This document shows positions 1 through 64,000 of a DNA stretch of 64,000 nt, one piece after another. How positions within the stretch are numbered: position 1 is the first letter of the stretch; every line of letters starts with the position of its first letter. Location: IMG/VR virus record IMGVR_UViG_3300045988_138358; one strand, 5' to 3'. The position numbers and the translations under genes were made by a program. A model generated the notes under the pieces. The model worked only from the letters and a program-made list of their open reading frames with translations, made no database searches and had not been told where the DNA came from. The DNA comes from a virus. Taxonomy: Duplodnaviria; Heunggongvirae; Uroviricota; Caudoviricetes.

Positions 1-617
1 TCACTTGCTGAGTTAATTTCGGAGAGTAAAACTTCGGCGGCTGTCACTGCTGCCCGTAAAGCATCAATTTCATCCTGAGTAATGACTGGAGCCTGAGCGC
101 CCCCAGCACCACCCTGTCCACCATTGCTTTCACCACCACCAGCACTTCCGGTAGCTTCAATTTTTGCGTTAATGGCGTTCATGGCGGTTTTCAGAGCATC
201 AAGTTTTAGCGCCGTCAATGCGTCCGTTAGAGATTGCGGAATGGAAACATTCCCCATTCCCTCAACAAGGGCGAAAGCAGGTATGGGGGTCAGCTCGTTA
301 CCTTTTGCGTAGCATTCCCAGCCAATCTTCATCTGTAACAGCTCTGATGGTTTGGTGTATGGGGAAAGAGAATCAGCCAGTAATGAAGACGCTTTGCTGG
401 CCTCATTGAGCTGTTCGGAAAATCCAAGCAATTGAGTCGTCCAGGCCGACACTGAATCAGGATAGGTTTTATCAGGGTGAACCATTTCCTGTATTGCGCT
501 CGCGAGTGACGAGGCTTTTGAAGAAGCCGCCCGGCTTATGGTTATTGATTCCGGTGTGGAGGCACCAGCACCAGACAGAATTTGGAAGGCTTTAACTTCA
601 CCTATTGAATCAAGCAT
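1..617 (-). CDS. hypothetical phage structural protein, Gly-rich; 3' end lies beyond window start
   Basis: Open frame on minus strand from ATG at 615-617 (MLDSIGEVKAFQ...) running off position 1 with no stop; start overlaps stop of upstream PAAR gene in a TAATG junction. Not in the ORF track because it is incomplete. Confidence 0.4.
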   Translation of the reverse strand, partial: MLDSIGEVKAFQILSGAGASTPESITISRAASSKASSLASAIQEMVHPDKTYPDSVSAWTTQLLGFSEQLNEASKASSLLADSLSPYTKPSELLQMKIGWECYAKGNELTPIPAFALVEGMGNVSIPQSLTDALTALKLDALKTAMNAINAKIEATGSAGGGESNGGQGGAGGAQAPVITQDEIDALRAAVTAAEVLLSEINSAS

Positions 618-901
618 TATGCGACCTGAAAAATATCCTCGCCGTTAGCGATAACAGAACCACAAGAAAGCGGATCGCCTACGCAGACTACTCCCTTTCC
701 ACCTATTGAATACCATGCCCGTGTCGATACAGCCGATCCGGGATGTGCACTGTTGCCATCTGTATGGCTGGGAAACATGGCACCATCCACAACAACTGGC
801 TTACCGTTGACGGTGAACCAGGGAACGGTTTCAGCTACCAGTCGCGGCGGAAATCCTCCGTGACCGGAACAAAGTGTGTCGCTGGTGGCTATTGCGCTCA
901 T
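617..901 (-). CDS. PAAR-repeat spike-tip protein
   Basis: 94 aa; repeated G-x-P / VNGKP...VGD...CG motifs typical of PAAR domain proteins that cap phage or T6SS spikes. Confidence 0.55.
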   Translation of the reverse strand: MSAIATSDTLCSGHGGFPPRLVAETVPWFTVNGKPVVVDGAMFPSHTDGNSAHPGSAVSTRAWYSIGGKGVVCVGDPLSCGSVIANGEDIFQVA

Positions 902-994
902 TCTTCATCTCCTGGTTATTCGCCTATTGTCATCACTTTGTTATTTCGTCACTCAAAGAGAGAGTGAAATCACGGAACATTTACAATTCCCGTT

Positions 995-1153
995 TTGTTC
1001 TCAAATTGTTCTCAAATTGTTCTCACTTCTATCCAAGTGCCCGGCAGGCGATTAAAGATATTCTCAAAACAACCTCAATTATGACTCTTATTTATCTCTA
1101 ATTATGTGGATTTTCGATGCCTCCTCTTTTAAAATCATGATTTGATTCTCAAA
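995..1153. repeat. parC-like centromere/promoter iterons upstream of parM
   Basis: Three tandem 11-bp repeats TTGTTCTCAAA at 995-1027 plus further TTCTCAAA copies at about 1051 and 1146, immediately upstream of parM. Confidence 0.55.
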
Positions 1154-1178
1154 TGTGTCTCAGAAGTGGAGCAAGAAG

Positions 1179-2135
1179 ATGCGCATTTTTATCGACGATG
1201 GTTCAACAAATATCAAAATGCTGTGGGAACACGACGGGGAAACTCGCACGCACATCAGCCCTAACAGCTTTAAGCGCGGATGGTCAGCAACATTTGGTGC
1301 TGGCAAGCCATTTAACTATGTCATTGACGACGAAAAGTATTCGTATGATTTGATCTCGCCAGATGTTCTGCCGACGAATAACGTGGAATGGCAATACAGC
1401 CCGCTTAACGTCCTGGCTGTTCACCACGCCCTGCTGACAAGTGGCATTGAGCCGCAGGAAGTAGAAATTGTGGTTACGCTGCCACTGGCGGAGTTTTACG
1501 ACGACGACGCGCAATACAATCTCGATAACATCGAGCGCAAGAAAGCCAGCCTTATGCGCCCCGTCACGCTGAATAAAGGCAATGTATTCACGATTAAGAA
1601 AGTTACGGTACGCCCGGAGTCTATTCCGGCAGGAATTGGCCTGTGCGACAATCTGACCCCTGCCCACTCTGTTCTTATCGTCGATTTGGGTGGAACTACC
1701 CTTGATGTTTCAATGGTCGCCGGGCAAATGACGGCAGTTTCCCGTGTTTTTGGCGATTCGAATCTTGGCGTCTCTCTGGTTACCAGGGAAGTAAGGCAAG
1801 CACTTGCCAGAGCCAATACCGAAACGTCAAATTACAATGTCGATCAGCTCATTATTAACCGCCACGATGAAGATTATCTGAACGACAATATCAATGACCC
1901 ATCAGCTATTGGTGATGTGAAAAAGGCCATTGCTGCAAGTATTGACCGTCTGCGTACCCGCGTTCTTGATGTGATTGGCGATTTTAAAGGATATACGCAT
2001 GTCATGGTGATCGGTGGCGGCGCACCGCTGGTGGCTGATGCAATTCGCGAGCAAGTTAATATTCGCGATGACCGTTTCTTCGTGGCGGATGACCCGCAAC
2101 TTGCTCTTGTTCATGGCCTGAAAGCAATCGGTTAA
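1179..2135 (+). CDS. parM: actin-like partition ATPase ParM (StbA)
   Basis: MRIFIDDGSTNIK...ISPNSF...WQYSPLNVLAVHHALLTSG closely matches plasmid R1 ParM; start moved to internal Met (ORF track 1155). Confidence 0.85.
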   Translation: MRIFIDDGSTNIKMLWEHDGETRTHISPNSFKRGWSATFGAGKPFNYVIDDEKYSYDLISPDVLPTNNVEWQYSPLNVLAVHHALLTSGIEPQEVEIVVTLPLAEFYDDDAQYNLDNIERKKASLMRPVTLNKGNVFTIKKVTVRPESIPAGIGLCDNLTPAHSVLIVDLGGTTLDVSMVAGQMTAVSRVFGDSNLGVSLVTREVRQALARANTETSNYNVDQLIINRHDEDYLNDNINDPSAIGDVKKAIAASIDRLRTRVLDVIGDFKGYTHVMVIGGGAPLVADAIREQVNIRDDRFFVADDPQLALVHGLKAIG

Positions 2136-2141
2136 CGAGGT

Positions 2142-2486
2142 ATGTCCATGTCTCAGGAACGTAAGAAAGTGATGATTTATCTTCGCCCAGGGGCTTATGC
2201 CAATGAAAAGGCGGCGAGCGAGAAGATAAAAAAACATAGCGATATGGCAAGAACTGCATTGTTGGCAGGGCTTGCGCTGGGAGAAGTCGATAGCAGGCTT
2301 CCTGGATTACTGGCTTCCCTGCTGACCGAAGACAATAACCCGGAGCAGATCCGAAAAATGCTGGCATCCTTCCTGGAATTACCTGCTGCTGTTGAGGAGC
2401 ACCCTGCCGCCATTGAGCCAGCGAAGGAGCAAGTTGTTGCCAAAAGCGTGTCGGCGCGTAATCTTGCTGATTCTCTACCTGATTGA
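2142..2486 (+). CDS. parR: partition adaptor ParR-like
   Basis: Small protein directly after parM with 7-nt gap; position and ALLAGLAL segment fit ParR/StbB. Confidence 0.6.
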   Translation: MSMSQERKKVMIYLRPGAYANEKAASEKIKKHSDMARTALLAGLALGEVDSRLPGLLASLLTEDNNPEQIRKMLASFLELPAAVEEHPAAIEPAKEQVVAKSVSARNLADSLPD

Positions 2487-2506
2487 TGGTCAAAACTCTA
2501 TTTTAA

Positions 2507-2529
2507 GGCTGCAAATTGCAGCCTTTTTT
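2507..2529 (+). terminator. rho-independent terminator after parR
   Basis: GGCTGCAA/TTGCAGCC stem followed by a T-run. Confidence 0.6.
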
Positions 2530-2585
2530 GTTCCTTTTTGGTGTTAAAATGGCATCAAAGCGACACCAAATGGGCGTCGTTAATG

Positions 2586-2730
2586 TACTGGTGCATACTT
2601 GGTGCTAATTTAGTGCTATTCAGGCGCAAAACGTGTACCAGTATCCATCGGATTTGATGTTATACTTCCGGCATTAAGAATGGTGCTATTGCTGTACCGT
2701 TGATGTGTAAAAGTGGTGCCGTTTTAGTGT
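2586..2730. repeat. GGTGC-type repeat array, candidate centromere for ParF/ParG module
   Basis: Several copies of (A/T)GTGGTGC(C/T)A and TGTACCAGT upstream of the Walker ATPase gene; similar copies recur downstream at 3713-3750. Confidence 0.4.
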
Positions 2731-2758
2731 AAAAATAGAGCCAAAATAAAGCCGAGGT

Positions 2759-3406
2759 ATGGACATGATTATCCTGGTAGCAAGTCAAAAGGGAGGCTGT
2801 GGCAAGTCAACCACCAGCGTCAATATTTGTGCCGAGCTGGCCCGAAAAAACAAAGATGTCGTCTTGATTGATGCTGATAAGCAGGGAACGGCAGCTCGAT
2901 GGGCGTCAGACCGTAATTCGTCCGAAGTGACACCAGTTATTCATTGCGTCCAGAAGTTTGGAAATATTCGAGAAACTCTGCTCGATCTTAACAATCGATA
3001 TGAATACGTGGTTGTTGATACCGCAGGTCGTGATAGTAAAGAGATGCGCACAGGTATAACGGCGGCGGATATTCTATTGGTTCCATTCAGGCCGTCTCAG
3101 CCAGATTTGGACACGCTGGCACACTTTGTTGAGGTGTTTGAAGAGGCTTTGGATCTGATGCCTAATCCCAATATTAAGGCGTGCGCAGTCTTAACTATGG
3201 CCCCGTCAAATCCGGTTGTGAATGAAGCAAATGAGGCCAAAGAGTATCTGGCAGAATATCCGCAACTGAAATTGCTGAAAACCATTATTCGCGATCGCAA
3301 GGTTTACCGCGACTGCATGGCTGAAGGAAAGGGTGTTGTTGAGATGGATAACGGTAAGGCGAAAGGTGAAATTCAGATGTTAGTTAAGGAGTTGCTAAGT
3401 GATTAA
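2759..3406 (+). CDS. ParA/ParF-type small Walker partition ATPase
   Basis: 215 aa; deviant Walker A VASQKGGCGKSTTS; size typical of type Ib ParA/ParF. Confidence 0.85.
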   Translation: MDMIILVASQKGGCGKSTTSVNICAELARKNKDVVLIDADKQGTAARWASDRNSSEVTPVIHCVQKFGNIRETLLDLNNRYEYVVVDTAGRDSKEMRTGITAADILLVPFRPSQPDLDTLAHFVEVFEEALDLMPNPNIKACAVLTMAPSNPVVNEANEAKEYLAEYPQLKLLKTIIRDRKVYRDCMAEGKGVVEMDNGKAKGEIQMLVKELLSD

Positions 3407-3683
3407 ACGTCGAGAACCAGCTAAAGCGCCTAAGGCTACTGATCCGGAACTTGAGCGAAGAATTGAAGAGTTCGCCAGCAAAGCGGATTTAATCCCGGAT
3501 GAAATTACAACGGGGAAGGTGCTTGATAAAGATGCGCCGCGCGACTTTAAATCCATACGCGTGAGCTTTAATGAATATGAGTACGGGGTGCTCGATGCGT
3601 TAAGCAAAAAGCTTAACCGCAGCAAATTGAACCTGATTCGACATGCCATCCTCATGCTTGCTGAGTCAGAGGATGCTAAATGA
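3399..3683 (+). CDS. ParG/ParB-like small centromere-binding protein (putative)
   Basis: 94 aa basic protein overlapping the end of the ParA-like gene, as in type Ib partition operons. Confidence 0.5.
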   Translation: MIKRREPAKAPKATDPELERRIEEFASKADLIPDEITTGKVLDKDAPRDFKSIRVSFNEYEYGVLDALSKKLNRSKLNLIRHAILMLAESEDAK

Positions 3684-3802
3684 TACCGATTTGATGCCTT
3701 ATTGGCGTCTATCGTGTACCAGTGCAATAATGTGTCAAAGTGGTGCCATAATGGTGTTAATATACAGCCATATTGATATCAAATTGACACTGTATCGGCA
3801 TC

Positions 3803-3830
3803 AAAAAGCCCCAGGCGGGGCTTTTTCTAT
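3803..3830. terminator. bidirectional hairpin terminator between parG-like and dam
   Basis: GCCCC-AGGC-GGGGC stem with A-run before and T-run after; sits where two converging genes meet. Confidence 0.55.
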
Positions 3831-4732
3831 TTGAGCGTTGCAATGATATCGTTAGCGACTATTCGCGTGGATGCTTTGCATGACACGGACCGTCTGGCTG
3901 GCATGTGGTACAGCTTAAAACCGTTTCTTTCGTACAATTCGCGAATTTTTGGCGCGCCACTGTTTGTTATTACTATCTTTGCACCGCGCTGGTGGGCCGC
4001 CACCAACAGTGATACAAGCCGTTTTTGTTCATCGAAAAGGAAGCTATTTCCTGAATAGCTGGTAAATCCCTCTGTATCTGGCAGCGGCTCATACGGCGGA
4101 TCACAAAAAATCACATCGTCTTCACCAGCCGCCTCGATGACACCAGCAAAGTCACCTGATACAAAGGAAGTGTTTTTGAGTACGTCATCAGCCAAAAATG
4201 CCTTCATCTCTGCATGTGGGAAGTAGGGCGCTTTGTATTTGCCATACCCCACGTTGAACTCGCCATTTTGGTTGTACCGCGTTACGCCATTAAAACAGTG
4301 ACGATTAAGGTACAAAAATGCGGCAGCATGATGTAGTTGGTCATACTTTCCTCTGTTAAATGCCTCACGCACTTCGAGGTAAGCGTCAGCGTTGTTGTAA
4401 TTTTTGAAAAAACTATATGACAGCGTGACGAGCGAATGTCCTTCTCGCTGCAATGTCTGATAGAAGTTAATCAGGTCACCGTTAATATCATTAAGCAGGT
4501 TGTGGCGAAATCCTGCATTCGTAAATACGGAACCGCCACCAACGAATGGTTCTATTAACCGCTTACCGTGTGGTAGATGCTCAAGCACTGTAGGCAATTC
4601 TGAGAATTTACCACCTACCCATTTGAATATCGGACGCTCATATTCATCCGGAGTCCGAATGGTGCGCATATAGCTAATTTCAGCCATCGTATCCTGTTTT
4701 TCTATGGCTATGCTTGCTATAGATTTACTCAT
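3827..4732 (-). CDS. dam: DNA adenine methyltransferase (Dam family)
   Basis: KWVGGK, NRHCFNG and DPPY motifs of Dam-type N6-adenine methyltransferases; start set at MSKS, 2 nt after the stop of the upstream gene (ORF track extends to 4828). Confidence 0.85.
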   Translation of the reverse strand: MSKSIASIAIEKQDTMAEISYMRTIRTPDEYERPIFKWVGGKFSELPTVLEHLPHGKRLIEPFVGGGSVFTNAGFRHNLLNDINGDLINFYQTLQREGHSLVTLSYSFFKNYNNADAYLEVREAFNRGKYDQLHHAAAFLYLNRHCFNGVTRYNQNGEFNVGYGKYKAPYFPHAEMKAFLADDVLKNTSFVSGDFAGVIEAAGEDDVIFCDPPYEPLPDTEGFTSYSGNSFLFDEQKRLVSLLVAAHQRGAKIVITNSGAPKIRELYERNGFKLYHMPARRSVSCKASTRIVANDIIATLK

Positions 4733-5477
4733 AGAGCACCCCCTTATTCGCTTCGAAAACTGCCTTTGCGAATCCATGTGGAGTAGCACTTCGAAAATTA
4801 GCCCTGTCAGGCCCTGGTGGCGCGGCATGGATTCTGTTATCTGGCTTGCCTAATGATTCGTCCATTAGGGCATCAGGCATGACAAAGCCCTGGCCGCTCC
4901 AGAGGCATGTTTTTTTTGTGTAGTTATCTTCCTGACAATATGCAGTGAAGAAGTAAGGGTGAAAGATGTGATCTGGCTTACGCCAGAATGTCGATATTTT
5001 GCTGACCGGATTTTCAATCATGTACGGACAACCGATCATCTTTGCAATGTCATAACACTGCCAGACAACCTGCATTGCTTTGAACTGGAAAACCGGATCT
5101 TTATTAGCCTTGTCCGAAAACCAGCGCGCGCCGGAAACAGCCAGGTCAGTACACGGTGGGAACCCGGCCAGAAACACGATGCGCTGCAAATTCTTACGGA
5201 GAAAAGCGTATACTTCATCGCTATCGATGATCGCACTAATACGCGTCAGAACGGCACCTGATTGCATCCGCTCGTCACTGGTCGATAAGTGCTGTGGATC
5301 GACGATAGCGGCATCGACACCGTATTCCAGCCAGGGGGCAACCATTGCCCCCGTAAAATCACAAAGACTCACAACAAGCTGTCGGTTATTATCGTTCTGC
5401 TTCACCGCCAATGGCCTCCACCAGCGCGTTAAACAGTGCAGATAATTCGCCCGTAAAGAGCACGAAATCAGCATCAA
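4725..5477 (-). CDS. C5-cytosine methyltransferase-like protein (short)
   Basis: FLAGFPPC (PC motif) and IENP (ENV-like) motifs; true start may be a GTG nearer the rdgC stop since the track start overlaps rdgC by about 90 nt. Confidence 0.55.
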
Positions 5478-6294
5478 ATCGTTGTGCTACATCCTCCCGG
5501 TCGATATCGTCGTTCTGGTCATAGAGATCATCACAGAATGTCAGGGCTTTGATACTCATATCATCGTTGACTCTGAACGACGCACGGTCCATCCAGTTAA
5601 TTGCAACGGTCGTAGCTACTTTCCCCGCCTCAATGTGAGACATAATCTCGTCGGACTGTAGATCAACTTTGTTGCAGCGAACGGCACCACCATTATCGAG
5701 CAGACCCTTTAATGTGGCGTCTTCACCTGCTGTAAATCCGGCAGGGAAGCCGCTTTTAAACCACTCGGTCATTGTAATTTCCAGCGGTTCGCGTGGTGTG
5801 AATGGAATGACAGGCAGGCTGCCGAGCGACTTTCGCAATAAAGCCAGCTGGTCCTCTGCCTTTTTGGCGCTGCTTGCCTCAACGAATACCAGATGGTTGC
5901 TGCGGTCGATCAGGATTTTGGCGAGTGATTTTCTCGTGAACGCGCGAGGCAAAAGTGAATGCAGGACTTCATCTTTAAGACTGTCTCTTTCCGTTTTCTT
6001 CAGCTTGCGGGCTTGCTCTTCTTCGAGTTTCAGGACTTTTTTCTGCAACTCTTCCTTGAGCACCTGCGAGGGGAGAATTTTTTCTTCTCGCTTATGCTGT
6101 ATTAGCAGAAAACCCTGGTATTCATGGGTGAGGTTGTCACCAAGAACAGGTGTCCAACCGACTTTAGCTGTGTCCTGAGAACCGCAAGGAGTAAACACGA
6201 ATTTGCTAAGAGCATCGGATACTTCTGCGGCACTCCAGTTAACTTCACGTGAAAGACGATAGATGAAGATGTTTTTGAAAGCGACTGATCTCAT
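5389..6294 (-). CDS. rdgC: recombination-associated protein RdgC
   Basis: Near full-length similarity to E. coli RdgC (YRLSRE..., [41 protein letters not shown] end). Confidence 0.85.
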
Positions 6295-6300
6295 GTTTCA

Positions 6301-6344
6301 CCAATTGTGTTAGAAAATTCTATTCAATTATCTAACACAATTGG
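6301..6344. promoter_or_regulatory. inverted pair of TGTTAGA operator-like half-sites upstream of rdgC
   Basis: CCAATTGTGTTAGA ... TCTAACACAATTGG, perfect 14-bp inverted repeat with 16-bp spacer, ending 7 bp from the rdgC start. Confidence 0.55.
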
Positions 6345-6353
6345 ATGTGTTTT

Positions 6354-7007
6354 CTATCCCTTCTTGAAATCAAAGTTGCTTGCGATGGCCTGGAAGGTGC
6401 CTCCAGCCTTGAAATCAATATTTTCGTCGGCTGTCACAGTAATGTTTTTGCCATTAACGCTGATGTTATCGGCTGATTTGACGTTAACACTCCCTCCCGC
6501 ATTCACTACTACATCAGCCGGACCAATGATGTATATCTGCCCTGATTCATTCATTCCAATCCTTGAGCCTGCTGCCGTATTCGCTATTTCATATCCACCG
6601 CCAGCCGTTCGCACTTCGAGCACATTGTTGCGGTGAATCACGAAATCTTTTGTCGCCGAAAATTGCGGGCGGGGAGGCGCTCCGTCTACTTCTGGTGGCG
6701 TCCAGCCGCTACCATTGCCTGACGCCTCCGGCGCGACGTTTGGTACTCCTCCAGGCGCATCCTGAGCTGCGCCAACTATCATTGGGCGTCTGGTATCAAT
6801 TCGACCATTAACATCCAGATAAGGAAACTCTACCCATACCAGGTCGCCTTTTACTGTAGGTACAAACGCGTTACCTATGGGTAACAGGTATTCTGCCCAG
6901 GGTAGATCGTCATCAGGAACGCCATTCCAGTCTGGTAAAACACGGACCTGAGCACGCATAAGCCCTGCCGGGTGCACAGTTCCAACAATTTGCGCTCTAC
7001 GCTTCAT
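6354..7007 (-). CDS. baseplate spike / gpV-like protein (putative)
   Basis: N-terminal region resembles the gpV OB-fold pattern (IVGTV...RVLP...GDLVWVEF); C-terminal short repeats (NVKSADNISVNGKNITV) typical of spike beta-structure. Confidence 0.45.
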   Translation of the reverse strand: MKRRAQIVGTVHPAGLMRAQVRVLPDWNGVPDDDLPWAEYLLPIGNAFVPTVKGDLVWVEFPYLDVNGRIDTRRPMIVGAAQDAPGGVPNVAPEASGNGSGWTPPEVDGAPPRPQFSATKDFVIHRNNVLEVRTAGGGYEIANTAAGSRIGMNESGQIYIIGPADVVVNAGGSVNVKSADNISVNGKNITVTADENIDFKAGGTFQAIASNFDFKKG

Positions 7008-7984
7008 TTGTTCGGCACTCCTAATATCATTCGTGTTGTGTAGCCTACGCGGTCTTCAAAGTGCGCAACATTTTTTACTATCAGCTTGCGGGGCATTGAT
7101 TCATCAATGCGGTTTTCCTGGTCATAGCGGTATACGATAATCTCTATTACCATTCCCGGTTTTATATCCGGATTGCCTGCGACTTCTATATCCATTTTGG
7201 GGACGAGAGACAGCTGCATATTGCGAAGAGTTTCCATATCAGAGTCGGATATATAACGCACTGGGAGTGAGCTATCGCCATATTCGACGTAGCCATCGGT
7301 CATGGAATACCCAACAAAACGATATTGATTCTTTGCTGTTGTCGCATGTTCCTGTTGGAGTAGGCGCATTTTGGACAAAGTGTATTCTGCTTTAGGGTTA
7401 TTCCCCTCGTAGGTAAATGATGGCGTTTGCTTCATCAGATCAGCCAGGGTGTAAAAGTTAAATTCCCCACGGCATACCCAACATAATGCACCTTTGTCTC
7501 GCGCTATCTGCGAGAGCATTTTTGACGGTTTGTCACCGGCATTCAGATGATATGTAACTGCGCGTTTTAGCACGCTGCTGGTAATTTTAAGCTTGCCGGA
7601 ATATGCCTTGAATATAGCGTCTGGTGTTTTGTTGGTATGTAAATTTGTGCGCGGGGAGGGGATCTTAAACCTGCGCACGTCTTCACTGACAGCAATAACG
7701 GTAACAACATCACCAGCCAGCATTGCAGACGTAACAAAGAAGTCTGTTTTAAAAGTGCCTGCATTACCGTTTGGATCGCCCATTTCAGCCACCAGCGATG
7801 CACCGTATTTGGCTTTCCAGTCATCAATTACAGTGCCGGTAGCGTCATGAATTTCCAGTTTTAGCAAAGGGGCTTTGAGGCTGGTTTTTTCTACATATAC
7901 TGCGGTAAAAATCCAGTCTCGTGGCACTTTGTTATCGTTAATGAGCACTGACTGTAGAAAATATTGTTGTAACTCCTGGGCCAC
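7004..7984 (-). CDS. hypothetical phage protein
   Basis: 326-aa ORF, stop overlaps next gene start; no recognised motif. Confidence 0.5.
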   Translation of the reverse strand: MAQELQQYFLQSVLINDNKVPRDWIFTAVYVEKTSLKAPLLKLEIHDATGTVIDDWKAKYGASLVAEMGDPNGNAGTFKTDFFVTSAMLAGDVVTVIAVSEDVRRFKIPSPRTNLHTNKTPDAIFKAYSGKLKITSSVLKRAVTYHLNAGDKPSKMLSQIARDKGALCWVCRGEFNFYTLADLMKQTPSFTYEGNNPKAEYTLSKMRLLQQEHATTAKNQYRFVGYSMTDGYVEYGDSSLPVRYISDSDMETLRNMQLSLVPKMDIEVAGNPDIKPGMVIEIIVYRYDQENRIDESMPRKLIVKNVAHFEDRVGYTTRMILGVPNK

Positions 7985-7987
7985 TTA

Positions 7988-8755
7988 TCACCCCATAGAT
8001 ATCGAGGTTTCGGTAATAATACGTTTTGCGTCCAACTCCCATGCTGTGATCACGTCTGCAATCACACTTATCGGCGCTTGTGTGGCATAAATACGCTCTT
8101 CTCCAATTGGTGCCGAAACATCCGTAAATCCGACTTCTTTGGCATCCTGTATCGAGCAAATCAGCGGGACCGGGACACGAACAAGGTGAGTGGTTGCTTC
8201 AAATTGTGTACCTGTCATCAGGCGAAGCCGTGCGCCCAGCGAATTACACATCAGACTCATGGTCGCTTTATCAGTTGCCATTAACGTAACGTCATACGTC
8301 AGAATGGCCTGGGTGTATTCCAGTTCTGCTAAAGGCATTCCGGTATCCGGTTCGCAAAAACTGGCTACTTTTTTGCGGTCAATCTGCTGATCATCGTTGA
8401 TATAATTGATATCCATAGTGCGTGAGATATTGACCAGGGGGAGAGCATCCCGGTTAATGTTCTGGTTTTCAGGTTTTCTCCCTTGCCCGGCATTTGCGCG
8501 ACGAACTGCTTTAAGAAACTCGATCGCATTGTCGAAACGGGCCACATAGACACGCTCTGCTGGTGGACGATTCAGGAATGACGCAAAGCGTTTTTCTTCC
8601 GGCGCGGGGGCCACCAGTAAGATATCAGAAAAGATATTGCTGATTAGCGTAGCAAACGCGTTATCCACGTTTTCAAAGCCCGTGGTCTGGAATTTTCCTG
8701 TGCGTGAGGTTTGCCATTCACCTGTTCGCGCCAGGAGGGTTTTATTTGAAGTCAT
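7988..8755 (-). CDS. hypothetical phage protein
   Basis: 255-aa ORF in the same tightly packed minus-strand operon. Confidence 0.5.
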   Translation of the reverse strand: MTSNKTLLARTGEWQTSRTGKFQTTGFENVDNAFATLISNIFSDILLVAPAPEEKRFASFLNRPPAERVYVARFDNAIEFLKAVRRANAGQGRKPENQNINRDALPLVNISRTMDINYINDDQQIDRKKVASFCEPDTGMPLAELEYTQAILTYDVTLMATDKATMSLMCNSLGARLRLMTGTQFEATTHLVRVPVPLICSIQDAKEVGFTDVSAPIGEERIYATQAPISVIADVITAWELDAKRIITETSISMG

Positions 8756-9549
8756 TCGATCACTCCGTTTTGAGTCGTATCAAAATTCCTGGCAGGTATG
8801 CAGTAGTAAAGCGAACCAACATGCTGTGTGCCGTAGCTAAAAATACGGTGCACGTACCACCAGCGGCGGGCTACGCCGTTTACCATCTCTTCATTCCATT
8901 CAAGAATTGATCCGACGGGGACGTTATTTGCTGCAATACGCAGAATCAGAACATCATCGGTTAAGCCATCCTGCTCACCGTCTGCGTCAATCGCATGGAA
9001 AGAGTCACGCCCGTCCGGGTTATCCAGCACATAAACGATTTCAGGTTCCTGGTAAGTCAGTTCGCGCTGGTTGTTATCCAGTTCAGTGAATGACTCTTCT
9101 CCTGTTTCGTCGCTGACTACCCCATATGTGCCAACATCTGGTCGATATAAGAGAGCCTGAAACGCGTCTGGGCTGGATTCAATAATCAGCATCCAGTCTG
9201 CGCGGATTTGGTCGTTAAAGGCTTTATGCCCGTTATAGCGTGCTTTTAGCTGTGGAGTTGGTTCTCTGCCAGCCAGGGAAGGTGGAAGTATGGCTATATC
9301 TGATTCGGCAGCATCCGGAGTAAGGCCAGCGTTGCTATCAGCAAAATTATCATGGCTATCAGCTTTGGCGGCGGGTTGCTCTTCCAGAATGCTGAATGAA
9401 TCCGAACCGGTATTGCCATGTTCCGGCGCACCTCCTGCATTCGCTTCAATCGGCGCTGGCGTTTCTCTCTGCGTGCTGTCATGTTCTGACTCCTTACTTG
9501 CCAGGTTTGCATCGTCAGCAAACCATTCGTCAAAACGGCCCATAAGCAT
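8752..9549 (-). CDS. hypothetical acidic protein
   Basis: ORF track 8752..9645; start moved to internal Met (MLMGRFDEWF) because the first 32 codons look non-coding. Confidence 0.4.
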   Translation of the reverse strand: MLMGRFDEWFADDANLASKESEHDSTQRETPAPIEANAGGAPEHGNTGSDSFSILEEQPAAKADSHDNFADSNAGLTPDAAESDIAILPPSLAGREPTPQLKARYNGHKAFNDQIRADWMLIIESSPDAFQALLYRPDVGTYGVVSDETGEESFTELDNNQRELTYQEPEIVYVLDNPDGRDSFHAIDADGEQDGLTDDVLILRIAANNVPVGSILEWNEEMVNGVARRWWYVHRIFSYGTQHVGSLYYCIPARNFDTTQNGVIE

Positions 9550-9705
9550 CCTCAAAGGTCGATCTGTCAGGTATCGAAAGGAAGATTTTCGGGAGATTGT
9601 GATTTTGGATGAAGGAGGGGGAATCCATAAAATGCACTTGCGCACAGTGCAACAGTGCGCTATAGTTATGGCATTCGGTAATCATCACGGAGGATCAAAT
9701 GACTA

Positions 9706-10008
9706 ATGACCAAAAAAATTAACATAAAGGATTTCAGGGATGCGTGGCTTGATGATTTTTTTGAATTTTCAACACCACATAGAAAGATACCTCCTGATAT
9801 TCATATGACATTGTCACGGAAGTTGGACATTATCAATGCCGCAACTACCTGTAAGGATTTAAGATCACCACCAGGTAATCGGTATGAGGAACTGTCAGGG
9901 AAGCTAAATGGCTATTCATCAGTAAGGGTGAATAAGCAATATAGGTTAATTTTTAAGTGGGTTAACGGAAAGGCCGAGGACTTGTATCTCGACCCTCACA
10001 AATACTAA
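9706..10008 (+). CDS. higB: type II toxin HigB (RelE/ParE superfamily killer protein)
   Basis: 100 aa; toxin-first gene order and C-terminal NGYSSVRVNKQYRLIF pattern typical of HigB-type killer proteins. Confidence 0.75.
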   Translation: MTKKINIKDFRDAWLDDFFEFSTPHRKIPPDIHMTLSRKLDIINAATTCKDLRSPPGNRYEELSGKLNGYSSVRVNKQYRLIFKWVNGKAEDLYLDPHKY

Positions 10009-10078
10009 AACAGATACCCGGTTACGGACCGGGTTCTGACCAGAGTCCACTTAATACGCACGCTAGTAAGGGCAAAAA

Positions 10079-10417
10079 ATGAAACAGGCAACCAGAAAAC
10101 CGACGACCGTAGGTGATATCCTTCTGTACGAATACCTGGAGCCGTTAGAGCTGAAGATCAACGAGTTAGCAGAAATACTTCATGTTCATCGTAACACCGT
10201 AAGTGCTCTTGTTAATAATAATCGTAAGCTAACGATGGATATGGCATATCGCCTGGCAAAAGCATTCGATACTTCTGTAGATTTTTGGATTAATCTTCAG
10301 ACCGCAGTAGATCTGTGGGAAGTCGAAAATGATATGCGCGTTCAGGAAGAGTTAAGTCGTATCAATACTGCTGAAAAATTTATTTCTCAGCGGAACCTGA
10401 ATAAAAAAGCAGCCTGA
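10079..10417 (+). CDS. higA: antitoxin HigA (XRE-family HTH)
   Basis: 112 aa with HTH segment (LAEILHVHRNTVSALVNN) directly downstream of higB. Confidence 0.75.
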   Translation: MKQATRKPTTVGDILLYEYLEPLELKINELAEILHVHRNTVSALVNNNRKLTMDMAYRLAKAFDTSVDFWINLQTAVDLWEVENDMRVQEELSRINTAEKFISQRNLNKKAA

Positions 10418-10435
10418 TATAGTAAAACACATACA

Positions 10436-10466
10436 AAAAGCCCACTTAGCAAGTGGGCTTTCCTTT
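10436..10466 (+). terminator. hairpin terminator after higA
   Basis: GCCCACT-TAGCA-AGTGGGC stem followed by a T-rich tract. Confidence 0.45.
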
Positions 10467-10473
10467 GTAATTA

Positions 10474-10674
10474 ATGAACATTAAACCTATCCGTACAGAA
10501 CAAGATTATGAGGCCGCACTGCGTGCGGTCGAACCGATGTTCGATAACGAACCGGAAATGAATACTCCGGAAGGTGATTTCTTTGAGGTTATGAGTCTTC
10601 TCATTGAGGAGTACGAGAAGAAACATTACCCAATTCAGCCACCATCACCTGTTGAATCTTTTAACTATCCATAA
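10474..10674 (+). CDS. antitoxin-like N-terminal domain protein, lacks HTH domain
   Basis: 66 aa (MNIKPIRTEQDYEAAL...PEGDFFEVMSLLIEEYEKKHYPI) resembles the N-terminal half of HigA-like antitoxins; the ORF ends before any HTH domain. Confidence 0.45.
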   Translation: MNIKPIRTEQDYEAALRAVEPMFDNEPEMNTPEGDFFEVMSLLIEEYEKKHYPIQPPSPVESFNYP

Positions 10675-10695
10675 TAAAAGTAATCAGGATAAGCT

Positions 10696-11424
10696 ATGAT
10701 GTCAGAAAAAGTTACAGATAATCCGTCTATAAATGAAACAGAACTAAAATCATTTTCTGAAATAATAAAAGATAAAATATTTAACAAGGTTTTTGCATAT
10801 GTTGTCATTTCTTTTCTAATTTTTAACTGGAAGGATATTTTAATTATATTAAAGTCAAAGGACGACATCCTATATACATTATCTATTGTTTTTGTTGGTG
10901 GTAATGTCCCGTTCTTTGATAATTGGATTGTATCCCCGTGGGTTTATCACGTTGTAATCCCATTTGTTTATGGAGTATTTGCATCTGTGTTAGCTCCTAT
11001 TCTCACACTGAAGATATCTAAGCTAACAAGTAAATTATACACTGAAATAAGATATTTAGATGAAGCTGCTGATTATGATAAAAGAATAGAATTGCAAAGA
11101 AAGAAAACAAAGTTAAATCAAGCAACCAATGACGCTAAATATTCAAAACAAATCTTAGATGAAAATGAAAATAAACTTAATGACCTAGCTAAGAAACAGC
11201 GAGAAATTTGCGGCGCGATAAAACTATTGCATACTGATGTTGGCAGTATTATTGAGCTATATAAAAATAAGGGGGTTAGCATTGAATCTCCGCAAGATTT
11301 ATGTGATTTTATAGTCGCTATAAAAAGCACATCATTCTATAATGATGACAAGCATTTTAATAAATTGGTGTCTGATATTTCCAGTTTGTTTGATAATACT
11401 GGAATTGATCTTTCAAAAAAATGA
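10696..11424 (+). CDS. low-GC membrane protein with C-terminal coiled coil, unknown function
   Basis: 242 aa; three hydrophobic helices in the N-terminal half, Lys/Glu-rich coiled coil after; GC content clearly lower than neighbours. Confidence 0.6.
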   Translation: MMSEKVTDNPSINETELKSFSEIIKDKIFNKVFAYVVISFLIFNWKDILIILKSKDDILYTLSIVFVGGNVPFFDNWIVSPWVYHVVIPFVYGVFASVLAPILTLKISKLTSKLYTEIRYLDEAADYDKRIELQRKKTKLNQATNDAKYSKQILDENENKLNDLAKKQREICGAIKLLHTDVGSIIELYKNKGVSIESPQDLCDFIVAIKSTSFYNDDKHFNKLVSDISSLFDNTGIDLSKK

Positions 11425-11457
11425 AAGCCCAGCATAAACTACTAGGCTATGTGTGGT

Positions 11458-12651
11458 TTATGCTTTTTTCACGTACTCTATAAACATCTTCTCAGCCTGT
11501 TCTTGTGGCGTTCCAGCCATGACAAGCGCATCAATGAACGCCTGCTTCTTCAGTGCGAACTGATCGGCAAGGCGTTGCTGAAGTTCCTTATTTTTCTGTT
11601 TCTCACGTTGCAAGGCCGCTTCTTTTGCAGCCGCCCGTTTTTTCTGTGCGTCTGACAACTTTCTGGCCCTGGTCAATTGGTCACGTAGCTTGTCGATCTT
11701 GCCGTTGTCCTTTGCCAGTTTTGTACTTAAAGCTGCCTGGCGTTTCTGATAGAGCCTCCATTCGCGTTTGGCGGCTTCAACGTTCGTTTTACTGCTACGA
11801 TTGCGATTAAACTCCTTCTCGTCTTCTTTTGAGAAGTGTTTAGTTGTACGGCGGCGATCGTCACCAAATGCAATTTGCGTTGCAGCCTTTTGTAGCGCAC
11901 GAGCAATACTCATTTGCCAACTGGCGGACTGTAACCGCGTCATTGAGTGGATCACGTGTTTACAGGCGACGCCTTGCAGCTTCGGGTTGCGAACTTTTGG
12001 ATAGGCGTATTCTTTTGGCGGTGCCAGGGCAAAGTTACCCGCAGTGGCGATGTAACGATACCAGTATTGATGACGACCACAGTCACAATCGAAAGACACT
12101 CGCCCGGCGCACAGTGATTTAGTGATTTTGAGAGCTGATTTATCGTCTTCTGCGATGTCATCAACCATCTGATCCCATTCTTCAAAGCGTATCCGGACGA
12201 TATGGTGCTGGTGGACGGATATATCCGATGCTTCTACGCGGATATTAATCACATTGTGGCGAAGAGATACGGGGGTAGCTCTTTTGATACCAGATCCGTC
12301 ATCCACGGCGTTATTTGCACGCTTAATATCGATTGCCTGGCTGGATGCCACCAGCTGGGCGTATGTGATGCCAGCCGTCTTGCTGTCATATTTTTCGCGC
12401 GTTTTACTCCGTAGCTTTTCGAAACCTTTCAGGTCGTCTCGCGTGAAGAACGTGCCGCCTTTTTTCTTCCCTAACTTGAGAATATCTTCGGCGGATTTGT
12501 TCCTCAGTCTACCTGGCGTCAGCGTCCGGTGAGCTTGTCGGCGCTTACGGGTTTGTTCTTTCCTGATAATCTCGAATAAACGCGTGAAGTCCTTAGAGGA
12601 CAGGCCGTCAGTGATATAGCGCCCGTCCTGGTTTTTCAGGAAATCAGGCAT
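11458..12651 (-). CDS. SWIM-type zinc-finger protein with basic coiled-coil tail
   Basis: 397 aa; CxC...CxH arrangement (FDCDCGRHQYW...GVACKHVIH) consistent with a SWIM finger. Confidence 0.5.
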   Translation of the reverse strand: MPDFLKNQDGRYITDGLSSKDFTRLFEIIRKEQTRKRRQAHRTLTPGRLRNKSAEDILKLGKKKGGTFFTRDDLKGFEKLRSKTREKYDSKTAGITYAQLVASSQAIDIKRANNAVDDGSGIKRATPVSLRHNVINIRVEASDISVHQHHIVRIRFEEWDQMVDDIAEDDKSALKITKSLCAGRVSFDCDCGRHQYWYRYIATAGNFALAPPKEYAYPKVRNPKLQGVACKHVIHSMTRLQSASWQMSIARALQKAATQIAFGDDRRRTTKHFSKEDEKEFNRNRSSKTNVEAAKREWRLYQKRQAALSTKLAKDNGKIDKLRDQLTRARKLSDAQKKRAAAKEAALQREKQKNKELQQRLADQFALKKQAFIDALVMAGTPQEQAEKMFIEYVKKA

Positions 12652-12973
12652 TTTCTATCTCCGGTTCCGCGCTTGCGTAATCACGGATCTTGTTCCTCAG
12701 CCATGCCACATCAGGAAGAGTTAACGTGGTCCCTGCGGGCATTTCTTCCATTTCTGACTCATGGCCCACCAGCACCCGGAATACCCAGCGCAAATCTGCA
12801 TTGCCATACGCCCTGTAGGCTGCAAGGTCTGAACGATATACTTCATCAATCTTTATCGTGTACTGGAAATTATCAGAGTGATACTCCGATACCCGCTTAA
12901 TCATTTCCTGGTGAAACAGCGCACGAAAAATATCGTCTTCAATGTACCTATCGTCGAGTCTGCTATAGCCCAT
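12644..12973 (-). CDS. hypothetical protein
   Basis: 109-aa ORF overlapping the start of the downstream gene. Confidence 0.45.
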   Translation of the reverse strand: MGYSRLDDRYIEDDIFRALFHQEMIKRVSEYHSDNFQYTIKIDEVYRSDLAAYRAYGNADLRWVFRVLVGHESEMEEMPAGTTLTLPDVAWLRNKIRDYASAEPEIENA

Positions 12974-13166
12974 AACAAAGCCTCTCAGTCATAACCTGGG
13001 GGAAACTGTATGCAGGGTGTGAAATGCGAGAAACAGACAGGCCACCAGTTCAGGGGGATGTGGTTCATAAATCCCCTCACTGGTGACAAGTGACTTTCAT
13101 TAATCTTTATGCGGGGGCCAGCTTCATTTGCTGGCATTAGATTAAAAATTAAACGGAGTGAATAAC

Positions 13167-13301
13167 ATGGATGTTATCTTCGAATTATTAATGCTAATTG
13201 ATCTGTTTATGAACGCTTCATTGACCACTCAAATACTGGCGTCAATATTTTTGTTACTCTTCTACCTGGTATTGAGGGAGTTAACAAAGCTACTAATGTG
13301 A
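13167..13301 (+). CDS. small hydrophobic peptide, 44 aa (candidate membrane toxin)
   Basis: ATG at 13167 preceded by GGAG; MDVIFELLMLIDLFMNASLTTQILASIFLLLFYLVLRELTKLLM; lies antisense between two minus-strand genes. Below the ORF track cutoff. Confidence 0.3.
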   Translation: MDVIFELLMLIDLFMNASLTTQILASIFLLLFYLVLRELTKLLM

Positions 13302-13955
13302 TCAAAGTATCACGGTATCTTCATCAACTTCTTTCCCAGTCAGTGTCTTTGACTGGGAGGTGCCTGCTTTAACTTTTTCATGCCCAATAATGGACAGGAA
13401 CGAAGCGAGTATGCCTGTTTTTTGCTCTTTCTCGACTGTACCGGTCATCTGCTCTACGTAATCCGCACTGGCTACATTGTGGTATACGGTCGCGTAGCAA
13501 CACAGGATCATCAAAATATGCTCCGGCCTGATATCCTGCCAGTTCACCCGGTAGACTTCTTCTCCGTTACCGTTGTATTCGGTGTCAACGATGGAGTCAG
13601 GGATTTCGAAAGCACCTTTGTTATTTTGCGGCAGGGATAATAGCTTCTGGAGTTTTAACTCTCTGTATCTTTCCATCCCGACGATGATTGCTGCTCTGCC
13701 ATCGGCATGACGGGTCTTGAGAGTCACCTGGCTTGCTCCGGTGCCAGCGGAGATCGTTGGCGTAATTTCGTCTACCAGTACCTTAAATTTGCTTTTCCGC
13801 AGGGCTGCTATAGCTGGAGGAATTTTTTGCTTTTGCTCCAATGCTGACGCGGGAAGGGGTTTTACTTCGTTAATAATGAGAGCACCGTCTTTCAGTATTG
13901 CAGTGAGCATTTGAGGCTTGCTGGTGGTCAGGCTGAATATTGCGATCTTTTCCAT
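13302..13955 (-). CDS. hypothetical protein
   Basis: Start set at MEKIAIFSL with a GGAGGAAGG ribosome-binding site (track start 13997). Confidence 0.5.
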   Translation of the reverse strand: MEKIAIFSLTTSKPQMLTAILKDGALIINEVKPLPASALEQKQKIPPAIAALRKSKFKVLVDEITPTISAGTGASQVTLKTRHADGRAAIIVGMERYRELKLQKLLSLPQNNKGAFEIPDSIVDTEYNGNGEEVYRVNWQDIRPEHILMILCCYATVYHNVASADYVEQMTGTVEKEQKTGILASFLSIIGHEKVKAGTSQSKTLTGKEVDEDTVIL

Positions 13956-14223
13956 TGTCCTTCCTCCACGGATGACGGATACAAAAAAAGGCCGCACATG
14001 GCGGCCTGCTTTGGCGTTATGACTCCCTACCGCGCTTCGGCTGAAAGTTAATCGTCAAAAGAACCTTCAACGGGAGCCGTTAGCGCGATGGATTATGTGC
14101 AGTTTGTGATTTCCAAAATAGTGTCAACCACTTTTGGTGGATTTTATTTTTTAACCGAAATTTGGCCTAAATCATGTTTATGTAGTTAATTGTTTTTATA
14201 ACATAAAACTTCATTTTGTTTGC

Positions 14224-14847
14224 ATGAAGGATGGTGTAGTGAAGTTAAGGGCTTTAGGGGCCGCGCTCGCGGCTATGTTGGGATGCGTATCTGCTAATAC
14301 TGCCAATGCAACTGCGTTACCTGCACAATTCAGGGCAGGGCAGCAGGTTATGAATAACGCTGGTGGAGATCATTCACAAGCGGCCATTATGGACTTTTGC
14401 AAGAGGGAGGGCATTCCATTACGGCCTGTTGGAACTCAGTTTATTGGTAAAACTGACTTTTGCGTTTTTGCATATACAGCATATCTGACGGACAAAGCTA
14501 TAACAAAAACAGGTTATTCAACCAAAGATACTCTTTCCAGATTAAGTCAGGGATGGCAGCAATTCGAAGTGTATCGCCAGCAAGGATTAGGTGAGTTATT
14601 GCAACCTCTTTTTATGCTTGCGTTGGTGCCAGAGGGGCAGCAATTTTTGGTTAAAAAGGGAATGCTTCGCCAAAGTGATATTGCCGGGTTCGATAGCATG
14701 ATGGCTTATGAGCGCAAACTAACCGAGCAGCGAAATAAAAAACCATCTGCTTCATGTGTGCAAAGTAAAACAGCAGAATACAGTGCAGTAGCCGGGCCTT
14801 TAGCCAAACAAATGGCAGAGCAATGGTGTAAAAAATACGGGCAATAA
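14224..14847 (+). CDS. secreted protein or lipoprotein, unknown function
   Basis: N-terminal signal-like segment ending AAMLGC. Confidence 0.5.
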   Translation: MKDGVVKLRALGAALAAMLGCVSANTANATALPAQFRAGQQVMNNAGGDHSQAAIMDFCKREGIPLRPVGTQFIGKTDFCVFAYTAYLTDKAITKTGYSTKDTLSRLSQGWQQFEVYRQQGLGELLQPLFMLALVPEGQQFLVKKGMLRQSDIAGFDSMMAYERKLTEQRNKKPSASCVQSKTAEYSAVAGPLAKQMAEQWCKKYGQ

Positions 14848-14867
14848 GTTACGCAGCGGAGGCAGAA

Positions 14868-15260
14868 TTGAAAAGATTGGCTATTGCTTTACTGGCGTCT
14901 TTCCCTTTGATCGCGAGCGCCGGAAATTTACAAGTTAAGTGCGGTCGGTTTGATATAAAAATCTATCCAGATGCCATATTTCTGAATGGGAATAAGGTTG
15001 ATAACGCACACCGAAAAACTGAATCTGACGTAATGAGCTATGTGTTCCAGGAGTATGCGGAGATGGGGGGAACTTACACGCTGTACTCGCTGGATGTTCC
15101 TTCTCGCGGTGATATGACATTATCCCATCAATGGCAGAACGCCGATGGCGAAGCTCTGCGCGAGGTTAAAACAGAAAAATGTGGCACTTTCCATTCTTTT
15201 AAAGGGAAAGCGCCAAATGTTAAATCTGTGCTTGAAAAACAGCGCGCAGGTGAGCTTTAA
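14868..15260 (+). CDS. secreted protein, unknown function
   Basis: Classic signal peptide MKRLAIALLASFPLIASA. Confidence 0.55.
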   Translation: MKRLAIALLASFPLIASAGNLQVKCGRFDIKIYPDAIFLNGNKVDNAHRKTESDVMSYVFQEYAEMGGTYTLYSLDVPSRGDMTLSHQWQNADGEALREVKTEKCGTFHSFKGKAPNVKSVLEKQRAGEL

Positions 15261-16146
15261 ACACCTTTAACCACGGAGATGCCGTTCCCTGCACGATAGC
15301 GGCGGGGAACGGAATTCTCCATCAGGTCACGAATTACTCCCGCCTCATGTAGTTCCACTGTTTCCCAGTATCTGTTTGTCACCAATTACGCCCCTTTCCG
15401 CCAGGGGAAGGTATGAACGAGCTTCTGCTTCGGTTGCAGCCATGACGCAGATATACAGGTGTTTTTGGCAGGAATAGAAACGCCAGATAAATTCAGAATG
15501 AGTTGGGGTGGGGATAGTAGCGATATTGGCAGCCTCCTTTGACTAAGTTAAGGAGCTACCGCGTGAGGTTCCAATCCCGGCACCCGTTTTTCTAAGGTGC
15601 CGTAGAAATATACCCCACGATAAGGCCAGGGCGCAAAAGTCAGTATTTTATGCTTTGGCGGATTTCTTCCGGGCTTGCTTGCAGGCGTAGGCCATTGCTT
15701 TAGCTTTCACTTCATCCAGCTTCCCGGTGATCACTTCTTTTCCGAGAGTGACAAACCAGTCATAGCAACCGCCAGTGATGTTCTGGATTTGAAAGTTGAG
15801 GTAGCGAACGGTCATTTTGACACCCCCAGCGCGAGTAAAGAATGCAGATTATCGCGTGAGTGGCGGACAACGAGTGATGGGAAAAGACAGTAGCTGTTCA
15901 TAGTGTAGTGACTCCTTGCTTTCGGAGCCGCCTTCGACTGTTCCACGGTCTGGTGGCGGCGCAATAAAGGCTGGAACACCGTGAGTCAACGGGGGCTTTT
16001 CAGCCACCTATATTGCACCGCCATAGGTATAGCGGCGGCAATAATACGAAAAACTAAACAGTTTGTCTCAAAAAGTTGACCGGTGTGCCAATCGGTAGTG
16101 AATGTACATCGGAGAAATTTACAATTCAACTTAAAATGTTAGAAAA

Positions 16147-16725
16147 CTAATTTATCAATTCAATCGCCATCTGATACAACGTCATTTCATCGGCATTGTG
16201 CCGCATGAAATCTGCTTTTCCGCCTATTTTTCCATCAGCATGAACAGGGACCAGCCAGGGATATTGTTCTCGGACCTCGGCTGGCGCTGCGTACTGGTGG
16301 TGCCATTTACACAAAGGGAGGACATATTTATGCGCGTTCTCTGCCGTTCTCCCGAAGATATGGTGCAGGGATACCACTGGGCTATGTTGCCCGTGAATAT
16401 GGCAGGCAATGCAGGGGAGAGTACCGATAGCGGTCTGTATCCGGCGTTCATCGGCTGTGAGTGATCTGCCCTTCAGGCCGCGTGACGTGCGTGTTTTTTT
16501 GGGCGGAGCGGATACCGCTTTATCTTTTCTCCGCTGTTCATATTGCTTTGCTTTTTCAATTTTCTTTTGCCGATATTCAGGCGATGCGGCTTTTTCTCTC
16601 GCTCGCTGCTGCTGGCGTTGAGCTTGTTGAAGGCGCTTTGCCCTTTGTTCCTCTCGCCAGGCTGGGTCAGCCAATTTTTGCATGGCTTTTTGTCTCTGTT
16701 TCTCCCAATAACTCTGTTTCTGCAT
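16147..16725 (-). CDS. ref: HNH-type endonuclease, Ref-like (recombination enhancement function)
   Basis: 192 aa; basic N-terminus then HNH-like core (LPCIACHIHG...SLHHI...LPLCKWHH); size and operator-linked promoter match P1 Ref. Confidence 0.5.
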   Translation of the reverse strand: MQKQSYWEKQRQKAMQKLADPAWREEQRAKRLQQAQRQQQRAREKAASPEYRQKKIEKAKQYEQRRKDKAVSAPPKKTRTSRGLKGRSLTADERRIQTAIGTLPCIACHIHGQHSPVVSLHHIFGRTAENAHKYVLPLCKWHHQYAAPAEVREQYPWLVPVHADGKIGGKADFMRHNADEMTLYQMAIELIN

Positions 16726-16770
16726 GATGGCAGTCTCTTACTTTTCAACGATTTTTCTATGATTGATCAA

Positions 16771-16806
16771 AATTGTTAGATATTCAAAATTGATTTTCTA
16801 ACACAA
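16771..16806. promoter_or_regulatory. inverted pair of TGTTAGA operator-like half-sites, divergent promoter region
   Basis: AATTGTTAGA ... TTTTCTAACAC with 16-17 bp spacer between the Ref-like gene and the plus-strand accessory operon. Confidence 0.55.
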
Positions 16807-16997
16807 AATATTAATATCATTCCTGATAACTGTTTGGAGGACATGATGCTTATAGCTTTAAGTGCGATCCACCAGCCATCTGTGAATGAAATTGGCCTGT
16901 TCTATGTGTTGTTTTTCGGGGCGTTGGCGCTACTTGAGCTTGGTATTGAGCTTTTCGCAGTGCTTATGTTTTGCGTCACGATTTTGGGGAAATTTTG

Positions 16998-17621
16998 ATG
17001 GTGAAACGTGTTTTGAAAATTTACATCGCGGGGCCGATGACTGGTTATCCAGATTACAACCGTGCGGCGTTTAATGCGAAAGCGAGCGAGCTGATGGCTG
17101 AAGGGCATATCGTTCTGAATCCAGCTGTGTTACCTGGTGGCCTTTGTCAGAGTGAATACATGGATATTTGCCTGGCAATGGTGCGTTCTGCTGATGCGAT
17201 CTATCTGCTTAAGGGATGGGATGTGTCCGCAGGAGCACGTGCAGAACACGCTCTGGCTGAAAAACTGGGGTTGACGGTAATTTATGAAGCACCATCTGAC
17301 ACAGATTGCAGAATGGCAGCGCATCTTTACCGTGAACTGGTCGATGCGTTACGTGATGTTGCTATTGAATGTCACGGCACGGATCAGCTTCGCGCTCGCT
17401 TAAGCCAAACCCTTTCCAGTTACCTGTCTTTAGCTGAAGGATACAACCTCCGGCAGCGGAGAATGGTCAAATTAATCACGCGTTTATCTCAATCCCTGGC
17501 AAATGCCGAACCAACTAATCCGCTACCTAATGACGCAATGAATTATCTGAAGTCATGCGGCGTTGTTTCTGAAGATGCAGTTCGTTTTGTGGAGTTTATG
17601 TCTCAGAGGATGTCGGCGTGA
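16998..17621 (+). CDS. DUF4406-like (nucleoside 2-deoxyribosyltransferase-like) protein with C-terminal extension
   Basis: KIYIAGPMTG...N...F segment typical of DUF4406; start at internal Met. Confidence 0.45.
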   Translation: MVKRVLKIYIAGPMTGYPDYNRAAFNAKASELMAEGHIVLNPAVLPGGLCQSEYMDICLAMVRSADAIYLLKGWDVSAGARAEHALAEKLGLTVIYEAPSDTDCRMAAHLYRELVDALRDVAIECHGTDQLRARLSQTLSSYLSLAEGYNLRQRRMVKLITRLSQSLANAEPTNPLPNDAMNYLKSCGVVSEDAVRFVEFMSQRMSA

Positions 17622-17935
17622 GCTGGCGGGGATGGGGAAGGGCAGAAATCATGATACTCCGCCAGTGCGCCGGAACTATGACGGTAGAGAGTATTGGGAA
17701 GCTGATCGGTCGTACCGGTGATGCCGTCAGGACTAAAGCGCGAGAGCTGGGGATCAGAATGATTCTGAAAGGTGACTTTCACCAGTCAGCCAAATATCGG
17801 CAGAGCGATATAGAGCTGGCGCGGCAGCTTCATCAGTGCGGTGTTCCCCGCCGTGAGATCGCAGAAAAACTCGAAATGCCCCTGGGCATGATTAATCAGT
17901 ACGTTTATTTCGAAAGGAGAGTGCATGAAGTCTGA
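17618..17935 (+). CDS. hypothetical HTH-like protein
   Basis: 105-aa ORF overlapping neighbours by 4 nt. Confidence 0.4.
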   Translation: MSWRGWGRAEIMILRQCAGTMTVESIGKLIGRTGDAVRTKARELGIRMILKGDFHQSAKYRQSDIELARQLHQCGVPRREIAEKLEMPLGMINQYVYFERRVHEV

Positions 17936-18626
17936 AGGTTTAACGCCAGAGCAACTGGCGGAGATCGAGCTTTACTATCCGTTACGTGAACGTTATTCAC
18001 CGAAACCAGCGCCTAAATGCCCTGTTTGTGGCGAGGAAATGTCAATGCAGCGCATATCTGGATCACATGTTGTTTATGCCTGTTCCGGCATGGAGGATGA
18101 CGGATGCTTCAAAACTGGACGAACTTATGCTGACGAGCATTACAAAAATTCGCGCATATCAGTAGTTGATGGTAGCGATCCTGATGTGATTGAACTGCTT
18201 GACGAGAAAGTGGAGATGGCCCTAACGCTTGAGAAGCTGCGTGTTGAGCTGGAGGCCGCTAAAAAGTGTATTGCAGAGCTGGAAAGCAATAGCGGGGCGC
18301 TGGTGGCGGAATGCCAAAACAAAAAAGCAGCACTTGAGGCAATTCTTAGCCATCTCCCAATTAATCATCCAGATATAGACATCGCATGCGTAGCGAACAT
18401 AGCTCATAACGAGTTAGGTGAAGCGAAAAGCACTATATCTGAGGCTTATCTTGTAGAAATACAGGCTCAGGGATTGGAGGCATTCGCTTTGACGATGCGC
18501 GATACCGGAGATGATCCATTTTTTGATTCCGTTGCTTCTGCTTGCGCGGATGCGGCCGACAGGTTCGCAGCCCTGCTTCGTAAAGGACAATCCTGCCTGC
18601 GCCCGAACTTTGAAGGGGAAAGATGA
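17925..18626 (+). CDS. Ea22-like protein with N-terminal zinc ribbon
   Basis: C-terminal [27 protein letters not shown] matches the shared tail of the other paralogs here; CPVCGEE...YACSG cysteines at N-terminus. Confidence 0.55.
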
Positions 18627-18949
18627 TGACCACATCTCATTCTGCAATTACCCAGGAAAAAGCCTTCCACATACTCGAACGATTAGAAACGCTCGCTACG
18701 GAGGAGAAGATATCCCCGGAGATGCTGGTCGAGTGCAGCCGTGTGATATTGCGTCGCAAGAACGACATCGCGCGGCTGACATCTGGCGCACCATCCGTAT
18801 CAGCCAGTCCAACGCTTTATTGCAGCTTCTGCAACAAATCCCAGCACACCGTTAAAAAGTTAATTGCCGGGGACAACGCTTTCATCTGCAACGAGTGCGT
18901 GAAAGATTGCAACAACATTATCCAGGAAGAGCAAAGGGAATCAGCATGA
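18623..18949 (+). CDS. ClpX-type zinc-binding domain protein
   Basis: C-terminal [39 protein letters not shown] is near-identical in pattern to the ClpX N-terminal C4 zinc-binding domain. Confidence 0.7.
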
Positions 18950-19662
18950 AATTTTCCAAATTTTCTGAGTTGGTGAATCGTATTTTGTCCGACAACCACA
19001 GCCATCGTCGCGATATGGATGTAACGATCGTTGTTCATTCGCCTGGTCGCATCGGTTCAACACCATCAGTTGAGGTTCAGTCAATTCAGGTGGGTTTTGA
19101 TTGGGATGCCGGGAAAGTGCTGATTTTCCCAGCACAGCCACTGACCACGCTAACACCAGAACAGATTACTGATATCACGGATAGTGTGCGCAAAGGTCAG
19201 TCTTGGCACGCATATCAGGAATACAAGAAGCATAAAGAGCAGTTGGAAAAATTGTCGATTGAACTGGATGCTGCAAGACGGCGCATTACAGAACTGGAGA
19301 GCGAACGCGCGGTGCTGGCGGCGGAGAATGCGGAGCTGAAGTCTGTGCACCCTCAACCATTCGGAGCTGAGATGATGAAGGCTCTTGATGCGTATGAGAA
19401 GCATCAGGATGAAGTGCCAGAGACTGGAATGCTCAATGCATTTTTCATCTTGCGCGACAGTATCTGTGTTGACACCCCAGCCACCGATGCTTTCCTGGCT
19501 GAAGTACGGGCGCAGGGGGTAGAGATGTACGCAGATAACCTCGACAACGGAGCAGACGACGCAGAACGAGGTGGTTTTGATTATGCCGTTAAGTTTCTAC
19601 GCAGTGAAGCGTCTAGTGTACGTTTGTTCGCCGACCAGCTTCGCAAAGGAGGCAGCCAGTGA
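18946..19662 (+). CDS. Ea22-like protein
   Basis: Coiled-coil segment ([22 protein letters not shown]) and conserved [17 protein letters not shown] tail; start at internal Met with AAGGGAA site. Confidence 0.6.
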
Positions 19663-19952
19663 ATATCGACACGACAATAACGATCGATACGCTCCTAAAT
19701 ACCGGTCTGGCACTTCTCGGTTGGCTTTACATCATGTCCCGTACATGGCGATGGCTGGGTTCCATTTTCCTGAAACAGTGGAAAAAACGGCGCAAACAGG
19801 AACTACGCCAGAAGGCATTAGAAGCGTTCTATGACGCATTTGAACTTGGCAGCATTGAACCAGGCACAACAGCGAGGATAGCGACAAAAGGTGACCTGAT
19901 GATCGTGATGTTCCGACAGGAGAAAGCAAATGGCAGCAAAGCGAATGACTAA
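19659..19952 (+). CDS. small membrane protein, unknown
   Basis: 97 aa with one hydrophobic helix. Confidence 0.4.
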   Translation: MNIDTTITIDTLLNTGLALLGWLYIMSRTWRWLGSIFLKQWKKRRKQELRQKALEAFYDAFELGSIEPGTTARIATKGDLMIVMFRQEKANGSKAND

Positions 19953-20157
19953 TCGCGAACTTGTTGATGCCGCGATTGAACTTGCTGGCGATTTTTATTC
20001 CATGATGGGTTACGAGCATCGACCTGGTTTTAAGTATTGGGAGTCACCGCATCCGCAAGAACAACAGGTGTTTGAAATGGCCTGCCGCGCTTTTGAAGTT
20101 ATTCGCGGTTCTGATGTGATGGACGCGGTTGCTGATTTGGAGGATGTTGCAGAATGA
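19930..20157 (+). CDS. hypothetical protein
   Basis: 75-aa ORF coupled to neighbours. Confidence 0.4.
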
Positions 20158-20837
20158 TCACCGTTAACGACCAGGCGTTATATAGCCGTATTGATGGTTC
20201 AGGATACAGAAACATATGGGTTGTTGGTGATTTGCACGGTTGCTACACCCTGCTTATGAATGAACTCCATCGTGTGGATTTTGACCCGGCGCAGGATTTA
20301 CTGATATCAGTCGGCGACCTTATCGATCGCGGCACTGAAAATGTCGAATGCCTGGAGTTATTGCAAATGCCCTGGTTCCGGGCTGTCATGGGTAACCATG
20401 AGCGGTTGATGATCGATGCGTTAAGCCCAGCTGGAAACGTGAATAACTGGCTAATGAATGGCGGTCAGTGGTTCTTTATGCTGGATAGTGATAAGGAAGT
20501 TTTAGCCAGGGCGCTGGTGGAGCTGGTAAGGCAATTGCCTCATATCATTGAGCTGAACACCGGGCAGGAGACTATTGTCATTGCTCATGCTGACTATCCG
20601 GATAGAGAGTATCAGTTCGGTAAGGCTGTGCCGCTTTTCAATGTCATCTGGTCGCGCGACCGTGTTAGTGATTCGATAGATGGCATCGGTGAAGAAATTA
20701 CAGGTGCAGATCGATTTATCTTCGGACACACCCCGGCTAAAAGCCCAAAAGCATTCTGGAACCAGCATTATATCGATACTGGTGCTGTATTTTGCGGAAA
20801 CCTGACGCTAATGCAGGTGAAGGGAGGGCAATCGTAA
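20154..20837 (+). CDS. serine/threonine protein phosphatase (lambda PPase family)
   Basis: GDLHG, GDLIDRG and GNHE metallophosphatase motifs. Confidence 0.85.
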
Positions 20838-20867
20838 GCCGGGTTACATCGTTTACGCGCTCAAAAG

Positions 20868-20900
20868 TGTGTTAGATTGTTGATTTTAATTTTCTAACAT
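20868..20900. promoter_or_regulatory. inverted pair of TGTTAGA operator-like half-sites
   Basis: GTGTGTTAGA ... TTTTCTAACAT followed by TATTAT, upstream of the 20942 gene. Confidence 0.55.
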
Positions 20901-20941
20901 ATTATTTTACCGCTCGGAACAAAACAGAGTCGGTATGCATT

Positions 20942-21937
20942 ATGAGTGCAATAATCACCCCATATGTCGTAAATGAAACTGGTGTGGCTGTCTTTCCTGT
21001 AGATAAGCCCACCAGCAATTACATCGGCGCAGGCCGCCGTTTTCTTATCTCCCCATTGCCGCGCGAACAGGCTGAAAACACCCCTGATGGCGTCGTGGAC
21101 CTGAATTATTCCCTGGTTGCCAACCAGTCACTGACACCCTTTTTTCAAAGTGAGCGCGTATTTAATGCGTTAGGTGGCGAGGATTCTATCGTTCACTGGG
21201 TTAGCACCAACATTCACGATTGCCAGGCGCATGATAAGCGCGATTGTAGCCACCAGCTAACCACTCACTTCTATAACGGTTCTGCCGTTCGCCTGTGCTG
21301 GAAGCATGATGCGGAATACATGATGAAGGGGTACAGCAAGCTGGACGACCAGTTATCCCTGAATCGCGCCAACTGGGTTATGAACTGGGCTGCGAGCGAG
21401 TTAAAACTACCGCCAGAACGCGATCTGAGCATGGTTGAACTCACTTTTTGGGCCATTCGCCGGAATCTGAAAGATGAGCTGCCAGATGAAGCCGGGCGCA
21501 TTGCATTTTGTCAGCCAAAAACTGAAATCCCTACCGGTACGCTGAAAGAATCAGATATCACCTGGGAGCGCAGTACGCGCGAGCTGGTGGACATAACCGC
21601 AGAGCAGATCGTCAACCTGTCTGTAGATGAGGATTCTGGCCTCCTATATATGCGCCGTCCAAAAACCTTACTCGGAAAAAGCCCGGCTTATCTCCGCTTT
21701 GTGGTTTCTCGTCCGTGCATCGGATGCGGTGGCAAAGTTAACCACCCGTTCATGTACCGCGCCCGCTCGTTAAACGAACACGACCGCTGGGCTGTTCCTC
21801 TTTGCGATGACTGCGCCAGAAGCGCAGAAAACGATGTCCGGGCATGGGAAAAAGCACATGGCATACGCCTTTACGTAGCCGCTAACCAGCTTTTTGACTT
21901 CGCCATCGAGCGCGGAGTGATCACGTTCAATAACTGA
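20942..21937 (+). CDS. phage protein with C-terminal HNH-like Cys/His module
   Basis: C-terminal CIGCGGKVNHP...PLCDDCAR resembles the Cys/His core of the Ref-like protein at 16147-16725. Confidence 0.45.
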   Translation: MSAIITPYVVNETGVAVFPVDKPTSNYIGAGRRFLISPLPREQAENTPDGVVDLNYSLVANQSLTPFFQSERVFNALGGEDSIVHWVSTNIHDCQAHDKRDCSHQLTTHFYNGSAVRLCWKHDAEYMMKGYSKLDDQLSLNRANWVMNWAASELKLPPERDLSMVELTFWAIRRNLKDELPDEAGRIAFCQPKTEIPTGTLKESDITWERSTRELVDITAEQIVNLSVDEDSGLLYMRRPKTLLGKSPAYLRFVVSRPCIGCGGKVNHPFMYRARSLNEHDRWAVPLCDDCARSAENDVRAWEKAHGIRLYVAANQLFDFAIERGVITFNN

Positions 21938-21950
21938 TGGGAACAATGCA

Positions 21951-22250
21951 ATGAGTCAAGGTAATGGTGACGGAGCTGCAAAGTGCAGAATCTCCACTTG
22001 TTTGATTAATGACAAAAAAATAGAACCGTGCGCGGCGTTGGCACAATCTCTGGAGCAGGATGCTGAATACACGACGCGGAAAGGTCTGCTGAAATACAAA
22101 ATCTATAACCATGAATTAATTCATTCACAAGACCTGATCATGCTGCGATCAGGCGAGTTTTCTAAATCGCCGATTCGAATTTCATTTTGCCCGTTCTGTG
22201 GTGAAAGTCTGAAAACGCGGGAAGCGGAGGCAACCAGTGAGCAAAATTAA
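21951..22250 (+). CDS. hypothetical protein with possible zinc ribbon
   Basis: 99 aa; CxxxC...CPFCGE cysteines. Confidence 0.4.
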   Translation: MSQGNGDGAAKCRISTCLINDKKIEPCAALAQSLEQDAEYTTRKGLLKYKIYNHELIHSQDLIMLRSGEFSKSPIRISFCPFCGESLKTREAEATSEQN

Positions 22251-22854
22251 CTATCAAGAACTGCGCGAGGCGGCGGAACAGGCAACGCAAGATGAATGGG
22301 TAGCATATATTTTGCCGGGTCATAACGGCATTTATCCTGCGCGCACATCTGAGGGTAGGCATTGCGGATACTTTATTGACTGGCCTGGCATTGATGGACA
22401 AAGGAATGCTGGTGCTAATGCCCGTTATATCGCTGCTATCCCACCAAAAGTTGCGTTGTCACTACTGGATGAAATTAAACGTCAGGAGGACTCAAATATT
22501 GATGCTATGTGCCGTATTGCAGAGCTTGAAACTAATATCGCGGCGCTGGTGGCAGAGAACGCCGGACTGAAACACGCAATGGCCGTAACTCTTGAGCATG
22601 TGTCGGTAACGGATGCAGGGCAGGCCGGAGTTGCTGCGATGATTATTAATGATGCCCTGCACCACAGCGAAACGCCAGCTACCGACGCTTTCATGGCGGA
22701 AGTGCGGGCGCAGGGGGTGGATATGGCTCGTAACGCGATGATTGATTTTGTTGATGGTGAAGTTGGGCCAAACAAGAACGTTCCGGGTCTGATTAGAGGC
22801 GCAGAGATATGCGTAAGTATTGCTGAACAGCTTCGCAAAGGAGGCAACCAGTGA
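22237..22854 (+). CDS. Ea22-like protein
   Basis: INYQELREAAEQAT N-terminus and [16 protein letters not shown] tail shared with paralogs. Confidence 0.6.
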   Translation: MSKINYQELREAAEQATQDEWVAYILPGHNGIYPARTSEGRHCGYFIDWPGIDGQRNAGANARYIAAIPPKVALSLLDEIKRQEDSNIDAMCRIAELETNIAALVAENAGLKHAMAVTLEHVSVTDAGQAGVAAMIINDALHHSETPATDAFMAEVRAQGVDMARNAMIDFVDGEVGPNKNVPGLIRGAEICVSIAEQLRKGGNQ

Positions 22855-23336
22855 GCGAAATTAATTACCAGGCACTGCGTGAGGCGGCGGAACGTGCAAC
22901 TCCAGCAATGGAACGCCTGTTAATGTTGCCAGCTGATGATGATTTGTTAAGTGAACAGGAACTTAAAGATTACGGTGTGGATATTGATGCGCTCAACGCC
23001 TTCAAATTTCTGATCGGACCAGAAACCGTGCTGGCGCTGCTGGATGAACGGGAAAGAAACCAGCAATACATAAAACGCCGCGATCAGGAGAACGAGGATA
23101 TTGCGCTAACGGTAGGGAAGCTGCGCGTTGAGCTTGAGGCAGAAAAACAGCGGGCAAAGGATCTGTTTATGGAAAATGCTCGGCTTAAGTCAGGTATAGC
23201 CGGTCTGATACACCTCGGTATTCGATATGCGGATGTTGAGGTCATGAAAATTGCTGGAGATGCCCAGCTTTCTACCCCATGCACTGACAGCATCATAAAC
23301 AGCATTGCAACAGGCATTCGCATCGAAGGAGAGTGA
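22851..23336 (+). CDS. Ea22-like protein
   Basis: INYQALREAAERAT N-terminus, same paralog family. Confidence 0.55.
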   Translation: MSEINYQALREAAERATPAMERLLMLPADDDLLSEQELKDYGVDIDALNAFKFLIGPETVLALLDERERNQQYIKRRDQENEDIALTVGKLRVELEAEKQRAKDLFMENARLKSGIAGLIHLGIRYADVEVMKIAGDAQLSTPCTDSIINSIATGIRIEGE

Positions 23337-23337
23337 C

Positions 23338-24111
23338 ATGACCACTTTAACCGACAAAGAACTGATTAAAGAAATCAAAGAGCGCATAGGCAGCTTGGAC
23401 GTTCGAGACAATATTGAGCGCCGTGCTTATGAAATTGCACTGGCATCGATGGAAGCAGATCCAGTTGCTTATATTTTCAAACATCCGGCCGGGAAATTAT
23501 TCTGGGCTTTAACGGATGAAAGCAATAAAGAGCAAGCGGACGTTATTCCTGTTTATGCCGCCCCTCCAGTACCAGTAGTACCTGCTGCATTACCTGAGAA
23601 CGACGATGATGACGGGCATGACATTGATTATCTTGAGCCATCTGAAGTTTACTCGCTTGGGCGAACAGCTGGCTGGAACGCCTGCCGTGCTGCCATGCTT
23701 CATGGTGCCGAACCTGTAAGCCAAACTTACAAGTTGCCTCCCCTGTCATCCAACGAAGTAAACGACGCGGCATGGAAATTACGCAACATGCTTACTGAAC
23801 ACGGTCCTCTTAATGGGCGTCAGTTCAACAATCTGAAAGGTTGCTTCTATGAGGCATTAAAGGTCGCAATGCGCAACTATCCGGTAACTCCGGATGGTTG
23901 GATAAGCTGTAGTGAGCGAATGCCGGATACCAAAACAGCCGTTCTTGTTGCCAAGGAGTTTGATAGGAAAGGTGACTGGCGAATGAAATGGGCGACTTAC
24001 ATCCCGGGGCATCCTGACGCTAATGATGGGTGGATCATTCCTGGGGCGTCGTGGAAACCGTCACACTGGATGCCGCTACCAGAACCGCCGCAGGAGGTTA
24101 ACCGTGGCTAA
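23338..24111 (+). CDS. DUF551-like protein
   Basis: C-terminal WISCSERMPD...WMPLPEPP typical of DUF551; start at internal Met with GAAGGAGAG site. Confidence 0.55.
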   Translation: MTTLTDKELIKEIKERIGSLDVRDNIERRAYEIALASMEADPVAYIFKHPAGKLFWALTDESNKEQADVIPVYAAPPVPVVPAALPENDDDDGHDIDYLEPSEVYSLGRTAGWNACRAAMLHGAEPVSQTYKLPPLSSNEVNDAAWKLRNMLTEHGPLNGRQFNNLKGCFYEALKVAMRNYPVTPDGWISCSERMPDTKTAVLVAKEFDRKGDWRMKWATYIPGHPDANDGWIIPGASWKPSHWMPLPEPPQEVNRG

Positions 24112-24385
24112 CCTTCAACTGGCAGTTAACGGTGAATATTTCGACCAGATGAAGTCTGGAGAGAAAACGGAAGAGTATCGCTTGTGTAATGACTACTGGA
24201 ATAAGCGAATTCTGTTCCGCGAGTATGACCGCCTGATTATCACAAAGGGATATCCGAAGCGCGATGATTCCAGCCGCAGAATAGACGTCCCGTATGACGG
24301 ATATGAAATCAAGACAATCACGCATCCCCACTTCGGCGATAAACCGGTAAAGGTTTACGCGATAAAGGTAAATATCAATGGCTAA
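24104..24385 (+). CDS. small ASCH/PUA-like protein (tentative)
   Basis: Probable GTG start after CAGGAGG; the ORF track extends upstream into the previous gene. Confidence 0.35.
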   Translation: MANLQLAVNGEYFDQMKSGEKTEEYRLCNDYWNKRILFREYDRLIITKGYPKRDDSSRRIDVPYDGYEIKTITHPHFGDKPVKVYAIKVNING

Positions 24386-24782
24386 ATTTCAAAGAAATAT
24401 TATTTTTCTGGCAATGTTATCTGCCTGTCATTTATCTCATGCATCGGTTATTGCTGCGGGAGCTGCGGCAACCGCTGTAATTAGCGCCTCATCCGCCAGC
24501 GAGCATGAGCAACGTACTGCAATCAATGCATCTGCCAATACCACCACGGTATCAGTAACACAAGAAAAGCCGAATATCGGCTTTGTTACTTGTGGCAAGC
24601 GATATGGTGAAATGGTTGGCTCTCTTGGTTGCGTAATGTGGCAAGACGACGACCGAACAGAAATTCCGTGGAACTCATGGCCTGGCTACATTCTTGGTAA
24701 GAAGCTGCCCACCAGCTATGAAGTAAATGCTATTTCGTTCGACCAATATAACAGTGTTGCAACGGTCTATTTCTCTTATTAA
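24378..24782 (+). CDS. secreted protein, unknown
   Basis: Signal-like N-terminus NIIFLAMLSACHLSHA. Confidence 0.45.
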   Translation: MAKFQRNIIFLAMLSACHLSHASVIAAGAAATAVISASSASEHEQRTAINASANTTTVSVTQEKPNIGFVTCGKRYGEMVGSLGCVMWQDDDRTEIPWNSWPGYILGKKLPTSYEVNAISFDQYNSVATVYFSY

Positions 24783-24794
24783 CACGGAGTAATT

Positions 24795-25088
24795 ATGTGG
24801 CGCGGTAATAATCATGGTGGAAGCCAGATGATACTTACCGAATATCAGCTCGACCACAAAACCAATAAATCACGCTCAGTATATTTGCTTCGGCACAATA
24901 GCCGCGTAAGGAATACCGTGCTGGAGCAAAATCTGACCGTTGAAATGGATAATTCGGGGAACTTCAAGCCAACAATTTCGCTTGATGATTTTCCGCGTGG
25001 TTTAAGCGAAAGAGAAGCCATGCTGAAATTAGCAGAATGGCTTCAGAGGTTAAGTATTGTTATTGAAGATAACTGGAGTCAACCATAA
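24795..25088 (+). CDS. hypothetical protein
   Basis: 97-aa ORF. Confidence 0.4.
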   Translation: MWRGNNHGGSQMILTEYQLDHKTNKSRSVYLLRHNSRVRNTVLEQNLTVEMDNSGNFKPTISLDDFPRGLSEREAMLKLAEWLQRLSIVIEDNWSQP

Positions 25089-25343
25089 TGAAAAACAGAA
25101 AGAAATTTTGGATTACTTTTTTGTTTGTATGCCTTTGCGGTTTATTTATTTTATTAGCTGGTGGTGTTAAATGGGGTACGGTGGGGTGTGGTTTTTGGAG
25201 CGGGGTTACTCTTTTCGCAGCCTGGCTTATCGCCAACTTTGAGTCAGGCGGAGGGTATTGGTAAGTGGTCTTATTCCCCACTTCATAACGGATATCACGC
25301 TCGTGATAACGGATATTCCAATTTTGATAACGGATAAGGCCAA

Positions 25344-25553
25344 ATGAAGCATTTTTTAAGGTTGGCATTTGTTCTGGCGCTATTTGATCCTCCGGCTGCA
25401 ATGGCTGGAGAACAGCAACATTGCACAAAAGAGAATGAACCCCCTTTCATCGTTATTCAATGCGATGACGGAACGGTGACTGTGGTTAATGTAAGAAATG
25501 ACCGTGTAGCTGTTTGCCGTAAAGGCGAACCATGCAAGGAAATAAAACTATGA
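25344..25553 (+). CDS. small secreted protein
   Basis: Signal peptide MKHFLRLAFVLALFDPPAAMA. Confidence 0.4.
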   Translation: MKHFLRLAFVLALFDPPAAMAGEQQHCTKENEPPFIVIQCDDGTVTVVNVRNDRVAVCRKGEPCKEIKL

Positions 25554-26308
25554 CAAGAATCACTAAAGAGCGTATTTCAGATATTATTTCCCGTATCGAA
25601 ATGTATGGTCACGGTGCTGGATATACGGCAGATGAAGTATTGGCACTTGCCCAAATGGCTTTGGCGGCTTGCAAAGATGATAAAAAAATGAAGCTTATCG
25701 ACTTGTTAGTGAAGGAGCTGCCTAAGTGCGGCGGGTGGCCTGATGGTATGATCGATTGTCGCCTGCTCAGTGCCAATTTAATGGCGCCATGCGCGACTTT
25801 TGCTTTTGGCTCAGACCACAAAAAAGACACGTTCTTTGGGCGCAATTTTTGTTGTGAGATTGAGCTTCCAATTGGTGACCTTGATAGCGATGAATACCTG
25901 TCAGTTGTCACTCGCGAACAATACGAATCAGCTCTCATAGCGTCGCAGAAAGTCGAGTTCAATGGTGATGAACTTGAAAGTAAGACTTACAGGTTGGATT
26001 TTGGGCAATGGCTGGAACAGCAACGCGGGAAAATCGATGTGGACTGTGGTTGTGTGTCCACTGAAACATTCATGCACTGGCTGCGGGTAGCTTACGAGGC
26101 TGGCAACCATCCGGATTTTCCGGATAGTTCCCAACAATCGCCCAAGAAAAGCGTAAAAACCACTCTGGAAAGAGGCTATCTTGAGGCCGCATTAAAGATT
26201 AAGCCTGGCCATACGCTAGGCGTCATTGATGCCATGTTGGTTCATGAAATGGCGAAGGCTTTATTGCCGCTGGTGGCTGATAAAATTCCGAATAAAGCCG
26301 ATATCTGA
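25550..26308 (+). CDS. hypothetical protein
   Basis: Start at internal Met (MTRITKER), 4-nt overlap with upstream stop. Confidence 0.45.
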   Translation: MTRITKERISDIISRIEMYGHGAGYTADEVLALAQMALAACKDDKKMKLIDLLVKELPKCGGWPDGMIDCRLLSANLMAPCATFAFGSDHKKDTFFGRNFCCEIELPIGDLDSDEYLSVVTREQYESALIASQKVEFNGDELESKTYRLDFGQWLEQQRGKIDVDCGCVSTETFMHWLRVAYEAGNHPDFPDSSQQSPKKSVKTTLERGYLEAALKIKPGHTLGVIDAMLVHEMAKALLPLVADKIPNKADI

Positions 26309-26347
26309 TCACCATGCTAAAATCCCCTCAATTCACAGAGGGGATTT

Positions 26348-26620
26348 TTGTATATGTTGCATAGAGTTTTATGGAAAAGCGTTATTGTCGGCGCGATACT
26401 GGCTATATCTGGGTGTGCAATGGTGCAATACAACGACGGTGAAAAGGTAAGCATACAGTCAGATGGTTGGTATGGCCTGGATAGCCTGCAAAAAACCGCA
26501 GATAAAGCCTGTCAGCAATATGGGAAGTCTAAAGCAGTATATCAGCATAGCGCGAACGCTAACCCTCATCTAGCGCCCGGTTCTGGTGTTCAGAATACCA
26601 TCTGGAAATGTGAGCCTTAA
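26348..26620 (+). CDS. small lipoprotein (putative)
   Basis: Signal peptide ending in lipobox-like LAISGC. Confidence 0.45.
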
Positions 26621-26622
26621 AT

Positions 26623-26874
26623 ATGAGCGACTGGAATATTGCAGCTAAAAGTCAGGAAGAACGGGATAAGGTTAACGTTGATCTGGCTGCCAGCGGTGTG
26701 GCGTACAAAGAGCGATTGAACATACCTGTCATAGCTGAACAGGTAGCCCGCGAGCAACCAGAGAATCTGCGCACCTATTTCATGGAACGGCTACGGCACT
26801 ACCGGCAGTTAAGCCTCCAGTTGCCAAAAGGGAGCGATCCGGTGTATCAGAACGAGGATGCACCAAAAAAATAG
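26623..26874 (+). CDS. hypothetical protein
   Basis: 83-aa ORF 3 nt after previous stop. Confidence 0.4.
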
Positions 26875-26959
26875 CGGCAAGATGGGGGAGAAATGTGATT
26901 AGCCCCCAGCGTGGCGCGCCTACAAACCCAGCTTTCACAAACTATGCCTTTTCAATGTA

Positions 26960-26979
26960 TACTGTATGAATAAACAGTA
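26960..26979. promoter_or_regulatory. LexA (SOS) box upstream of humD
   Basis: TACTGTATGAATAAACAGTA fits CTGT-N8-ACAG, centred about 30 bp before the humD start. Confidence 0.75.
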
Positions 26980-26997
26980 TCATTAAGGTAAAACGCT

Positions 26998-27387
26998 ATG
27001 GGCTTCCCTTCTCCTGCGGCGGATTATGCAGAGAGCCGCATTTCTCTTGATCAGCAACTAATCAGACATCCTTCCGCGACCTACTTCATGCGGGCGGCAG
27101 ACAGCCATCACCGTGAGGGAATATTGCAAGGTGCTTTGCTGGTGGTTGATTCCTCACTTACTCCGGTTGATGGTTCACTGCTTATATGCGCTATGGAGGG
27201 TGAATATCGCATAAAGAGATACAGGAAGTATCCGCGCCAGCACCTGGAGGATTTAAGCACCGGGAAGAAAGAGGCGTTACCAGTAGATGACGATGGATAC
27301 ACGGGCAGTAATGCTGTTTTTGGTGTGATCACTCATGTCATCAATGATGCCCGAAGTGGGGAGTTTGATTATAGACCTGTGATTTAA
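26998..27387 (+). CDS. humD: UmuD'-like protein (pre-processed form), HumD-like
   Basis: MGFPSPAADYAE... aligns with UmuD starting just after its autocleavage site; Ser and Lys of the S24 dyad appear retained; no umuC follows. Confidence 0.75.
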   Translation: MGFPSPAADYAESRISLDQQLIRHPSATYFMRAADSHHREGILQGALLVVDSSLTPVDGSLLICAMEGEYRIKRYRKYPRQHLEDLSTGKKEALPVDDDGYTGSNAVFGVITHVINDARSGEFDYRPVI

Positions 27388-27432
27388 GGCGCATAAAGAA
27401 GCCCGCCAGACCAGGCGGGCTTTTTGTTGATA

Positions 27433-28527
27433 TCATTCAATGATTTTTTCGGCTGTCAGCCAGCTAATTTCGTGCCTGTCTTTCGGCGGTTTTAGCATGT
27501 GAGCATATTCAGCGACATGCTCCCACGGAATTGTTTTTGCCCACTCAACGATAGCATTGTGATCTGCAGTGAAGAGTGGAATAGTGTGCGATTTCAACCA
27601 TTCTAATGTCGTGACGCCATGTTTTTTGGCGTGGTGCTGCGCATGATGCCGGGCTATCACTCGTAATGGCATTGTCCATTCACTACCATCAGGCATCGAA
27701 AAGCGCATTGTCTTCGGCATATCTGATTCAAGAACAGCCTCCCTAATACCAGGGAACTCACCAAGAATCATACGACGATAGTCATCACTATTTCGCCCGC
27801 CATACCTTTCGGCAAAATGATCAAGATATTCTTGGGTAATAAATGGTGAATCCTCCGCACTCAGCTTAATGGCTTTATATACACCACTCGGATTATCTTC
27901 AGCTAAAGCACGTCCATGATGTGAATCATAAAAAAAGCCTATTTCCTCTGGTGACGGAATTGAAGTGAGCAATATGCGTGAATCACCACTAGTCATGCTT
28001 GCCCACACAATGCTGTATGCCCGATCGCTGATATGTGCGGAATCCACAATAATGAATAAAAGATGGTCGGCGTAGTGACCTGCAATGCTATCTTCATAGT
28101 TAAGGCGGTAGTTACAAAAGCACATTCCCCAAAATTCATTGAACATCAGACCGCTATCACCGACCTTAAAATACTCAATGATAAAAGGTTGTTTTTTCAG
28201 CAATGCCTCCCAACATTGCCACACATATGCAACAATTCCTCTTTTGCAAACATTTGATTTTGGATAAACAATTACTGTCCGGGAATCAGGATACATAATC
28301 GTATAAAGGGTACTAATAACAGCAAGCACTTGCGGTCGTCCGATCCCATACGGAGTGGTGACAGTAGCTTTTGCATTATTGGGCTGTATAGCTTCAACAA
28401 TTTGTTGTTGCTGGTGGCTTAAATCAATATCAAACAATTCTTTTGCTGCCAGTACCCAATTGTCTTTATATTTCTCCACCAGCGACAGCCAGCGCGGATC
28501 TTTATAAATATTGCTCTTAGTCGCCAT
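27433..28527 (-). CDS. terminase large-subunit paralog with degenerate ATPase motifs and divergent C-terminus
   Basis: Aligns with PacB-like protein at 33675-35183 (HQQQQIVEAIQ, FYDSHHG...NP.G...I.L..E.SPF), but Walker A GTGKS is replaced by GIGRPQ and Walker B DE by DS; start at internal Met. Confidence 0.55.
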   Translation of the reverse strand: MATKSNIYKDPRWLSLVEKYKDNWVLAAKELFDIDLSHQQQQIVEAIQPNNAKATVTTPYGIGRPQVLAVISTLYTIMYPDSRTVIVYPKSNVCKRGIVAYVWQCWEALLKKQPFIIEYFKVGDSGLMFNEFWGMCFCNYRLNYEDSIAGHYADHLLFIIVDSAHISDRAYSIVWASMTSGDSRILLTSIPSPEEIGFFYDSHHGRALAEDNPSGVYKAIKLSAEDSPFITQEYLDHFAERYGGRNSDDYRRMILGEFPGIREAVLESDMPKTMRFSMPDGSEWTMPLRVIARHHAQHHAKKHGVTTLEWLKSHTIPLFTADHNAIVEWAKTIPWEHVAEYAHMLKPPKDRHEISWLTAEKIIE

Positions 28528-29284
28528 CTGCCACTTCCTTAACTTCTTCTTTGGCCTGTTCTGCAATCGCCGCACGGCATTTCGCCCTGGCCGTAGCGAT
28601 TGCTTCAGCACGCACATCATCAGGAATCGTTGACGTGATATACATATCCAGTTCTTCGGCGCGGAACACTGTTTGGTCCAGATATTCGCGTAGCATCCAG
28701 GTAAATTCGAAATCACACGCGATAATCTCTGCGCTACCTTCTGCACCATTTGGGAAATGAATAAAAGCCTGTTTAGCCAAACCGATAACACGACATGCGG
28801 TTGCCAAAACAGCGGCAACCAGGTTTACATTTTCACACGCTACGGGCTGATTAACGCCGGAGATTACTCCATTTAACTGTCGGTTATATGGAAGGTAGTT
28901 TGAGATGCGTTCTACGCGCCATGTGCCAGTCAGGCTGCCATTCTTAAAGATAATTGGTGTAACGGATAGCCCAAGCTCGCGTATAAGTCGTTGCGCTATA
29001 GCAGGATCATTAAACATGTCTAATGCTACACATTCGAAAGACTGTGCAAGGGTAAACAGTTCTTCCAGAGAGTAGTCTTTGCCCCTGGCGGTGATGTAAC
29101 GATGAACGCCGCTTTCTGCATCACTCCATATAGCTACGCCATGCTCTTCATTCAGCTCTTCATTAAAGCCGAGATACGTCATGATAGTACGTTCAATCGT
29201 GTCAAACGGCAGTGACATGTCGGCGTTAACAGCCACCAGCAGGCCATTACGCAAGCGGTATTGAATTGCTTTAGTATTTTCCAC
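28517..29284 (-). CDS. hypothetical protein
   Basis: 255-aa ORF in the dUTPase operon. Confidence 0.5.
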   Translation of the reverse strand: MENTKAIQYRLRNGLLVAVNADMSLPFDTIERTIMTYLGFNEELNEEHGVAIWSDAESGVHRYITARGKDYSLEELFTLAQSFECVALDMFNDPAIAQRLIRELGLSVTPIIFKNGSLTGTWRVERISNYLPYNRQLNGVISGVNQPVACENVNLVAAVLATACRVIGLAKQAFIHFPNGAEGSAEIIACDFEFTWMLREYLDQTVFRAEELDMYITSTIPDDVRAEAIATARAKCRAAIAEQAKEEVKEVADGD

Positions 29285-29290
29285 GTTAAA

Positions 29291-29755
29291 TCACTCCACT
29301 ACAAACCAGTCACATGCCAGTAAGTCGCCTACAGAAGGCGCCCACGGAACAACTACACCTTGTGCATTTTTTAAGGCGAAATAAGCACCATACGGAACGA
29401 GATCGCCGGGGAAATATCCCTTAATGGCTTCCATTCGTGCCGGGTACTGTCCTTCAGGAACCAGCCAGCAGAATTGGTTTTCGCCGTTCCACCCGCGCCG
29501 GGCAACTTTCTTGCCATCCTTCAGCCACATCAGCGCGTCAGAAAAGTCGGCTGCTTCAAGGTCGATTTCTTCTTGCTGGGTGGTGATGCCACCAGCAGAA
29601 ATAGTTACGCTCCCGGTAAGATTAATCATCACGCCGTTGTCATCCGTAATGATGACCGTGGTTCCATTTTTGGAGGCGTCGTTAACCAGGCCATAGCGTT
29701 CCTCAGATGATTTGGGAAGGAACTTAAAAAGCTCTTTCGTTGCCATGTTATTCAT
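29291..29755 (-). CDS. hypothetical protein
   Basis: 154 aa; ALMWLKDGKKVARRGW motif is shared with the protein at 37437-38012. Confidence 0.45.
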   Translation of the reverse strand: MNNMATKELFKFLPKSSEERYGLVNDASKNGTTVIITDDNGVMINLTGSVTISAGGITTQQEEIDLEAADFSDALMWLKDGKKVARRGWNGENQFCWLVPEGQYPARMEAIKGYFPGDLVPYGAYFALKNAQGVVVPWAPSVGDLLACDWFVVE

Positions 29756-29769
29756 AGTCTTTTCTCTGC

Positions 29770-30264
29770 TTATAACTTTTCGTACTGAAGCGGTGAACGC
29801 TTAATTTCAAAGTGGCCTTCCGATGTGCTACCAAAGCCACCAGCGCCTCGCTCTGTTTCATCGAGTTCATCAACTTCTACCAGCGATACCGGTTCAACAC
29901 GCTCAAAAATGCCTTGCATGACCGCCATTCCTGGCTTGAGGCAAACGCCTTCACCACCGGGATCTGTAATCAGTTTTGCCATGATTTCACCGCGATAATC
30001 GGAGTCGATAATTCCTACGCAGTTAGCCAGGCGAGTATGTTTTTTGCAGCCCAATCCGGAACGCGGATAGAGTTTCAGACACCAGCCGGGCGGGATCTCC
30101 ATAGCCAGTCCGGTGTACACCCACCAGCTTGAGGAAATTGCACCATTGCTATCGACACATGGTTTTATTTCAACAGCCTCAAAATCCATCGCCGCCGATC
30201 CGGAGGTGGCATAAGCTGGAAGTTTTGCTGCCGGATGTAGGCGTTTCACTTTTACGTAAATCAT
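29770..30264 (-). CDS. dut: dUTP diphosphatase (trimeric dUTPase)
   Basis: PRSGL, GIIDSDYRGEI and GGFGSTS motifs. Confidence 0.85.
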   Translation of the reverse strand: MIYVKVKRLHPAAKLPAYATSGSAAMDFEAVEIKPCVDSNGAISSSWWVYTGLAMEIPPGWCLKLYPRSGLGCKKHTRLANCVGIIDSDYRGEIMAKLITDPGGEGVCLKPGMAVMQGIFERVEPVSLVEVDELDETERGAGGFGSTSEGHFEIKRSPLQYEKL

Positions 30265-30737
30265 TGTTTTTTAGCTCTCTGCGTGAATGTGTAAACCCGA
30301 CGTTTGATATGTGGAACGGTAGGAACAGGAAGACAGGAACTTTCAATAACTCCTTGCTCCTCCAGCGATCGCACCGCCCGCAAGAACTGCGACGTGTCGC
30401 CGCCAAACTGGCGGGCATAGGTGCTGCCGTTATGAAGTATTTGAGCTATTACCCGAGCTTTTGTCTGGCTGTCACGATATGCGAATAGCCGCACGGCCTC
30501 TTCTGGCGCAATCGCTAACTGATAGCCTTTCCCGGCACGGTGTCGAATGAATCCATGCGCCAGTAGGTTTTTGAGTTCGTTACGAGTGCGAACAGATCCG
30601 TAACCCAGGAAGTGTGGATTGATAACGACTGGCTTAAACCATTCCGTAGGTGCTTTAGCTAATAGAGCTAACAGCTTCCCGGATAATTCTGGATAGGAAG
30701 ACGGGTAACAATTCAGAGATGGGTAATAAGTTTTCAC
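30261..30737 (-). CDS. hypothetical protein
   Basis: 158-aa ORF, 4-nt overlap with dut. Confidence 0.45.
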   Translation of the reverse strand: MKTYYPSLNCYPSSYPELSGKLLALLAKAPTEWFKPVVINPHFLGYGSVRTRNELKNLLAHGFIRHRAGKGYQLAIAPEEAVRLFAYRDSQTKARVIAQILHNGSTYARQFGGDTSQFLRAVRSLEEQGVIESSCLPVPTVPHIKRRVYTFTQRAKKQ

Positions 30738-31078
30738 CGACGCCCCCTTGCAGGATATCGACCGGCATTAGTATCCGGTGCAATAAAGCCGGTAGTGGGG
30801 CGAGTGAAAGCGAGATTAATCTTCTCGACCATAGTGCGATAATTTTCCTGATAGTGGGCCAGGAGTTTTTCGGCGGCAATGATGGTTACTTTCCGGACGT
30901 AGCTTTCTGCTTCCTCCAGATTTCGCCAGTTTTTTTCGAGGGTAAACACAGGGACGGCCTCAAGCCCGGTCATGATGCCGAACACAACGACAGCATGACT
31001 GTTCTTAACACCAGCGGCGAAGGTTACGGTGTAACCATCCACCTTGAAGCGTCTTGATTCCGTGATTTGACTCTGCAA
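30734..31078 (-). CDS. hypothetical protein
   Basis: 114-aa ORF; first gene after an operator-like motif at about 31137. Confidence 0.45.
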   Translation of the reverse strand: MQSQITESRRFKVDGYTVTFAAGVKNSHAVVVFGIMTGLEAVPVFTLEKNWRNLEEAESYVRKVTIIAAEKLLAHYQENYRTMVEKINLAFTRPTTGFIAPDTNAGRYPARGRR

Positions 31079-31151
31079 AGCACCCTCCTAAATAGGCGAG
31101 GGTACTTTACAGCAAAGACGTTAATCTAAAAAGATGTGTTAGAAATTTAAT

Positions 31152-32180
31152 TTACGAATCCATCAGGCGGCTATTAGCCCCCACAGACACGCCGCCACGG
31201 CGAAGATACCGCATAAGTGTTTCCGGTTTCTTCCAGGTTCCTTCCTGCATGATCTCCACCATAGACACCTGCTTTTCAGCCATATCAATAGCGGCCCCGA
31301 CGCGTGCACTATGCCCGGTCCACGTCCGGTATCTTCCTTTGTTTGGCGTAGCATCTCTTTTATTCAGCAACACCCAGGCGTCGCTGAATATTTTCTCCAT
31401 TGCAGGTGCAGTAAGGGGCGTTGTCGTGATCCTGGCCTTATTGCTACGGTGTATCGGCGGGAACAGCACTGCGTCAGGATGTTCGCGAAGCCCGGAAACA
31501 TCCAGCCAGTCATTCAGCACAGCGGTAGTGCGACGGGAAAGCACCTTATCAAGCCCGGCGGCGGTCGTTATTGTCTTCGTGTGTGAAATATGTAGCGTGA
31601 CAGTGTCACCTGTTTGGTCCAGATCTCCTACACGAATACGCGAGATTTCCGACATACGCATCAGCGTATTGTATGCAACAAAGAGAAAAGCCCGGTTGCG
31701 CAGGTCCACCAGCCGTTCTGACCTGGACAACAGGACGTCGAGCAGTTTCAGATCGTCCCACCGCAGCGGTATAGCCTGGCCTGTTCGTTCGCCTTTTTCA
31801 GTTGCCGCTTCGCGCCGGATGCGCCGCATAGCCAGAGAAACACTTTTATCATCCGAAAGTGGCGGAAGGCCACAATGCGAAAGCAGCATGTTCAGCATGG
31901 CGTAGTGCTTATCAATGGTGGTCGAAGCCAGATCGGCATCATGCAGCTGAAGAAAATACTCGCGGGCCATTTCTGGTGAGATCGGAAACCAGGCAAGCTG
32001 GCGAGCGTGACACCAGCGCGCCCAGGAATGAAACACCAAACGGAGGTCGCGCAGAGTATTCGGCGCATAAGCTCCCTGGTCATTCATGAACCGCATAAAG
32101 TTTTCTGCGGCTTCCTGGTACTCTTTGCCAATGTTGCGCAGAAAACCACCGGAACTGCCAGAGATAATTAATTCACTCAT
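31152..32180 (-). CDS. dre: Cre-family tyrosine recombinase, Dre-like
   Basis: Roughly 45% identity to P1 Cre by eye across the catalytic domain (SLAMRRIRRE, AYNTLMRMSEISRIRV, WTGHSARVGAA, LMRYLR); paired with a rox-like site. Confidence 0.9.
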   Translation of the reverse strand: MSELIISGSSGGFLRNIGKEYQEAAENFMRFMNDQGAYAPNTLRDLRLVFHSWARWCHARQLAWFPISPEMAREYFLQLHDADLASTTIDKHYAMLNMLLSHCGLPPLSDDKSVSLAMRRIRREAATEKGERTGQAIPLRWDDLKLLDVLLSRSERLVDLRNRAFLFVAYNTLMRMSEISRIRVGDLDQTGDTVTLHISHTKTITTAAGLDKVLSRRTTAVLNDWLDVSGLREHPDAVLFPPIHRSNKARITTTPLTAPAMEKIFSDAWVLLNKRDATPNKGRYRTWTGHSARVGAAIDMAEKQVSMVEIMQEGTWKKPETLMRYLRRGGVSVGANSRLMDS

Positions 32181-32332
32181 GAAACTATTTAACCTCTATA
32201 TACAGATGACGCTACGCGAAAAATATAAAAATGACAGGGTAGCTATAAGTTAATTTTCAAGATTCAAGCCTTTGATTCGATGCACGTATTTTCAGTGATG
32301 TCAATACTGATCATCTACCCATGATTATAGCC

Positions 32333-32364
32333 TAACTTTAAATAATGCCAATTATCTAAAGTTA
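32333..32364. other. rox-like recombination site (14-bp inverted arms, 4-bp spacer)
   Basis: TAACTTTAAATAAT-GCCA-ATTATCTAAAGTTA; differs at one right-arm position from the D6 rox site as recalled; 152 bp upstream of the recombinase start. Confidence 0.8.
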
Positions 32365-32565
32365 GAAATTTAGGAATTTTTTTCCTTTCCGCGCAGATGG
32401 GCAATGCATTGCTGGTGTGGGCTTTAAGTTATGCCTGGCAGTTTTTAAGCAGAATTTTCTAAATTGGATGATAAAAAAATGCATCTTGATCCTTTACTCA
32501 CCCTGTTATTCGGCATAGATTTGTCATAGTAATTTTATGTTAGAAAACTAAATCGAGTAGGAATA

Positions 32566-33603
32566 ATGAGTAAGAAGTCGATCGAGAAAGAGTACAAACG
32601 GTTCCTGCAAACCGCTGAACGGTGGAAAGAGCTGGTGGTCGCAAACTCTGTTTTCCATGATACCAGTTATTCCGGCGAGGAATTCCGCCATGTTGCACTA
32701 ACACATGATCAGAATGTGCTAGAAGAAGCTGAAAAGTGCCTCACAGAATGGAAAGCCTTTGTTGACTTGTGCCGTAACGCTGACGGCAAAGCGTCTAACA
32801 TTGTTGAGTCTGTATATTCTCCGATCCCATTCATTATCGAGGACACAAATCAAAGCACGCATATTGTTGTGCAAAGCGCGACCACCACCCGCTCATTTAC
32901 GCGCGAAAATCTGCTCAAAAAATATGATGCAATTATAAAGAAAAGCCTGAAAAACAAGATATTTTCGCAGATTGTTGGTGCACTTGAAGAAGAGCGCCGT
33001 TTTTTCGCATCAGAACCTGAAGGGGAAGTTTACCGGGCGCGCAAAGATGGATACACAGATGTAGTGCTTACAACAAACATTGAAGGCAGCAATGCTCTGT
33101 CACGATTCAGGGTAGGCGCACACGGAGCCTTAGTGTTCGCAAAACTTCCGAACACCACAGTGCCCGTTGTTAATAATGTCGGCGAACGTCGCAGCATTAC
33201 TATTTATTCTGGGGTTGAGTCGATACCTTGCGGCCTGCTTGGTGACTTTAGTCTCTATCGCGTTCGCGATCTGGAGAAACACCAACCAAGCTATGTTGCG
33301 AAGTCATACATCTTGCGAAACATCGACATCCGCAATGAGAGCTTAAAGAACAAATCAGCCAAAATGCTTGAGGAAGCCGATCCGGCTATTCGCCATATCA
33401 TTGAGCGTAAAATACAGACAGCACGCGAAGCGATGGCGAGACTGAATAAAATGGATCTGGAGTTGTTAGACGTAATGATGACATCCGGAGATGACCTGAC
33501 AGGCATAAAACTGACAGACGCGCGGAAAAGATACGGTAAAACCATAGAAGAACGTTACGGGTTCACTTTCTCCCAAACACAGCACGCCGCTAAACTCTGG
33601 TAA
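32566..33603 (+). CDS. hypothetical protein, candidate regulator
   Basis: 345 aa; an operator-like motif (TATGTTAGAAAACTAAAT) sits about 15 bp upstream of its ribosome-binding site. Confidence 0.45.
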   Translation: MSKKSIEKEYKRFLQTAERWKELVVANSVFHDTSYSGEEFRHVALTHDQNVLEEAEKCLTEWKAFVDLCRNADGKASNIVESVYSPIPFIIEDTNQSTHIVVQSATTTRSFTRENLLKKYDAIIKKSLKNKIFSQIVGALEEERRFFASEPEGEVYRARKDGYTDVVLTTNIEGSNALSRFRVGAHGALVFAKLPNTTVPVVNNVGERRSITIYSGVESIPCGLLGDFSLYRVRDLEKHQPSYVAKSYILRNIDIRNESLKNKSAKMLEEADPAIRHIIERKIQTAREAMARLNKMDLELLDVMMTSGDDLTGIKLTDARKRYGKTIEERYGFTFSQTQHAAKLW

Positions 33604-33674
33604 TCACAAGCCCCGCATTGCCGGGGCTTTATCCGGTGCGCCGTAAAACCCCGTCCTTCAGGGCGTGGAGGATG

Positions 33675-35183
33675 TCAAATATCCAGATCTGGCATTTCTA
33701 CATCTGCAAGAACCTGATCGCGGAAGGTAGCCATTTCAGCGCCGATATCTTCATTAGCAGGAACATAGTCCACCAGCATTGTAAAGCAGTAGGTATCCCA
33801 TCGGTCAGGTGATTTGATGTTCAGCTTTTGCCGCATGTGCTCCTTGCGCATCATCGCCATCTTCCCTTCTTCATTAAGTAAAAAGGGGATTTTTGACGCT
33901 TGCTCTGCCGTTTTAGGGTCGCTGTCTATTCGCATACGACCTGACTTTATGGCATCACGAGCCATAATATTTGCGTAGGCACGCTGGTTAACAAAACGCT
34001 CCTTGTCTTTGTTCGAAAACATGGGTTTCCCCCACCGAATCCGTACCGGATTAGCCCCACGGCGCACCAGCTGCGCACAGGTATCTGAACCAAAACCGTC
34101 TGCGTCAACCGCGATTGTAATATTCGGGTATTTATCCGGCGTGCATTCGTTGTATATAAAGTCAGCAAAAGCCAGCGGGTCCATAGTCCCTGGCATTTCC
34201 ATTACCTTAAAGTTAACAACACGCCGCTTTTCCCGGTGACCAGACACTTTACAGATATTAAGAACTGACTTGTCTCGCCCGTTACCAACGTCAGCAGTAG
34301 CCACCCATCCCCAGTTTTTCTCCAACAACACCTTGCGCCGCGCAGCGCGATCGCATTCATCACGACCAAGCAAATAGCCGTTAATCTCCCGAGGAAACTG
34401 ACCAAGAACCTTGACCATGTACTCAATAGAATCGCGCCCGCCATATTCTAGGAGTTTCTGCCTGATGAATTGTGGTGTGACGAACGGTGATTCTTCTGAG
34501 TTAAGAACAATTGCTGTCCAGATCCCTTTCGGGTTGTCTGGGGTTTTAGCTTGAGAATGGTGCGAATCGTAGAAATAACCACTTGGCCTTGTTGGCTGGG
34601 ATAGCATCAACATTCGGTTATCTTCTTCAGTCAGAGCGCCAGTCATTACGCCGATCGCTTTATCAGATATACCTGATGCTTCATCCAGAATTAGAAGCAA
34701 ATGTGCCGCGTGCTCCCCCGCCAGAGCTTCTTCGTTACCGAGTCGATAGCCTTTGCAGAGAACTTCCCAGATCCCCTTTCGAGAGCGTTCATAAAACATG
34801 GTGTCAGACAGGACAAAATAGGTCTGTAACCACCCATGACGCTTAACGGCATTCGCCCAATACTGTTTAACGTATTTGAATACACCTGTCTTAACCTGAC
34901 CTATTTTGTTAGCAACAATGATGACACGGGCATCGGGGAACAGAATCAAATAAATCAGCAACAACATAGCCGTTAGCGACGATTTCCCTGTACCGTGACC
35001 AGAGGTAACAGTGGTTCTGCTCCCTTTTTGCTGTACGGACTGGATAATCTCCTGCTGCTGGTGGGAGGGAAACATCCCGAATATATCAACAACAGCCTGG
35101 GTAAAGTTGTAGCGGTATTTGATTACCATATCGCGCCAGCGTGGATCGCTGGTGACGCATTTAATCTTGCGCCCACCAGCCAT
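33675..35183 (-). CDS. pacB: terminase large subunit (PacB-like)
   Basis: Walker A TSGHGTGKS, Walker B LLILDEASG, C-terminal Asp-rich nuclease-like domain. Confidence 0.85.
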   Translation of the reverse strand: MAGGRKIKCVTSDPRWRDMVIKYRYNFTQAVVDIFGMFPSHQQQEIIQSVQQKGSRTTVTSGHGTGKSSLTAMLLLIYLILFPDARVIIVANKIGQVKTGVFKYVKQYWANAVKRHGWLQTYFVLSDTMFYERSRKGIWEVLCKGYRLGNEEALAGEHAAHLLLILDEASGISDKAIGVMTGALTEEDNRMLMLSQPTRPSGYFYDSHHSQAKTPDNPKGIWTAIVLNSEESPFVTPQFIRQKLLEYGGRDSIEYMVKVLGQFPREINGYLLGRDECDRAARRKVLLEKNWGWVATADVGNGRDKSVLNICKVSGHREKRRVVNFKVMEMPGTMDPLAFADFIYNECTPDKYPNITIAVDADGFGSDTCAQLVRRGANPVRIRWGKPMFSNKDKERFVNQRAYANIMARDAIKSGRMRIDSDPKTAEQASKIPFLLNEEGKMAMMRKEHMRQKLNIKSPDRWDTYCFTMLVDYVPANEDIGAEMATFRDQVLADVEMPDLDI

Positions 35184-36547
35184 TAGTCATCCTCCGGCGG
35201 TTCTATCGCAATATCATCATCTCCGGCGTCATACCCTGCATCTGATGCATCATAATCACCGTAAATTTCAGCCGTTGCCGAAGGGTCAATGTCCAACTCT
35301 TCATCGTTGGCCTCGAATTCCCCAGCCTTACGCTCGCCATTGTGGTCGTAATCTCCGCACCCCAGATCTTCAACAATGGTTGCCACATCCGCCCGGCGCT
35401 CTGCCAGCCATTGCGGATGGTTAGCCTGAAGCGATGCAAACTCCTTCGCTTCTTTGTCCAGCTGTTCATCATCAACATCATTGATGTCAGAAACTGGAGG
35501 TTCGAGAAGAGTGATAGCTTTCGCCGCGCGCGCCGCGAGGATAGCCGGGACACTGACACCCTGACGCTCGATGTATTCAGCAACACCGATATCGTCCAGC
35601 TCCTCGCGCTCACGCATACGTATAGCGGCGGCGATAACTCTGGCTGCGCGTGCGTCAGCGCCAATGCGATATTCAATCTCTTTGCCACGCTGTTCGGCCT
35701 GTAGGCGTGCTAATTCGAGTTTTTCTCTGGCCTCGGCCTCTCTGAATGCTTGCTGGCGAGCACCCTGACGAAGTTTTTCATCACCCTGTCGCAGCTTTTG
35801 TTCGGACTGATATATCGCTGCCAACCTACTGATAAAATCGTTCATGTAGTAGGCCGCGTCACTGATTAGACCGAGAAGTCGCTGCCCAGGGTGCATTCCT
35901 TCTGGCTGTTCATCACCCAGGGCGTCTATCTCCGCCTGTAGGCGTTCGGCCTCCTGATCAACAATGCTTTGGTACTGAAGTGCGCGTTCTTGCGCCATTT
36001 GAATTGCTAACCGCAGGTGCTCTTCTGCGCCGTTCTTCATCATGTCGCGAGCCACACTCGTAGTGGGCAACGTGGCACGCTGCACAGCACCGCCAGGGAT
36101 CATTGCTGAAGATCCCTCGATTTTTGAGGCGCATTTATCTTCGGTGGGGATCATTTTCGCCATTTTTTCGCGCAATGATCTCCTGACAGATTCTTTTATC
36201 TCATTGTTATTATTTGCATTATTTTCATGATCCGAAGTTTTCTTTCTCGGCATACTTCGGAAAGAACCTGTGCCCTGCGAATTGTCAATTTCTGTAAATT
36301 TTGTTGTTTCTGTACCCTCTTCTGGTCTTTTTTTTGCTCTTCCTGCCCGTTTTTTTTGAGGTGATTTGGTGCTTTTTTTTGTAGTCTTCACCTGCGACCG
36401 CACCTCATTTTTTTTCATATTGAGATGCTTTCTGGCGGTATTGAAGCTAAGGTCGTGTTGCTCGCAGTATTCCTTTACGGTGATCCCTTTTTCTTCACGC
36501 AACGCTATAAATTTGGCGCGGTGCTCTTCCCAATTAACCAGACTCAT
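35183..36547 (-). CDS. pacA: terminase small-subunit / pac-recognition protein (PacA-like)
   Basis: N-terminal HTH (EYCEQHDLSFNTARKHL), long basic and acidic coiled regions; stop overlaps pacB start. Confidence 0.65.
   Translation of the reverse strand: MSLVNWEEHRAKFIALREEKGITVKEYCEQHDLSFNTARKHLNMKKNEVRSQVKTTKKSTKSPQKKRAGRAKKRPEEGTETTKFTEIDNSQGTGSFRSMPRKKTSDHENNANNNNEIKESVRRSLREKMAKMIPTEDKCASKIEGSSAMIPGGAVQRATLPTTSVARDMMKNGAEEHLRLAIQMAQERALQYQSIVDQEAERLQAEIDALGDEQPEGMHPGQRLLGLISDAAYYMNDFISRLAAIYQSEQKLRQGDEKLRQGARQQAFREAEAREKLELARLQAEQRGKEIEYRIGADARAARVIAAAIRMREREELDDIGVAEYIERQGVSVPAILAARAAKAITLLEPPVSDINDVDDEQLDKEAKEFASLQANHPQWLAERRADVATIVEDLGCGDYDHNGERKAGEFEANDEELDIDPSATAEIYGDYDASDAGYDAGDDDIAIEPPEDD
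36095..36235. other. candidate pac site: GATC-hexamer cluster inside pacA
   Basis: Five GATC within about 135 bp (near 36098, 36111, 36149, 36177, 36229), each in a TGATC-like hexamer; P1 pac is a cluster of TGATCA hexamers in the 5' part of pacA. Confidence 0.4.
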
Positions 36548-36936
36548 AAAGCAACACCACGCTTTTTAACGGCGGCATTCCACAGCTTATTCGCCATGTC
36601 CACCAGCTCTCGTTGCTCTTTTCGCGCCTGTTCGACTGATTTCCTGCTACAGTTTTTAACCAGTAAGCTACCGTATTCAGGGGTGCGCCCGCGCACCTTG
36701 AACTGATATCCGTTCAGGCCATGCAACCAGTATTTCCGTGGGTAAACACGATCATCAAGCTCACAAATAGCTCGGCTTGACCGCACAAAATGCCGAATGA
36801 TGTTGGTTACACTTACTCGTGAAACATGAAGGTGAGGATATTTTTCTTTAGCTAGAGTGGTGATTTCGGTGACTGTCAGATAGCAGTCAGCCCTAATCAT
36901 GATATCCGCAATTTCTGCGCTGCTGATATGCTCCAT
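36544..36936 (-). CDS. small HTH protein upstream of pacA, possible late-promoter activator (Lpa-like)
   Basis: 130 aa; first gene after an operator pair; assignment is by position only. Confidence 0.3.
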   Translation of the reverse strand: MEHISSAEIADIMIRADCYLTVTEITTLAKEKYPHLHVSRVSVTNIIRHFVRSSRAICELDDRVYPRKYWLHGLNGYQFKVRGRTPEYGSLLVKNCSRKSVEQARKEQRELVDMANKLWNAAVKKRGVAL

Positions 36937-37011
36937 TAATCCCCCAGGCAGGAAATGACCGAGGGGATGATAATGAGAATGTTATTTCTGTATAGACTGG
37001 CAAAAAGTTGG

Positions 37012-37046
37012 TTATATTAGAAAATTAATTCCATTCATCTAACACT
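37012..37046. promoter_or_regulatory. inverted pair of TGTTAGA operator-like half-sites upstream of the pac operon
   Basis: TATTAGAAAATT ... TCTAACAC; on the gene strand the distal half-site is followed by TATAAC. Confidence 0.55.
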
Positions 37047-37437
37047 ACCAGCGAGATAAGCGAACGACGTGTTTTACCTTAGCGATCCACTTACCACGTG
37101 AGTTATTAATTACGGCCTGCGCCACCTTTAAGCTGACTTCAAAATCAGCCTTACGACCATCAGAATCCACCAGCGTTGCACCGTCTATTTCCGGCAGGCT
37201 TAAATAATCCTGTTCTACCTCTAATGGCATTGACGGCTCTCTGAATGGTGTCAATTGCCGAGCTTTCCAGATAAAGCGAACTCTCAATCCCCTATAAGCC
37301 ATTACCATGTAGCCTGTTATCGTGCTCTTATGGCCTGCATCAGTACGCGCAGCATTACACGATACAATCTTACAGGTGACGATATTCCACTCCACGTTGG
37401 AGACTTCGTGAATGCTTAATTTTGTTGTCTCGTACAT
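37045..37437 (-). CDS. hypothetical protein
   Basis: 130-aa ORF. Confidence 0.4.
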   Translation of the reverse strand: MYETTKLSIHEVSNVEWNIVTCKIVSCNAARTDAGHKSTITGYMVMAYRGLRVRFIWKARQLTPFREPSMPLEVEQDYLSLPEIDGATLVDSDGRKADFEVSLKVAQAVINNSRGKWIAKVKHVVRLSRW

Positions 37438-38012
37438 CAGAATGCCTCCCAGTCAGTTGCGATAATATCCACGCCAGTTGCGAACCAGTCTGTCTGCGCC
37501 TGTAAATCCCCATTCATCATTACCAGGCGAGGCATAACCATCACATCGCACCCTTCCACAATATCGAATGCCTCTTCCGGCAAGAATTCGAAGAGCTTTT
37601 CTTTGCTGCCAATGCTGCCACGGAACATCGATAAATAGCTCCCTTTAGGCCATGATGCCCGGCGGGCATCCAGCCCCTTCATCATCCAGAACATGGCGGC
37701 AGAAAAATTGATGTTCTTTTTGGCGATGAAAACATTATTGGCTTCTGTTTGCTTCAGAAACTTAATTAGCCTTGCCATCGACTCGGATAACGCTACGTAT
37801 GGCTCATGATTGGCTGCGGACACGCTCACACCATGTAATCCAACACTGACTACCGTCATATCGCCGCTTTGAGCGGTTTCAATGTTGACACCTTTGCGAA
37901 CTAACGAGGCATAAAGTTCCTCTCGCTTTTGTGTCCAGCGTTCCCGCTGACCGATGAAGTCACTCAATATGAGGTCTGCTTCTGCATACGCGTTATCGTT
38001 CGCCGTTAACAT
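37437..38012 (-). CDS. hypothetical protein
   Basis: 191 aa; AMFWMMKGLDARRASW motif similar to the protein at 29291-29755. Confidence 0.45.
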   Translation of the reverse strand: MLTANDNAYAEADLILSDFIGQRERWTQKREELYASLVRKGVNIETAQSGDMTVVSVGLHGVSVSAANHEPYVALSESMARLIKFLKQTEANNVFIAKKNINFSAAMFWMMKGLDARRASWPKGSYLSMFRGSIGSKEKLFEFLPEEAFDIVEGCDVMVMPRLVMMNGDLQAQTDWFATGVDIIATDWEAF

Positions 38013-38465
38013 AACGTCTCCTTTTTACACGCGCGACCATCCCTCGGTTAAACCGATAGAGATGTCGAAACTTCGTATTAATTAAGGGTTACAGCCTGAG
38101 CGGCTATATGATGAATTGAAAGGAGTTGTGGCGGTGGTGCCTCCACCTGCCAGGTTAGCCACTCCTGGCGACGTCACTTATCAGAACGTAGTGAATGAAA
38201 ATGGCTTCGTCACGAGCGCATAGCCGCAATTACCACAACGGAAACGGCGCTCACGCTAATTAAACGCCTTTTCCTGTTGTGCGCCGTACTCTTCCGGCTG
38301 TCACACCGAATCGCCAGGGTGGTGAGTCCTCGGTCCGACGATATGAACGGGGCTTGCACATTCCGGCTACCTGGTTTGTTGCCTGAGCTAGGGGAAAAGG
38401 TAACCCCTTTAACGTCACCAGACCGCTAACGACGCATGTGCCATACGCCGTGTTACAACCAAATA

Positions 38466-38541
38466 TGGTGGCCCCTACCGGACTTGAACCGGTGACCGTG
38501 CGATTATGAGTCGCCAGCTCTAACCACTGAGCTAAAGGGCC
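38466..38541 (-). tRNA. tRNA-Ile (anticodon CAT, ileX-like; Met not excluded)
   Basis: Reverse complement folds as a canonical cloverleaf with anticodon loop CTCATAA and encoded CCA; very close to E. coli ileX as recalled. Confidence 0.8.
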
Positions 38542-38953
38542 AGATTACTGTTAATTCCGCTTACGCTTTTTGCCAGAACCGCGTAAGGCTTTTGCCGCTT
38601 GCTCGATCCCATATGCAACCACCAGCAGAAATAAAAATGTCCAACCAGGGTTCTTATCGGCAAAGGCCCAAAAATCCATCACTTGCAGCTACCTTTTAAG
38701 ACAAAACGCCATTGCTGTTAGATTGCGGTGCCTGGTGCCTCCAGGTGACGTTAACCAGTTAACAATTAACGCCGGGATGTTTGATTTAACCACTAAGGAG
38801 GATTGTTTTAACTGTTCCGCGTGCGCTTAGCCGCATTCACCGCAATGGTAAGAGCACTTGGCTGGCTGGGCGGCGATGACGCCTGTACGCATTTGGTGAT
38901 CCGGTTCTGCTTCCGGCATTCGCTTAATTAGCCAAATACTCTTAACGTTGCGC

Positions 38954-39040
38954 TGGCGGAGAGTAATGGAATCGAACCATCATCGCTTGCGCAATGGGAC
39001 GGTTTTCAAGACCGCTTGAGCACCATGCTCCCTACTCTCC
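38954..39040 (-). tRNA. class II tRNA, probably Ser (anticodon TGA), atypical D-arm
   Basis: 87 nt; 7-bp acceptor stem, anticodon loop CTTGAAA, long variable arm, T-arm GATGG-TTCGATT-CCATT, G73, CCA; D-arm does not fold canonically. Confidence 0.45.
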
Positions 39041-39185
39041 GGCCGTTGTGGTGGCCGGTACTGAATCTCCGGCATACGGTGCAGCCAATTAGGACTACGG
39101 ACGATCACCGCTCGCGAAAGGGAAGATTTGCGGCCGCATTTCCCTAACATCCAAGAAAGCTATCGCATCAGTCTGCGAATCCACC

Positions 39186-39277
39186 ACAACGTTGAGAACA
39201 CTGGTTGTCACGCTGCAACGCAACATTTATTCGTAGATTGGGATATGACCCCGTTACGTCAGTGTTCTCAACGTTGT
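39186..39277. repeat. perfect 18-bp inverted repeat with 56-nt loop
   Basis: ACAACGTTGAGAACACTG at 39186-39203 and its exact reverse complement at 39260-39277, in the non-coding tRNA region. Confidence 0.6.
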
Positions 39278-39420
39278 AGTACCGGTTACGGTTCCGGCCA
39301 GGCCTCTTCCTCAACGGGGTATTCTCCATACGGACTACCGTTTATTGGTCGTTCCTGCGGTTTATGTTGTGAAGCCAGATGCTTATCTTCTGGTTGCTTC
39401 AAAGAGCTGCACTTCATCAC

Positions 39421-39500
39421 AACGGTAAGGGTACTTCGTAGGGATTCGAACCCTCTGCCAAGCACGGCGATCTCCGACGTCGCAAAATACCCTTACCTGT
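39421..39500 (-). pseudogene. tRNA-like remnant
   Basis: GGGTTCGAATCCC T-arm-like element enclosed by a 10-bp helix (GGTAAGGGTA/TACCCTTACC); no canonical cloverleaf can be drawn. Confidence 0.25.
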
Positions 39501-39505
39501 TGTGT

Positions 39506-39581
39506 TGGTGCCGATTAACGGACTCGAACCGCTGACATCCTGCTTACAAGGCAGGCGCTCTACCAACTGAGCTAAACCGGC
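39506..39581 (-). tRNA. tRNA-Thr (anticodon TGT)
   Basis: Canonical cloverleaf, anticodon loop CTTGTAA, T-loop TTCGAGT, CCA encoded. Confidence 0.85.
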
Positions 39582-39583
39582 AT

Positions 39584-39660
39584 TGGCGATGGTGGGTGGA
39601 TTCGAACCACCGACCGACAGCTTAGAAGGCTGCTGCTCTATCCTACTGAGCTACACCATC
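39584..39660 (-). tRNA. tRNA-Arg (anticodon TCT)
   Basis: Canonical cloverleaf, anticodon loop CTTCTAA, T-loop TTCGAAT, CCA encoded; 2 nt from tRNA-Thr. Confidence 0.8.
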
Positions 39661-40163
39661 ACTTGCCGGTTACGTCTCCGGCGAGGGCTTCCACCTCCGT
39701 ATGCTTTTCGGCGCACCGCGCCCTGGCTGCAATTCGGTAACAGGGGATGCACAACCCTGGCTTCCAGCGTGATTAGCGCCTTCAGCATGACGGGATATAC
39801 CCGTAACCAACAAACTTTCCCATATACCATCAAACAATGGCTGTTACGCGGGAGGGACGTAACAGGTAAGGGCGCTGACCAGAAAGACCTGACCCTTCTC
39901 ATTCATCTGGTTAATCACACCAGCGCCCTTGCCTGTTATGCCTCCCCGTTCCCTAATACACAGACGGGGACACTCTGCGGTCGATTTTTTGACGGGGGAC
40001 GACTCATACCCCGTGGCGTCTGGCTTCTTAGGCCGCTACCATCATCAGATCATCGTTTGCATTTACTTTAATGGTCGGTTTCTAAACCGCCGCAAAGCCG
40101 CTAACCATGACGAAAACCCTAAAAAAGCCCACCCGAAGATGGGCAAATACGCTACATCTCACA

Positions 40164-40242
40164 CAAGAAAGAAGCCGACTGCCTGAGCTGGATTCACTTT
40201 CAAATGCCCGCAGAAAGGGAACACAAGTCGGCTTCTTTCTTG
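40164..40242. repeat. perfect 17-bp inverted repeat with 45-nt loop
   Basis: CAAGAAAGAAGCCGACT at 40164-40180 and its exact reverse complement at 40226-40242. Confidence 0.6.
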
Positions 40243-40899
40243 ATGCGGCACTCTCTCCGCCCGTCACCGCTCTGTCTCGGTTGTCGCGTTTGCCACGCCA
40301 GCCATAACGAGGTTTAAAGTCTTTGCACGTTTCCATCACTCGACTGCCGTCTGTGGCTGTTCGTTGCAGCGGGGGTGCCTCCCCCTGGGGATATCCCCGG
40401 CCTTACCCCATTCTTTCAAGACACAATGCAAGGCCGCATCCGCATAGGTGCATTACCGCAACATTAAGGAGACTTAGGGCAAAAGGTAATCGCCACAAAA
40501 AAATCCCTATGCCTCCTTAATGTTGAGGATGTGCATTGATGATGATTCGATGCGGCGAGTCCCGTTACTCTCTGCCGGACCATCATCAATGAACATCTTA
40601 AAAAGACCTTCCGTGGCTCAACATGTCTTGTCGTTTACTCCGTAAAGTGCTCTCTCTGAAACCACTTTACGCACTAAACCTGCTGAACTTTGGCTTGCTC
40701 GGTGCCAAAGCGAATCCCTGTATGCATGTAATTTTCTAACACTTTAATTTGTTATTTGCTGGTGGGCGAACAACAACCAATAAGTGACTATCAAGCCCAG
40801 CAAGCGAAATGTGGCAACGCTCCACCAGCAAGGAAAATTCTAAGTTAAGTTACTCTCACAATCAATATGTTCGTTTGGTGAAATTAGATTTCTAACACA

Positions 40900-42106
40900 T
40901 TATTTCCCATAAAGATCTTCTACGCCCCCATTCTTCTTGTCCCATTCGTTAGCCCACACCCGGCAGGCATCAATAATTTCTTGACGACGGTCGCCCTGCA
41001 TAAAGGGGATGCTTTCATGAAAACTACTTGGGATACAGGCCACGCTGAATACGGTATCAAACGCAGTCTGTTTGATAGCTTCCAACGTCTCTGGGCGCAT
41101 TTTCAATTCATCGATCGGCGCATCCTTAGAGTCCATAATCCGGCGATGCAGGCGCGGGAAATCAGTCTCCAGGTACGCCATAATTTTATCTGCCAGGCAT
41201 TCGTCTATATCGGTATTCCAGTCCGTTTCGAAGCCGGGCAGGCGATAGTAAAGCGGCGTTCCCCATACTGATGGGATCACATCCATCGTCAGCAGGCGGT
41301 TGGTTCTAATTTGTTGATGGTAATTAGCCGTCAACAGAGCTTCACCACGCTGACCAGTCTCCGCAACCAGACCATGCGGGTACTCATGGATATAGGCAAT
41401 AGCATCCACCCCGTCATACATGAGCGGGAATGTCTCTGGCCTTTGTCCCATACCACAAGCGCGGTTCAGATCATGACCAAGCTGTGAGCACTCTCGTTTC
41501 AGCGTTTCAATAATGTTCTGCGCTGCTGCTAACTTTTTACGCAGTGTGACGCCTTCGCCTTGATACTTAATGCATTGCTGATTCAGCTCTGTTAAACGCT
41601 CTTTTAGTTCCCGACGCTCTCTTTTCAGCGCACGGTTATCCTTCTCCGCAACATCCAGTCGTTTTGACAGACTGGCTGGATAGTCTTTTTTGTAACGACT
41701 CAAATCGGCTTCTGCGGATTTGCGCAGTGTGTTTGCCTGTTCAAGACGCGCTTCCAGATTGCCGATCTCACTACGCATATTCGCGGCAAATTGATTAACA
41801 GCATTGCCAAGACTTTCAACTGTCGCTGATACGCCTGTGACTTGTGAAAAACGGATCAAGCCATCATTAACGGCTTGTTGATATTCCTCAAACTGATCCA
41901 CCAGCTTGTTGTAATCAACCGTCCCTTCCTCAAGTAGCTGGTTGATCTCCGCGACCAGGTTATCAGTAGTGGCAATGACGCTCTCATGTAGCCGTCTAGA
42001 CAGGTCATCCCCCGGATTCCGCTTTTGAATAAGGGCGATCTGTGTCCGCAGCGTTTCAATCGCGGCTGAGATGATTTCCAGATTAGAAGTATCAGTTTGT
42101 TGACTC
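40900..42106 (-). CDS. coiled-coil protein, unknown function
   Basis: About 400 aa; long N-terminal heptad-rich region; start at MSQQTD; operator-like motif just upstream. Confidence 0.5.
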
Positions 42107-42189
42107 ATTGCAGTTCCCATTGTTTTTGCAAAATTAGTTTTCTAACATATTTTATTAGTATGAGAACAAGATCGAAAGATGTGATAAAC

Positions 42190-42216
42190 AAAAAACCCGC
42201 TAATCGGCGGGTTTTT
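42190..42216. terminator. bidirectional hairpin terminator
   Basis: A-run, CCCGC-TAATCG-GCGGG stem, T-run. Confidence 0.6.
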
Positions 42217-42222
42217 GAGCGG

Positions 42223-42537
42223 TTATTGTGTCATTGCCTGGTAGATAAAATACACGATGCATACCGGTACGATAGCCCATTGCAGCAATGAAAGCAGCCT
42301 CATGGCTGTCATTGGAGTAACTCCGTCTACGTATTCCTTCTCTGACATTTTCCCTAACCAACTAACCGACAAAAGGGTCGAGTTCTCCCCCATTTCCAGC
42401 TCCCTGAGGGCTTCCCGGATTAAAGGCGCTGTTACCACCTTGCGGGCAGTGTTGAGCGTAATGCTCCGCGTCCTCCCGGCGTCATCGGCAAACGCCAGGT
42501 TCACATGATATTTTTTGCTCAATGTACAAACTCCCAA
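42223..42537 (-). CDS. hypothetical protein with C-terminal hydrophobic helix
   Basis: 104-aa ORF. Confidence 0.4.
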   Translation of the reverse strand: MGVCTLSKKYHVNLAFADDAGRTRSITLNTARKVVTAPLIREALRELEMGENSTLLSVSWLGKMSEKEYVDGVTPMTAMRLLSLLQWAIVPVCIVYFIYQAMTQ

Positions 42538-42719
42538 TCATCAGCGCCTGTACTTTCCGGGGTAATGTGAACCTTATCACCAGTGACAATATTCCGAGCC
42601 TCTATTGTTCCATTGCTGTGTTTCAACAACTCAACACACAATGGTTGCTGCCAGGAACGACGGCGAGCAACAACGTTAGCACCAGCAGGGATAAGTTCAG
42701 CCACGTTAAGTAAACGCAA
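42519..42719 (-). CDS. hypothetical small protein
   Basis: 66-aa ORF. Confidence 0.35.
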   Translation of the reverse strand: MRLLNVAELIPAGANVVARRRSWQQPLCVELLKHSNGTIEARNIVTGDKVHITPESTGADDWEFVH

Positions 42720-42733
42720 AACGATTTCTCCGT

Positions 42734-43225
42734 TTAATCAAGACAAACATATTCCGTGATAGCTTTTATGGCTTCAGCGGCACTGCGCGCCTCAAAGCAG
42801 TAGTAACCTGCTTCGGTGAGGCGAGTCATCCAGACGAGTTGTTCGGGAGTCAGGCGATTTCTCCCATGTTTCATCTCAATGCGCATTCCGTGGTATCCCC
42901 CACAAGCAAGGTCTATAGAAAGATCGGGATATCCCTTCTTTTGGCCCTCTGCCACCATTTTTATTGCCGTCCTTATGCCTCGCAGACCGCCGTTTGGAGT
43001 GGCGTGTGTATGCTCATACACATAGCGCATATTGCGATACAACCAATCCAGGACGCGTACCTGCTCGTAATGCTCATGGTTCCTTTTGATTAGATCTGGG
43101 TTTTTCTCCAGTTCTCTGAGAGCTGCGGCATGTGGTGATGTTTCAGAATATTCACTGCGACGCCTTCTTTTTCTCGCTATTTTTCTAACACACCCATTGA
43201 TAGTAAATAAGCGAAATAATAACAA
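42734..43225 (-). CDS. VRR-NUC domain nuclease
   Basis: KGYPDLSIDLACGGYHGMRIEMKHGRNRLTPEQLVWMTRLTEAGYY fits the VRR-NUC core; the 5' end is uncertain because the frame opens on TTG. Confidence 0.55.
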   Translation of the reverse strand: MLLFRLFTINGCVRKIARKRRRRSEYSETSPHAAALRELEKNPDLIKRNHEHYEQVRVLDWLYRNMRYVYEHTHATPNGGLRGIRTAIKMVAEGQKKGYPDLSIDLACGGYHGMRIEMKHGRNRLTPEQLVWMTRLTEAGYYCFEARSAAEAIKAITEYVCLD

Positions 43226-43364
43226 CTGCGTTAGATTTGTAAAACAAGAGAGATACTACTCAAGGCTGGGCTATATGCAACAGGTCGGATTTGCTTTTAG
43301 AGTAAAAAGTGACCTTAATCAACAAGGAGGGTAAATCGCATGGCATTTACCCAACTTGTTATTT

Positions 43365-43625
43365 TTAAAGGTTTATTTTATCCGGTTCGGATATTTCTGT
43401 GATTGTCTTGTCGATTGCGATCAACCACCCTTCATAGGTTAAATCATCAACAAGCTCTACCAGTTTGTCTTCTGTATGAGGGAAGTATACCCAGCTCCAG
43501 CTCGCTGGGTTTTCTGCTTTTCGCAGCGTAAAAACCTTCTTGTAACGGTGAAACTCAAGGACATACCCCTTCGATATGGAATATTCCTTTAGGTCTTCGA
43601 CCGTAAACCTACGATTCTTTCGCAT
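43365..43625 (-). CDS. hypothetical protein
   Basis: 86-aa ORF. Confidence 0.4.
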   Translation of the reverse strand: MRKNRRFTVEDLKEYSISKGYVLEFHRYKKVFTLRKAENPASWSWVYFPHTEDKLVELVDDLTYEGWLIAIDKTITEISEPDKINL

Positions 43626-43627
43626 GG

Positions 43628-44062
43628 CTACCCCATGATTCGATATTTCTCTATTGACTCGTCGTAACTTGTGTACACGTATGGCTCTGTATCATCAGCA
43701 TAAGGTGCGACTTCCAGAGCATGAACGGGATTGTATACCGCGTCATTTTCCAGGCGATCGCTCGAATACAGATGCCCAGCCAAAACCGTAAGCGCCGGGC
43801 GACTCATTTTGTAGATCTCTGCCACATCACTATCTACAACTTGTCCAAATGATATGTCGCCGCGCTCCAGCAATATCGTTTTGAGCGCGGGCCACCACGG
43901 ACCATAAAGGTGATAAAGCTGTGGATTTTTCTTCAGTCTTTCTACCATGCCATCAAGATAAACTGTCAGGTATTCTTCTTCACTCCTGCCATTGAGTGCC
44001 TGCGGCAAGATTTCCTCAAGGTAGGATTCCGTCGGTTTTACAGTGTCAATTAGTGTCGTCAT
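43628..44062 (-). CDS. hypothetical protein
   Basis: 144-aa ORF directly downstream of the giant gene. Confidence 0.45.
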   Translation of the reverse strand: MTTLIDTVKPTESYLEEILPQALNGRSEEEYLTVYLDGMVERLKKNPQLYHLYGPWWPALKTILLERGDISFGQVVDSDVAEIYKMSRPALTVLAGHLYSSDRLENDAVYNPVHALEVAPYADDTEPYVYTSYDESIEKYRIMG

Positions 44063-44098
44063 TCAAATTCGGCCCCGGTTGGGGCCGCTCCTTATCTG

Positions 44099-47000
44099 TT
44101 AGGCCGCATCGGCGATTATTTTACGCAGTTCATCTACCGAGTAACGCGTAGATACCATCCACGCCGGACGGTCAAAGTTCACATCAGCAACCGGGTTTGC
44201 TTCAAAATTCCAGAAACGCCCGCCAATCTTCTTAATCGCGTCTTTGGCGTTCCGTATTGTCGAGGAACCTGGCTGGTCGGCAATGAGATAAACCGCGCCA
44301 ACGTCTTCGCTGACGCTCCACCAGCGCCCGCGAACACGCGCCTTAGCGCGAATCGGCTTATCATTAACCACAATGATATAGTCATCATTCGCCGCTTCAT
44401 CAGCTCTGGCTTCAGCCACTGCCGCCTGCTCTTCTCTTTTGCTTTCAGCCTGCTCAAGCCTTTCCGCGATCTCTGATTCAGTGGCCCCGCCGTTTTTCAG
44501 CGATACATAGTCCTGCCACGTTGCCGATTTGAGCGCATCCGGCAACTCATTCACATAGTCGCCGTCTTTCAACTCACGGGCGCGACGGGTAGCCATTTCT
44601 ACCAGGCGATTAACAGAAACAGCATCAGCAAAATCGTCCTTACTAATGTGTTTTTCATCAAATGCATTGATGACAGCCCCCACCTTAATCCACTGTGCTG
44701 CTGGCGAATCCAGAGGATTATCGGCCTGAACAATGGCTAATTTCGCTCCATCGACACCATTATTAGCCAGCTGCTCCAATGCCGACCAGCCATCGGCATC
44801 GCTGAGTGATTTATATTGCTCAAACAATGCATCGCGCCAGGCCACCAGCGCAGCTCGTGTTTTCTCAATTTTCGCCGTAATTTTCGCGGCCTTCACCTGA
44901 TTAAACATCCGTTCAATGTCATCAGTGTTGCTAAAGGCTTTCATCCTGCCCTGGAATAAACGGTATGCCACCACGGTCTTCCAGAAAGATTCCAGCCCTT
45001 CTCCGGACGGTTTACGGAACAGGCTAAGAATATCTTCAGAAGTAACTTTATTAAGTGAGCGACCGGACAAACCACGCCCTGCCATCCAGTTTTCAAACTC
45101 CTGGGAAACATCATCCATCGTGGCCTGTGACCCCCATGCCTGCATTCCCTGGATGTAATCATATCCATACAATGCCTGGAGGAATCCCTCTCCGTCCACG
45201 ATATTCAGCGGGTTATCACTGGCTTGTATTTTTGCCACTTCACGCTTCAGCGCCTCATCGTTGCCATCAGGGTAAATCCACCGCTCAGGCGCTATATCCG
45301 ATGCTCGCCCGATTTTTTGACCTATTACGCCATCATAAGCCGATGACAGTGCAATCTGACCATCATCGGTGCGATAAGCCCAGTATTTAATAGCTGAACC
45401 ACCGCCCCATACTCTACCAGGCTTCCCGGCAGTGACATTCATTACCCCATTGCGAATAGCATCATAGAACTGATCGCGCGTAAGTGTTGTTGATAGCTGG
45501 TGGCATTGAACACCACGTGCAGCTGTTTCACGCGATTCTGCAACTCCCTCTTCAAAGGTTACCGATTCAATTATCAGGTTAAAGGGCAAAAATAATGCCG
45601 TCCCCGGAGAACGAGAGTAACGACTAGCCACATCCAGCCAGGATATGCGGCACGTACACCCGCCCCTTTCCGCATCAATGGCGGTAACACGAACAATTGC
45701 TGTCGTATTGTGATTCTCATCGATGATCGCGCGATAATGGCTGCCCTTGTGCAACAAGATATTTTTCTCAGTGCGTACATACTCCTGTGGGTTCTGCAAT
45801 ACATCGGCATCAAGCTCCAGAACCCCGGCTTTAATCGCACGTTCCAGATCACCACGAGAACGTTTCATAACGGTGTCAGCGTCTTTAGCTCTGGTGATCG
45901 CAAAGCGTAGCTCCCGCACACGTTTTCTGTAGTCTCGCAACTGTTCCAGAACATATTTCTGCCCGTTCCTGTTCGTCCCCGCTTTAATCAGGTCGTCAAC
46001 ATTGCGCTGGTAATGCTCTACCTGCTCCATCGCGCTTTTCAGTTCAGTCTCCATCATGCCGATATCTTTCCCGGCAGCATTCGCCGCTTTCAGGTAGTTA
46101 TCGAGAGCATTATTGGCTTCGCGTAGGGCTTTCAGTTTCAGACGTTCTTCACGCTCTTGCGCCTGACGACTCATGATTGCACGGCGTTCTTCCGGATTTG
46201 CCGCCAGCATAATGGCGCGTTCATCTGCGTCATCCGCATCACCATTGGCGATCTCTGACATGTCGGAGGTCATCACCATATTGATCCAGTCCTTCTTACG
46301 TTTCAGCGTATCCAGACGGAAGTCATCAAATGTGCCTTTGCCACAATAGTAGTGAACATTGACCTTTTCTTGTGGTGAGCCTACCCGAGCGCCGCGTCCA
46401 TTACGTTGGTCGATACTGGCAGGAGTCCAGGGTAGTGTCAGATGGTGGATATCGGTTGTCCCGATGTGCAAGTTAATACCTACTTCAGCCTTCTTGTTAC
46501 AGATTATGATGCGCGTGCGACCTTCGTTATAGTCGGCGGCAATACCTTCCATGCCCTCAAGGCCAGCATCATTTTTAGCTGAGAGATAATCCTCATATTG
46601 GGCAAGTTTGCTGTAGTAGGTTTCCCATGCACCTTCTTTGTATTCACCGTTTTTATTTGGCGTAGGTTCAGTCGGCTTATTCACCTTCTTCAGCTTGACG
46701 CCGCCAGCCTGGCTAACTGTCGTCGCATTGATAATGCCTATCTCCTGCTCCGGCATTTGCAGTGCACTGGCAATAATACGGCGCAGCTTCTGGTGCTGGG
46801 CTTTTTCATCAATGAAGACGATTTGTTTACCGTTCTTCAGACCTTCACGAAGGTTTTCGATCAGCGCGGCATACTTCGGCGGGATGGGGTGTGATACCTG
46901 CTGCATATCAATACCGGCAGCCGCAATGGCCTTCAGTATTTCAGCTTCCAGTTCAATGCCAGCACGTATTTCAACATGCGACGGATGTTCGCTAAAGGTG

Positions 47001-50000
47001 GTCTTCACTACCTTGCTGGTACGCGTACTGACCAGCCCACCAGCGCCATCTTCTTCGGCATCGTCTACATCATCTGCCACTTTACCGCCAGCTACTTTTG
47101 GCAGGGCATCAGCAATAGCTTTTACCTTGTCTGCAAGCTCAACGGGGAACTGGAATGTAATCGCACTGGCATACAGATCAGGATCTATAGCAACCTTATC
47201 CATGTCGCGGATGATGGAGAAGATGAAATCATCCGGTTTTTCGTTTGTGATATGCCCGTTTTCATCGACCGTCAGCGCATCTTTACTGCTTAACTCCTGT
47301 GCACGCTTACGAAGTTCTTCGTAAATGGCCTCTTGCTCTCCTGTCATCGGGATCTGCAAGGTATTCTCGACAATATCAGGGATTTTTACCGTCGCCCCGA
47401 CGTCAGCAGCAGTCTTCAGAGTAGTCCAGCGATGGAAAATACCACGCAGACCATCCAGGTTCTGGAAGCCCACCAGTCCCTGCTTCTCTTCCACCTCACC
47501 GGAAATTTTCTGAACCTGAACTGTGGCTGTTTTACCGAACACGCGAACGAAATCATCCGGCGTAACAATACCCATGCGCATCCACTCTTCCTGCGGAATG
47601 ACAGTAGACAGCATGTTGAAAGCATCAATCGGGCTGTTCACCAGCGGTGTTGCCGTCAGCATAACCACACCACGCCCGTTGTTGCGTTTCATCATGTACG
47701 CAGCTTTTACAGCCATGTCGCGGGCCATTTTGGATACTGCCGGGTTAGGCAAATATGCCAGTTGCCCCGCTTCGCGCCCGGCGCTAAAGGAGTTGCGGTA
47801 GTTATGCCCTTCGTCGGCAATTACGCTATCGAAGTTCATATCCTCAAAGTACGGGATATTCTGCTTCTTCGTTGTACCGGTATTTGCGGCCTGGTCCTTA
47901 ATCTTGTTCTTCTTCTGCGCGTCACGGTGTTTGCCAGATGCCAGGTCAAGACGCCCCATTTCCACAGCATTAAAGACCGCTTGCTGTGAGTTTTCCTCAA
48001 TGGTTTCTTCTCGTAGCGGGATAGACGCGAATTGCTCTTTTGTCATGATGACCGTTCGCCAATTTGACGACGGGATCATGTTCATGCGCTGAACGATAAC
48101 GGCGCTGGCGGACTCTTTCACAACATTTCTGGTAAGAGCCTGCCCGTTACTGTCGAGGCGTGGTTCGCCATTTTCATCAAGCACCGGCGCGGTCAGAATA
48201 TTTCCGCTGTCATCACGAACTTCATCCAAACCGATAAACATCATATTGGCGAAGGCATCAGCACTGTAGAAACTCTGTGCCTCGTGATACCAGTTCTGAT
48301 AAACCGCCTTCGGAACAACAATACACGTGCGTTTAGTGCGACCTGTTTCGAAGTTATACGCCTCAAGCGCAAGCGCGGTCGTGGTTTTACCCAGCCCGGT
48401 GCCAAATCCCATGATGCCGCGCCCATCTTCTGATAAGCGACGAACTTCTTCATTCTGATAAGTCAGAGGAATGCGCTTCCCACTAATCCCCTCCAGGCCA
48501 AGCGGTGCGTCAGAATGCGTAAACGGGATGAAGCCATTAAATGCGTCGTTATAGTCGCGGGCTATCTGATCAGCCTGCGGGTGAGTGCGTAACCAGTCGT
48601 TGAAGCTAATTTCCAGTTGAGCAATCTTATCCAGGTACTCGTTAGCGTTCTGCCCACGCGGTTTAATGCCGTTCAGGTAGTTTTCTAACTGGTTCAGGAA
48701 GCCGTCTTTATTGTTGGCCTTCTTGAACTCATTCCCGTTTTTGCCGTTTACGGTTCGTAGTTGATAGCCAGTAAATACCCCGTCCTTACCTTCGTAATCG
48801 TCCGGAGATACCAGAATGCCGTCCTCAACCTTAAGGTCGGGTTCTGTATACTTAAACTCGTCATAGCCTTGCTCTGCCAGGAACTCTTTTATCAAGCGGC
48901 GATCCAGCCAGCGGGCGTTCAGATTAACGGTGACTTTATTTAGTGGCGTGAAAATGCGTTTCTCTTCGATTTTCGCCAACTGACGCTCAAAGTTCGCTTT
49001 CTGCTCACCTGTTGACGCATCACGCCAGCCCACCAGCAATGCTGTTTTGGTTGCAATATCGCCGCTGGTGGCGCGGTCCATAGGCAGCAGGCAGCCATAC
49101 CCATCAATAGCGATATCATCAAATTTCGCCAGGTATTCCAGAGCAGCATCGTCGTCTCCTGGCAGTTCGCCAGCAAACGCCTCACGAAAATAGTCCAGTG
49201 TGATTGGATTAAGTGCCACGTCACTGAAAAGGTGGGTTACAACTTGTTCCGGGCGTGTAAAGTCAATACCGGCAGCACCATCCGTTACATCAAGTCGTCC
49301 AGCAAGGAGGTCAGAAGCAGAGCCGTCCTGTTTCACGTTGCCAGTGAAAGTCATCCAGTTTTTAGCGCCAGCTTCAGCAATCCCATTCAGCTTAATCGCG
49401 TGCGGCGGACCATACTTCGCAATTTCGGCTTCCGCCAGGCGCGCGGCATCAGCAAGTTCATCATCAACATTTTCCCCCAGATTACGCTTATCAAGCGCCT
49501 TGTTGATCAACTGCCCTATCAGTGCGCCGCGCATAACGCGTTCTCTGTCTTTTTCTCTCTGCTTGCCAGCAAAGCGAATCATTGCCGCTACTTCATCACT
49601 GATAACCGACGGATAGTCGGACGCGATCGCCGATATCTGGTCCCATGACAACGCCAGAATGCCATTTGTTGACTGAAACGCGATCTGCAGATCACCAAAC
49701 GTCGTAACACCATATCGATTTACATCAAGCGCGGAGGATTTGGTTGTCGCGTCCTTGACCCATTTCAGACCATCAAACTCATGCCAGATGCCGCCTACAA
49801 GGCGTTTATCGCCCACTTTCGCGCCCTGCCATGCCTGAGTAGTTACGCCAAGCAAATCCCAATTAATGCGGCTTTCAAAGCGGCGCGATAGAGCGGTTTT
49901 CATCGACTCATTGGATACACGACCGTCCTTTTTCACCACCAGGGTATTGCGGAAGCTGGTACGCTCCATATCGCCGTAAACAAATCGCTTCCCTTCGGTT

Positions 50001-50938
50001 GTAAACCATTTCCCTTTGAGGAAGGTATCCCAAAGGACGTTTGCCGACTTGAGCGTTGCATCATCCGTGTCGGGGATCATCTCCAGGAAGGTTTCCGGGT
50101 GTTTACGCAATACCCATACGTCCACCACTGTATCTGTACCGGATTCGCTGAACGTACCAGAAGGCATACGATGTGCGCCCAAAAATTCCGCTTTACGGCT
50201 GACTTTATCGCGCAATTTTTTGTATTTCGTACCATCGGTCATGCCATTCGGCACCACCAATACAATTAGTCCACCAGGCTTAACCTTGTCGATCGTGCGC
50301 AGCACAAAATAATTGCCAACGTTCTTCTCGTTTGCATATGCCGGATCAAGCCCGGCGACACCGGAACGCCCTTCGCCAAACGGTACGTTACCAACAGCAT
50401 GGTCATACATTGCGTCTTTCGCCGCCAGAGCTTCAAACGCCCCGATATTCACATCGTCTTCCGGGTGCAAAAGCTGGTTTATTCGACCGGAAATCGGAGA
50501 CAGTTCGGCGCTGGTCATTATCATGCCCTGCCGTTTTGTCTCCTGGAAAATACCTGTGCCCGCTGATGGTTCCAGTACGTGCCCACCATCAATACCGTAG
50601 TCAGCAAACAGATCCCATATACCTTCAGCCATAAACTGTGGCGTGTAGTATTCGTATTGGCTGCCCTCACCATCTGTCAGGCCACCTTCACCGGTATACC
50701 CGGCAAGAATCTGACGTTGTTCGTCAGTTAATTTCGCCCCATCGAAGCCGGGCGGAAGGGAATTAAGAAGATTTACTGCGGCATTGTTTGCTGCCCGGCG
50801 TGTTTTCTGAATACTGACGCCATCGGCTTTCCTGACGCCAAAGGTCGCAACAGCACGTAATTTATGCAACCGACTAACAATTTCAATCAGTTCGCCTAAG
50901 CTGGAGGCTTCACTGATTGAATGAAGTAGTTTGTCCAA
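44099..50938 (-). CDS. darB: giant methyltransferase-helicase, DarB-like anti-restriction protein
   Basis: 2279 aa; N-terminal methyltransferase-like region (GNVPFG), central helicase motifs (GFGTGLGKTTTA, VIADEGHNYRNS); size and domain order match P1 DarB. Confidence 0.75.
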   Translation of the reverse strand: MDKLLHSISEASSLGELIEIVSRLHKLRAVATFGVRKADGVSIQKTRRAANNAAVNLLNSLPPGFDGAKLTDEQRQILAGYTGEGGLTDGEGSQYEYYTPQFMAEGIWDLFADYGIDGGHVLEPSAGTGIFQETKRQGMIMTSAELSPISGRINQLLHPEDDVNIGAFEALAAKDAMYDHAVGNVPFGEGRSGVAGLDPAYANEKNVGNYFVLRTIDKVKPGGLIVLVVPNGMTDGTKYKKLRDKVSRKAEFLGAHRMPSGTFSESGTDTVVDVWVLRKHPETFLEMIPDTDDATLKSANVLWDTFLKGKWFTTEGKRFVYGDMERTSFRNTLVVKKDGRVSNESMKTALSRRFESRINWDLLGVTTQAWQGAKVGDKRLVGGIWHEFDGLKWVKDATTKSSALDVNRYGVTTFGDLQIAFQSTNGILALSWDQISAIASDYPSVISDEVAAMIRFAGKQREKDRERVMRGALIGQLINKALDKRNLGENVDDELADAARLAEAEIAKYGPPHAIKLNGIAEAGAKNWMTFTGNVKQDGSASDLLAGRLDVTDGAAGIDFTRPEQVVTHLFSDVALNPITLDYFREAFAGELPGDDDAALEYLAKFDDIAIDGYGCLLPMDRATSGDIATKTALLVGWRDASTGEQKANFERQLAKIEEKRIFTPLNKVTVNLNARWLDRRLIKEFLAEQGYDEFKYTEPDLKVEDGILVSPDDYEGKDGVFTGYQLRTVNGKNGNEFKKANNKDGFLNQLENYLNGIKPRGQNANEYLDKIAQLEISFNDWLRTHPQADQIARDYNDAFNGFIPFTHSDAPLGLEGISGKRIPLTYQNEEVRRLSEDGRGIMGFGTGLGKTTTALALEAYNFETGRTKRTCIVVPKAVYQNWYHEAQSFYSADAFANMMFIGLDEVRDDSGNILTAPVLDENGEPRLDSNGQALTRNVVKESASAVIVQRMNMIPSSNWRTVIMTKEQFASIPLREETIEENSQQAVFNAVEMGRLDLASGKHRDAQKKNKIKDQAANTGTTKKQNIPYFEDMNFDSVIADEGHNYRNSFSAGREAGQLAYLPNPAVSKMARDMAVKAAYMMKRNNGRGVVMLTATPLVNSPIDAFNMLSTVIPQEEWMRMGIVTPDDFVRVFGKTATVQVQKISGEVEEKQGLVGFQNLDGLRGIFHRWTTLKTAADVGATVKIPDIVENTLQIPMTGEQEAIYEELRKRAQELSSKDALTVDENGHITNEKPDDFIFSIIRDMDKVAIDPDLYASAITFQFPVELADKVKAIADALPKVAGGKVADDVDDAEEDGAGGLVSTRTSKVVKTTFSEHPSHVEIRAGIELEAEILKAIAAAGIDMQQVSHPIPPKYAALIENLREGLKNGKQIVFIDEKAQHQKLRRIIASALQMPEQEIGIINATTVSQAGGVKLKKVNKPTEPTPNKNGEYKEGAWETYYSKLAQYEDYLSAKNDAGLEGMEGIAADYNEGRTRIIICNKKAEVGINLHIGTTDIHHLTLPWTPASIDQRNGRGARVGSPQEKVNVHYYCGKGTFDDFRLDTLKRKKDWINMVMTSDMSEIANGDADDADERAIMLAANPEERRAIMSRQAQEREERLKLKALREANNALDNYLKAANAAGKDIGMMETELKSAMEQVEHYQRNVDDLIKAGTNRNGQKYVLEQLRDYRKRVRELRFAITRAKDADTVMKRSRGDLERAIKAGVLELDADVLQNPQEYVRTEKNILLHKGSHYRAIIDENHNTTAIVRVTAIDAERGGCTCRISWLDVASRYSRSPGTALFLPFNLIIESVTFEEGVAESRETAARGVQCHQLSTTLTRDQFYDAIRNGVMNVTAGKPGRVWGGGSAIKYWAYRTDDGQIALSSAYDGVIGQKIGRASDIAPERWIYPDGNDEALKREVAKIQASDNPLNIVDGEGFLQALYGYDYIQGMQAWGSQATMDDVSQEFENWMAGRGLSGRSLNKVTSEDILSLFRKPSGEGLESFWKTVVAYRLFQGRMKAFSNTDDIERMFNQVKAAKITAKIEKTRAALVAWRDALFEQYKSLSDADGWSALEQLANNGVDGAKLAIVQADNPLDSPAAQWIKVGAVINAFDEKHISKDDFADAVSVNRLVEMATRRARELKDGDYVNELPDALKSATWQDYVSLKNGGATESEIAERLEQAESKREEQAAVAEARADEAANDDYIIVVNDKPIRAKARVRGRWWSVSEDVGAVYLIADQPGSSTIRNAKDAIKKIGGRFWNFEANPVADVNFDRPAWMVSTRYSVDELRKIIADAA

Positions 50939-51089
50939 AGGATTTCCCCCTCTAAACCGTAAAAAATTCCGCTATGCGGTACGGTTGAGAGGGTATGGAG
51001 AATGTTATTTTCATGGGGACGATACTACCGTCAAAATCACATACTCCCCATAGTTTGCCTACTTATTAACCCATGACCGGGAGAAAAAT

Positions 51090-51575
51090 ATGGCAAATAT
51101 TGAACCTCGCTGGCTAATTGAAGCCCGTAAGCACATTGGCCTGACTGAAATAAAAGGCGCTAAACACAACCCTGAAATCGTTCAGTTCTGGCGCGACATC
51201 AAGCGCGGCGGAATTAAAGACGATGAAACGCCGTGGTGCGCAGCATTTGTCGGTGCAATGCTGGAACGTGTAGGCATCCACTCAACAAGATTTGAGTCGG
51301 CAAAATCCTATCTGGATTGGGGCGAGAAATTAGATACACCGGCATACGGATGTATCGTTGTATTTACCCGCGTAGGCGGTGGGCACGTAGGCTTCGTTGT
51401 CGGACGCCGTGCCAATGGCGATCTGCTTGTCCTGGGTGGGAACCAGGGGGATGCGGTTAATATTCGCGCATTCCCAACATCAAGAGTGTCTGGCTATCGC
51501 TGGCCTGCTGGCGAACCACGCAATACCGCTCTGTTACCAGTCGGAGACGCAGCAACCTCAACTAATGAGGCATGA
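51090..51575 (+). CDS. NlpC/P60-CHAP-like peptidoglycan hydrolase (putative)
   Basis: Candidate Cys (ETPWCAAFVGA) and His (GGGHVGFVVG) catalytic segments. Confidence 0.55.
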   Translation: MANIEPRWLIEARKHIGLTEIKGAKHNPEIVQFWRDIKRGGIKDDETPWCAAFVGAMLERVGIHSTRFESAKSYLDWGEKLDTPAYGCIVVFTRVGGGHVGFVVGRRANGDLLVLGGNQGDAVNIRAFPTSRVSGYRWPAGEPRNTALLPVGDAATSTNEA

Positions 51576-51804
51576 AAAAAGCCCCGGCCTGGCCGGGGCA
51601 TCACGCTTCAAGTCACGATCCAATCATTACCGACTATATCAGCCGTCGATAAATCAACTTCCCGGATCTGGAGTCCATTAATACAAAACCATCCGGTAGT
51701 AGAGTAATTATCAGGCCAGGCCCATACACCAACACTCCATGCTTTACGGCGGCACACTTCAGCCTGTTCTTCCCTGATTTTTTTTACCGCCTGCATGATG
51801 TCCA

Positions 51805-52512
51805 TCACTCACCTCCCCAACCGATCACCTGGAATTGCCCCATTTTTGGGTGATACCAGCGTTTTCCTCGGTGTTCAGCCTCCGACATCATCCGGTTAAA
51901 AGCATTCATGAAGGGAGATAAGGCCACGATGGATCGACGCGACAATACCCCCTCTGGAGTTAAAAACTCATGTGTATCGGTGGGAATCCGGTAAGCGTTG
52001 ACCAGGTTGCGACATTTGGCTTTGGTCAGGCCGCATTTTGCCGCCAGCTGGCGGTAGCCAATGTAGCCTTCCGGCATATTGCCTTTCTTGATTTGCTCAA
52101 CGGTTTCAGCGACCTGGCTAACCTTTGACTCAACAGCATGAAGCCGCTTTTGCTGCTGAACTGCATTTGCAGCCATTGCGGCGATCATCTCTATTTCGGT
52201 CAACGGCTGGCGTACTTGTTCTTCCAGTTCGCGCCAGCGGTCCACCAGCCGGGCGGTGAATTCCGGAGAGAGCTGCGCAACGACAATAATGCTGTCTCGT
52301 TTGCCTTGCTCGCCTTCGAAGACGTAAGCCTCGACACTACGGCGTAGTCCTAAGTTATTGATTTTTTCGAAAACCTGCAATGCAGGAAGTTGAATAACTC
52401 CAGATTTAGCCAGGCGCTCTATTGATATTTTTACGTTATCTGGACGACTTCCCACCAGCTCCGCGATCTCAATGCTGGTCATTGATGGCTTTTCAAGAAT
52501 GCAGATATCCAT
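51805..52512 (-). CDS. Rha/antirepressor-like regulatory protein
   Basis: N-terminal TSIEIAELVGSRPDNVKISIERL resembles Rha-family N-termini; start at internal Met. Confidence 0.55.
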   Translation of the reverse strand: MDICILEKPSMTSIEIAELVGSRPDNVKISIERLAKSGVIQLPALQVFEKINNLGLRRSVEAYVFEGEQGKRDSIIVVAQLSPEFTARLVDRWRELEEQVRQPLTEIEMIAAMAANAVQQQKRLHAVESKVSQVAETVEQIKKGNMPEGYIGYRQLAAKCGLTKAKCRNLVNAYRIPTDTHEFLTPEGVLSRRSIVALSPFMNAFNRMMSEAEHRGKRWYHPKMGQFQVIGWGGE

Positions 52513-52934
52513 CAGTGTGCCTCCGCAATTCCGGGATTGGTAATATTGCGATACCAAGGATTAGTGTTTGGTTGTGATGAAGTAGAGAAACGGCCAGTCA
52601 GGACGCCATGTTGATCAGGGATCAGAGAACGGGCTTCTTTTTCAGTTGCGGCAATTGCGAAGTGATCACAGTGTTTTTGCAGGGAGTGGAAACGCCAGAT
52701 AAATTCCGGGCGCGAGCAAGGATTGGCATTAACCATAGTTACGGCCTCATTCGTAGGTTTAACAACCTGCGCCCCGCTGCTAAACGGGTGGCAGGACGTG
52801 ACGGGGTTAGCAGACTGGCACGAATGAAACCAGCAGGCCGAAGCCTCCCCATCACGCCCCACCATAATTCGGGCGTAACGTGGTTTTACGGACACAAAAA
52901 TACCGCAATATCGGATATCTGCGGTTGTCCGCAT
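52512..52934 (-). CDS. Icd/Ash-like small protein (tentative)
   Basis: Overlaps the start of the Rha/Ant-like gene as icd does in P1; the 5' part may be structured leader RNA rather than coding. Confidence 0.3.
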   Translation of the reverse strand: MRTTADIRYCGIFVSVKPRYARIMVGRDGEASACWFHSCQSANPVTSCHPFSSGAQVVKPTNEAVTMVNANPCSRPEFIWRFHSLQKHCDHFAIAATEKEARSLIPDQHGVLTGRFSTSSQPNTNPWYRNITNPGIAEAH

Positions 52935-53066
52935 TCGTATTCAGGCTGCTAAACCCGGTCGCAGAATTTGCTACGACGACATGAATATAAGCCTGAAAAC
53001 ATGGAAGATCAACTAAAAATTTCAGCAATGGATGACTTCAGTCGATGATGCAGATCATACATTCCG

Positions 53067-53097
53067 ATTTAGAAACAGCAAATTAATTTTCTAACAC
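53067..53097. promoter_or_regulatory. operator pair and promoter for the icd/ant-like operon
   Basis: On the minus strand: TGTGTTAGAAAAT, 16 bp, TTCTAAAT, then TGTATGAT (extended -10-like). Confidence 0.5.
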
Positions 53098-53150
53098 AAA
53101 TTATCGGGCGAGCATTTTCCGATCATTGGGATGCTTTGTAGACACACAGG

Positions 53151-54113
53151 TCATCCCCTAAATCCCGCAGGGATTGACCAATCCTCACGGTCAAATTCAG
53201 ACCGATAGCCACGCTGTTTCATCAGGTCAAAGGCTTCACCAATGGTTGCACACCCCTGGGAGCCAGAATAATCCATTGAGAAATCCAGGGCACTGGATTG
53301 TTTAGGCTTATTCACTGCGGTAGCGGCACTACGTATCCATGCAAATTTTTTTGCCAGCTTTTCAGCGGTACGATACAGAGCCTGCCGTTTTGTGTGCCCC
53401 TCGTCTGAACGACGCTTTGCAGCTCTCGCTTTTGCCGCCGCCAGGCAGTGGTTGGTATGTTCTTCCCTGATTGCTGTTTTTTTATCCAGTACCCCGTGAT
53501 CCGTTTGAGAACTATCTGCTGGTGAAGCCTTTGGCTGAACCGCGCATGATCTTTCTCTTCTTTTGGCTATAGAGTGACTCTTATTTTCTATTGGCTGTTC
53601 ATTTTGAACATGGGGGGACTTGTTCAATTTGAACAGGGGGTTCCCAGTTTCAAAAAAATAACGAACCTTTGAAATCAACTGCTTAACCAGTTTTGTGGCG
53701 TTGGCAAATTTGATGCCCTGCTTACCCCCTATCTCCATTGCTACATGAATGAAGTGGAGAAATTGTGTCGTAAACCGATATACGTTACACACCTGGGCAT
53801 TGTTATTCGCTACCTGATGTTGCTTAACAAGCATTCCGCACTTCGTCGCTTCAGCAAATGCCCGGCGTACAGTAGAAATACTGCGTCCTGTAATCTCGGA
53901 CATATCAGCATATGAGCGACGGATCATGTATTCATCGGTAGACCCTGCCAGGTTGGCGAACTCGGCAATAATGGCGCTATGTGAAGGAGAAAGAAGACCA
54001 CTATGACGAGCAAAAAAACTCAACTGATGACCTTTGATTTTTTTGTGGTATTCAGTGTTGTTTTTATACTCAGAAGTGTTGAAAGTTACTGAAACTGAAT
54101 TTAAAATATTCAT
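53151..54113 (-). CDS. repL: RepL-like replication protein (putative)
   Basis: HTH segment DMSEITGRSISTVRRAFAEATKCGMLV; internal repeats and an operator-linked promoter parallel the P1 lytic replicon. Confidence 0.4.
   Translation of the reverse strand: MNILNSVSVTFNTSEYKNNTEYHKKIKGHQLSFFARHSGLLSPSHSAIIAEFANLAGSTDEYMIRRSYADMSEITGRSISTVRRAFAEATKCGMLVKQHQVANNNAQVCNVYRFTTQFLHFIHVAMEIGGKQGIKFANATKLVKQLISKVRYFFETGNPLFKLNKSPHVQNEQPIENKSHSIAKRRERSCAVQPKASPADSSQTDHGVLDKKTAIREEHTNHCLAAAKARAAKRRSDEGHTKRQALYRTAEKLAKKFAWIRSAATAVNKPKQSSALDFSMDYSGSQGCATIGEAFDLMKQRGYRSEFDREDWSIPAGFRG
53604..53640. repeat. TTGAACA / TGTTCAA repeats with G-runs inside the repL-like gene (candidate origin)
   Basis: TTGAACATGGGGGGAC-TTGTTCAA-TTTGAACAGGGGG. 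Confidence 0.35.
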
Positions 54114-54173
54114 CAGATAGTTCCGTGCAAAAATCTATCTACCGTATAAATCTATGCCAGTGGATTTATACAC

Positions 54174-54207
54174 CAAAAAGCCGCTTCTCAGCGGCTTTTG
54201 CTTTTTT
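54174..54207. terminator. bidirectional hairpin terminator
   Basis: A-run, GCCGC-TTCTCA-GCGGC stem, T-run. Confidence 0.55.
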
Positions 54208-54313
54208 TGGCAGTCGCTACCGGAGCAGTGACCGCGATCCTACTCGATCACATCGGACAGGATCAACAGTGTATATAAATACACTATGTTAGAAATTTAA
54301 TTTCATGCAGCGG

Positions 54314-55312
54314 TTATCCCCGTCGCGAAACGAAGAGTAATGGGGTAGTATTTTTGCTCTCCTTCGGCGATAACTCCGGCTCTTTCTTGCCTGATATCGG
54401 CAAGCCATAAGTCGCATTTGCCCCCAGAGATTCAAGCATCGCAGCCACTATGCGAGCATCATCTTCAGACTGCATACGGCAGAGCGCCCGACGCTGTTCT
54501 GCGCTGATAAAAACAGGCAGCTCCTGGATAGCATCACGCAAAATCCTACGGCATTTCTTCGCATCTTCGCCCTGGCTTTCCATCATTGCGGCCTGGTTGC
54601 GTAATTTGTCGCGAAGTTGCATATTTTCCACTTCAAGGAGCATCAATTCTGACTCAAGGGCTTCACGCTGTGCTGACTCGAAAATAGCCTGCTGATTCTT
54701 CATTGCTGAAAAGTGGTGAACAAGATCCGTAGCCGCGTTATCGGTAAAACCTTGTTCGATAAGTGCCGCATGAATAGCCGCGTCGCGCTCTTCTGCTGAT
54801 TCAAGCATCAGGCTTTTCTTGTCGAGGCTGATATAGTTAGGAACAGTTACGTAATCAAAGCCGTGGAAAGACTTTACCAGGGATACCGATGAATCTGGAC
54901 CAGATGTAGCCCACGACCAACCACCAGCACCAGAGTTAATCATGCCCTGAACAATACGCCCGGTGTCTGTATCCAGTATTTCCTGCGTATGAGTAACAAT
55001 GCCGTTGTCGTCAATCGAAATGTCGATAGTCCTGTTTGACGGCACGTTCTCCAATACAACAGGCTTCCCATCTACCATCACAACAGAGACTTCCGGCAAG
55101 TTCAGGCTTTTCGTTTTGTTATAGTGCATCGCCCGGCGACCATGACCGTAATAACCATACATCTCACCCAGCGCGATACGCTCTTTTGTTTCTGGCGAGT
55201 TGAATGTGTCTCGTACCGACTGAATGACGTAATTTCGGTTGTTCTGCGGTGTGTGTTTGCGGATTTTCTCTACCAGGGAGAAGCGATCCGTAACAGTATT
55301 CAGTGATTGCAT
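54314..55312 (-). CDS. head morphogenesis protein (protease or scaffold, tentative)
   Basis: 332 aa with C-terminal coiled coil, immediately after the putative portal gene. Confidence 0.3.
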   Translation of the reverse strand: MQSLNTVTDRFSLVEKIRKHTPQNNRNYVIQSVRDTFNSPETKERIALGEMYGYYGHGRRAMHYNKTKSLNLPEVSVVMVDGKPVVLENVPSNRTIDISIDDNGIVTHTQEILDTDTGRIVQGMINSGAGGWSWATSGPDSSVSLVKSFHGFDYVTVPNYISLDKKSLMLESAEERDAAIHAALIEQGFTDNAATDLVHHFSAMKNQQAIFESAQREALESELMLLEVENMQLRDKLRNQAAMMESQGEDAKKCRRILRDAIQELPVFISAEQRRALCRMQSEDDARIVAAMLESLGANATYGLPISGKKEPELSPKESKNTTPLLFVSRRG

Positions 55313-55325
55313 TATTTCCCTCCGG

Positions 55326-57008
55326 TTAATTGCTCATCACAAATTTTGCAAAGTTTATTAACTGTTCTGGCGTCCAGTTTTCCGGATCGTCACCGGACGA
55401 CAACGGCGCGGATTCGTACATACCATGCTCGTTGTTTTGCTCTGATTCATTCGCCTTAAACTCTTTGATCATGGTGTTGAGAGTGTCATCGTCGATGTGC
55501 AACTGCTCAGTGAACAGATAACGCATAAACGCGTCGCTACCAGCCAGTTTCGGGTTGTTCTGGATCTGGTCCATAATTTGGGAGATGACAGCAACAAAGT
55601 TGGCGCGTGCATCCAGTTCTCGGTTTTCCTCTTCCTGGATAGCAGTGTTCATTGAGTTGAATTGCACGTCATAAGGGCGGTTTGTTTCGGTGTAAACCTT
55701 GCCGTATTTATAAGCGAGGTGAATGTCCAGAAGCCGATAAATAGTTCGCTGGGCGGCCTGTCTGATCCAGTTCGCACGCAATGCAGCCTGGATAGCAGTT
55801 TGCTGCCAGCCGCCTTCTCCAAGCCCTCCGCTCATCTGATCAGCCCAGCCAAGCATTGTTGCGTCAATGCCGAGGCTTGCAGCAAGCTGCCGGAGGTGAA
55901 ACATAACGTCTTCGATACCACTGATATCTGCGGGTATGGATTGCGTATCAATGGTGATGCCGTTCTTCCCGTCTCCCATAACAGGTATCAGATGGTTAAG
56001 CACAGTCGGAATAGCGTTGGCATTAATCGACCTTTGCGCCACCAGGTCACTATGACGCTTCAATGCCTGGCTGACGCCACGCGTATAGTTCGCCGCATTA
56101 ACCGGGTCCAGTGTGTTCGTCGTAAGAGCAATCAGGCGGTCAATTTTGGCTGCATTATTTCGCGTTGATTTCAGCGCGGCGAGCGAAGCACATAAATTAA
56201 GGTAAGGTTCATAGCTGTATTCCAGGAATGAAGTTCCGTAATTCTGCGTCTCCATTAACGGCTTATCAGCCTGATCACTTAACAGTGAATACCCTTTTGT
56301 ACCGTAGCTAACCGGAATAACCTTATGCTGCGGCGTCCAATACGGGTTTTTCATGGAAACAAGATTCCACGGTTCGGTTATTACCCTGCGCAAACTATGC
56401 GTATCCAGAATGTAATCACCACTGAAACCGACCAGCTGGCTACCGCGATAAAATTCCTGGACGAAGTGTGGAAGAGTGTAATAACTGGATTCAATGCCAG
56501 TTATCCCTCTGCCCTGTTCAGCATAAGGTCGGACATAAGACACCCCAAAGATCGCCATAATCATGGCCCATGAAGGAAGTCCGTCATTAATCATTGCCCC
56601 CAAATCAGCTGTTAACTCTTCACACCTACTTACCGCCTCGGCATCGGAACCATCTTTTGGCGAAAGCATGAATGCCAGCCCGGTTTTCTTTGAAGGCGCA
56701 AGCGCATGTGCAATATGAATGTTTAAAGCCGTTGAGATAGTCGGGCTTTTAGCCATCGTTTCCAGGATGTTGTACTTTTGCAGGCGCTCGCCGGGCAGTT
56801 CAGCGGATAAAGAAATTGAATCTGCTGCACTCGTCATGCCATCGCTGTTGCCACCCAGGATGCCTGGACGTAAAGCGGACAGGCCGGAACGAGCAACGAC
56901 ACTATGCCCGCTCGTAAAAACGACCGGATCGGCGGGCGTAACATCACCACCGTTGAAGGCTTTCTTCAATGCCGACAGAAAGCCTTTGTTTTTGTCTTTC
57001 GTTGCCAT
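55326..57008 (-). CDS. portal-like protein (putative)
   Basis: 560-aa protein preceding the head gene; assigned by size and position only. Confidence 0.35.
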   Translation of the reverse strand: MATKDKNKGFLSALKKAFNGGDVTPADPVVFTSGHSVVARSGLSALRPGILGGNSDGMTSAADSISLSAELPGERLQKYNILETMAKSPTISTALNIHIAHALAPSKKTGLAFMLSPKDGSDAEAVSRCEELTADLGAMINDGLPSWAMIMAIFGVSYVRPYAEQGRGITGIESSYYTLPHFVQEFYRGSQLVGFSGDYILDTHSLRRVITEPWNLVSMKNPYWTPQHKVIPVSYGTKGYSLLSDQADKPLMETQNYGTSFLEYSYEPYLNLCASLAALKSTRNNAAKIDRLIALTTNTLDPVNAANYTRGVSQALKRHSDLVAQRSINANAIPTVLNHLIPVMGDGKNGITIDTQSIPADISGIEDVMFHLRQLAASLGIDATMLGWADQMSGGLGEGGWQQTAIQAALRANWIRQAAQRTIYRLLDIHLAYKYGKVYTETNRPYDVQFNSMNTAIQEEENRELDARANFVAVISQIMDQIQNNPKLAGSDAFMRYLFTEQLHIDDDTLNTMIKEFKANESEQNNEHGMYESAPLSSGDDPENWTPEQLINFAKFVMSN

Positions 57009-57092
57009 GAATCACCGCGAATTGTTTCCAGTTTCGCGGCAGCATAATCAGTATGTGATTTGATAGGAGAGTTTTATTGGTGCTGTTAATGA

Positions 57093-57425
57093 TTACTTAC
57101 ACGCTTCCCTGCCCACATAGTCAGCGATGGAACCACTTACAATCCCCACCATTTTGGGATCAGGTTTTGAATTTTTCATCTGTTCAAGCGTCTCCCCAGA
57201 ACCAAGATACTTCACTTCATTTGTCATGCAATTATATATTCTCTTCGAATATGCTGTCCCAGATGGGCCTTCCCTTTTTGTAATGATAGTTTTATATTCA
57301 CCTTCACGACCAATATCCAGCACTGTATAAGTAGCTTTTGGATCAGAAGGGATTTTTATCTTATAGGGCGCAGCACAAACTGATGCAGAAGCTAATAAAG
57401 CACAAACCAGGATTATATTTCTCAT
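57093..57425 (-). CDS. small secreted protein, low GC
   Basis: Signal peptide MRNIILVCALLASASVCA. Confidence 0.45.
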   Translation of the reverse strand: MRNIILVCALLASASVCAAPYKIKIPSDPKATYTVLDIGREGEYKTIITKREGPSGTAYSKRIYNCMTNEVKYLGSGETLEQMKNSKPDPKMVGIVSGSIADYVGREACK

Positions 57426-57469
57426 AACTATACTCCATGTTATAAATTATCAAAGCTAAGTAAGTAAAA

Positions 57470-58027
57470 CTAATCTGGATCAACAATAAGTTGTGAAACC
57501 TTCGCTGCAAGTCTTATATAGCGTTCAGCTTCATTTCTGGTGATTTCAAAATCCAGAAAGTGCGCGGCTTCATTTCTTAGCGAGCGAAGCCGTTTTAACA
57601 GCAAAGCAGCGGAATCTTCAAGTTTTCCTTCTTGAATCAACCAGTCAATGAATAGTTCTGGATTCCGTTTCGGCTTTAACCCTCCCTGTATAAAACCAGA
57701 GCGCCCGGCAGCCTCCTCTACCATCAACCATGACTCCATAATAGCAGCTCTAGGTGAAAAATCAGCAATTCTCTCTAATTGTGCGATTTTATTTATATAT
57801 TCAGAGTTATTATTACCATTGTTAATATTTTTATTCCCAACTGATGCATCTGTTGCTAATACTTCTGCTGCGGTTAGTCCCGCATTAAACTCAGCTTCAG
57901 CTGCTCCAATCTTGAATCTACTCAGACGTACTATTAACTCCTTAATATCAACCCCATACTTATTAACAAACCACACAAACACCAATGGCCATGCAAGAGC
58001 TGAAACCAAATCTGTAAATGATGACAT
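57470..58027 (-). CDS. HEPN-motif protein with N-terminal transmembrane helix, low GC
   Basis: 185 aa; hydrophobic helix LVSALAWPLVFVWFV then R-x4-H motif (LRSLRNEAAHF) near the C-terminus. Confidence 0.55.
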   Translation of the reverse strand: MSSFTDLVSALAWPLVFVWFVNKYGVDIKELIVRLSRFKIGAAEAEFNAGLTAAEVLATDASVGNKNINNGNNNSEYINKIAQLERIADFSPRAAIMESWLMVEEAAGRSGFIQGGLKPKRNPELFIDWLIQEGKLEDSAALLLKRLRSLRNEAAHFLDFEITRNEAERYIRLAAKVSQLIVDPD

Positions 58028-58152
58028 CGGTTATCCTCATTCATTATATTCTCAGCTAGTTTACATATTATTAAACAGGAACAAAAATGAATTATGCGCC
58101 CATCTTCAGATATGTTATGAACGCACAGAAAGAGCATTAAGTTACATTGATG

Positions 58153-59517
58153 TTACCCAACAGAGGTTGACTCAAACATAGAAAAAATTAACCCTTTACC
58201 TTCGCCAAACTCAGTCTCAATTTCATCAGAAACGGCAGATAAAATGCTACGCAGATCGACATCTCCGCCGCCGAACATATCGCCTAACGCTTGTTGCTGG
58301 TGAATAAGCTCATCGTTAATTTTTTGCGCCAGTTTCTTGAAAGCAGCCCCCATACGCTTAGCGCTTCTGTTGTTGGCAACAATAAACAGAGCAAGCGCTT
58401 CCGCTTCCGGAGTGCTATCTCCAAACAATCCGCGCTGTGCGATCACCTCTTCTACTGCCTGACCGTTATCTTTTGCTTCACGAACAAGGTTAATTGCTTC
58501 CTGTAGCGCGGCAATAGCCTGTTTATCCAGCCCATTCAATTGCTCTATGCCGTCTACTAGTCCGGTTACCGTGTCATGGTGAACATCGCCTGAAAGTGAC
58601 TGCATTTGCGCAAAATCGCTGGCTGCCGTATTTAATGCGGTAAGGATGTTACGCATTTCCGGATCTGGCTCTTCCGCCACCAGCCGGACAAGCCTTTCAT
58701 CCTTGTACGCTTTGGCAAAAATTGCATTCTGGATGCGGTCGATAAGTTGTTTCGTTGGACGCCCATCGGCAGTAAGCAAACCTGCCGTCGCCGTATCACC
58801 TATTTCGCGCAGAAACGCACGAATAAACGCATCATTGGACCGCGCCAGTAGATTCCCATCATCTGAAGGATTAAATAGCGCCATGACGCTCTCAGTGAGA
58901 AATTGCGCATCCGCATACGCTTTTTCACTTGCAGCCATCTCTTGCAGATCGCTGATGTTTGAATCGCGGGCAAATTGTGCGCGGTCTACATCTGTGAGTC
59001 TTTCGCGCACCAATACGGGCATAGACATTTGTGAAATGTCGTCAGGATTCAGACCAAACTCTTTTGCATGATCGATCAGGTACTGGCGATATTCATCCGC
59101 CTGCCCTTGCTCATAGGCACGCCAGATACCCATGCTCCTTCCGTTGCCGGATTCAACAACGTTGTCCGGACCAACTATCGGCGCTCCGTGGCTGCTCATG
59201 CCGGAATCCGTTAATTGTGCCGGGCGTAAATTGGAGGCAATACGGTTAACCTGGAGTTTGCTGGATAGCCGTGTACGGTCACGTGGCTGGAGTTCTTCCG
59301 GGAAGGCCGGATTAATCGTACCGTCAAGGTTGTTCGAAATGATCAGGCTGCTGGCATCAACGACCTTAAAAGCCGTCTTTACCTCTGCCCCTTTACTGGT
59401 GACTACGTAACTACTGCGCCCCTGGCGTGTTTCTCGCCTCTCTAATGAAGAAACCAGCGCAATAACACTGTTAATGTCTGCTGCTTCGGATATCGCGGAA
59501 GTAACTGACTTGTTCAA
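58153..59517 (-). CDS. hypothetical protein, possibly virion-associated
   Basis: 454-aa ORF in the darA-like operon. Confidence 0.45.
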   Translation of the reverse strand: MNKSVTSAISEAADINSVIALVSSLERRETRQGRSSYVVTSKGAEVKTAFKVVDASSLIISNNLDGTINPAFPEELQPRDRTRLSSKLQVNRIASNLRPAQLTDSGMSSHGAPIVGPDNVVESGNGRSMGIWRAYEQGQADEYRQYLIDHAKEFGLNPDDISQMSMPVLVRERLTDVDRAQFARDSNISDLQEMAASEKAYADAQFLTESVMALFNPSDDGNLLARSNDAFIRAFLREIGDTATAGLLTADGRPTKQLIDRIQNAIFAKAYKDERLVRLVAEEPDPEMRNILTALNTAASDFAQMQSLSGDVHHDTVTGLVDGIEQLNGLDKQAIAALQEAINLVREAKDNGQAVEEVIAQRGLFGDSTPEAEALALFIVANNRSAKRMGAAFKKLAQKINDELIHQQQALGDMFGGGDVDLRSILSAVSDEIETEFGEGKGLIFSMFESTSVG

Positions 59518-59610
59518 AATACACTCCCCTTACATAGAAAGCAGGAAGTGTAAAAAGTGTGTGATTTATGGACTTACAGGAAAGTGAAAGGGGCATTTCA
59601 GCCCCTTTGA

Positions 59611-59979
59611 TTACCCTGCATAACCGTTGGCTTTCACCCAGCTTATGGTCTGCTCTTTAGCCTGTTCCAACGTAAGGAACTCGCCTACATAGTTTGAGAT
59701 CCCACGTAGCGCATCAATAAATTCCATTTGCGTGGACTTTGTGAATGCACCTCCAAGGAAGTCTGTCACTATCTTAGGAATGTCACCTGCAACAGTATCT
59801 GGCTGCGCCTGCGGGTCCGATACTGATTGGGCCGCAGCCCCAAGCCCCAGTTTAAGCATCACATCAACAATCTGCTTACCAATTGAGACGCGTTGCAATA
59901 CTGGCGCGGTTTTCTGCGCCTGCATTAGATCTGATAGCTCTTTACCTAATTTCAGGCGTTCTAAAACAGAGATAGCCAT
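59611..59979 (-). CDS. hypothetical protein
   Basis: 122-aa ORF. Confidence 0.4.
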   Translation of the reverse strand: MAISVLERLKLGKELSDLMQAQKTAPVLQRVSIGKQIVDVMLKLGLGAAAQSVSDPQAQPDTVAGDIPKIVTDFLGGAFTKSTQMEFIDALRGISNYVGEFLTLEQAKEQTISWVKANGYAG

Positions 59980-61910
59980 TAAGCACCTCCCTGCTGAATT
60001 TCAGCCAGAATATTGATCAGGTAGTCAACGGCTGCACCTACAGTTGCTTCGTTCTCGTCATATCGACCAGCACTGATTAGAGCGTTTGCTGCTTCCTGCA
60101 CATGATCAAGTTCAGCACTGATGACCGTCAGATCGCGGGATGTAAACTGCTTCGGCACGGATTTCAGGTACTCCAGCGCTTTATCTGCCTCCTGATCAGC
60201 TTCACTTGCTGATTCACCAGCTTCTTCTGGCTCCGGCTCCTGTTCTGGTGCTGGTTGTGGTTGTGATTCCGGCTCAACCACATGCTCTGTTTTTACTTCG
60301 CTTGAATGATTTTGAAGGGCGTTATACACGTCCATAATGAAAAGGTTCTCCCCATCACCAAGTGGATACGCCACGTTTGGAAACGCTTTGCGGAAAAGAA
60401 TTTTCACTTGCGCCTTGAATGTTTTCAGGTCACTGCCAAACAGGTCTACATAGCCATCAATATGTTTCGACATGCTGGACACAACCAATTGGCCTGCAAA
60501 ATCTTTCAGCTCATCTTCATCAGGAAGATAGAGCAACTCGTACTGGCTGACTTCTTCATCTGTCAGTTTACGGTCATACGTAATGATACCGTGACGAGCA
60601 TATTCGTAATACTGATCAGCCTGGTCAGGACGATCAAGCACGGCTTTATTTCCATCCGGCACAGCACCAACACCAGCCGGGCGAGATTGAAGTGCATAGT
60701 GGTATTTACCTACATCTTGGCTCTCTGGTTGTGATACTGGGTTCGTCTCGGGGTCTGTCTGTGGTGGTTCGGAGTCTTCCTGCTGGCCTGGTAACACATC
60801 AACTTTATATTTATCTGCGTTATGCTCTCGGTAGGCTTTAAGTAATTTGGTTGCAGCATCTGCCAAACTGCCTCCTTTGACAGCACTGGCATCAATACTG
60901 AATTTACCTTCAGGTGCTACTATCGTAACGAAATTGTCACTGCCGGACGTGACATAATTAACTTCAGCGCCATTATCCAGCACTGTTTTTCCGTCAATGG
61001 CAAGATTATGTTTTACATGTCGCAGCTGGTCACTAAACGCTCGTTCTTTCGTTTTTTCACCTTTAGCAGACAACAATTTATCGCGTTTTGCTTGTAATTC
61101 CTCGTTGATGGCTTTCTGGGCATCAAGTTTTTTTTGCATCTCCGTAAGAGCAGCACGCTTTTCAGTCAGCCCACGTTGTGCAACGTCCACCTGATCAATC
61201 ATTATTGACCGTTCTTCTGCCAGTTTATCTGCCTCATTGAGATAACTCTCAATATCTGCCTTCATTTTGTCCTGGCGCTCTTTTGCTTTCTTAAATTTTT
61301 CGCTGTTACGCTCAATCAAATTAGATAGCGCCTGGCATACCTGGCTTAAAGAAACATCTCTCCCACCAATCGGGGCGACAACGTGAGTTACGTTACGCTT
61401 ATTAAGTAAAAACTGAAATGCAACAAGCTCGTCGTTACTCTTTATTTTTGCCCCGTCAGCTGTTGGAGAGTGGAAAATTATGCTTGTACTCTGCCCGTCA
61501 GTAAGCGGTATCTGCGCGGTCAAAACAGGGATATTAGCTACCCGACGCACACGACCGATAATCGCACCACCAATACAATTACGTCCATTTTCATCGGTCC
61601 CGGCTTCATCAGTCCCTGCCATAATATTCGTACCATTCAGGCCACGATTCAGCGCACGGACGAAAGCTCGCATTGTTTGAGCTAACCGAATTCTGGTTGT
61701 AGTTATGGACTCAAACATAGCTTCGTCAGACACAACCAGTATTTCATTGCCCATATAGGCAAGCTCAATATCTTCTAAGGTCGCCGCCTCAAAAATCAGG
61801 TCATCTTCGCTTAATTCTTCTGAAGACCAGCGACTTGGCACATAGCCGGGGATCGTATCAGCAAAAGTAGACTGAATATTAATTCGTAAAGGATTGTTAA
61901 TCATGCTCAT
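59979..61910 (-). CDS. DarA-like virion protein (tentative)
   Basis: About 640 aa with central coiled coil and acidic tail, placed after lydA/lydB-like genes as darA is in P1; start at internal Met. Confidence 0.35.
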   Translation of the reverse strand: MSMINNPLRINIQSTFADTIPGYVPSRWSSEELSEDDLIFEAATLEDIELAYMGNEILVVSDEAMFESITTTRIRLAQTMRAFVRALNRGLNGTNIMAGTDEAGTDENGRNCIGGAIIGRVRRVANIPVLTAQIPLTDGQSTSIIFHSPTADGAKIKSNDELVAFQFLLNKRNVTHVVAPIGGRDVSLSQVCQALSNLIERNSEKFKKAKERQDKMKADIESYLNEADKLAEERSIMIDQVDVAQRGLTEKRAALTEMQKKLDAQKAINEELQAKRDKLLSAKGEKTKERAFSDQLRHVKHNLAIDGKTVLDNGAEVNYVTSGSDNFVTIVAPEGKFSIDASAVKGGSLADAATKLLKAYREHNADKYKVDVLPGQQEDSEPPQTDPETNPVSQPESQDVGKYHYALQSRPAGVGAVPDGNKAVLDRPDQADQYYEYARHGIITYDRKLTDEEVSQYELLYLPDEDELKDFAGQLVVSSMSKHIDGYVDLFGSDLKTFKAQVKILFRKAFPNVAYPLGDGENLFIMDVYNALQNHSSEVKTEHVVEPESQPQPAPEQEPEPEEAGESASEADQEADKALEYLKSVPKQFTSRDLTVISAELDHVQEAANALISAGRYDENEATVGAAVDYLINILAEIQQGGA

Positions 61911-62532
61911 CCTCCAGGCGCGCGATTTCTTCTTTAAGAGCACGTGTCTTAGCTACTTCCTGAGACAAGGCAGCTTTAACGTTACCCGTATCTTGCATTA
62001 CTTTGTCTGACTTGCTCTGGAGTTTAGACAGTTTGTCGTTAGCATTAGCGATATCTTCACGGAGTGCATCACGTGATTCTTTCGCTTCAGCTAATTTCTG
62101 AGCGTTAGATTTAACTCCCTGCCGCTTCTTATTTCCGTCATCAATATTTTTTGCTGCACGAGCAAGTTTTCGAGCTAATGACTTCTGGAAAGAAGTTGCT
62201 CCGCGATTAAATAAAGCCGCAAGAGATTGCCCCAAAGCCGACATTGTTTTTACTGGCTTGAACGGTACTGTTTTACCATTCAGTTTGATCCCAGATATAT
62301 CACCGGTATCGTTAACCTGAACTTCCATTGTCTGTTCATCAATACCAATAAGGGTAAACGTGCGCGTCATGATCCCATCTTTCTTCCTGCCATTACTTGC
62401 AGGGATCACCCTCGCTATCTTGTAACCACCTTTGCTGATTTCTTTGACGAGTTTTGCCAGCCCCTTTTCGTTTAACTCATCATAATTAAGAAGAACATAA
62501 TTATTCTTATTTGACATCCCAGTCTCCTTCAC
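61897..62532 (-). CDS. hypothetical basic coiled-coil protein
   Basis: 211-aa ORF between the lydB-like and darA-like genes. Confidence 0.4.
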   Translation of the reverse strand: MKETGMSNKNNYVLLNYDELNEKGLAKLVKEISKGGYKIARVIPASNGRKKDGIMTRTFTLIGIDEQTMEVQVNDTGDISGIKLNGKTVPFKPVKTMSALGQSLAALFNRGATSFQKSLARKLARAAKNIDDGNKKRQGVKSNAQKLAEAKESRDALREDIANANDKLSKLQSKSDKVMQDTGNVKAALSQEVAKTRALKEEIARLEDEHD

Positions 62533-62953
62533 GCTTTTCGATCGTAAACTGGCGCTCTATGCAGTCATTGATAGGGAAAATGCGATAAAGCGGATTCAGT
62601 CGACAGTTACCGTTAGTCAATGTGACTTTCAGATCCCACTTCGTTGGCTCAAGATATTTCGTATCGATGAGCAAATACTCTTCTCTCTCACCGCGTTTTG
62701 AGGCGTCAACTGGTCGCGTTTTCCCTGAAATAACCACAGATGGATTTTTCAGGTCTTGCAACCAATATTCGATTTGAGCATTGCTGACCCAGCTTCGCTT
62801 AACACGTAGCGAAACAGGAAATGCTATAGCGGATTCTTTCACTACAGCGTCACCAATACTCAAAATCTCAACACTCTTGCGACGAAAAATGAAACGGTCA
62901 ATGATGGCAACAAATGCCATGATAAAAATGAAATAATTTCCAAAGTTACCCAT
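62507..62953 (-). CDS. LydB-like protein (tentative)
   Basis: 148 aa with N-terminal hydrophobic helix, directly after the holin-like gene; P1 LydB is of similar size. Confidence 0.35.
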   Translation of the reverse strand: MGNFGNYFIFIMAFVAIIDRFIFRRKSVEILSIGDAVVKESAIAFPVSLRVKRSWVSNAQIEYWLQDLKNPSVVISGKTRPVDASKRGEREEYLLIDTKYLEPTKWDLKVTLTNGNCRLNPLYRIFPINDCIERQFTIEKREGDWDVK

Positions 62954-63279
62954 TATTTCTCTCCACCTTTTCCCCCATTCGCTATTACGCTTAAGAGATT
63001 CAAGACGTTACTAGCTCTGGACTTCAAGCCCTGTAAAATTTCACTACCGTTGTTACTGGCAATCAGAACAACGCAGAAAATGATACCTTCAGGCCATTCT
63101 TGGCTAACCGCCACCCCATACCCCGCAAGCCCGGCTGTTACCGCAGTAAACAATTCACTCGCAAGATTGAGCAGGGACGCAGAAATGCGCCCGTCTCTAA
63201 CTCCGAGAAGGAATACGCCGGTTCCACTTAGTAGGGATGTTATGACTACTACAGCCAGATTTTCATAATCTGCAAACAT
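62953..63279 (-). CDS. holin-like membrane protein (LydA-like)
   Basis: 108 aa with three predicted transmembrane helices; first gene of the operon. Confidence 0.45.
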   Translation of the reverse strand: MFADYENLAVVVITSLLSGTGVFLLGVRDGRISASLLNLASELFTAVTAGLAGYGVAVSQEWPEGIIFCVVLIASNNGSEILQGLKSRASNVLNLLSVIANGGKGGEK

Positions 63280-63357
63280 ACCCCTCCAGAAATAACATCT
63301 AATGCGCCACTAACTTAGTCAGTTTGTTATTTCCTTACAGGACATCTTCTAGAATCT

Positions 63358-63380
63358 CCCCCCTTAACATACAAGGGGGG
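63358..63380 (+). promoter_or_regulatory. hairpin that sequesters the cin ribosome-binding site
   Basis: CCCCCCTT-AACATAC-AAGGGGGG; the 3' arm is the only Shine-Dalgarno-like sequence, 4 nt before the cin ATG. Confidence 0.4.
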
Positions 63381-63384
63381 ACAT

Positions 63385-63945
63385 ATGCTTATTGGATACA
63401 TTCGCGTATCAACTAATGACCAAAACACCGCTTTACAACGAAACGCCCTTGAAAGCGCAGGATGTGAGCTAATTTTTGAGGATAAGGCGAGCGGCAAAAA
63501 GGCTGAACGCCCAGGGTTAAAAAAGGTTCTGCGTATTCTTTCCAGAGGTGACACCCTGGTCGTATGGAAGTTAGATCGTCTTGGGCGCAGCATGCGTCAC
63601 TTGGTTGTGCTGGTGGAAGAGCTGCGTGACAGAGGCATTAACTTCCGGAGTCTCACTGACTCCATCGACACCAGTACACCAATGGGGCGCTTTTTCTTTC
63701 ACGTAATGGGGGCGCTGGCAGAAATGGAACGTGAGCTTATCATTGAACGTACACGCGCTGGACTTGATGCAGCTCGCGCAGAAGGTCGTATAGGTGGGCG
63801 TCGGCCTAAATACCAAGAAGAAACATGGCAGCAAATGCGGCGATTGCTGGAGAAGGGCATCCCTCGTAAGCAAGTTGCAATCATCTATGATGTGGCTGTT
63901 TCCACGCTTTATAAGAAGTTTCCGGCATCATCATTTCAATCCTAA
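63385..63945 (+). CDS. cin: serine DNA invertase Cin
   Basis: MLIGYIRVSTNDQNT...TLVVWKLDRLGRSM...GRFFFHVMGALAEMERELIIERT...GIPRKQVAIIYDVAVSTLYKK, near-identical in pattern to P1 Cin and the Hin/Gin family. Confidence 0.9.
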   Translation: MLIGYIRVSTNDQNTALQRNALESAGCELIFEDKASGKKAERPGLKKVLRILSRGDTLVVWKLDRLGRSMRHLVVLVEELRDRGINFRSLTDSIDTSTPMGRFFFHVMGALAEMERELIIERTRAGLDAARAEGRIGGRRPKYQEETWQQMRRLLEKGIPRKQVAIIYDVAVSTLYKKFPASSFQS

Positions 63946-63962
63946 ACCTTGGTTTAAGAGAA
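63937..63962. other. cix-like inversion crossover site
   Basis: CAATCCTAAACC-TT-GGTTTAAGAGAA: 12-bp imperfect inverted half-sites around a 2-bp core, overlapping the cin stop codon. Confidence 0.65.
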
Positions 63963-64000
63963 CTCGGTACCAGCGGTGAAAAGATCCCCCTGTTGAGTAC

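Follow-up and report, generated by a model that had tools for sequence, protein, structure and literature searches.

The stretch of viral DNA analyzed here, 64,000 nucleotides long and referred to as the window, carries an element that is 94% identical to phage D6. Homologs of pacA and pacB lie adjacent in it, and the gene order of the region is pacA-pacB-c1-rox-recombinase. The genes and sites relevant to packaging are listed below in window coordinates.

35183–36547, minus strand: pacA, encoding a P1 PacA-like small terminase (pacase A subunit) of 454 amino acids; an open reading frame of 1365 nt that hosts the array described below
33675–35183, minus strand: pacB, encoding the large terminase (pacase B subunit); an open reading frame with Terminase_6N and phrog_2 large terminase matches, whose D6 homolog is annotated pacB
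32333–32364, plus strand: rox-like recombination site, the D6 counterpart of lox, identical to D6 rox at 31 of 32 positions
3827–4828, minus strand: Dam-family N6-adenine DNA methyltransferase (PF02086, E 1.2e-55; TIGR00571 dam, 247.6 bits against a cutoff of 114.85)

The pacA gene shares 94% nucleotide identity with D6 pacA, and its product matches the phrog_1711 terminase (E 5e-178), with an N-terminus that matches small-terminase phrogs. When PacA was used as a tblastn query against a phage collection, D6 was the sole match at E<=1e-5; P1 was compared directly with the window PacA, outside the tblastn matches, and its PacA proved collinear at 21–25% amino acid identity (E 2e-9). Plasmid records matching the window PacA numbered 141. 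The N-terminal motif (W6, H9, G21, Y27, L33, N36, T37, R39) is unchanged from P1 to D6-like proteins; the putative recognition helix reads ARKHL in D6-like PacA and ARR[Y/E/Q]L in clades with TGATCA-type elements. Residues 58–170 mostly have pLDDT <50 in a single-sequence model of low confidence (mean pLDDT 61), and the PacA linker that holds the array is fast-evolving and probably disordered. Because it is, the DNA that encodes it would be free to evolve as a cis-acting site.

The product of pacB is presumed to be the nuclease-ATPase partner of PacA. The original prediction that the element encodes its own Dam was correct at the level of protein family, and membership in that family suggests GATC specificity for the enzyme. 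The GenBank records for D6 annotate rox and cix sites and no pac. Text searches of the literature for a pac site of D6 or D6-like phages returned nothing relevant; the paper on the D6 genome by Gilcrease and Casjens (2018) was outside the searched text and may discuss pac.

A five-element GATC array within pacA

Five GATC tetramers start at window positions 36098, 36111, 36149, 36177, and 36229, spanning 131 bp (36098–36232 with the last tetramer). On the gene strand they fall at pacA nt 316, 368, 396, 434, and 447 of 1365, that is, 23–33% of the way through the gene. This agrees with the earlier description of five sites within about 135 bp in the 5' third of pacA. All five elements contain the complete Dam target. 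They are numbered here in the direction of pacA transcription.

Element 1, 36226–36234, plus strand: CATGATCCG on the window plus strand; GATC at 36229–36232, pacA nt 316
Element 2, 36174–36182, plus strand: AATGATCTC on the window plus strand; GATC at 36177–36180, pacA nt 368
Element 3, 36147–36155, minus strand: AATGATCCC; GATC at 36149–36152, pacA nt 396
Element 4, 36108–36116, plus strand: GAAGATCCC on the window plus strand; GATC at 36111–36114, pacA nt 434; the most degenerate copy
Element 5, 36096–36104, minus strand: AATGATCCC; GATC at 36098–36101, pacA nt 447

Read on the gene strand, the hexamers at sites 1–5 are GGATCA, AGATCA, TGATCC, GGATCT, and TGATCC. An asymmetric 9-mer, AATGATCC(C), or TGATCY, is the consensus of the elements; it occurs in both orientations, and no element is a TGATCR hexamer (P1-type TGATCA/TGATCG). 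The suggestion that each GATC sits in a TGATC-like hexamer holds for four of the five sites; site 4 (36111) lacks the T/A flank in the window, and the P1-type form is absent. Exact copies of AATGATCCC number two in the window and two in the whole D6 genome, and they are elements 3 and 5 only, although this uniqueness is partly circular because the 9-mer consensus came from the cluster itself.

The gaps between successive elements are 52, 28, 38, and 13 bp, making a single array. Its layout can be written as <- 52 bp <- 28 bp -> 51 bp ->, in which pairs sharing an orientation are separated by 52 and 51 bp (elements 3 and 5 form a direct repeat at 51 bp) around a rough dyad at pacA nt 383. The 52- and 51-bp spacings approximate five helical turns and the remaining spacings are non-integral; helical phasing is suggestive only.

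With 227 GATC in the 64-kb window, 0.48 would be expected per 135 bp, so the array is enriched 10.4-fold, in line with the tenfold excess originally estimated. Scored statistically, the enrichment depends on how the interval is chosen. The Poisson probability of five GATC is 1.4e-4 for an interval fixed beforehand, and the pacA array is the tightest 5-GATC cluster both of the window and of the complete 91-kb D6 genome; when the whole sequence is scanned, however, a five-site span of <=131 bp arises by chance in 22% (window) or 30% (D6 genome) of random placements. Taking a location within pacA nt 150–480 as prior gives P of about 5e-3. Because it is significant only given that prior (genome-wide scan P 0.22–0.30), we rejected GATC density alone as sufficient evidence.

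DNA-level conservation and recurrence in other clades

We compared three D6-like lineages in which pacA is gap-free at 1365 nt and PacA identity is ~75%, defining the linker as nt 130–480. Within the linker, protein identity falls to 17–27% and 48% of nucleotide columns are invariant. All five GATC are nevertheless invariant at identical offsets with no linker indel, for which the chance probability (five of five tetramers) is 1.6e-5 to 1.2e-4. The longest invariant runs of the linker are centered on GATC sites (AAATGATCCC, AATGATCCC, GATCATT, and CGGATCA), with the exception of a 17-nt run at nt 130–146, which lies on the conserved 5' margin of that interval. Variation across 21 unique D6-like sequences affects 199 of 351 columns in the linker vs. 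2 of 20 GATC columns (hypergeometric P 1.1e-5), so the GATC columns are ~6-fold less variable than their surroundings.

The tetramers are maintained despite R/G-S, S/A-D-H, and G/R-S replacements, and synonymous third positions are fixed as well. At element 1, CGGATCA is invariant in the three lineages while the preceding codon changes from Ser to Ala. GATCATT of element 2 is likewise invariant with an encoded residue that changes from Arg to Gly, and the element reads AATGATCCC in the other lineages. Element 3 sits in the longest invariant linker run apart from the nt 130–146 edge (AAATGATCCC). The GATC of element 4 persists through a Gly to Arg change, and in lineage Ec_CP085065 this element is a perfect AATGATCCC; at element 5, AATGATCCC is invariant across all lineages, including a 54%-identical relative on an IMG/VR contig (L036). 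Some of this conservation may be at the protein level, as two elements encode a conserved M-I-P tripeptide. As judged from these alignments, the GATC sites are evidently under purifying selection at the DNA level. Such conservation establishes that the array is functional, and does not indicate the kind of function.

Losses of single sites are about equally rare in D6-like and P1-like sequences: 16 of 18 D6-like sequences keep all five, vs. 42 of 45 P1-like sequences that keep all seven, and natural variants of both groups occasionally lack one site.

Clusters of GATC elements occur in the same linker in seven PacA clades, P1 included, which is every clade examined. Those of the P1, Pantoea, Leclercia, Citrobacter, and E. 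kobei clades are TGATC-type, lie at pacA nt ~150–380, and encode quite different peptides; in clades other than the D6-like one the DNA motif underlies D-H repeats, L-I-T, or M-I-I-D-H in the same place. In Pantoea, seven TGATCA recur with a 12-bp period, and another two lie 126 bp farther downstream. The L036 relative shares the AATGATCCC element with the window and has elements 2, 3, and 5 in common with it; site 1 is missing from it, and it carries GATC at nt 397 and nt 435, where the window has none. Its five elements at nt 380–471 are accompanied by an upstream arm at nt 157–181. Pantoea, Leclercia, Citrobacter, E. kobei, and L036 are two-armed, in contrast to the D6 lineages with the downstream array alone. 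We found no prior characterization in the literature of the pacA GATC clusters in these other clades, which are known here by sequence comparison.

Comparison with P1 pac and flanking sequence

In phage P1, a TGATCA/G cluster in pacA is the experimentally mapped pac site, with an IHF site and points of cleavage located at pacA nt 256–285, and recoding of its hexamers has already been used to bias packaging (PMC10028697). The P1 site occupies 161–162 bp inside pacA and consists of seven TGATCA/G hexamers in two arms (HEX4 and HEX3) with a central IHF site and central cleavage, which requires Dam methylation.

The window resembles P1 in having its cluster of GATC elements in the same variable linker, past the PacA N-terminal helix-turn-helix and in the 5' third of pacA; the P1 site lies at nt 195–353 of a 1194-nt gene and the window array at nt 316–450 of 1365, both in the aligned linker. 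Both phages encode a Dam-family methylase, and both have the order pacA-pacB-c1-lox/rox. The distance from pac to lox is 4.0 kb in P1, and that from the array to the rox-like site is 3.75 kb, downstream in the direction of pacA transcription. Because P1 pac lies upstream of lox by ~4 kb, the first headful carries that site in its terminal redundancy, and packaging in the window may have the same direction.

The two sites differ in their architecture. P1 has 4 + 3 hexamers in arms at nt 195–234 and 325–353, whereas the window has five elements in one compact 131-bp array, which aligns with the P1 right arm and the sequence downstream of that arm. The P1 upstream arm has no counterpart in the window, and the 96-bp spacer holding the P1 cleavage site has no clear counterpart. 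The elements themselves are palindromic in P1 (TGATCA/G) and asymmetric in the window (AATGATCC(C)). Since the upstream four-hexamer arm of P1 is unmatched here, the interval originally flagged is probably just part of the functional site. The interval pacA nt 64–315 contains neither GATC nor anything resembling the 9-mer. Degenerate 9-mers were considered as a substitute upstream arm and rejected, as none occurs at nt 70–313 with <=2 mismatches.

Three further sequences in the 5' part of pacA are of interest.

36197–36209, minus strand: weak IHF-like sequence TAACAATGAGATA, pacA nt 339–351, between elements 1 and 2
36282–36301, minus strand: conserved island without GATC, AAATTTACAGAAATTGACAA, pacA nt 247–266, 50–70 bp upstream of the array
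36479–36487, plus strand: distal GGTGATCCC element, with GATC at 36482–36485, pacA nt 63

The IHF-like sequence TAACAATGAGATA has two mismatches to WATCAANNNNTTR, a weak match since that level occurs 2–6 times per 340 nt in all scanned sequences. The Ec, Sd, and L036 relatives carry it at the corresponding position, and it resembles the IHF site annotated in P1, AAACAAAGAGTTA.

In the island at nt 247–266, 16 of 21 positions and six of seven third-codon positions are invariant among four lineages including L036, vs. 48% for the linker overall, and in L036 the island falls between the left and right arms. It is a candidate spacer or cleavage-region determinant. An IHF site within it was rejected (no consensus match at <=2 mismatches), as was the reading of TTGACA in the upstream island as a promoter element: it has no -10 partner, and relatives have CTGACA.

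At the distal GGTGATCCC element, the GGG-ATC codons (Gly-Ile) are kept by all D6-like lineages that lack an arm at nt 155–240, while in L036, Pantoea, and Leclercia the identical G-I-T is specified by codons lacking GATC. Speculatively, this element could be a remote arm. One isolate assembly breaks at pacA nt 320–329, directly after a GATC; as a single case, this contig end was set aside as a proxy for a DNA end.

Candidate functions of the array

We consider it likely, on comparative grounds, that the five-GATC array is the pac recognition array of a D6-like phage-plasmid and the counterpart of P1 pac. The earlier interpretation is borne out in part, and its central idea, that the array forms all or some of the pac site, has the best support of the readings considered. 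The proposal that this cluster is a pac site gains from the DNA-level constraint, the position in the linker that holds P1 pac, the recurrence across clades, the dam gene, and the geometry from pac through pacB and c1 to rox. In its P1-style form it fits less well, given elements that are not TGATCA/G, an upstream arm without counterpart, and a density insufficient by itself. Most likely, the array is a rearranged variant of the classic P1 pac and not new in kind.

Under this reading, the conserved N-terminal helix-turn-helix domain of PacA would bind the element array and recruit PacB, possibly aided by a host bending protein. PacB would then cut within or beside the array, and headful packaging would run toward pacB, c1, and rox. 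Adenine methylation of GATC by host and phage Dam may gate cleavage, as in P1.

Three other readings were weighed against this one. The array could be a conserved regulatory element bound by Dam/SeqA or PacA, for instance for timing or autoregulation of pacA-pacB expression or for coupling to replication via hemimethylation, with the true pac cut elsewhere. DNA-level conservation would also fit this, since it specifies function and not its kind, and so would the missing P1-style upstream arm and the presence of a second conserved island without GATC 50–70 bp upstream. We regard a purely regulatory role as unlikely, because the homologous P1 cluster is experimentally the pac site (PMC10028697), a search for an internal sigma-70-like promoter found none in or near the array, and the D6 genome has no other GATC or 9-mer cluster able to serve as pac. 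The two functions also overlap heavily, as pac recognition too requires PacA to bind its own gene. Less probable still is an evolutionary remnant, in which a two-armed ancestral pac has left an expanded right arm that is now insufficient and packaging relies on another signal or a low-specificity start. The upstream arm is indeed kept in L036 and all other clades and absent from the D6 lineages, and the array does align with the P1 right arm and downstream sequence; a remnant should decay, yet across three lineages at ~75% PacA identity the five sites persist with identical spacing and no indels, although the linker is hypervariable. The deposited record for D6 is moreover a complete phage genome, with E. 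coli C600 as the host. Its genome paper is said to describe it as plaque-forming, and a plaque-forming phage would need a working packaging signal.

The least probable account attributes the cluster to chance or to coding: in a linker of low complexity, peptides that recur (M-I-P twice, D-H, G/R-S) would produce GATC with no cis-acting role. It draws on the non-significant genome-wide scan and on the M-I-P tripeptides conserved as protein. It is already disfavored, and we give it very little weight: three sites keep GATC through amino acid changes with synonymous positions fixed, unrelated peptides in other clades yield the same DNA motif in the same place, and GATC columns are ~6-fold less variable (P 1e-5).

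Placement of pac inside the small-terminase gene, that is, the gene of the recognizing protein, is also seen in P22 (gene 3), SPP1 (gene 1), and Sf6, and the pac reading would give the window the same arrangement. To our knowledge, the pac sites of these three phages are not built of Dam sites and are not methylation-gated, and we know of no sequence relation between their small terminases and PacA. The P22 pac site is referred to in PMC11260489.

If the array is pac, it would come as a modest surprise to a specialist, since a pac array is expected in a relative of P1. A broader and distinctly tentative reading is that D6-like phages rebuilt a P1-type pac, losing the upstream arm, acquiring a compact dyad-like AATGATCC(C) array, and changing the PacA recognition helix. 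Across the superfamily, pac arms might then turn over rapidly in the disordered linker and co-evolve with PacA, giving packaging-specificity groups. If true, such groups would prevent P1-like and D6-like plasmid prophages that reside in the same cell from packaging one another's DNA.

Technology based on P1 phagemids, PAC vectors, and transduction relies on P1 pac. If defined, a D6-type pac with a non-P1 element would constitute an orthogonal packaging signal for engineered delivery and would help to predict cross-packaging and transduction between phage-plasmids. The clades compared here also offer a natural series, from 3 to 9 elements in one or two arms, in which to study recognition of a methylation-gated, multi-element site by a small terminase. 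Plasmid prophages of the D6 type occur commonly in E. coli, Salmonella, and Shigella.

The pacA locus and its GATC array

The interval 36095-36235, proposed in the original prediction as a candidate pac site for its cluster of GATC hexamers, lies inside a 454-codon ORF (35183-36547, minus strand) with 94% DNA identity to pacA of Escherichia phage D6. The encoded PacA is 100% identical to the pacase A subunit of E. coli plasmid NZ_CP047663.1 (residues 1-427, 94% of length), and the gene neighborhood corresponds to the P1/D6 immC-pac region:

Features around pacA, and the Dam gene
36544-36936, minus strand: lpa, PF25716 match
33675-35183, minus strand: pacB, large terminase subunit (terminase-large-like)
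32566-33603, plus strand: c1-like ORF, putative repressor by position and size compared with annotated D6 c1; no Pfam match
32333-32364: rox-like recombination site, rox being the lox equivalent of D6; 31 of 32 positions identical to D6 rox
31152-32180, minus strand: tyrosine recombinase
3827-4828, minus strand: Dam-family methylase (PF02086, E 1e-55; TIGR00571, 247.6 bits, cutoff 114.85)

The last of these upholds the claim that the element encodes its own Dam. PacA shares only 21-25% identity with P1 PacA, yet the two are collinear; together with the P1/D6-type neighbors, this identifies the element, as judged from sequence, as a D6-like plasmid prophage distantly related to P1. The single mismatch in the rox-like site falls in one inverted-repeat arm (ATTATCTAAAGTTA where D6 rox has ATTATTTAAAGTTA), so that its arms are no longer perfectly symmetric.

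The five GATC sites were found where predicted, at 36098, 36111, 36149, 36177, and 36229 (pacA nt 447, 434, 396, 368, and 316, gene strand), and the predicted enrichment of about tenfold comes to 10.4-fold at the window rate of 227 per 64 kb (0.48 sites expected in 135 bp). For a pre-specified interval, the Poisson P for five sites is 1.4e-4. The array is the tightest five-GATC cluster of both the window and the complete 91,159-bp D6 genome. Scored as a scan, however, the enrichment does not stand out, as an equally tight cluster occurs somewhere in 22% (window) to 30% (D6 genome) of random placements; the refuting condition set in the prediction, no statistical enrichment of GATC, is thus escaped narrowly, with P about 5e-3 for the PacA linker zone (the variable region after the N-terminal domain), and only by taking pacA as a location given in advance. 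That each site sits in a TGATC-like hexamer was correct for four of the five, which have TGATC on one strand, and incorrect for the remaining one; none of the five is TGATCA or TGATCG.

When oriented, the sites have a common 9-mer across lineages, AATGATCC(C).

Elements of the array, numbered by rising pacA nt, with orientation relative to the gene
Element 1: CATGATCCG, minus
Element 2: AATGATCTC, minus
Element 3: AATGATCCC, plus
Element 4: GAAGATCCC, minus
Element 5: AATGATCCC, plus

Four of five copies are perfect in the E. coli CP085065 lineage. Elements 3 and 5 are the only exact copies in the window and in the whole D6 genome, a uniqueness that is only partly independent evidence because the consensus came from the cluster itself. 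Same-orientation spacing is 52 bp for elements 1/2 and 51 bp for elements 3/5, each about five helical turns, and pairs 1/5 and 2/3 have a common dyad center at pacA nt 383, with element 4 breaking the symmetry; this geometry is suggestive only.

Conservation among D6-like relatives

The plasmid and IMG/VR collections yielded three deep D6-like pacA lineages: the window with D6, E. coli CP085065, and Shigella dysenteriae CP026808. Their PacA proteins are about 75% identical (54% for a more distant IMG/VR contig, L036), and their pacA genes align gap-free over 1365 nt. The linker, analyzed as pacA nt 130-480, has just 48% invariant columns and a protein identity of 17-27% per 30-residue block, while all five GATC are invariant at identical offsets (P for five random linker tetramers, 1.6e-5 by background rate or 1.2e-4 by permutation). 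Except for a 17-nt run at the analyzed interval's conserved 5′ border (nt 130-146), the longest invariant runs of the linker are AAATGATCCC, AATGATCCC, GATCATT, and CGGATCA. In a set of 21 unique D6-like sequences, variation affects 199 of the 351 columns of the linker against only 2 of the 20 GATC columns (hypergeometric P 1.1e-5), and both of the latter are singleton T-to-C changes.

Codon usage at the sites differs among relatives while GATC is kept: site 2 is AGA-TCA (Arg-Ser) in the window and GGA-TCA (Gly-Ser) in relatives, site 4 is GGA-TCT vs. GGA-TCA or AGA-TCA, and at site 1 the GGATCA hexamer persists while the codon before it goes from TCG (Ser) to GCG (Ala). Retention despite amino-acid replacements argues that selection acts on the DNA of the array, not only on the protein.

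Individual elements are occasionally absent from D6-like IMG/VR variants: contig L022 is without the GATC at nt 368 and L031 without that at nt 396; among unique D6-like segments, each of these positions shows a single GATC-to-GACC change. The frequency of such losses is similar in P1-like sequences, 3 of 45 of which are without the fourth left hexamer.

Counterparts in P1 and other PacA clades

P1 pac is a 161-bp site that has seven TGATCA/G repeats divided between two arms, HEX4 and HEX3, contains an IHF site, and is cleaved centrally; binding occurs at the hemimethylated site, and cutting is promoted by full methylation (PMC10028697). In the P1 genome (NC_005856), the hexamers are at pacA nt 195, 202, 214, and 229 and at nt 325, 337, and 348, with an eighth (TGATCG) at nt 376; the IHF site is annotated at nt 256-268, and the cleavage points are at nt 276-285. 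D6-type elements are TGATCY on either strand, in contrast to TGATCR in P1. When placed by protein alignment, the D6 array begins at the start of the P1 right arm and runs about 100 nt further downstream, whereas the region of the P1 left arm falls opposite a GATC-free, Lys/Ala-rich stretch. The array is 3.75 kb from rox, compared to 4.0 kb from P1 pac to lox.

Every other PacA clade retrieved has a similar GATC-element cluster in the same linker, and the DNA motif recurs though the peptides are wholly different (D-H repeats, L-I-T-D-Q, M-I-I-D-H).

Two-armed clusters in other clades (pacA nt)
Pantoea: left 154-237, seven TGATCA, the first six (154-214) with a 12-bp period; right 363, 379
Leclercia: left 175, 187, 192; right 318
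Citrobacter: left 175 (187 too in some); right 327, 354
E. kobei: left 192, 199, 211, 234; right 351

Pantoea-type genes (contigs L007, L011-L013, and L040-L047) carry five to seven TGATCA at nt 154-237, mostly six or seven, in DNA that specifies repeats of an (S/N/H)-D-H peptide, with two further sites 126 bp downstream; with its strict period over nt 154-214, this array is much more regular than that of P1.

The L036 contig, instructive as an intermediate form, has an upstream arm of one TGATCA and then two AATGATCCC (nt 157, 169, 181) within a 4-codon insertion, as well as a downstream array of five elements (nt 380-471). Elements 2, 3, and 5 are common to the window; element 1 is absent, and GATC occurs at nt 397 and 435, where the window has none, the latter perhaps being element 4 shifted by insertion. 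The simplest history would be an ancestral two-armed site whose upstream arm was lost in D6 lineages. A conserved GGTGATCCC at nt 61-69 (window 36479-36487) is a lead here: only lineages without an upstream arm retain its GGG-ATC codon pair, while in L036, Pantoea, and Leclercia the same Gly-Ile-Thr is encoded by GATC-free DNA, and it could possibly substitute for the missing arm.

All eight PacA proteins in the alignment have the same eight residues in the conserved N-terminal domain (W6, H9, G21, Y27, L33, N36, T37, R39). A single-sequence AlphaFold model is confident for a helical N-terminal domain (residues 6-57, pLDDT 72-88) and mostly below pLDDT 50 for residues 58-170, which, weak as the model is, would fit a site placed in a loosely constrained linker. 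The putative recognition helix (residues 36-41; window 36425-36441) reads NTARKHL in D6-like proteins, with a TGATCC-type element, and NTARR(Y/E)L, NTVRRQF, or NTCRRHL in TGATCA clades; the reading for L036 covers only the H-L-N end. Helix and DNA element may co-vary.

Probable packaging role and neighboring sequences

The analysis shows that the array exists, that it is unique and conserved at the DNA level, that its position is homologous to that of a mapped pac, and that a Dam gene is present. We consider the array a probable pac recognition site, whole or in major part. From P1 homology we infer PacA binding, cut position, packaging direction, and methylation control: the PacA N-terminal domain would bind the AATGATCC(C) elements, PacB would join, the DNA would be bent, PacB would cut within or beside the array, and headful packaging would proceed toward pacB, c1, and rox, with GATC methylation by host and phage Dam gating cleavage. 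In P1, the recombination site lies in the terminal redundancy of the first headful, a logic that the array-rox distance would fit.

A regulatory element bound by Dam/SeqA or by PacA, and not tied to the packaging start, is a distinctly less likely reading; it overlaps with a pac function, and the D6 genome has no alternative cluster. A two-armed site in decay, with the array as its remnant, seems improbable, as sites and spacing are strictly conserved; least probable of all is an origin by chance or as a coding by-product, since GATC persists where the amino acids change and the motif turns up again in other clades.

GenBank entries for D6 carry annotations of rox and cix sites, made by P1 homology, and none of pac, and no description of a D6-type pac was found in the searchable literature, a scope outside which the D6 genome paper falls. 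A pac site as favored here is not new in kind, since one is expected in a P1 relative; with its different element, its single compact array, and no upstream arm, it is nevertheless a variant that merits experimental definition.

Between elements 1 and 2 is a weak IHF-like sequence, TAACAATGAGATA (nt 339-351; window 36197-36209), at the same position in four lineages and resembling the P1 site AAACAAAGAGTTA; it matches the consensus with two mismatches, as is common. A GATC-free 20-nt island, AAATTTACAGAAATTGACAA (nt 247-266; window 36282-36301), has 6 of 7 third-codon positions conserved in four lineages and in L036 is situated between the two arms. It is a candidate spacer or cleavage-region determinant and has no match to the IHF consensus at two or fewer mismatches. 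No sigma-70-like promoter was found in or beside the array.

Window 36328-36417 (pacA codons ~44-74) has four homopolymer runs, 8-9 A each when read along the gene and T on the plus strand, that encode Lys-rich linker sequence; they are slippage-prone, and the CP085065 and Shigella lineages do not conserve them. In one isolate assembly, a D6-like element is broken exactly at pacA nt 320-329 into L029 (IMGVR_UViG_2537562191_000021, nt 1) and L109 (IMGVR_UViG_2537562191_000026, end), which overlap by 10 nt, ATGAAAATAA, directly after element 1 (window ~36219-36228); this single case could be an assembly accident or a real discontinuity.

The element's tightest three-site cluster is elsewhere, at 54236-54264 (CGATCC, CGATCA, and GGATCA in 26 bp), in the intergenic stretch between a repL-like ORF (53151-54113) and a head-protease-like ORF (54314-55312). 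It is preceded by a terminator-like hairpin and followed by the palindrome TGTATATAAATACACTA, and may be part of a lytic-replication or operator region.

Follow-up and report, generated by a model that had tools for sequence, protein, structure and literature searches.

The window, a stretch of 64,000 nucleotides of viral DNA, contains exactly four tRNA genes according to ARAGORN, every one on the minus strand: tRNA-Ile2 with the anticodon CAT (38466-38541), tRNA-Ser(UGA) (38954-39040), tRNA-Thr(UGU) (39506-39581), and tRNA-Arg(UCU) (39584-39660). A CCA end is encoded in each of the four genes. Three of them match the general tRNA family of Rfam (RF00005; gathering score, 29) at 65-73 bits (Ile2, 64.7 bits; Thr, 72.9 bits; Arg, 72.1 bits) and E-values between 1e-11 and 1e-14. 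A plasmid, NZ_CP116989.1, is 99.9% identical to the window, and its RefSeq/PGAP annotation, used here for comparison, gives tRNA-Ile, tRNA-Ser, tRNA-Thr, and tRNA-Arg at matching positions. The four minus-strand tRNA genes of the first-pass annotation are therefore agreed on by ARAGORN, which accepts all four folds, by Rfam for three of them, and by PGAP.

Judged from sequence similarity, the window comes from a D6-like E. coli phage-plasmid in the P1 family (P1/D6-type). Identity to the phage-plasmid D6 is 95.8%, and there is also homology to P7 and to P1 (92.7% identity to P1 over 39166-40147); across P1-like plasmids the whole tRNA region is 92-99% conserved. By its sequence, the locus corresponds to the tRNA/ban-leader region of P1, and the tRNA cluster is in this respect already known. 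The P1 annotation (NC_005856) of the matching region lists Pban and its operator, trnA, trnT, tciABC, trnI, and ban. Gene order and strand of the P1 ban leader, with trnA (Asn), trnT (Thr), and trnI (Ile2), are common to the window; the Thr and Ile2 tRNAs of the two are 100% identical, and two non-tRNA structures of the array, the tRNA-like element (TLE) and module B described below, are also present in P1. The two loci differ in that the window has Arg(UCU) where P1 has Asn, lacks tciA and tciB, has an operator sequence unlike that of P1, and carries the array after pmgS instead of after dmt. The window and D6 also carry an extra (8/4) tRNA-Ser relative to P1; P7 has the same tRNA-Ser, unannotated.

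The region had been described in the first-pass annotation as free of protein genes, but in NZ_CP116989.1 PGAP annotates a hypothetical protein there, corresponding to a small TciC-like ORF of 43 amino acids on the minus strand (38551-38682); its N-terminus (M-FW-FADK-P) resembles that of P1 TciC. CRISPRi knock-down in P1 of trnT, plp (which overlies the TLE), upl, tciABC, and trnI caused no plaque defect (PMC10695390), so none of trnT, the plp/TLE region, upl, tciABC, and trnI is needed on the laboratory host.

The leader and the Ile2, Thr, and Arg tRNAs

The locus would be the non-coding leader of a minus-strand polycistronic operon, probably controlled by the C1 repressor, that matches the leader of the P1 ban operon. 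As an account of the whole, a ban-like operon leader carrying four functional tRNAs together with a conserved non-tRNA RNA module is probably the best explanation. Upstream of the array is a putative minus-strand control region (40730-40898), in which two copies of the operator-like motif GTGTTAGAAA (40730-40742 and 40886-40898) flank a sigma-70-like promoter (40837-40865; promoter scan), an arrangement like that at Pban, the C1-controlled promoter ahead of the tRNAs in P1. The window has 13 copies of the motif where 0.5 would be expected; besides the two copies upstream of the array, one lies upstream of the c4 region. Counting against the operon explanation, a terminator-like hairpin found by consensus scan on the minus strand (GCCCAUCUUCGGGUGGGC, then U6; 40127-40144) sits between the proposed promoter and the tRNAs. 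P1 homology stops at this hairpin, inside the 'dicF-like region' of P1. Several further hairpins are found in the leader (39661-40900) besides the terminator-like site.

ARAGORN labels the CAT tRNA as Met. The label is wrong: by its identity to P1 trnI, which the P1 annotation gives as tRNA-Ile2 with 89% identity to E. coli ileX, the gene is a tRNA-Ile2 of the ileX type, as the first-pass assignment to Ile had it. Its CAU anticodon would read AUA once modified with lysidine.

Aligned with the D6, P1, and type-B Asn genes, tRNA-Arg(UCU) is a chimera in which the body of the P1-family tRNA-Asn has acquired a D loop and an anticodon arm of Arg type. The gene probably arose in place from the tRNA-Asn gene of the family by a swap of the D loop and the anticodon arm, a change of tRNA identity from Asn to Arg in a gene that is otherwise identical. 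Relatives differ in the slot upstream of tRNA-Thr, which is filled by Asn, Tyr, or Arg.

The same pair of Ile2 and Arg(UCU) is found in the ileZ-argN-argO genes downstream of Q in Stx phages, tRNA genes for the rare codons AUA and AGA. Both arrays occupy the late leader of temperate coliphages, and the niche downstream of Q is where lambdoid copies of the TLE sit. However, ileZ-argN-argO belongs to another phage family and is under other promoter control, and argO is only ~84% identical to the tRNA-Arg of the window, over its central part.

The serine tRNA of the (8/4) class

The tRNA-Ser(UGA) at 38954-39040 is called by ARAGORN and PGAP but fails the general tRNA model of Rfam, where its top family is tRNA-Sec (RF01852; 46.6 bits against a gathering score of 47). 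In the fold, an acceptor stem of 8 bp goes with a T stem of 4 bp, and G73 and CCA are present; the variable arm is a 5-bp stem with a GCAA loop, and the D arm is a compact, Sec-like 5-bp hairpin (GAGCA/UGCUC) with a loop of 3-4 nt and retains the GG. It is a genuine class II tRNA with the non-canonical D arm that the first-pass annotation had noticed; it is not an oddity of this locus, since (8/4) tRNA-Ser, or allo-tRNA, is a published class (Mukai et al. 2017, Nucleic Acids Res, PMC5389517). With the published class, the tRNA of the window has in common its phage origin, a 12-bp acceptor/T branch open to an 8+4 reading, the Sec-like D stem-loop, a long variable arm together with G73, an anticodon for serine, and a score for tRNA-Sec close to the threshold. 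The variable arm and G73 are identity elements for SerRS.

Comparison of sequences places the tRNA of the window in the (8/4) class, with its 12-bp branch split 8+4 and not 7+5. The window's own tRNA allows 7/5 too (G60.U76), since its subfamily has G at position 60 and the G.U-paired 7/5 fold is open to it; the preference for 8/4 comes from the relatives. Among 35 of these, pair 8:81 is A-U in 25, G-C in nine, and unpaired in one, while pair 65:81 of the 7/5 alternative is G.U in 23, G-C in seven, A-U in two, and unpaired in three, with no change on both sides among the 35. Three relatives (L080, L109, and L010b) fit 8/4 only, and one (L130) fits 7/5. All four D-stem pairs are changed on both sides across relatives, and the variable stem has a compensatory change in close relatives (C-G to U-A in L048). 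Relatives are annotated as tRNA-Ser in rV5-, T5-, and T4-like phages and in phages of Acinetobacter, Pseudomonas, and Streptomyces; the D loop of the P1-family tRNA is 1 nt shorter than in the rV5-like relatives.

This tRNA resembles tRNA-Sec in having a compact D arm and in the length of its acceptor stem and its variable arm. Identity as tRNA-Sec was rejected: in place of a UCA anticodon it has UGA, for the Ser codon UCA, the branch has 12 bp and not 13, and the score is below threshold. In E. coli, SerRS charges other allo-tRNAs with serine, and EF-Tu and the ribosome accept them (PMC5389517); by analogy, the tRNA-Ser of the window should take serine and travel with EF-Tu like an ordinary tRNA-Ser. 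With this assignment, the (8/4) class extends to phage-plasmids of the P1/P7/D6 and SSU5 types, which are very common in Enterobacteriaceae, and the remark of the D6 annotators that the amino acid of this tRNA could not be called is resolved. As such, the tRNA cluster adds little, P1-family tRNAs and (8/4) serine tRNAs having been described already.

The tRNA-like element and other long-stem RNAs

The fifth element of the array, the TLE (39418-39504, minus strand), consists of a 21-bp stem (15+6) with arms at 39483-39504 and 39418-39438, closed over a core (39439-39482) that is made up of a D-like hairpin (39468-39482), a short hairpin, and a T arm, AGGG-UUCGAAU-CCCU (39440-39454). Its fold has a z score of -5.6 against shuffles. 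The first-pass annotation had recognized a T arm within a helix and the lack of a cloverleaf, both of which stand; the helix it gave as 10 bp is the 21-bp stem.

The TLE is found in 115 viral contigs, in 48 distinct versions. Over these versions the ~50-nt core, with its D-like hairpin and perfect T arm, is nearly invariant, and the spacing from D-like hairpin to T arm is limited to 13-17 nt; the core is too constant for its internal fold to have support from covariation. The stem has changed on both sides at 13 of its 21 pairs. It is 91.5% paired, against 33-54% when the arms are slid, and none of 500 shuffles reaches as high a value. Wobble pairs in the stem (UG 20, UG 9, GU 5, and GU 4) greatly outnumber A.C mismatches, of which there are very few, and this excess of G.U over A.C points to an RNA on the minus strand. 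The same core occurs in three unrelated phage backgrounds with the flanking stem wholly rewritten through compensatory changes.

Outside the P1 family, 19 of 21 loci carry the TLE without any tRNA within ~5 kb. In the lambdoid loci L141, L146, L135, L199, L209, and L213 it follows gene Q on the same strand at a distance of 150-550 nt, and in every locus examined its orientation follows the local transcription unit. An element that is conserved, has a covarying stem, and stands alone in phages without nearby tRNA genes does not fit the remnant of the first-pass annotation, if a decaying pseudogene is meant by it. What was supposed to be a pseudogene becomes a candidate new structured RNA, with strong stem covariation and a niche at the start of lambdoid late transcripts.

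Identity as a tRNA was rejected, as a four-arm cloverleaf with an anticodon arm is absent and tRNA models reject the element: ARAGORN does not call it a tRNA in the window or in 21 other loci, where it finds no intact-tRNA version either, and a search of 37500-41500 against Rfam at E-values up to 10 places no family on it, RF00005 included. The element also carries no annotation. Identity as a YrlA/Y RNA-like RNA (RF02553) was rejected as well, the sole weak match (24.4 bits; gathering score, 69) falling on the Thr and Arg tRNAs at 39556-39616. Weak Rfam matches to tmRNA_permuted, alpha_tmRNA, YrlA, and miRNA families fall elsewhere or are noise. A relaxed pattern (CGGAGATCGC...GTTCGAATC), run to pick up copies whose T stem has decayed, brought in nothing beyond chance matches in coding-like DNA, and a scan of genome contigs gave two matches, one in Escherichia and one apparently by chance (Desulfobacteraceae MAG). 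Literature searches on STnc100/Pas sRNAs, allo-tRNA, D6-like plasmids, and the CRISPRi and transcriptome work on P1 turned up neither an account of the TLE or the frame hairpins nor any small-RNA mapping of this region.

The TLE keeps the parts of the tRNA elbow, a T arm and a D-like hairpin with GG, as do YrlA and the tRNA-like domain of tmRNA, and like tRNA-like non-coding RNAs it has no decoding anticodon arm; in the P1 family it lies beside phage tRNAs. The stable 'species 1/2' RNAs encoded in the tRNA cluster of T4 offer a further comparison with a tRNA-like non-coding RNA. The TLE differs from YrlA/tmRNA-type RNAs in that its long stem extends the acceptor position and not the anticodon position; it has neither a free CCA end nor a Ro, rtc, or smpB context, and no Rfam match to those RNAs falls on it.

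Two further long-stem hairpins lie on the same strand, and the TLE is one of several 'frame and cargo' hairpins of the array. Module B (39183-39280; inverted repeat I6, 95% complementary; fold z score, -6.9) has a 21-bp stem around a core with a T-arm-like GGGGUCAUAUCCC; the core sequence GTAACGGGNTCATATCCCAAT, set in either of two different frames, was found in at least 120 viral contigs. The other hairpin (39851-39947; inverted repeat I3, direct-repeat family D2) has a TLE-like basal frame, CAUAACAGGCAAGGG..., around other cargo and matches the TLE model weakly (19.5 bits; z score, -5.2). In related phage-plasmids, the frame stem of the TLE surrounds different cargos.

Between the Ile2 and Ser tRNAs lies an STnc100-like structured RNA (38724-38844, minus strand) that matches RF02076 at 39.4 bits (E = 3e-6). 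Full membership of STnc100 was rejected: the score falls short of 47, the gathering score, and only model positions 31-147 of 206 are covered, whereas a true STnc100, in L213, scores 109.7 bits. Paralogous pieces of the element are found at 38125-38251 and 40363-40387. The prophage sRNAs STnc100/PasD (RF02076; bioRxiv 10.64898/2026.05.13.724894) share with the TLE a niche in the late leader of lambdoid prophages, and in L213 the full STnc100 comes directly after a copy of the TLE. The two RNAs differ in sequence and fold, and the TLE has no match to the STnc100 model.

Possible roles of the array and of the tRNA-like element

In 51 long ORFs of the window, AGA is used 6.1, AUA 11.1, ACA 13.7, and UCA 14.0 times per 1000 codons; the corresponding values for E. 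coli are ~2, 4-5, ~7, and ~7. All four tRNAs read A-ending codons that E. coli uses rarely, including the rare AGA codon that the first-pass annotation had assigned to Arg-UCU, and use of these codons in the phage is about two to three times that in E. coli. The most likely role of the tRNAs would be to top up translation during lytic growth. The tRNA-Asn of P1 itself reads common codons, so codon supply does not explain every tRNA found in this slot.

For the TLE, we picture a conserved RNA module in which a tRNA elbow, formed by the D-like hairpin and the T arm, would be mounted on a 21-bp stem on the strand of the tRNAs. The preferred mechanism, a tentative one, is that the TLE would act at the RNA level on the processing or stability of polycistronic phage transcripts, in which the long stem would be an entry site for RNase III and the elbow would be recognized by tRNA-processing or tRNA-modifying enzymes. 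In a broader form, put forward with the same reserve, the TLE and its sister hairpins may form an undescribed family of 'frame and cargo' RNA modules of phages, in which the TLE would be a selected elbow mimic on a long stem that engages tRNA-recognizing machinery for phage transcripts. Selection would act in P1-like, lambdoid, and P22-like phages on an element placed after tRNA-Thr or after a Q-dependent late terminator; the partners would be RNase P, RNase III, modification enzymes, or a host defence factor, and the transcripts would be processed, stabilized, or protected. Its function is directly testable in P1, which carries the TLE, is easily handled genetically, and can dispense with the region.

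A less likely alternative is that the tRNAs serve mainly as insurance against host defences and colicins that target tRNAs (anticodon nucleases), with the TLE as a decoy of the tRNA elbow. The occupants of the slot before tRNA-Thr would suit such a role: Asn and Tyr tRNAs are targets of colicin E5, and Arg is a target of colicin D. Nearby P1 genes are annotated as 'tellurite or colicin resistance', a Tad2 anti-Thoeris gene lies directly downstream, and the P1 tRNA-Asn is poorly explained by codon supply, Asn codons not being rare. On the other hand, all four anticodons of the window match codons enriched two- to threefold in the phage, as codon supply predicts, and the anticodon loops are canonical; as bait for an anticodon nuclease, the TLE would lack the anticodon loop.

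That the TLE is an inert, decaying tRNA pseudogene carried along in a conserved region is unlikely. Its rejection by ARAGORN and Rfam, with no cloverleaf possible, and the knock-down of the P1 'plp' region without a plaque phenotype (PMC10695390) would be expected of such a relic, and in P1-like plasmids, where the region as a whole is conserved, the conservation of the TLE is uninformative. The argument against it comes from elsewhere: the constancy of the core in unrelated phage backgrounds while the stem is rewritten with compensation, the 19 of 21 non-P1 loci with no tRNA nearby, and the relaxed scan, which turned up chance matches and no copies with a degraded T stem.

Still less probable is that the long inverted repeats, the stem of the TLE among them, act as DNA, as sites of recombination or cassette exchange or as cruciforms. 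Recombination inside these units clearly occurs, as one frame carries different cargos and chimeric copies mix 5' and 3' arm types (L134 and L154 for the TLE; L157 and L139 for module B). Yet the wobbles are strongly asymmetric between the strands, G.U cells numbering in the dozens and A.C cells only a handful, the core contains a perfect T-loop consensus oriented as in the neighbouring tRNAs, and orientation tracks the local transcription unit in each of the loci examined.

Finally, the reading of 39128-39535 as plus-strand coding sequence (P1 Plp, a 'putative lipoprotein', with Upl upstream), with the RNA structure incidental, was rejected as very improbable: a 135-aa ORF at least 90% like P1 Plp does stay open across the TLE in all variants, but it begins with TTG, is rich in Cys, Arg, and Ser, is not called by PGAP in NZ_CP116989.1, and ends inside tRNA-Thr, its 'RRDSNPLP' and C-terminal 'TDSNR' are the antisense of T arms, 93-nt variants shift the frame downstream of RDSNPLP, and the substitutions in the arms are compensatory and G.U-specific on the minus strand. 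The genes plp and upl of P1 may accordingly be artefacts of annotation.

Four tRNA genes and their identities

Across the entire 64 kb of the window, ARAGORN calls four minus-strand tRNA genes, each with an encoded CCA: a CAT gene (Ile2; 38466-38541), tRNA-Ser(TGA) (38954-39040), tRNA-Thr(TGT) (39506-39581), and tRNA-Arg(TCT) (39584-39660). These are exactly the positions proposed in the first-pass annotation, and RefSeq/PGAP places tRNA-Ile, -Ser, -Thr, and -Arg at matching positions in the E. coli plasmid NZ_CP116989.1, which is 99.9% identical to the region. Phage D6 is 95.8% identical, with its tRNAs annotated on the wrong strand relative to ARAGORN, and P7 and P1 match large parts of the region. 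The homologous P1 sequence forms the leader of the ban operon, which is under C1 control, and has the order Pban/operator, dicF-like region, trnA(Asn), trnT, plp and upl (opposite strand), tciABC, trnI, and ban. The cluster as a whole is genuine and for the most part unremarkable: it is already known from phages, and one of its tRNAs belongs to an unusual class that is likewise known. P1 trnI, an Ile2 gene annotated with 89% identity to ileX, matches the CAT gene at 100% identity, so the earlier assignment of the latter to Ile is right and the "Met" of ARAGORN is a default label only; tRNA-Thr is 100% identical to P1 trnT. Three of the four genes score 65-73 bits with the Rfam general tRNA model, the exception being the Ser gene.

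The Ser gene (87 nt) fails the general model, and its best Rfam match is tRNA-Sec at 46.6 bits, below the gathering score of 47. Its acceptor stem is GGAGAGU(A) and its D hairpin, GAGCA-UGG-UGCUC, is compact; the anticodon arm (GCGGU-CUUGAAA-ACCGU) nearly matches the one in E. coli tRNA-Ser(UGA), GCAA closes a variable arm of 5 bp, and a T arm is followed by G73 and CCA. This is exactly the kind of tRNA defined by a 12-bp acceptor branch divided into an 8-bp acceptor stem and a 4-bp T stem (8/4, the usual division being 7/5), a Sec-like D stem-loop, a long variable arm, and G73 (Mukai et al.; PMC5389517). Among 35 relatives, position 8 and the base 3' of the T stem form A-U in 25, G-C in nine, and are unpaired in one; the pair required by the 7/5 alternative is G.U in 23, G-C in seven, A-U in two, and unpaired in three, with no two-sided changes. 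Three members fit 8/4 only and one fits 7/5, and all four D-stem pairs show two-sided changes. These comparisons assign the gene to the known 8/4 class, although the window's own copy taken alone may also fold as 7/5 with one G.U pair. The earlier call of a probable Ser tRNA with a non-canonical D-arm thus holds. The D6 record notes "AA not called by tRNAscan-SE" for this gene because of the 8/4 architecture. Other allo-tRNAs are serylated in published work, and by analogy this one would be charged by SerRS.

Distant BLAST relatives of the Ser gene occur in 386 phage records, annotated as tRNA-Ser in Vequintavirus (about 90% identity), T5-like Sugarlandvirus (78%), T4-like Klebsiella phages (73%), and Acinetobacter, Pseudomonas, and Streptomyces phages. 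Scanning IMG/VR with a pattern brings in at least 120 more loci. An unannotated copy with 100% identity is present in P7 (AF503408.1 72237-72357).

The Arg gene is a chimera in which an Asn identity was switched to Arg in place, and this is a new part of the finding. The type B tRNA-Asn of the P1 family, present in 25 loci, has an identical acceptor stem, D stem, variable loop, T arm, G73, and CCA, while Arg-like sequence makes up the entire anticodon arm and the D loop, which is now GGAUA and bears the A20 that Arg tRNAs typically have. Over its central part the gene shows no more than about 91% identity to any phage tRNA-Arg in GenBank. Relatives fill this slot with an Asn gene, an Arg gene, or a Tyr gene of class II.

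In 51 long ORFs of the window the codons AGA, AUA, ACA, and UCA are used at 6.1, 11.1, 13.7, and 14.0 per 1000, roughly two to three times the E. coli values of about 2, 4-5, 7, and 7. Every tRNA of the window therefore reads an A-ending codon that is commoner in the phage than in the host, and the array fits a classical codon-supply role, which is predicted here.

A conserved tRNA-like RNA module

Directly after tRNA-Thr in the P1 family lies a tRNA-like element (TLE; 39418-39504, minus strand), which the first-pass annotation took for a tRNA remnant with a T-arm inside a 10-bp helix. The T arm is there (AGGG-UUCGAAU-CCCU) and, as that annotation held, the element is no cloverleaf, ARAGORN calling it a tRNA nowhere; the helix, however, is a 21-bp stem (15+6 bp, one bulged A) that encloses about 50 nt, including a D-like hairpin, (G)CGA-YGYCGGAG-A-UCG(C), with GG kept, and a middle hairpin of 2-3 bp (z = -5.6). 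Nor is it a decaying remnant: it is a conserved, covarying, unannotated tRNA-like RNA module found in three temperate phage groups, and as such is new. Its core pattern occurs in 115 IMG/VR contigs in 48 distinct versions, many of the contigs being 30-55 kb prophages, and in Enterobacter phage BUCT554. No tRNA lies within about 5 kb in 19 of 21 non-P1 loci, a relaxed pattern finds no copies with an altered T stem, no Rfam family matches the element, and PGAP annotates nothing there.

Across an alignment of 26 sequences the core hardly varies, whereas the stem sequence is replaced, with two-sided changes at 13 of its 21 pairs; a single position takes U.G, A-U, G-C, C-G, and G.U. Stem cells are paired in 91.5% of cases versus 33-54% with the partner slid, and none of 500 shuffles reaches the observed value. 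G.U wobbles are abundant and A.C almost absent, which places the structure in the minus-strand RNA, in the same sense as the tRNAs.

A plus-strand ORF (39128-39535) also covers the element, and in P1, where the TLE is 98% conserved, the element lies antisense inside the annotated ORF plp. That the plus strand is protein-coding is unlikely, however: the ORF has a TTG start, its peptides "RRDSNPLP" and "TDSNR" are antisense T arms, it terminates inside tRNA-Thr (trnT in P1), PGAP makes no call, and 1-nt length variants break the frame. P1 plp ("putative lipoprotein") and upl (3660-4229 in L002, the P1 locus) are antisense to the TLE and to a second long-stem hairpin, module B; both look like annotation artefacts.

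Outside the P1 family the TLE occupies other niches. In six lambdoid loci (L141, L146, L135, L199, L209, and L213) its position is 150-550 nt past the gene for the Q antiterminator, in the same orientation and ahead of the holin and endolysin genes, where the Q-dependent late transcript begins; it often directly follows a terminator-like GGGGCUUUUUU. In L213 a full STnc100 sRNA (109.7 bits) comes immediately after it. In L224 an HNH gene and the holin gene flank it, and in Uetakevirus-like phages it occupies the terminase-portal gap.

Long-stem hairpins with exchanged parts

The supposedly "empty" 3-kb region contains tRNAs, long-stem RNA modules, and STnc100-like pieces, arranged as an array. 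Its description as free of protein genes needs one small correction, a 43-aa TciC-like ORF that PGAP annotates in NZ_CP116989.1 between the Ile and Ser tRNAs (38551-38682). A covariance model built from the TLE matches, at 24-37 bits, hairpins in sister phage-plasmids (loci L014, L031, L056, L066, L071, L074, L081, L085, L097, L099, L104, L106, L114, and L133) that share the basal stem CACAACAGGUAAGRGCAUU...AAUGCUCUUACCGUUGUG and carry unrelated inserts.

Module B (39183-39280, minus strand) has a 21-bp stem and a T-arm-like GGGGUCAUAUCCC core (z = -6.9); this core, set in either of two different frames, recurs across at least 120 viral contigs and is often present twice per P1-like genome. 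Chimeric copies of the TLE (L134, L154) and of module B (L157, L139, L160) combine 5' and 3' arms from different stem types, leaving the stem mismatched, which points to recombination inside the conserved cores.

An STnc100-like RNA (38724-38844, minus strand) scores 39.4 bits, below the Rfam threshold of 47; related pieces lie at 38125-38251 and 40363-40387, and copies of the GGAGGCACC hairpin motif lie near 38144, 38742, and 40382. Six further long inverted repeats or hairpins occur in the non-coding leader, all on the minus strand (39851-39947, 38234-38281, 40164-40242, 40523-40602, 40435-40549, and 40633-40679). The first is a weaker match to the TLE model (19.5 bits), and the first two have the basal frame sequence CAYAACAGGNAAGG in common with the TLE stem.

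Predicted control of the array and possible role of the module

The window has 13 copies of the motif GTGTTAGAAAWYW, with 0.5 expected (6307, 6326, 16136, 16792, 20888, 31136, 32537, 40730, 40886, 42136, 43179, 53085, and 54286), and these copies, which differ from the P1 operator sequence, are probably operators of the phage's C1-type repressor. The c4/a1b1 immunity RNAs have one copy about 95 nt upstream of them; ahead of the array are two more, which flank the only sigma-70-like promoter that a promoter scan found there (40837-40865). By analogy with the C1 operators at Pban of P1, the array would be repressed in lysogens and expressed upon induction from a C1-controlled promoter. A terminator-like hairpin (40127-40144) lies between the candidate promoter and the array.

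The anatomy of the TLE, a tRNA elbow stacked on a 21-bp helix without anticodon or free CCA, and its location at junctions of polycistronic non-coding or late transcripts tentatively favor a module for RNA processing or stability, in which RNase III would act on the stem and tRNA-processing or -modifying enzymes on the elbow. Should the module prove functional, it would add a new type to the tRNA-like RNAs. That the same elbow serves as a decoy for a tRNA-binding factor is rather improbable, and so, to a similar degree, is that the TLE is an inert passenger; CRISPRi found the region dispensable for P1 on a laboratory host (PMC10695390). P1 transcriptome papers report transcription of the neighboring genes during lytic growth; a small-RNA map of the region was not found in them.

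Elsewhere in the window, a C4 antisense RNA (52784-52869, minus strand; 71.9 bits) and its a1/b1 target element (52938-52990, minus strand; 52.2 bits) form part of a P1/P7-type immunity I region. Directly downstream of the tRNA/ncRNA array, at 37437-38012 on the minus strand, lies a gene that PGAP annotates in NZ_CP116989.1 as a Tad2 family Thoeris anti-defence protein.

Follow-up and report, generated by a model that had tools for sequence, protein, structure and literature searches.

The window analysed here, a 64,000-nucleotide stretch of viral DNA (Caudoviricetes), is that of a D6/P1-like phage-plasmid. All four tRNA genes of the window are carried by its minus strand, where they are interspersed with long hairpins, a leader and a small gene (Table 1). 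A 16-nt motif resembling the operator of the P1 repressor C1 occurs 13 times in the window against 0.96 occurrences expected; one of these sites lies upstream of lpa, one near c4, and two flank a predicted promoter upstream of the tRNA array. The P1 C1 operator consensus proper has no match in the 64-kb window. The homologous region of P1 and P7 is annotated as the C1-controlled ban operon, tRNA genes included. Taken together, the orientation of the tRNAs, the P1/P7 ban annotation, the operator-like sites and the predicted promoter suggest that the tRNA and hairpin region is transcribed from the minus strand. Some 2.8 kb, from 40.9 down to 38.0 kb, would thus constitute a largely non-coding early operon, probably repressed by C1, and the counterpart of both the P1 ban operon and the dicBF operon of prophage Qin. 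Its transcript would be a chain of modules, i.e. tRNAs, long hairpins and a small-gene leader, with the two inverted repeats studied here, IR1 and IR2, as two of these hairpins.

Table 1. Features of the tRNA region and related sites, in the order of the minus strand. Positions refer to the window, except for the last line.
Feature	Position	Strand	Description
c4	52784-52869		within the window
C1-operator-like site	40886-40901	minus	AATGTGTTAGAAATCT; upstream of the predicted promoter
Predicted sigma-70 promoter	40837-40865	minus	TTGATT-17-TAGAAT
C1-operator-like site	40730-40745	minus	AAAGTGTTAGAAAATT; downstream of the predicted promoter
Leader hairpin with related stem	40459-40525	minus	15 bp; UCAACAUUAAGGAGGC...GUCUCCUUAAUGUUG
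IR2 hairpin	40160-40246	minus	17-bp perfect stem plus four more minus-strand pairs CGCA/UGUG, one of them G·U
Intrinsic terminator	40121-40144	minus	GCCCAUC-UUCG-GGUGGGC and U6; terminator scan
Family-like hairpin Hd	39846-39950	minus	AUAACAGGCAAGGGCGCUGG...CAGCGCCCUUACCUGUUAC; upstream of tRNA-Arg; also in P1
tRNA-Arg(TCT)	39584-39660	minus	array slot 1; tRNA gene prediction
tRNA-Thr(TGT)	39506-39581	minus	tRNA gene prediction
Family member B85	39419-39503	minus	2 nt after tRNA-Thr; stem base ACAAC-A-GGUAAGGGUA; T-arm-like interior GGGUUCGAAUCCC
Small hairpin directly 5' of IR1	39281-39298	minus	CCGGAACCGUAACCGG
IR1 complete hairpin (family type A92)	39183-39280	minus	outer stem: 21 bp (22 bp counting the flanking pairs)
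IR1 5' arm on the transcript	39260-39280	minus	ACUACAACGUUGAGAACACUG
IR1 interior hairpin A	39232-39258	minus	CGUAACGGGGUCAUAUCCCAAUCUACG
IR1 interior hairpin B	39206-39225	minus	8 bp, three of them wobble pairs
IR1 3' arm on the transcript	39183-39203	minus	CAGUGUUCUCAACGUUGUGGU
Small hairpin in the 3' flank of IR1	39163-39178	minus	GGUGGAUUCGCAGACUGAUGCGA; conserved 3' flank of family members
tRNA-Ser(TGA)	38954-39040	minus	tRNA gene prediction
Family member	38841-38952	minus	3 nt after tRNA-Ser; GCAAC-G-U-UAAGAGUAUUUGG...CCAAGUGCUCUUACCAUUGC, then GGUGAAUGCGGCUAAGCGCACGCGG
STnc100-like leader	38724-38844	minus	81% identity with the Qin dicF-dicB intergenic region / dicB 5'UTR
tciB-like ORF	38551-38682		43 aa; in the minus-strand operon
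tRNA, anticodon CAT	38466-38541	minus	Met according to ARAGORN; P1 homologue annotated as tRNA-Ile2
Short family member Ha	38235-38280	minus	ACAAC-A-GGAAAAGGCG...CGCCGUUUCC-GUUGU
Qin hairpin	L204 3673-3759		AUAAC-G-CGAAAGCGCAUGG...GUUGU; the 5' end calculated for the 190-nt DicF species falls within it

A reading of the sequence alone had singled out two long perfect inverted repeats in this region. Repeat searches recovered both as described. IR1 has a perfect core of 18 bp (39186-39203 / 39260-39277) with 56 nt between the arms, and its full arms extend to 21 nt with 95% complementarity (39183-39203 / 39260-39280). The arms of IR2 (40164-40180 / 40226-40242) are 17 nt long, 100% complementary and 45 nt apart. 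Such stems are indeed far beyond chance: per 64 kb, approximately 1e-4 perfect 18-mer inverted repeats are expected when the loop may reach about 100 nt (64000 x 100 x 4^-18). A scan of the whole window for inverted repeats with arms of 15 nt or more, no further than 150 nt apart, found 13 pairs, and five of the seven with separate arms lie between 39183 and 40602. The description of these sites as free of ORFs was also essentially right: ORFs called mechanically overlap both repeats, and none has a Pfam or NCBIfam match. Neither the D6 record nor any PLSDB plasmid among those listed has a CDS annotated at IR1 or IR2, and the P1 record is alone in showing a doubtful ORF, plp, which spans the IR1 homologue on the opposite strand. 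We rejected a coding reading of the repeats. A plus-strand frame across IR1 is open in all relatives, but its ends shift (86-190 aa) and its course takes it through a tRNA gene in the antisense direction.

The minus strand makes the better hairpin of IR1. At the position where a C/A mismatch limits the plus strand to 18 bp, the minus strand has a G·U pair, and its RNA stem therefore reaches 22 bp. Folding, one of the checks suggested along with the original observation, gave a minimum free energy of -66.6 kcal/mol (z = -6.35) for the minus strand and of -55 kcal/mol (z = -4.18) for the plus strand. Of ten one-sided changes in IR1 orthologues, nine produce a sense-strand G·U or U·G and the remaining one replaces a U·G by a C-G; the copy of P1 has a sense-strand C·A mismatch. 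The 56-nt interior folds into two small hairpins. The first of these (hairpin A) is kept in orthologues with changes from G-C to G·U, and the same module recurs within a type-B member of the hairpin family described below. The small hairpin in the 3' flank corresponds to GGUGAAUGCGGCUGAGCGCACGCGG downstream of dicF in Qin.

The minus-strand RNA stem of IR2 has 21 bp and its 45-nt interior holds one small conserved hairpin. Folding z-scores are better on the plus strand (-4.38) than on the minus strand (-2.94), and the minimum free energy is lower on the minus strand. Among relatives, locus L122 shows two compensatory double changes in IR2 and locus L007 a sense-strand U·G. In the operon leader, 19 nt separate IR2 from a strong intrinsic terminator downstream, and alternative pairings are found further upstream (40435-40602), as one might expect if the repeats were terminators or attenuators of an upstream transcription unit, late or early. 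This is at odds with several observations. No U-tract follows IR1 or IR2, the terminator scan reported neither of them, loops of 45-56 nt are atypical of intrinsic terminators, and the real terminator is a separate hairpin (40127-40144, then T6), which is common to the P1 ban-operon leader. Besides, IR2 and the terminator are about 140 nt apart in L122, and it is the deletion of some 125 bp, by comparison with that locus, that has made them adjacent in the window. We thus regard termination or attenuation as scarcely credible. A DicF-like sRNA made of IR2 and the terminator was dropped as the primary reading on the same comparison, by which the deletion that brought them together removed a dicF-like segment. 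Neither the origin of this closeness in a deletion nor the family of IR1 was visible to the sequence-only reading, which was made from the window alone.

IR1 reads ACAACGTTGAGAACACTG...CAGTGTTCTCAACGTTGT and belongs to a family of hairpins that we defined by the stem base 5'-ACAAC(N)GKTRAG...CTYAMC-GTTGT-3' and a stem of 17-20 bp. At least 20 distinct hairpins share the ACAAC(N)GKTRAG...GTTGT ends. Phage-plasmids of the P1-like and SSU5-like kinds carry them in their tRNA arrays, and lambdoid prophages in the leaders of their early-left operons. Stem length is constant (17-20 bp, or 21-22 bp with flanks) in elements of 66-120 nt, whose interiors (20-85 nt) are unrelated between members. Across 1.7 Mb of loci, 291 places resemble the family and have at least 15 pairs, where shuffled sequences give 3-7. 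IR1 also has the context of the family: it shares the strand of the tRNAs, and a GRUGAAU 3' flank and the small hairpin come after it. The tRNA-Ser gene stands at a constant distance, 145 nt, downstream of IR1-type hairpins. IR2 is another matter. It reads CAUCAAGAAAGAAGCC...GGCUUCUUUCUUGUG, which departs from the stem-base motif of the family, its similarity to type B88 is confined mostly to the 3' arm (z = 4.3, against z = 1.7 for the 5' arm), and its 3' flank, UGUGAGAUGUAGCG, is vaguely similar to that of the family. The sequence of its stem is thus doubtfully related to the ACAAC...GUUGU hairpins. In locus L122 and in the D6 lineage, IR2 holds the slot equivalent to that of the Qin hairpin upstream of dicF.

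Several lines of evidence suggest that the family is maintained as RNA. In the aligned stems 96.9% of cells are paired and 10 of the 18 pairs show double changes; the covariation score of 0.418, against 0.169 in shuffles (0/500 reach 0.418) and at most 0.11 in slid registers, is inflated by ascertainment, as hairpins were collected because they pair. On the tRNA-sense strand there are 50 G·U cells for 11 A·C cells, 62 out of 66 distinct sequences have their better fold on this strand, and it carries a bulged A in all 193 type-B copies. Orientation relative to the tRNA genes is fixed. Hence, the comparison of relatives that had been proposed along with the repeats shows the stems of IR1's family to be conserved, covarying and strand-specific. 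Of the three functions put forward at the outset, the two that involve RNA, i.e. RNase III sites and structured RNAs, are favoured by the G·U asymmetry, the covariation and the fixed orientation, and on the minus strand, whereas a protein-binding DNA site is not supported.

One might nevertheless speculate that these hairpins act as DNA, either as protein-binding sites or as sites of recombination and cassette exchange, resembling attC or the terminal inverted repeats of MITEs, through which tRNA and sRNA modules would pass from phage to phage. Unrelated interiors between conserved ends would fit, as would the AAC...GTT in the stem base (ACAAC|GTTGT is a perfect palindrome) and the sharing of one module set by otherwise unrelated phage families. 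Homology breakpoints between relatives also fall at hairpin edges (39166, 39202, 39271/39280 and 39500, and L204 3752 in lambdoid phages), but ordinary homologous recombination between repeated stems can explain them. The ratio of G·U to A·C (50:11) and the orientation on the transcribed strand are difficult to reconcile with function as DNA. The flanking 7-mers, e.g. CTACAAC / GTTGTGG, deviate from the attC consensus RYYYAAC/GTTRRRY at degenerate positions, and no recombinase is consistently associated with the hairpins, since P1-like, SSU5-like and lambdoid contexts differ and have no integrase in common. No target-site duplication is visible in the flanks of family hairpins. Nor is the family dispersed: a scan of 596 Gb gave 20 matches where about 67 are expected by chance, and the true members are in only a few Enterobacterales phage loci. 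Strand asymmetry, consensus mismatch and absence of dispersal led us to reject attC-like or MITE-like mobile DNA, and a role as DNA of any kind seems to us very unlikely.

The hairpins could also be decayed tRNA genes or neutral relics of the turnover of tRNA arrays, without present function. Type-B elements are tRNA-sized, sit in tRNA slots and keep a strict, tRNA-like spacing of 2 nt after a tRNA, B85 still has a T-arm-like hairpin, and arrays vary in the presence or absence of tRNAs and hairpins. But IR1 and IR2 themselves have no tRNA features, as ARAGORN and the Rfam tRNA model found nothing beyond the four tRNAs even at E < 1. Family members are also found in lambdoid pL-type leaders with no tRNA nearby. 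In no fewer than 20 interior types, compensatory changes have kept stems of 17-22 bp intact, and the persistence of perfect stems of 17-18 bp is not expected under neutrality. We therefore hold decay to be highly improbable.

If the hairpins are functional RNAs, the function could reside in the interior. Under this hypothesis, the conserved stem is a scaffold, and RNase III or RNase P would release from each hairpin a stable small RNA acting in trans. Such an RNA could be an antisense regulator in the manner of P1 c4 and DicF, for example, or a tRNA-like molecule serving as a decoy for host defences that target tRNAs. Interiors are structured and conserved within a type though unrelated between members, modules are swapped among stem types, and a T-arm-like GGUUCGAAUCC module is found in B85 of the window, in a second 85-nt type and in phage F1055. 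Type-B members fill tRNA-sized slots, and in the homologous Qin operon the trans-acting sRNA DicF lies just downstream, before the same conserved 3' block as family hairpins. Yet, no target complementarity was identified, the A110-A120 subfamily (110-120 nt) has no consensus interior structure, and in these closely related plasmids the interiors of one type are conserved no better than the flanks. Rfam, searched at permissive thresholds on the window, P1, P7 and D6, gave no match beyond chance for IR1 and IR2: the matches of IR1 were to microRNA models at chance level (27.6 and 25.8 bits for a threshold of 100), and IR2 had none. The DicF model has no match in the window, P1, P7 or D6, and the C4 model has none on IR1 or IR2. 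A hammerhead or other ribozyme and a c4-like RNA were discarded as identities of the repeats, no model matching them. A literature search on hairpins of the P1/D6 tRNA region found nothing relevant. We consider a cargo RNA unlikely, while acknowledging that it is compatible with processing of the stem by RNase III and does not exclude it. A bolder version would make the ACAAC...GUUGU hairpins mobile non-coding-RNA cassettes, in which the stem of about 20 bp would be a universal scaffold for RNase III excision and for insertion, and the cargo (tRNA-mimicking modules, antisense loops) would be interchangeable, expressed from repressor-controlled early operons in the slots of tRNAs or DicF, with some of the cargo serving to regulate the host or as decoys against defences that target tRNAs. 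It is quite unlikely.

The Qin prophage provides the link to a known enzyme. According to PMC10448788, which cites Faubladier et al. 1990 and confirms the result, RNase III makes the 5' end of a 190-nt DicF species in Qin. A hairpin is present 137 nt upstream of dicF, at the distance of this published cut, and the end of the 190-nt species (3935-190+1 = L204 3746) falls in its 3' arm, a position obtained by arithmetic from the size given in PMC10448788 and not from a mapped nucleotide. Judged from its sequence, this hairpin is a member of the ACAAC...GUUGU family: its arms are similar to those of types B87 and B88 (z = 4.1 to 5.3), its orthologue in phage HannyBb reads ACAAC-A-CG...GUUGU, and in phages cdtI and F1055 the same slot is occupied by ordinary family members. 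IR1's family thus includes a hairpin homologous to an experimentally placed RNase III site, and the match of IR2 is one of position. Stem length agrees as well. RNase III substrates have about 20-22 bp, i.e. two helical turns, and the minus-strand stems of IR1 and IR2 have 22 and 21 pairs; the valley of the enzyme accommodates about 22 bp (PMC6212723). Stems of about 22 bp and a homologous, positionally equivalent Qin hairpin at a published cut give indirect support to RNase III specifically.

Hence, the most likely reading of IR1 and IR2 is as RNA stem-loops of an early transcript under repressor control, comparable in kind to the Qin hairpin that RNase III cuts. We give a probability of somewhat under 60% to the more precise proposal that they are RNase III-type processing and stability hairpins punctuating a C1-controlled polycistronic transcript of tRNAs and small genes, cleavage being suggested by homology and by the geometry of the stems. 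RNase III would cut both stems and split the transcript into tRNA precursors, leader and downstream small-gene mRNA, and the structured ends left by cutting would affect stability, a course of events on record for the homologous Qin hairpin ahead of dicF. By analogy with Qin, the predicted cut in the 3' arm of IR1 would be about 13 nt from the stem base, near 39195. Processing alone leaves unexplained how strongly the sequence of the stem base is conserved and the strict 2-nt spacing of type-B members, because RNase III needs little sequence specificity.

This reading is interesting, yet it invokes no new principle. Should it hold, phage-plasmids of the P1, D6 and SSU5 types, which are common carriers of resistance genes in Enterobacterales, would have in their non-coding "tRNA region" an organised and processed polycistronic RNA, with punctuation hairpins that are also common to lambdoid prophages such as Qin. 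The supply of tRNAs, DicF-type sRNAs and small division-inhibitor or Tci genes would then be linked in one repressor-controlled unit. An uncurated RNA family, absent from Rfam, would gain a testable function, the mosaic junctions of the arrays at hairpin edges would be explained, and at least one annotated ORF, plp of P1, would probably be spurious.

The stable species 1 and 2 of the T4 tRNA cluster and the P1 c4 antisense RNA are structured non-tRNA RNAs with paired 5' and 3' ends that are co-transcribed and co-processed with tRNAs, or processed as tRNAs are. They are substrates of RNase P and lack a conserved long stem base. Their likeness to the hairpins described here is one of resemblance. 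Integron attC sites and the PeSL mobile regulatory cassettes of T4-type phages are in the size range of the hairpins (57-141 nt), and they also combine a variable centre between conserved ends with a strand-specific fold, and they border exchangeable modules. They differ in that the asymmetry of our family fits a transcribed RNA and that one of its members coincides with an RNase III cut. The RNase III signals of the T7 early region (R0.3-R1.3, with R1.1 as the model substrate) and the hairpins of the lambda N-leader and sib are families of related stem-loops that punctuate a polycistronic phage early transcript, with a duplex of about two helical turns whose cleavage separates units and leaves stabilising hairpins (PMC1540722). 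However, the T7 signals have an internal loop that leads to a single cut, and they flank mRNAs, whereas the hairpins here have fully paired stems and large variable interiors, flank tRNAs, and are common to unrelated temperate phages. A further counterpart is the dicBF operon of Qin, which is homologous and has in common the "dicF-like" leader of P1, the GGUGAAUGCG block and the STnc100-like / dicB 5'UTR. Its hairpin has the stem base, 5' bulge and length of the family; it stands upstream of an sRNA, while IR1 stands between tRNA genes and has a perfect and longer stem (22 bp) with an unrelated interior. With IR2 it has the position in common, and barely the sequence. Of these three hairpins, the one of Qin is that for which cleavage has been demonstrated.

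The best-supported reading of IR1 and IR2, the two perfect inverted repeats of the tRNA region, is that they would serve as RNase III-type processing and stability stem-loops within a C1-controlled polycistronic early transcript carrying the tRNAs and a small-gene leader. Both were recovered by a repeat search of the window (see table), and the arms of IR1 can be lengthened to 21 nt with 95% complementarity (39183-39280). The sequence-only reading had judged such stems unlikely by chance, and by our own arithmetic chance would indeed yield a perfect inverted 18-mer with a loop below 100 nt ~1e-4 times per 64 kb. Local inverted repeats of 15 nt or more number just 13 in the whole window; seven of them have separate arms, and of these five fall within 39183-40602. 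The view that these repeats lie in ORF-free sequence also largely held: no CDS is annotated over them in the record of phage D6 or in any listed plasmid, and the ORFs spanning them have no Pfam or NCBIfam match.

The window is a P1-family phage-plasmid, with D6 as its closest relative (95.6% identity over 38000-41000). The four tRNA genes are all encoded on the minus strand. According to record annotation, the P1/P7 counterpart of the region is the C1-controlled ban operon, ordered Pban/Op72, 'dicF-like region', tRNAs, tciABC, another tRNA and ban. The P1 C1 operator consensus, ATTGCTCTAATAAATTT, has no match in the window; a 16-mer resembling it, ATTGTGTTAGAAAATT, is present in 13 copies where 0.96 would be expected. 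One site (37011) lies upstream of lpa, another (53085) near c4, and those at 40730-40745 and 40886-40901 flank the only sigma-70 promoter predicted in the region. They are probably the C1 operators of a D6-type immunity. We infer that the tRNA region is a repressor-controlled, largely non-coding early operon transcribed from the minus strand, and that its transcript is cleaved at IR1 and IR2, with the attendant effects of cleavage.

Coordinates of the features, in the window unless another locus is named
Feature	Position	Strand	Remark
IR1, perfect core of 18 bp	39186-39203 / 39260-39277		spacer 56 nt
IR2, 17 perfect pairs	40164-40180 / 40226-40242		spacer 45 nt
Hairpins with the family motif	38235-38280; 38841-38952; IR1; 39419-39503; 39846-39950	tRNA-sense	
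Carriers of a T-arm-like module	39419-39503; Salmonella phage F1055 (L208) ~400-420		
tRNA, anticodon CAT	38466-38541	minus	
tRNA-Ser(TGA)	38954-39040	minus	
tRNA-Thr	39506-39581	minus	
tRNA-Arg(TCT)	39584-39660	minus	
tciB-like ORF	38551-38682	minus	43 aa; directly after STnc100-like leader
Predicted sigma-70 promoter	40837-40865	minus	
ATTGTGTTAGAAAATT sites	6301-6344, 16792, 20888, 31133, 32534, 37011, 40730, 40886, 42136, 43179, 53085, 54283		6301-6344 is a bivalent palindrome

Several features of the array deserve mention in their own right. The slot of the first tRNA holds Arg(TCT) in the window and Asn(GTT) in P1, P7 and D6, and other relatives carry additional Tyr or His tRNAs; the array thus evolves by slot replacement. 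Unlike D6, P1 and P7, the window lacks tciA. Its tRNA-Ser(TGA) is an atypical class II tRNA, which scores 46.6 bits as tRNA-Sec in Rfam (38957-39041; threshold 47) and whose amino acid tRNAscan-SE also failed to assign in the D6 record. That record (L001, NC_050154) annotates the tRNA genes at 4029-4734 on the strand opposite to the Rfam matches and misses the CAT tRNA at 2971-3043. The P1 'putative lipoprotein' plp (L002 4352-4729) lies antisense across the IR1 homologue, the hairpin B85 and the 3' portion of trnT; its window counterpart has no family match, and plp is probably not a real gene. In the operon leader, 40523-40549 can pair with 40435-40479 or with 40576-40602, two mutually exclusive structures.

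Folding favours the minus strand of IR1 by both energy (-66.6 against -55 kcal/mol for the plus strand) and z-score (-6.35 against -4.18). Read as minus-strand RNA, IR1 has a G·U pair in place of the C/A mismatch, and its 22-bp stem closes a three-way junction with two small hairpins. For IR2 the check proposed by the sequence-only reading gave a divided answer: the minus strand gains four pairs (CGCA/UGUG, one G·U), reaching 21 bp, and is favoured by energy but not by z-score (-2.94 against -4.38 for the plus strand).

IR1 belongs to a family of hairpins sharing, on the tRNA-sense strand, the motif 5'-ACAAC(N)GKTRAG...CTYAMC-GTTGT-3', which probably also includes the hairpin at 40459-40525. 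A hairpin finder (at least 15 pairs) gave three places in the window against 0.08, and 291 across loci totalling 1.7 Mb, where shuffled sequences gave 3-7. Pattern scans found the family in ~170 IMG/VR loci and in annotated phages. Members are present in the tRNA arrays of P1-like and SSU5-like phage-plasmids, and also in contigs of Pantoea, Mixta and Citrobacter. Its elements measure 46-120 nt and enclose at least 20 unrelated interiors. At the IR1 locus of one relative (L004) a different hairpin with the same base takes its place, and homology breakpoints between relatives coincide with hairpin edges. MITE-like dispersal was rejected: species-representative genomes amounting to 596 Gb contained 20 matching stretches, fewer than the ~67 expected by chance, and true members in only a few Enterobacterales loci. 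Several family hairpins, themselves not tRNAs, contain a T-arm-like module (GGGUUCGAAUCCC or GGUUCGAUUCC), and in a second 85-nt type GAGUUCGACUCUC adjoins the 5' arm. In an unclassified bacterium known from one metagenome-assembled genome, MAG067, four contigs (L185, L190, L196 and L198) have palindromic elements in which ACAACGTTAAGT...ACTTAACGTTGT enclose a conserved core CTGTCATCCCGAAGC...GGGATGACAG; this is a repeat family of an unrelated organism, and the ACAACGTT end in common with the hairpin family is possibly a coincidence.

Members also occupy regular positions. Type B, marked by GGTAAG and a bulged A, typically sits 2 nt after the last tRNA of a tandem (e.g. Asn-2-Thr-2-hairpin), a tRNA-like spacing. 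IR1-type hairpins lie 141 nt downstream of a type-B hairpin and 145 nt upstream of tRNA-Ser, and type-A members of 110-120 nt precede the first tRNA by 214-268 nt. Processing alone explains neither the 2-nt spacing of type B nor the strong sequence conservation of the stem base, which leaves room for the hairpins being a scaffold that holds cargo; the same two features might reflect recombination at the DNA level, a less likely role.

Covariation, a check proposed by the sequence-only reading, is seen in the stems of the IR1 family. In an alignment of 48 distinct stems of 18 bp, 96.9% of cells are paired and both partners have changed in 10 of the 18 pairs, with a covariation score of 0.418 (0.169 in shuffles, 0/500 reaching it; 0.06-0.11 in slid registers). 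Ascertainment inflates this test, as elements were collected as hairpins. Tests of the strand are independent of this bias. There are 50 G·U cells to 11 A·C cells; of 66 distinct sequences, 62 fold better on the sense strand, the mean difference being 5 kcal/mol; and the bulge lies on the tRNA-sense strand in 193/193 type-B copies. Nine of the ten one-sided changes in IR1 orthologues, the two interior hairpins included, yield sense-strand wobble pairs, the tenth being U·G to C-G. Whatever the size class, the outer helix keeps 17-20 bp, or 21-22 bp when flanks are counted; an RNase III dimer accommodates ~22 bp (PMC6212723), and one set of proximal and distal boxes suffices to specify a site (PMC1540722).

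The family is homologous to, and shares its position with, a hairpin of the E. coli Qin prophage. In the dicBF transcript, RNase III cleavage produces the 5' terminus of a DicF species of 190 nt, the 53-nt form arising by RNase E processing (PMC10448788, citing Faubladier et al. 1990). Counted back from the DicF 3' end, 190 nt lead to position 3746 of the Qin locus (L204), in the 3' arm of a hairpin (3673-3759) reading AUAAC-G-CGAAAGCGCAUGG...CCGUGCGCUUCCG-GUUGU. This hairpin is tied to the family by its orthologue in phage HannyBb (ACAAC-A-CG...GUUGU), by ordinary members occupying its slot in phages cdtI and F1055, and by its 3' arm, significantly similar to types B87 and B88 (z = 4.1 to 5.3). 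Hence, an RNase III cut established by experiment falls within a family member, at a position placed here by size arithmetic. The surroundings correspond as well. The conserved 3' flank of the family (GGUGAAUGCG and a small hairpin) is the sequence following dicF in Qin, the 'dicF-like' leader of P1 is the block upstream of dicF, and the dicF-dicB intergenic region, or dicB 5'UTR, of Qin in E. coli K-12 is matched at 81% identity by the STnc100-like element at 38724-38844 in the window, which scores 39.4 bits where the Rfam threshold is 47. In prophages of Pantoea and Mixta, a cI-like repressor gene (HTH and S24 peptidase) is found just upstream of the hairpins, the order being repressor terminator, pL-like promoter with operators, hairpins, STnc100-like element.

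IR2 is restricted to the D6 lineage (~111 plasmids, mostly 98-100% identical). Its diverged copy in the relative L122 has one break and two double changes that are compensatory, A-U to U-A and G-C to A-U; that of L007 has a shortened stem and a sense-strand U·G. Against type B88, the similarity of the 3' arm of IR2 is suggestive (z = 4.3) and that of its 5' arm is not (z = 1.7). In L122 the P1/Qin-type block upstream of dicF follows IR2 immediately, which gives IR2 the slot that the RNase III hairpin has in Qin. The window and D6 instead have 19 nt between IR2 and the terminator at 40127-40144, a proximity that the L122 arrangement shows to have arisen by a ~125-bp deletion (junction GTAGCG|ATTTGCCC, window 40121-40163). 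The segment concerned, kept in L122, P1 and Qin, consists of the 'dicF-like' hairpin and the seed-like stretch upstream of the conserved terminator. As the adjacency is a deletion product, IR2 as part of the terminator or of a DicF-like sRNA was rejected.

Stem-loops cut by RNase III are classical punctuation of phage early transcripts, and knowledge of the Qin site dates from 1990. No Rfam family matches these hairpins and a literature search gave no description of them; the family itself, its occurrence in tRNA arrays of two phage-plasmid groups that are unrelated, and the common slot architecture of tRNA, hairpin and DicF all appear to be undescribed.
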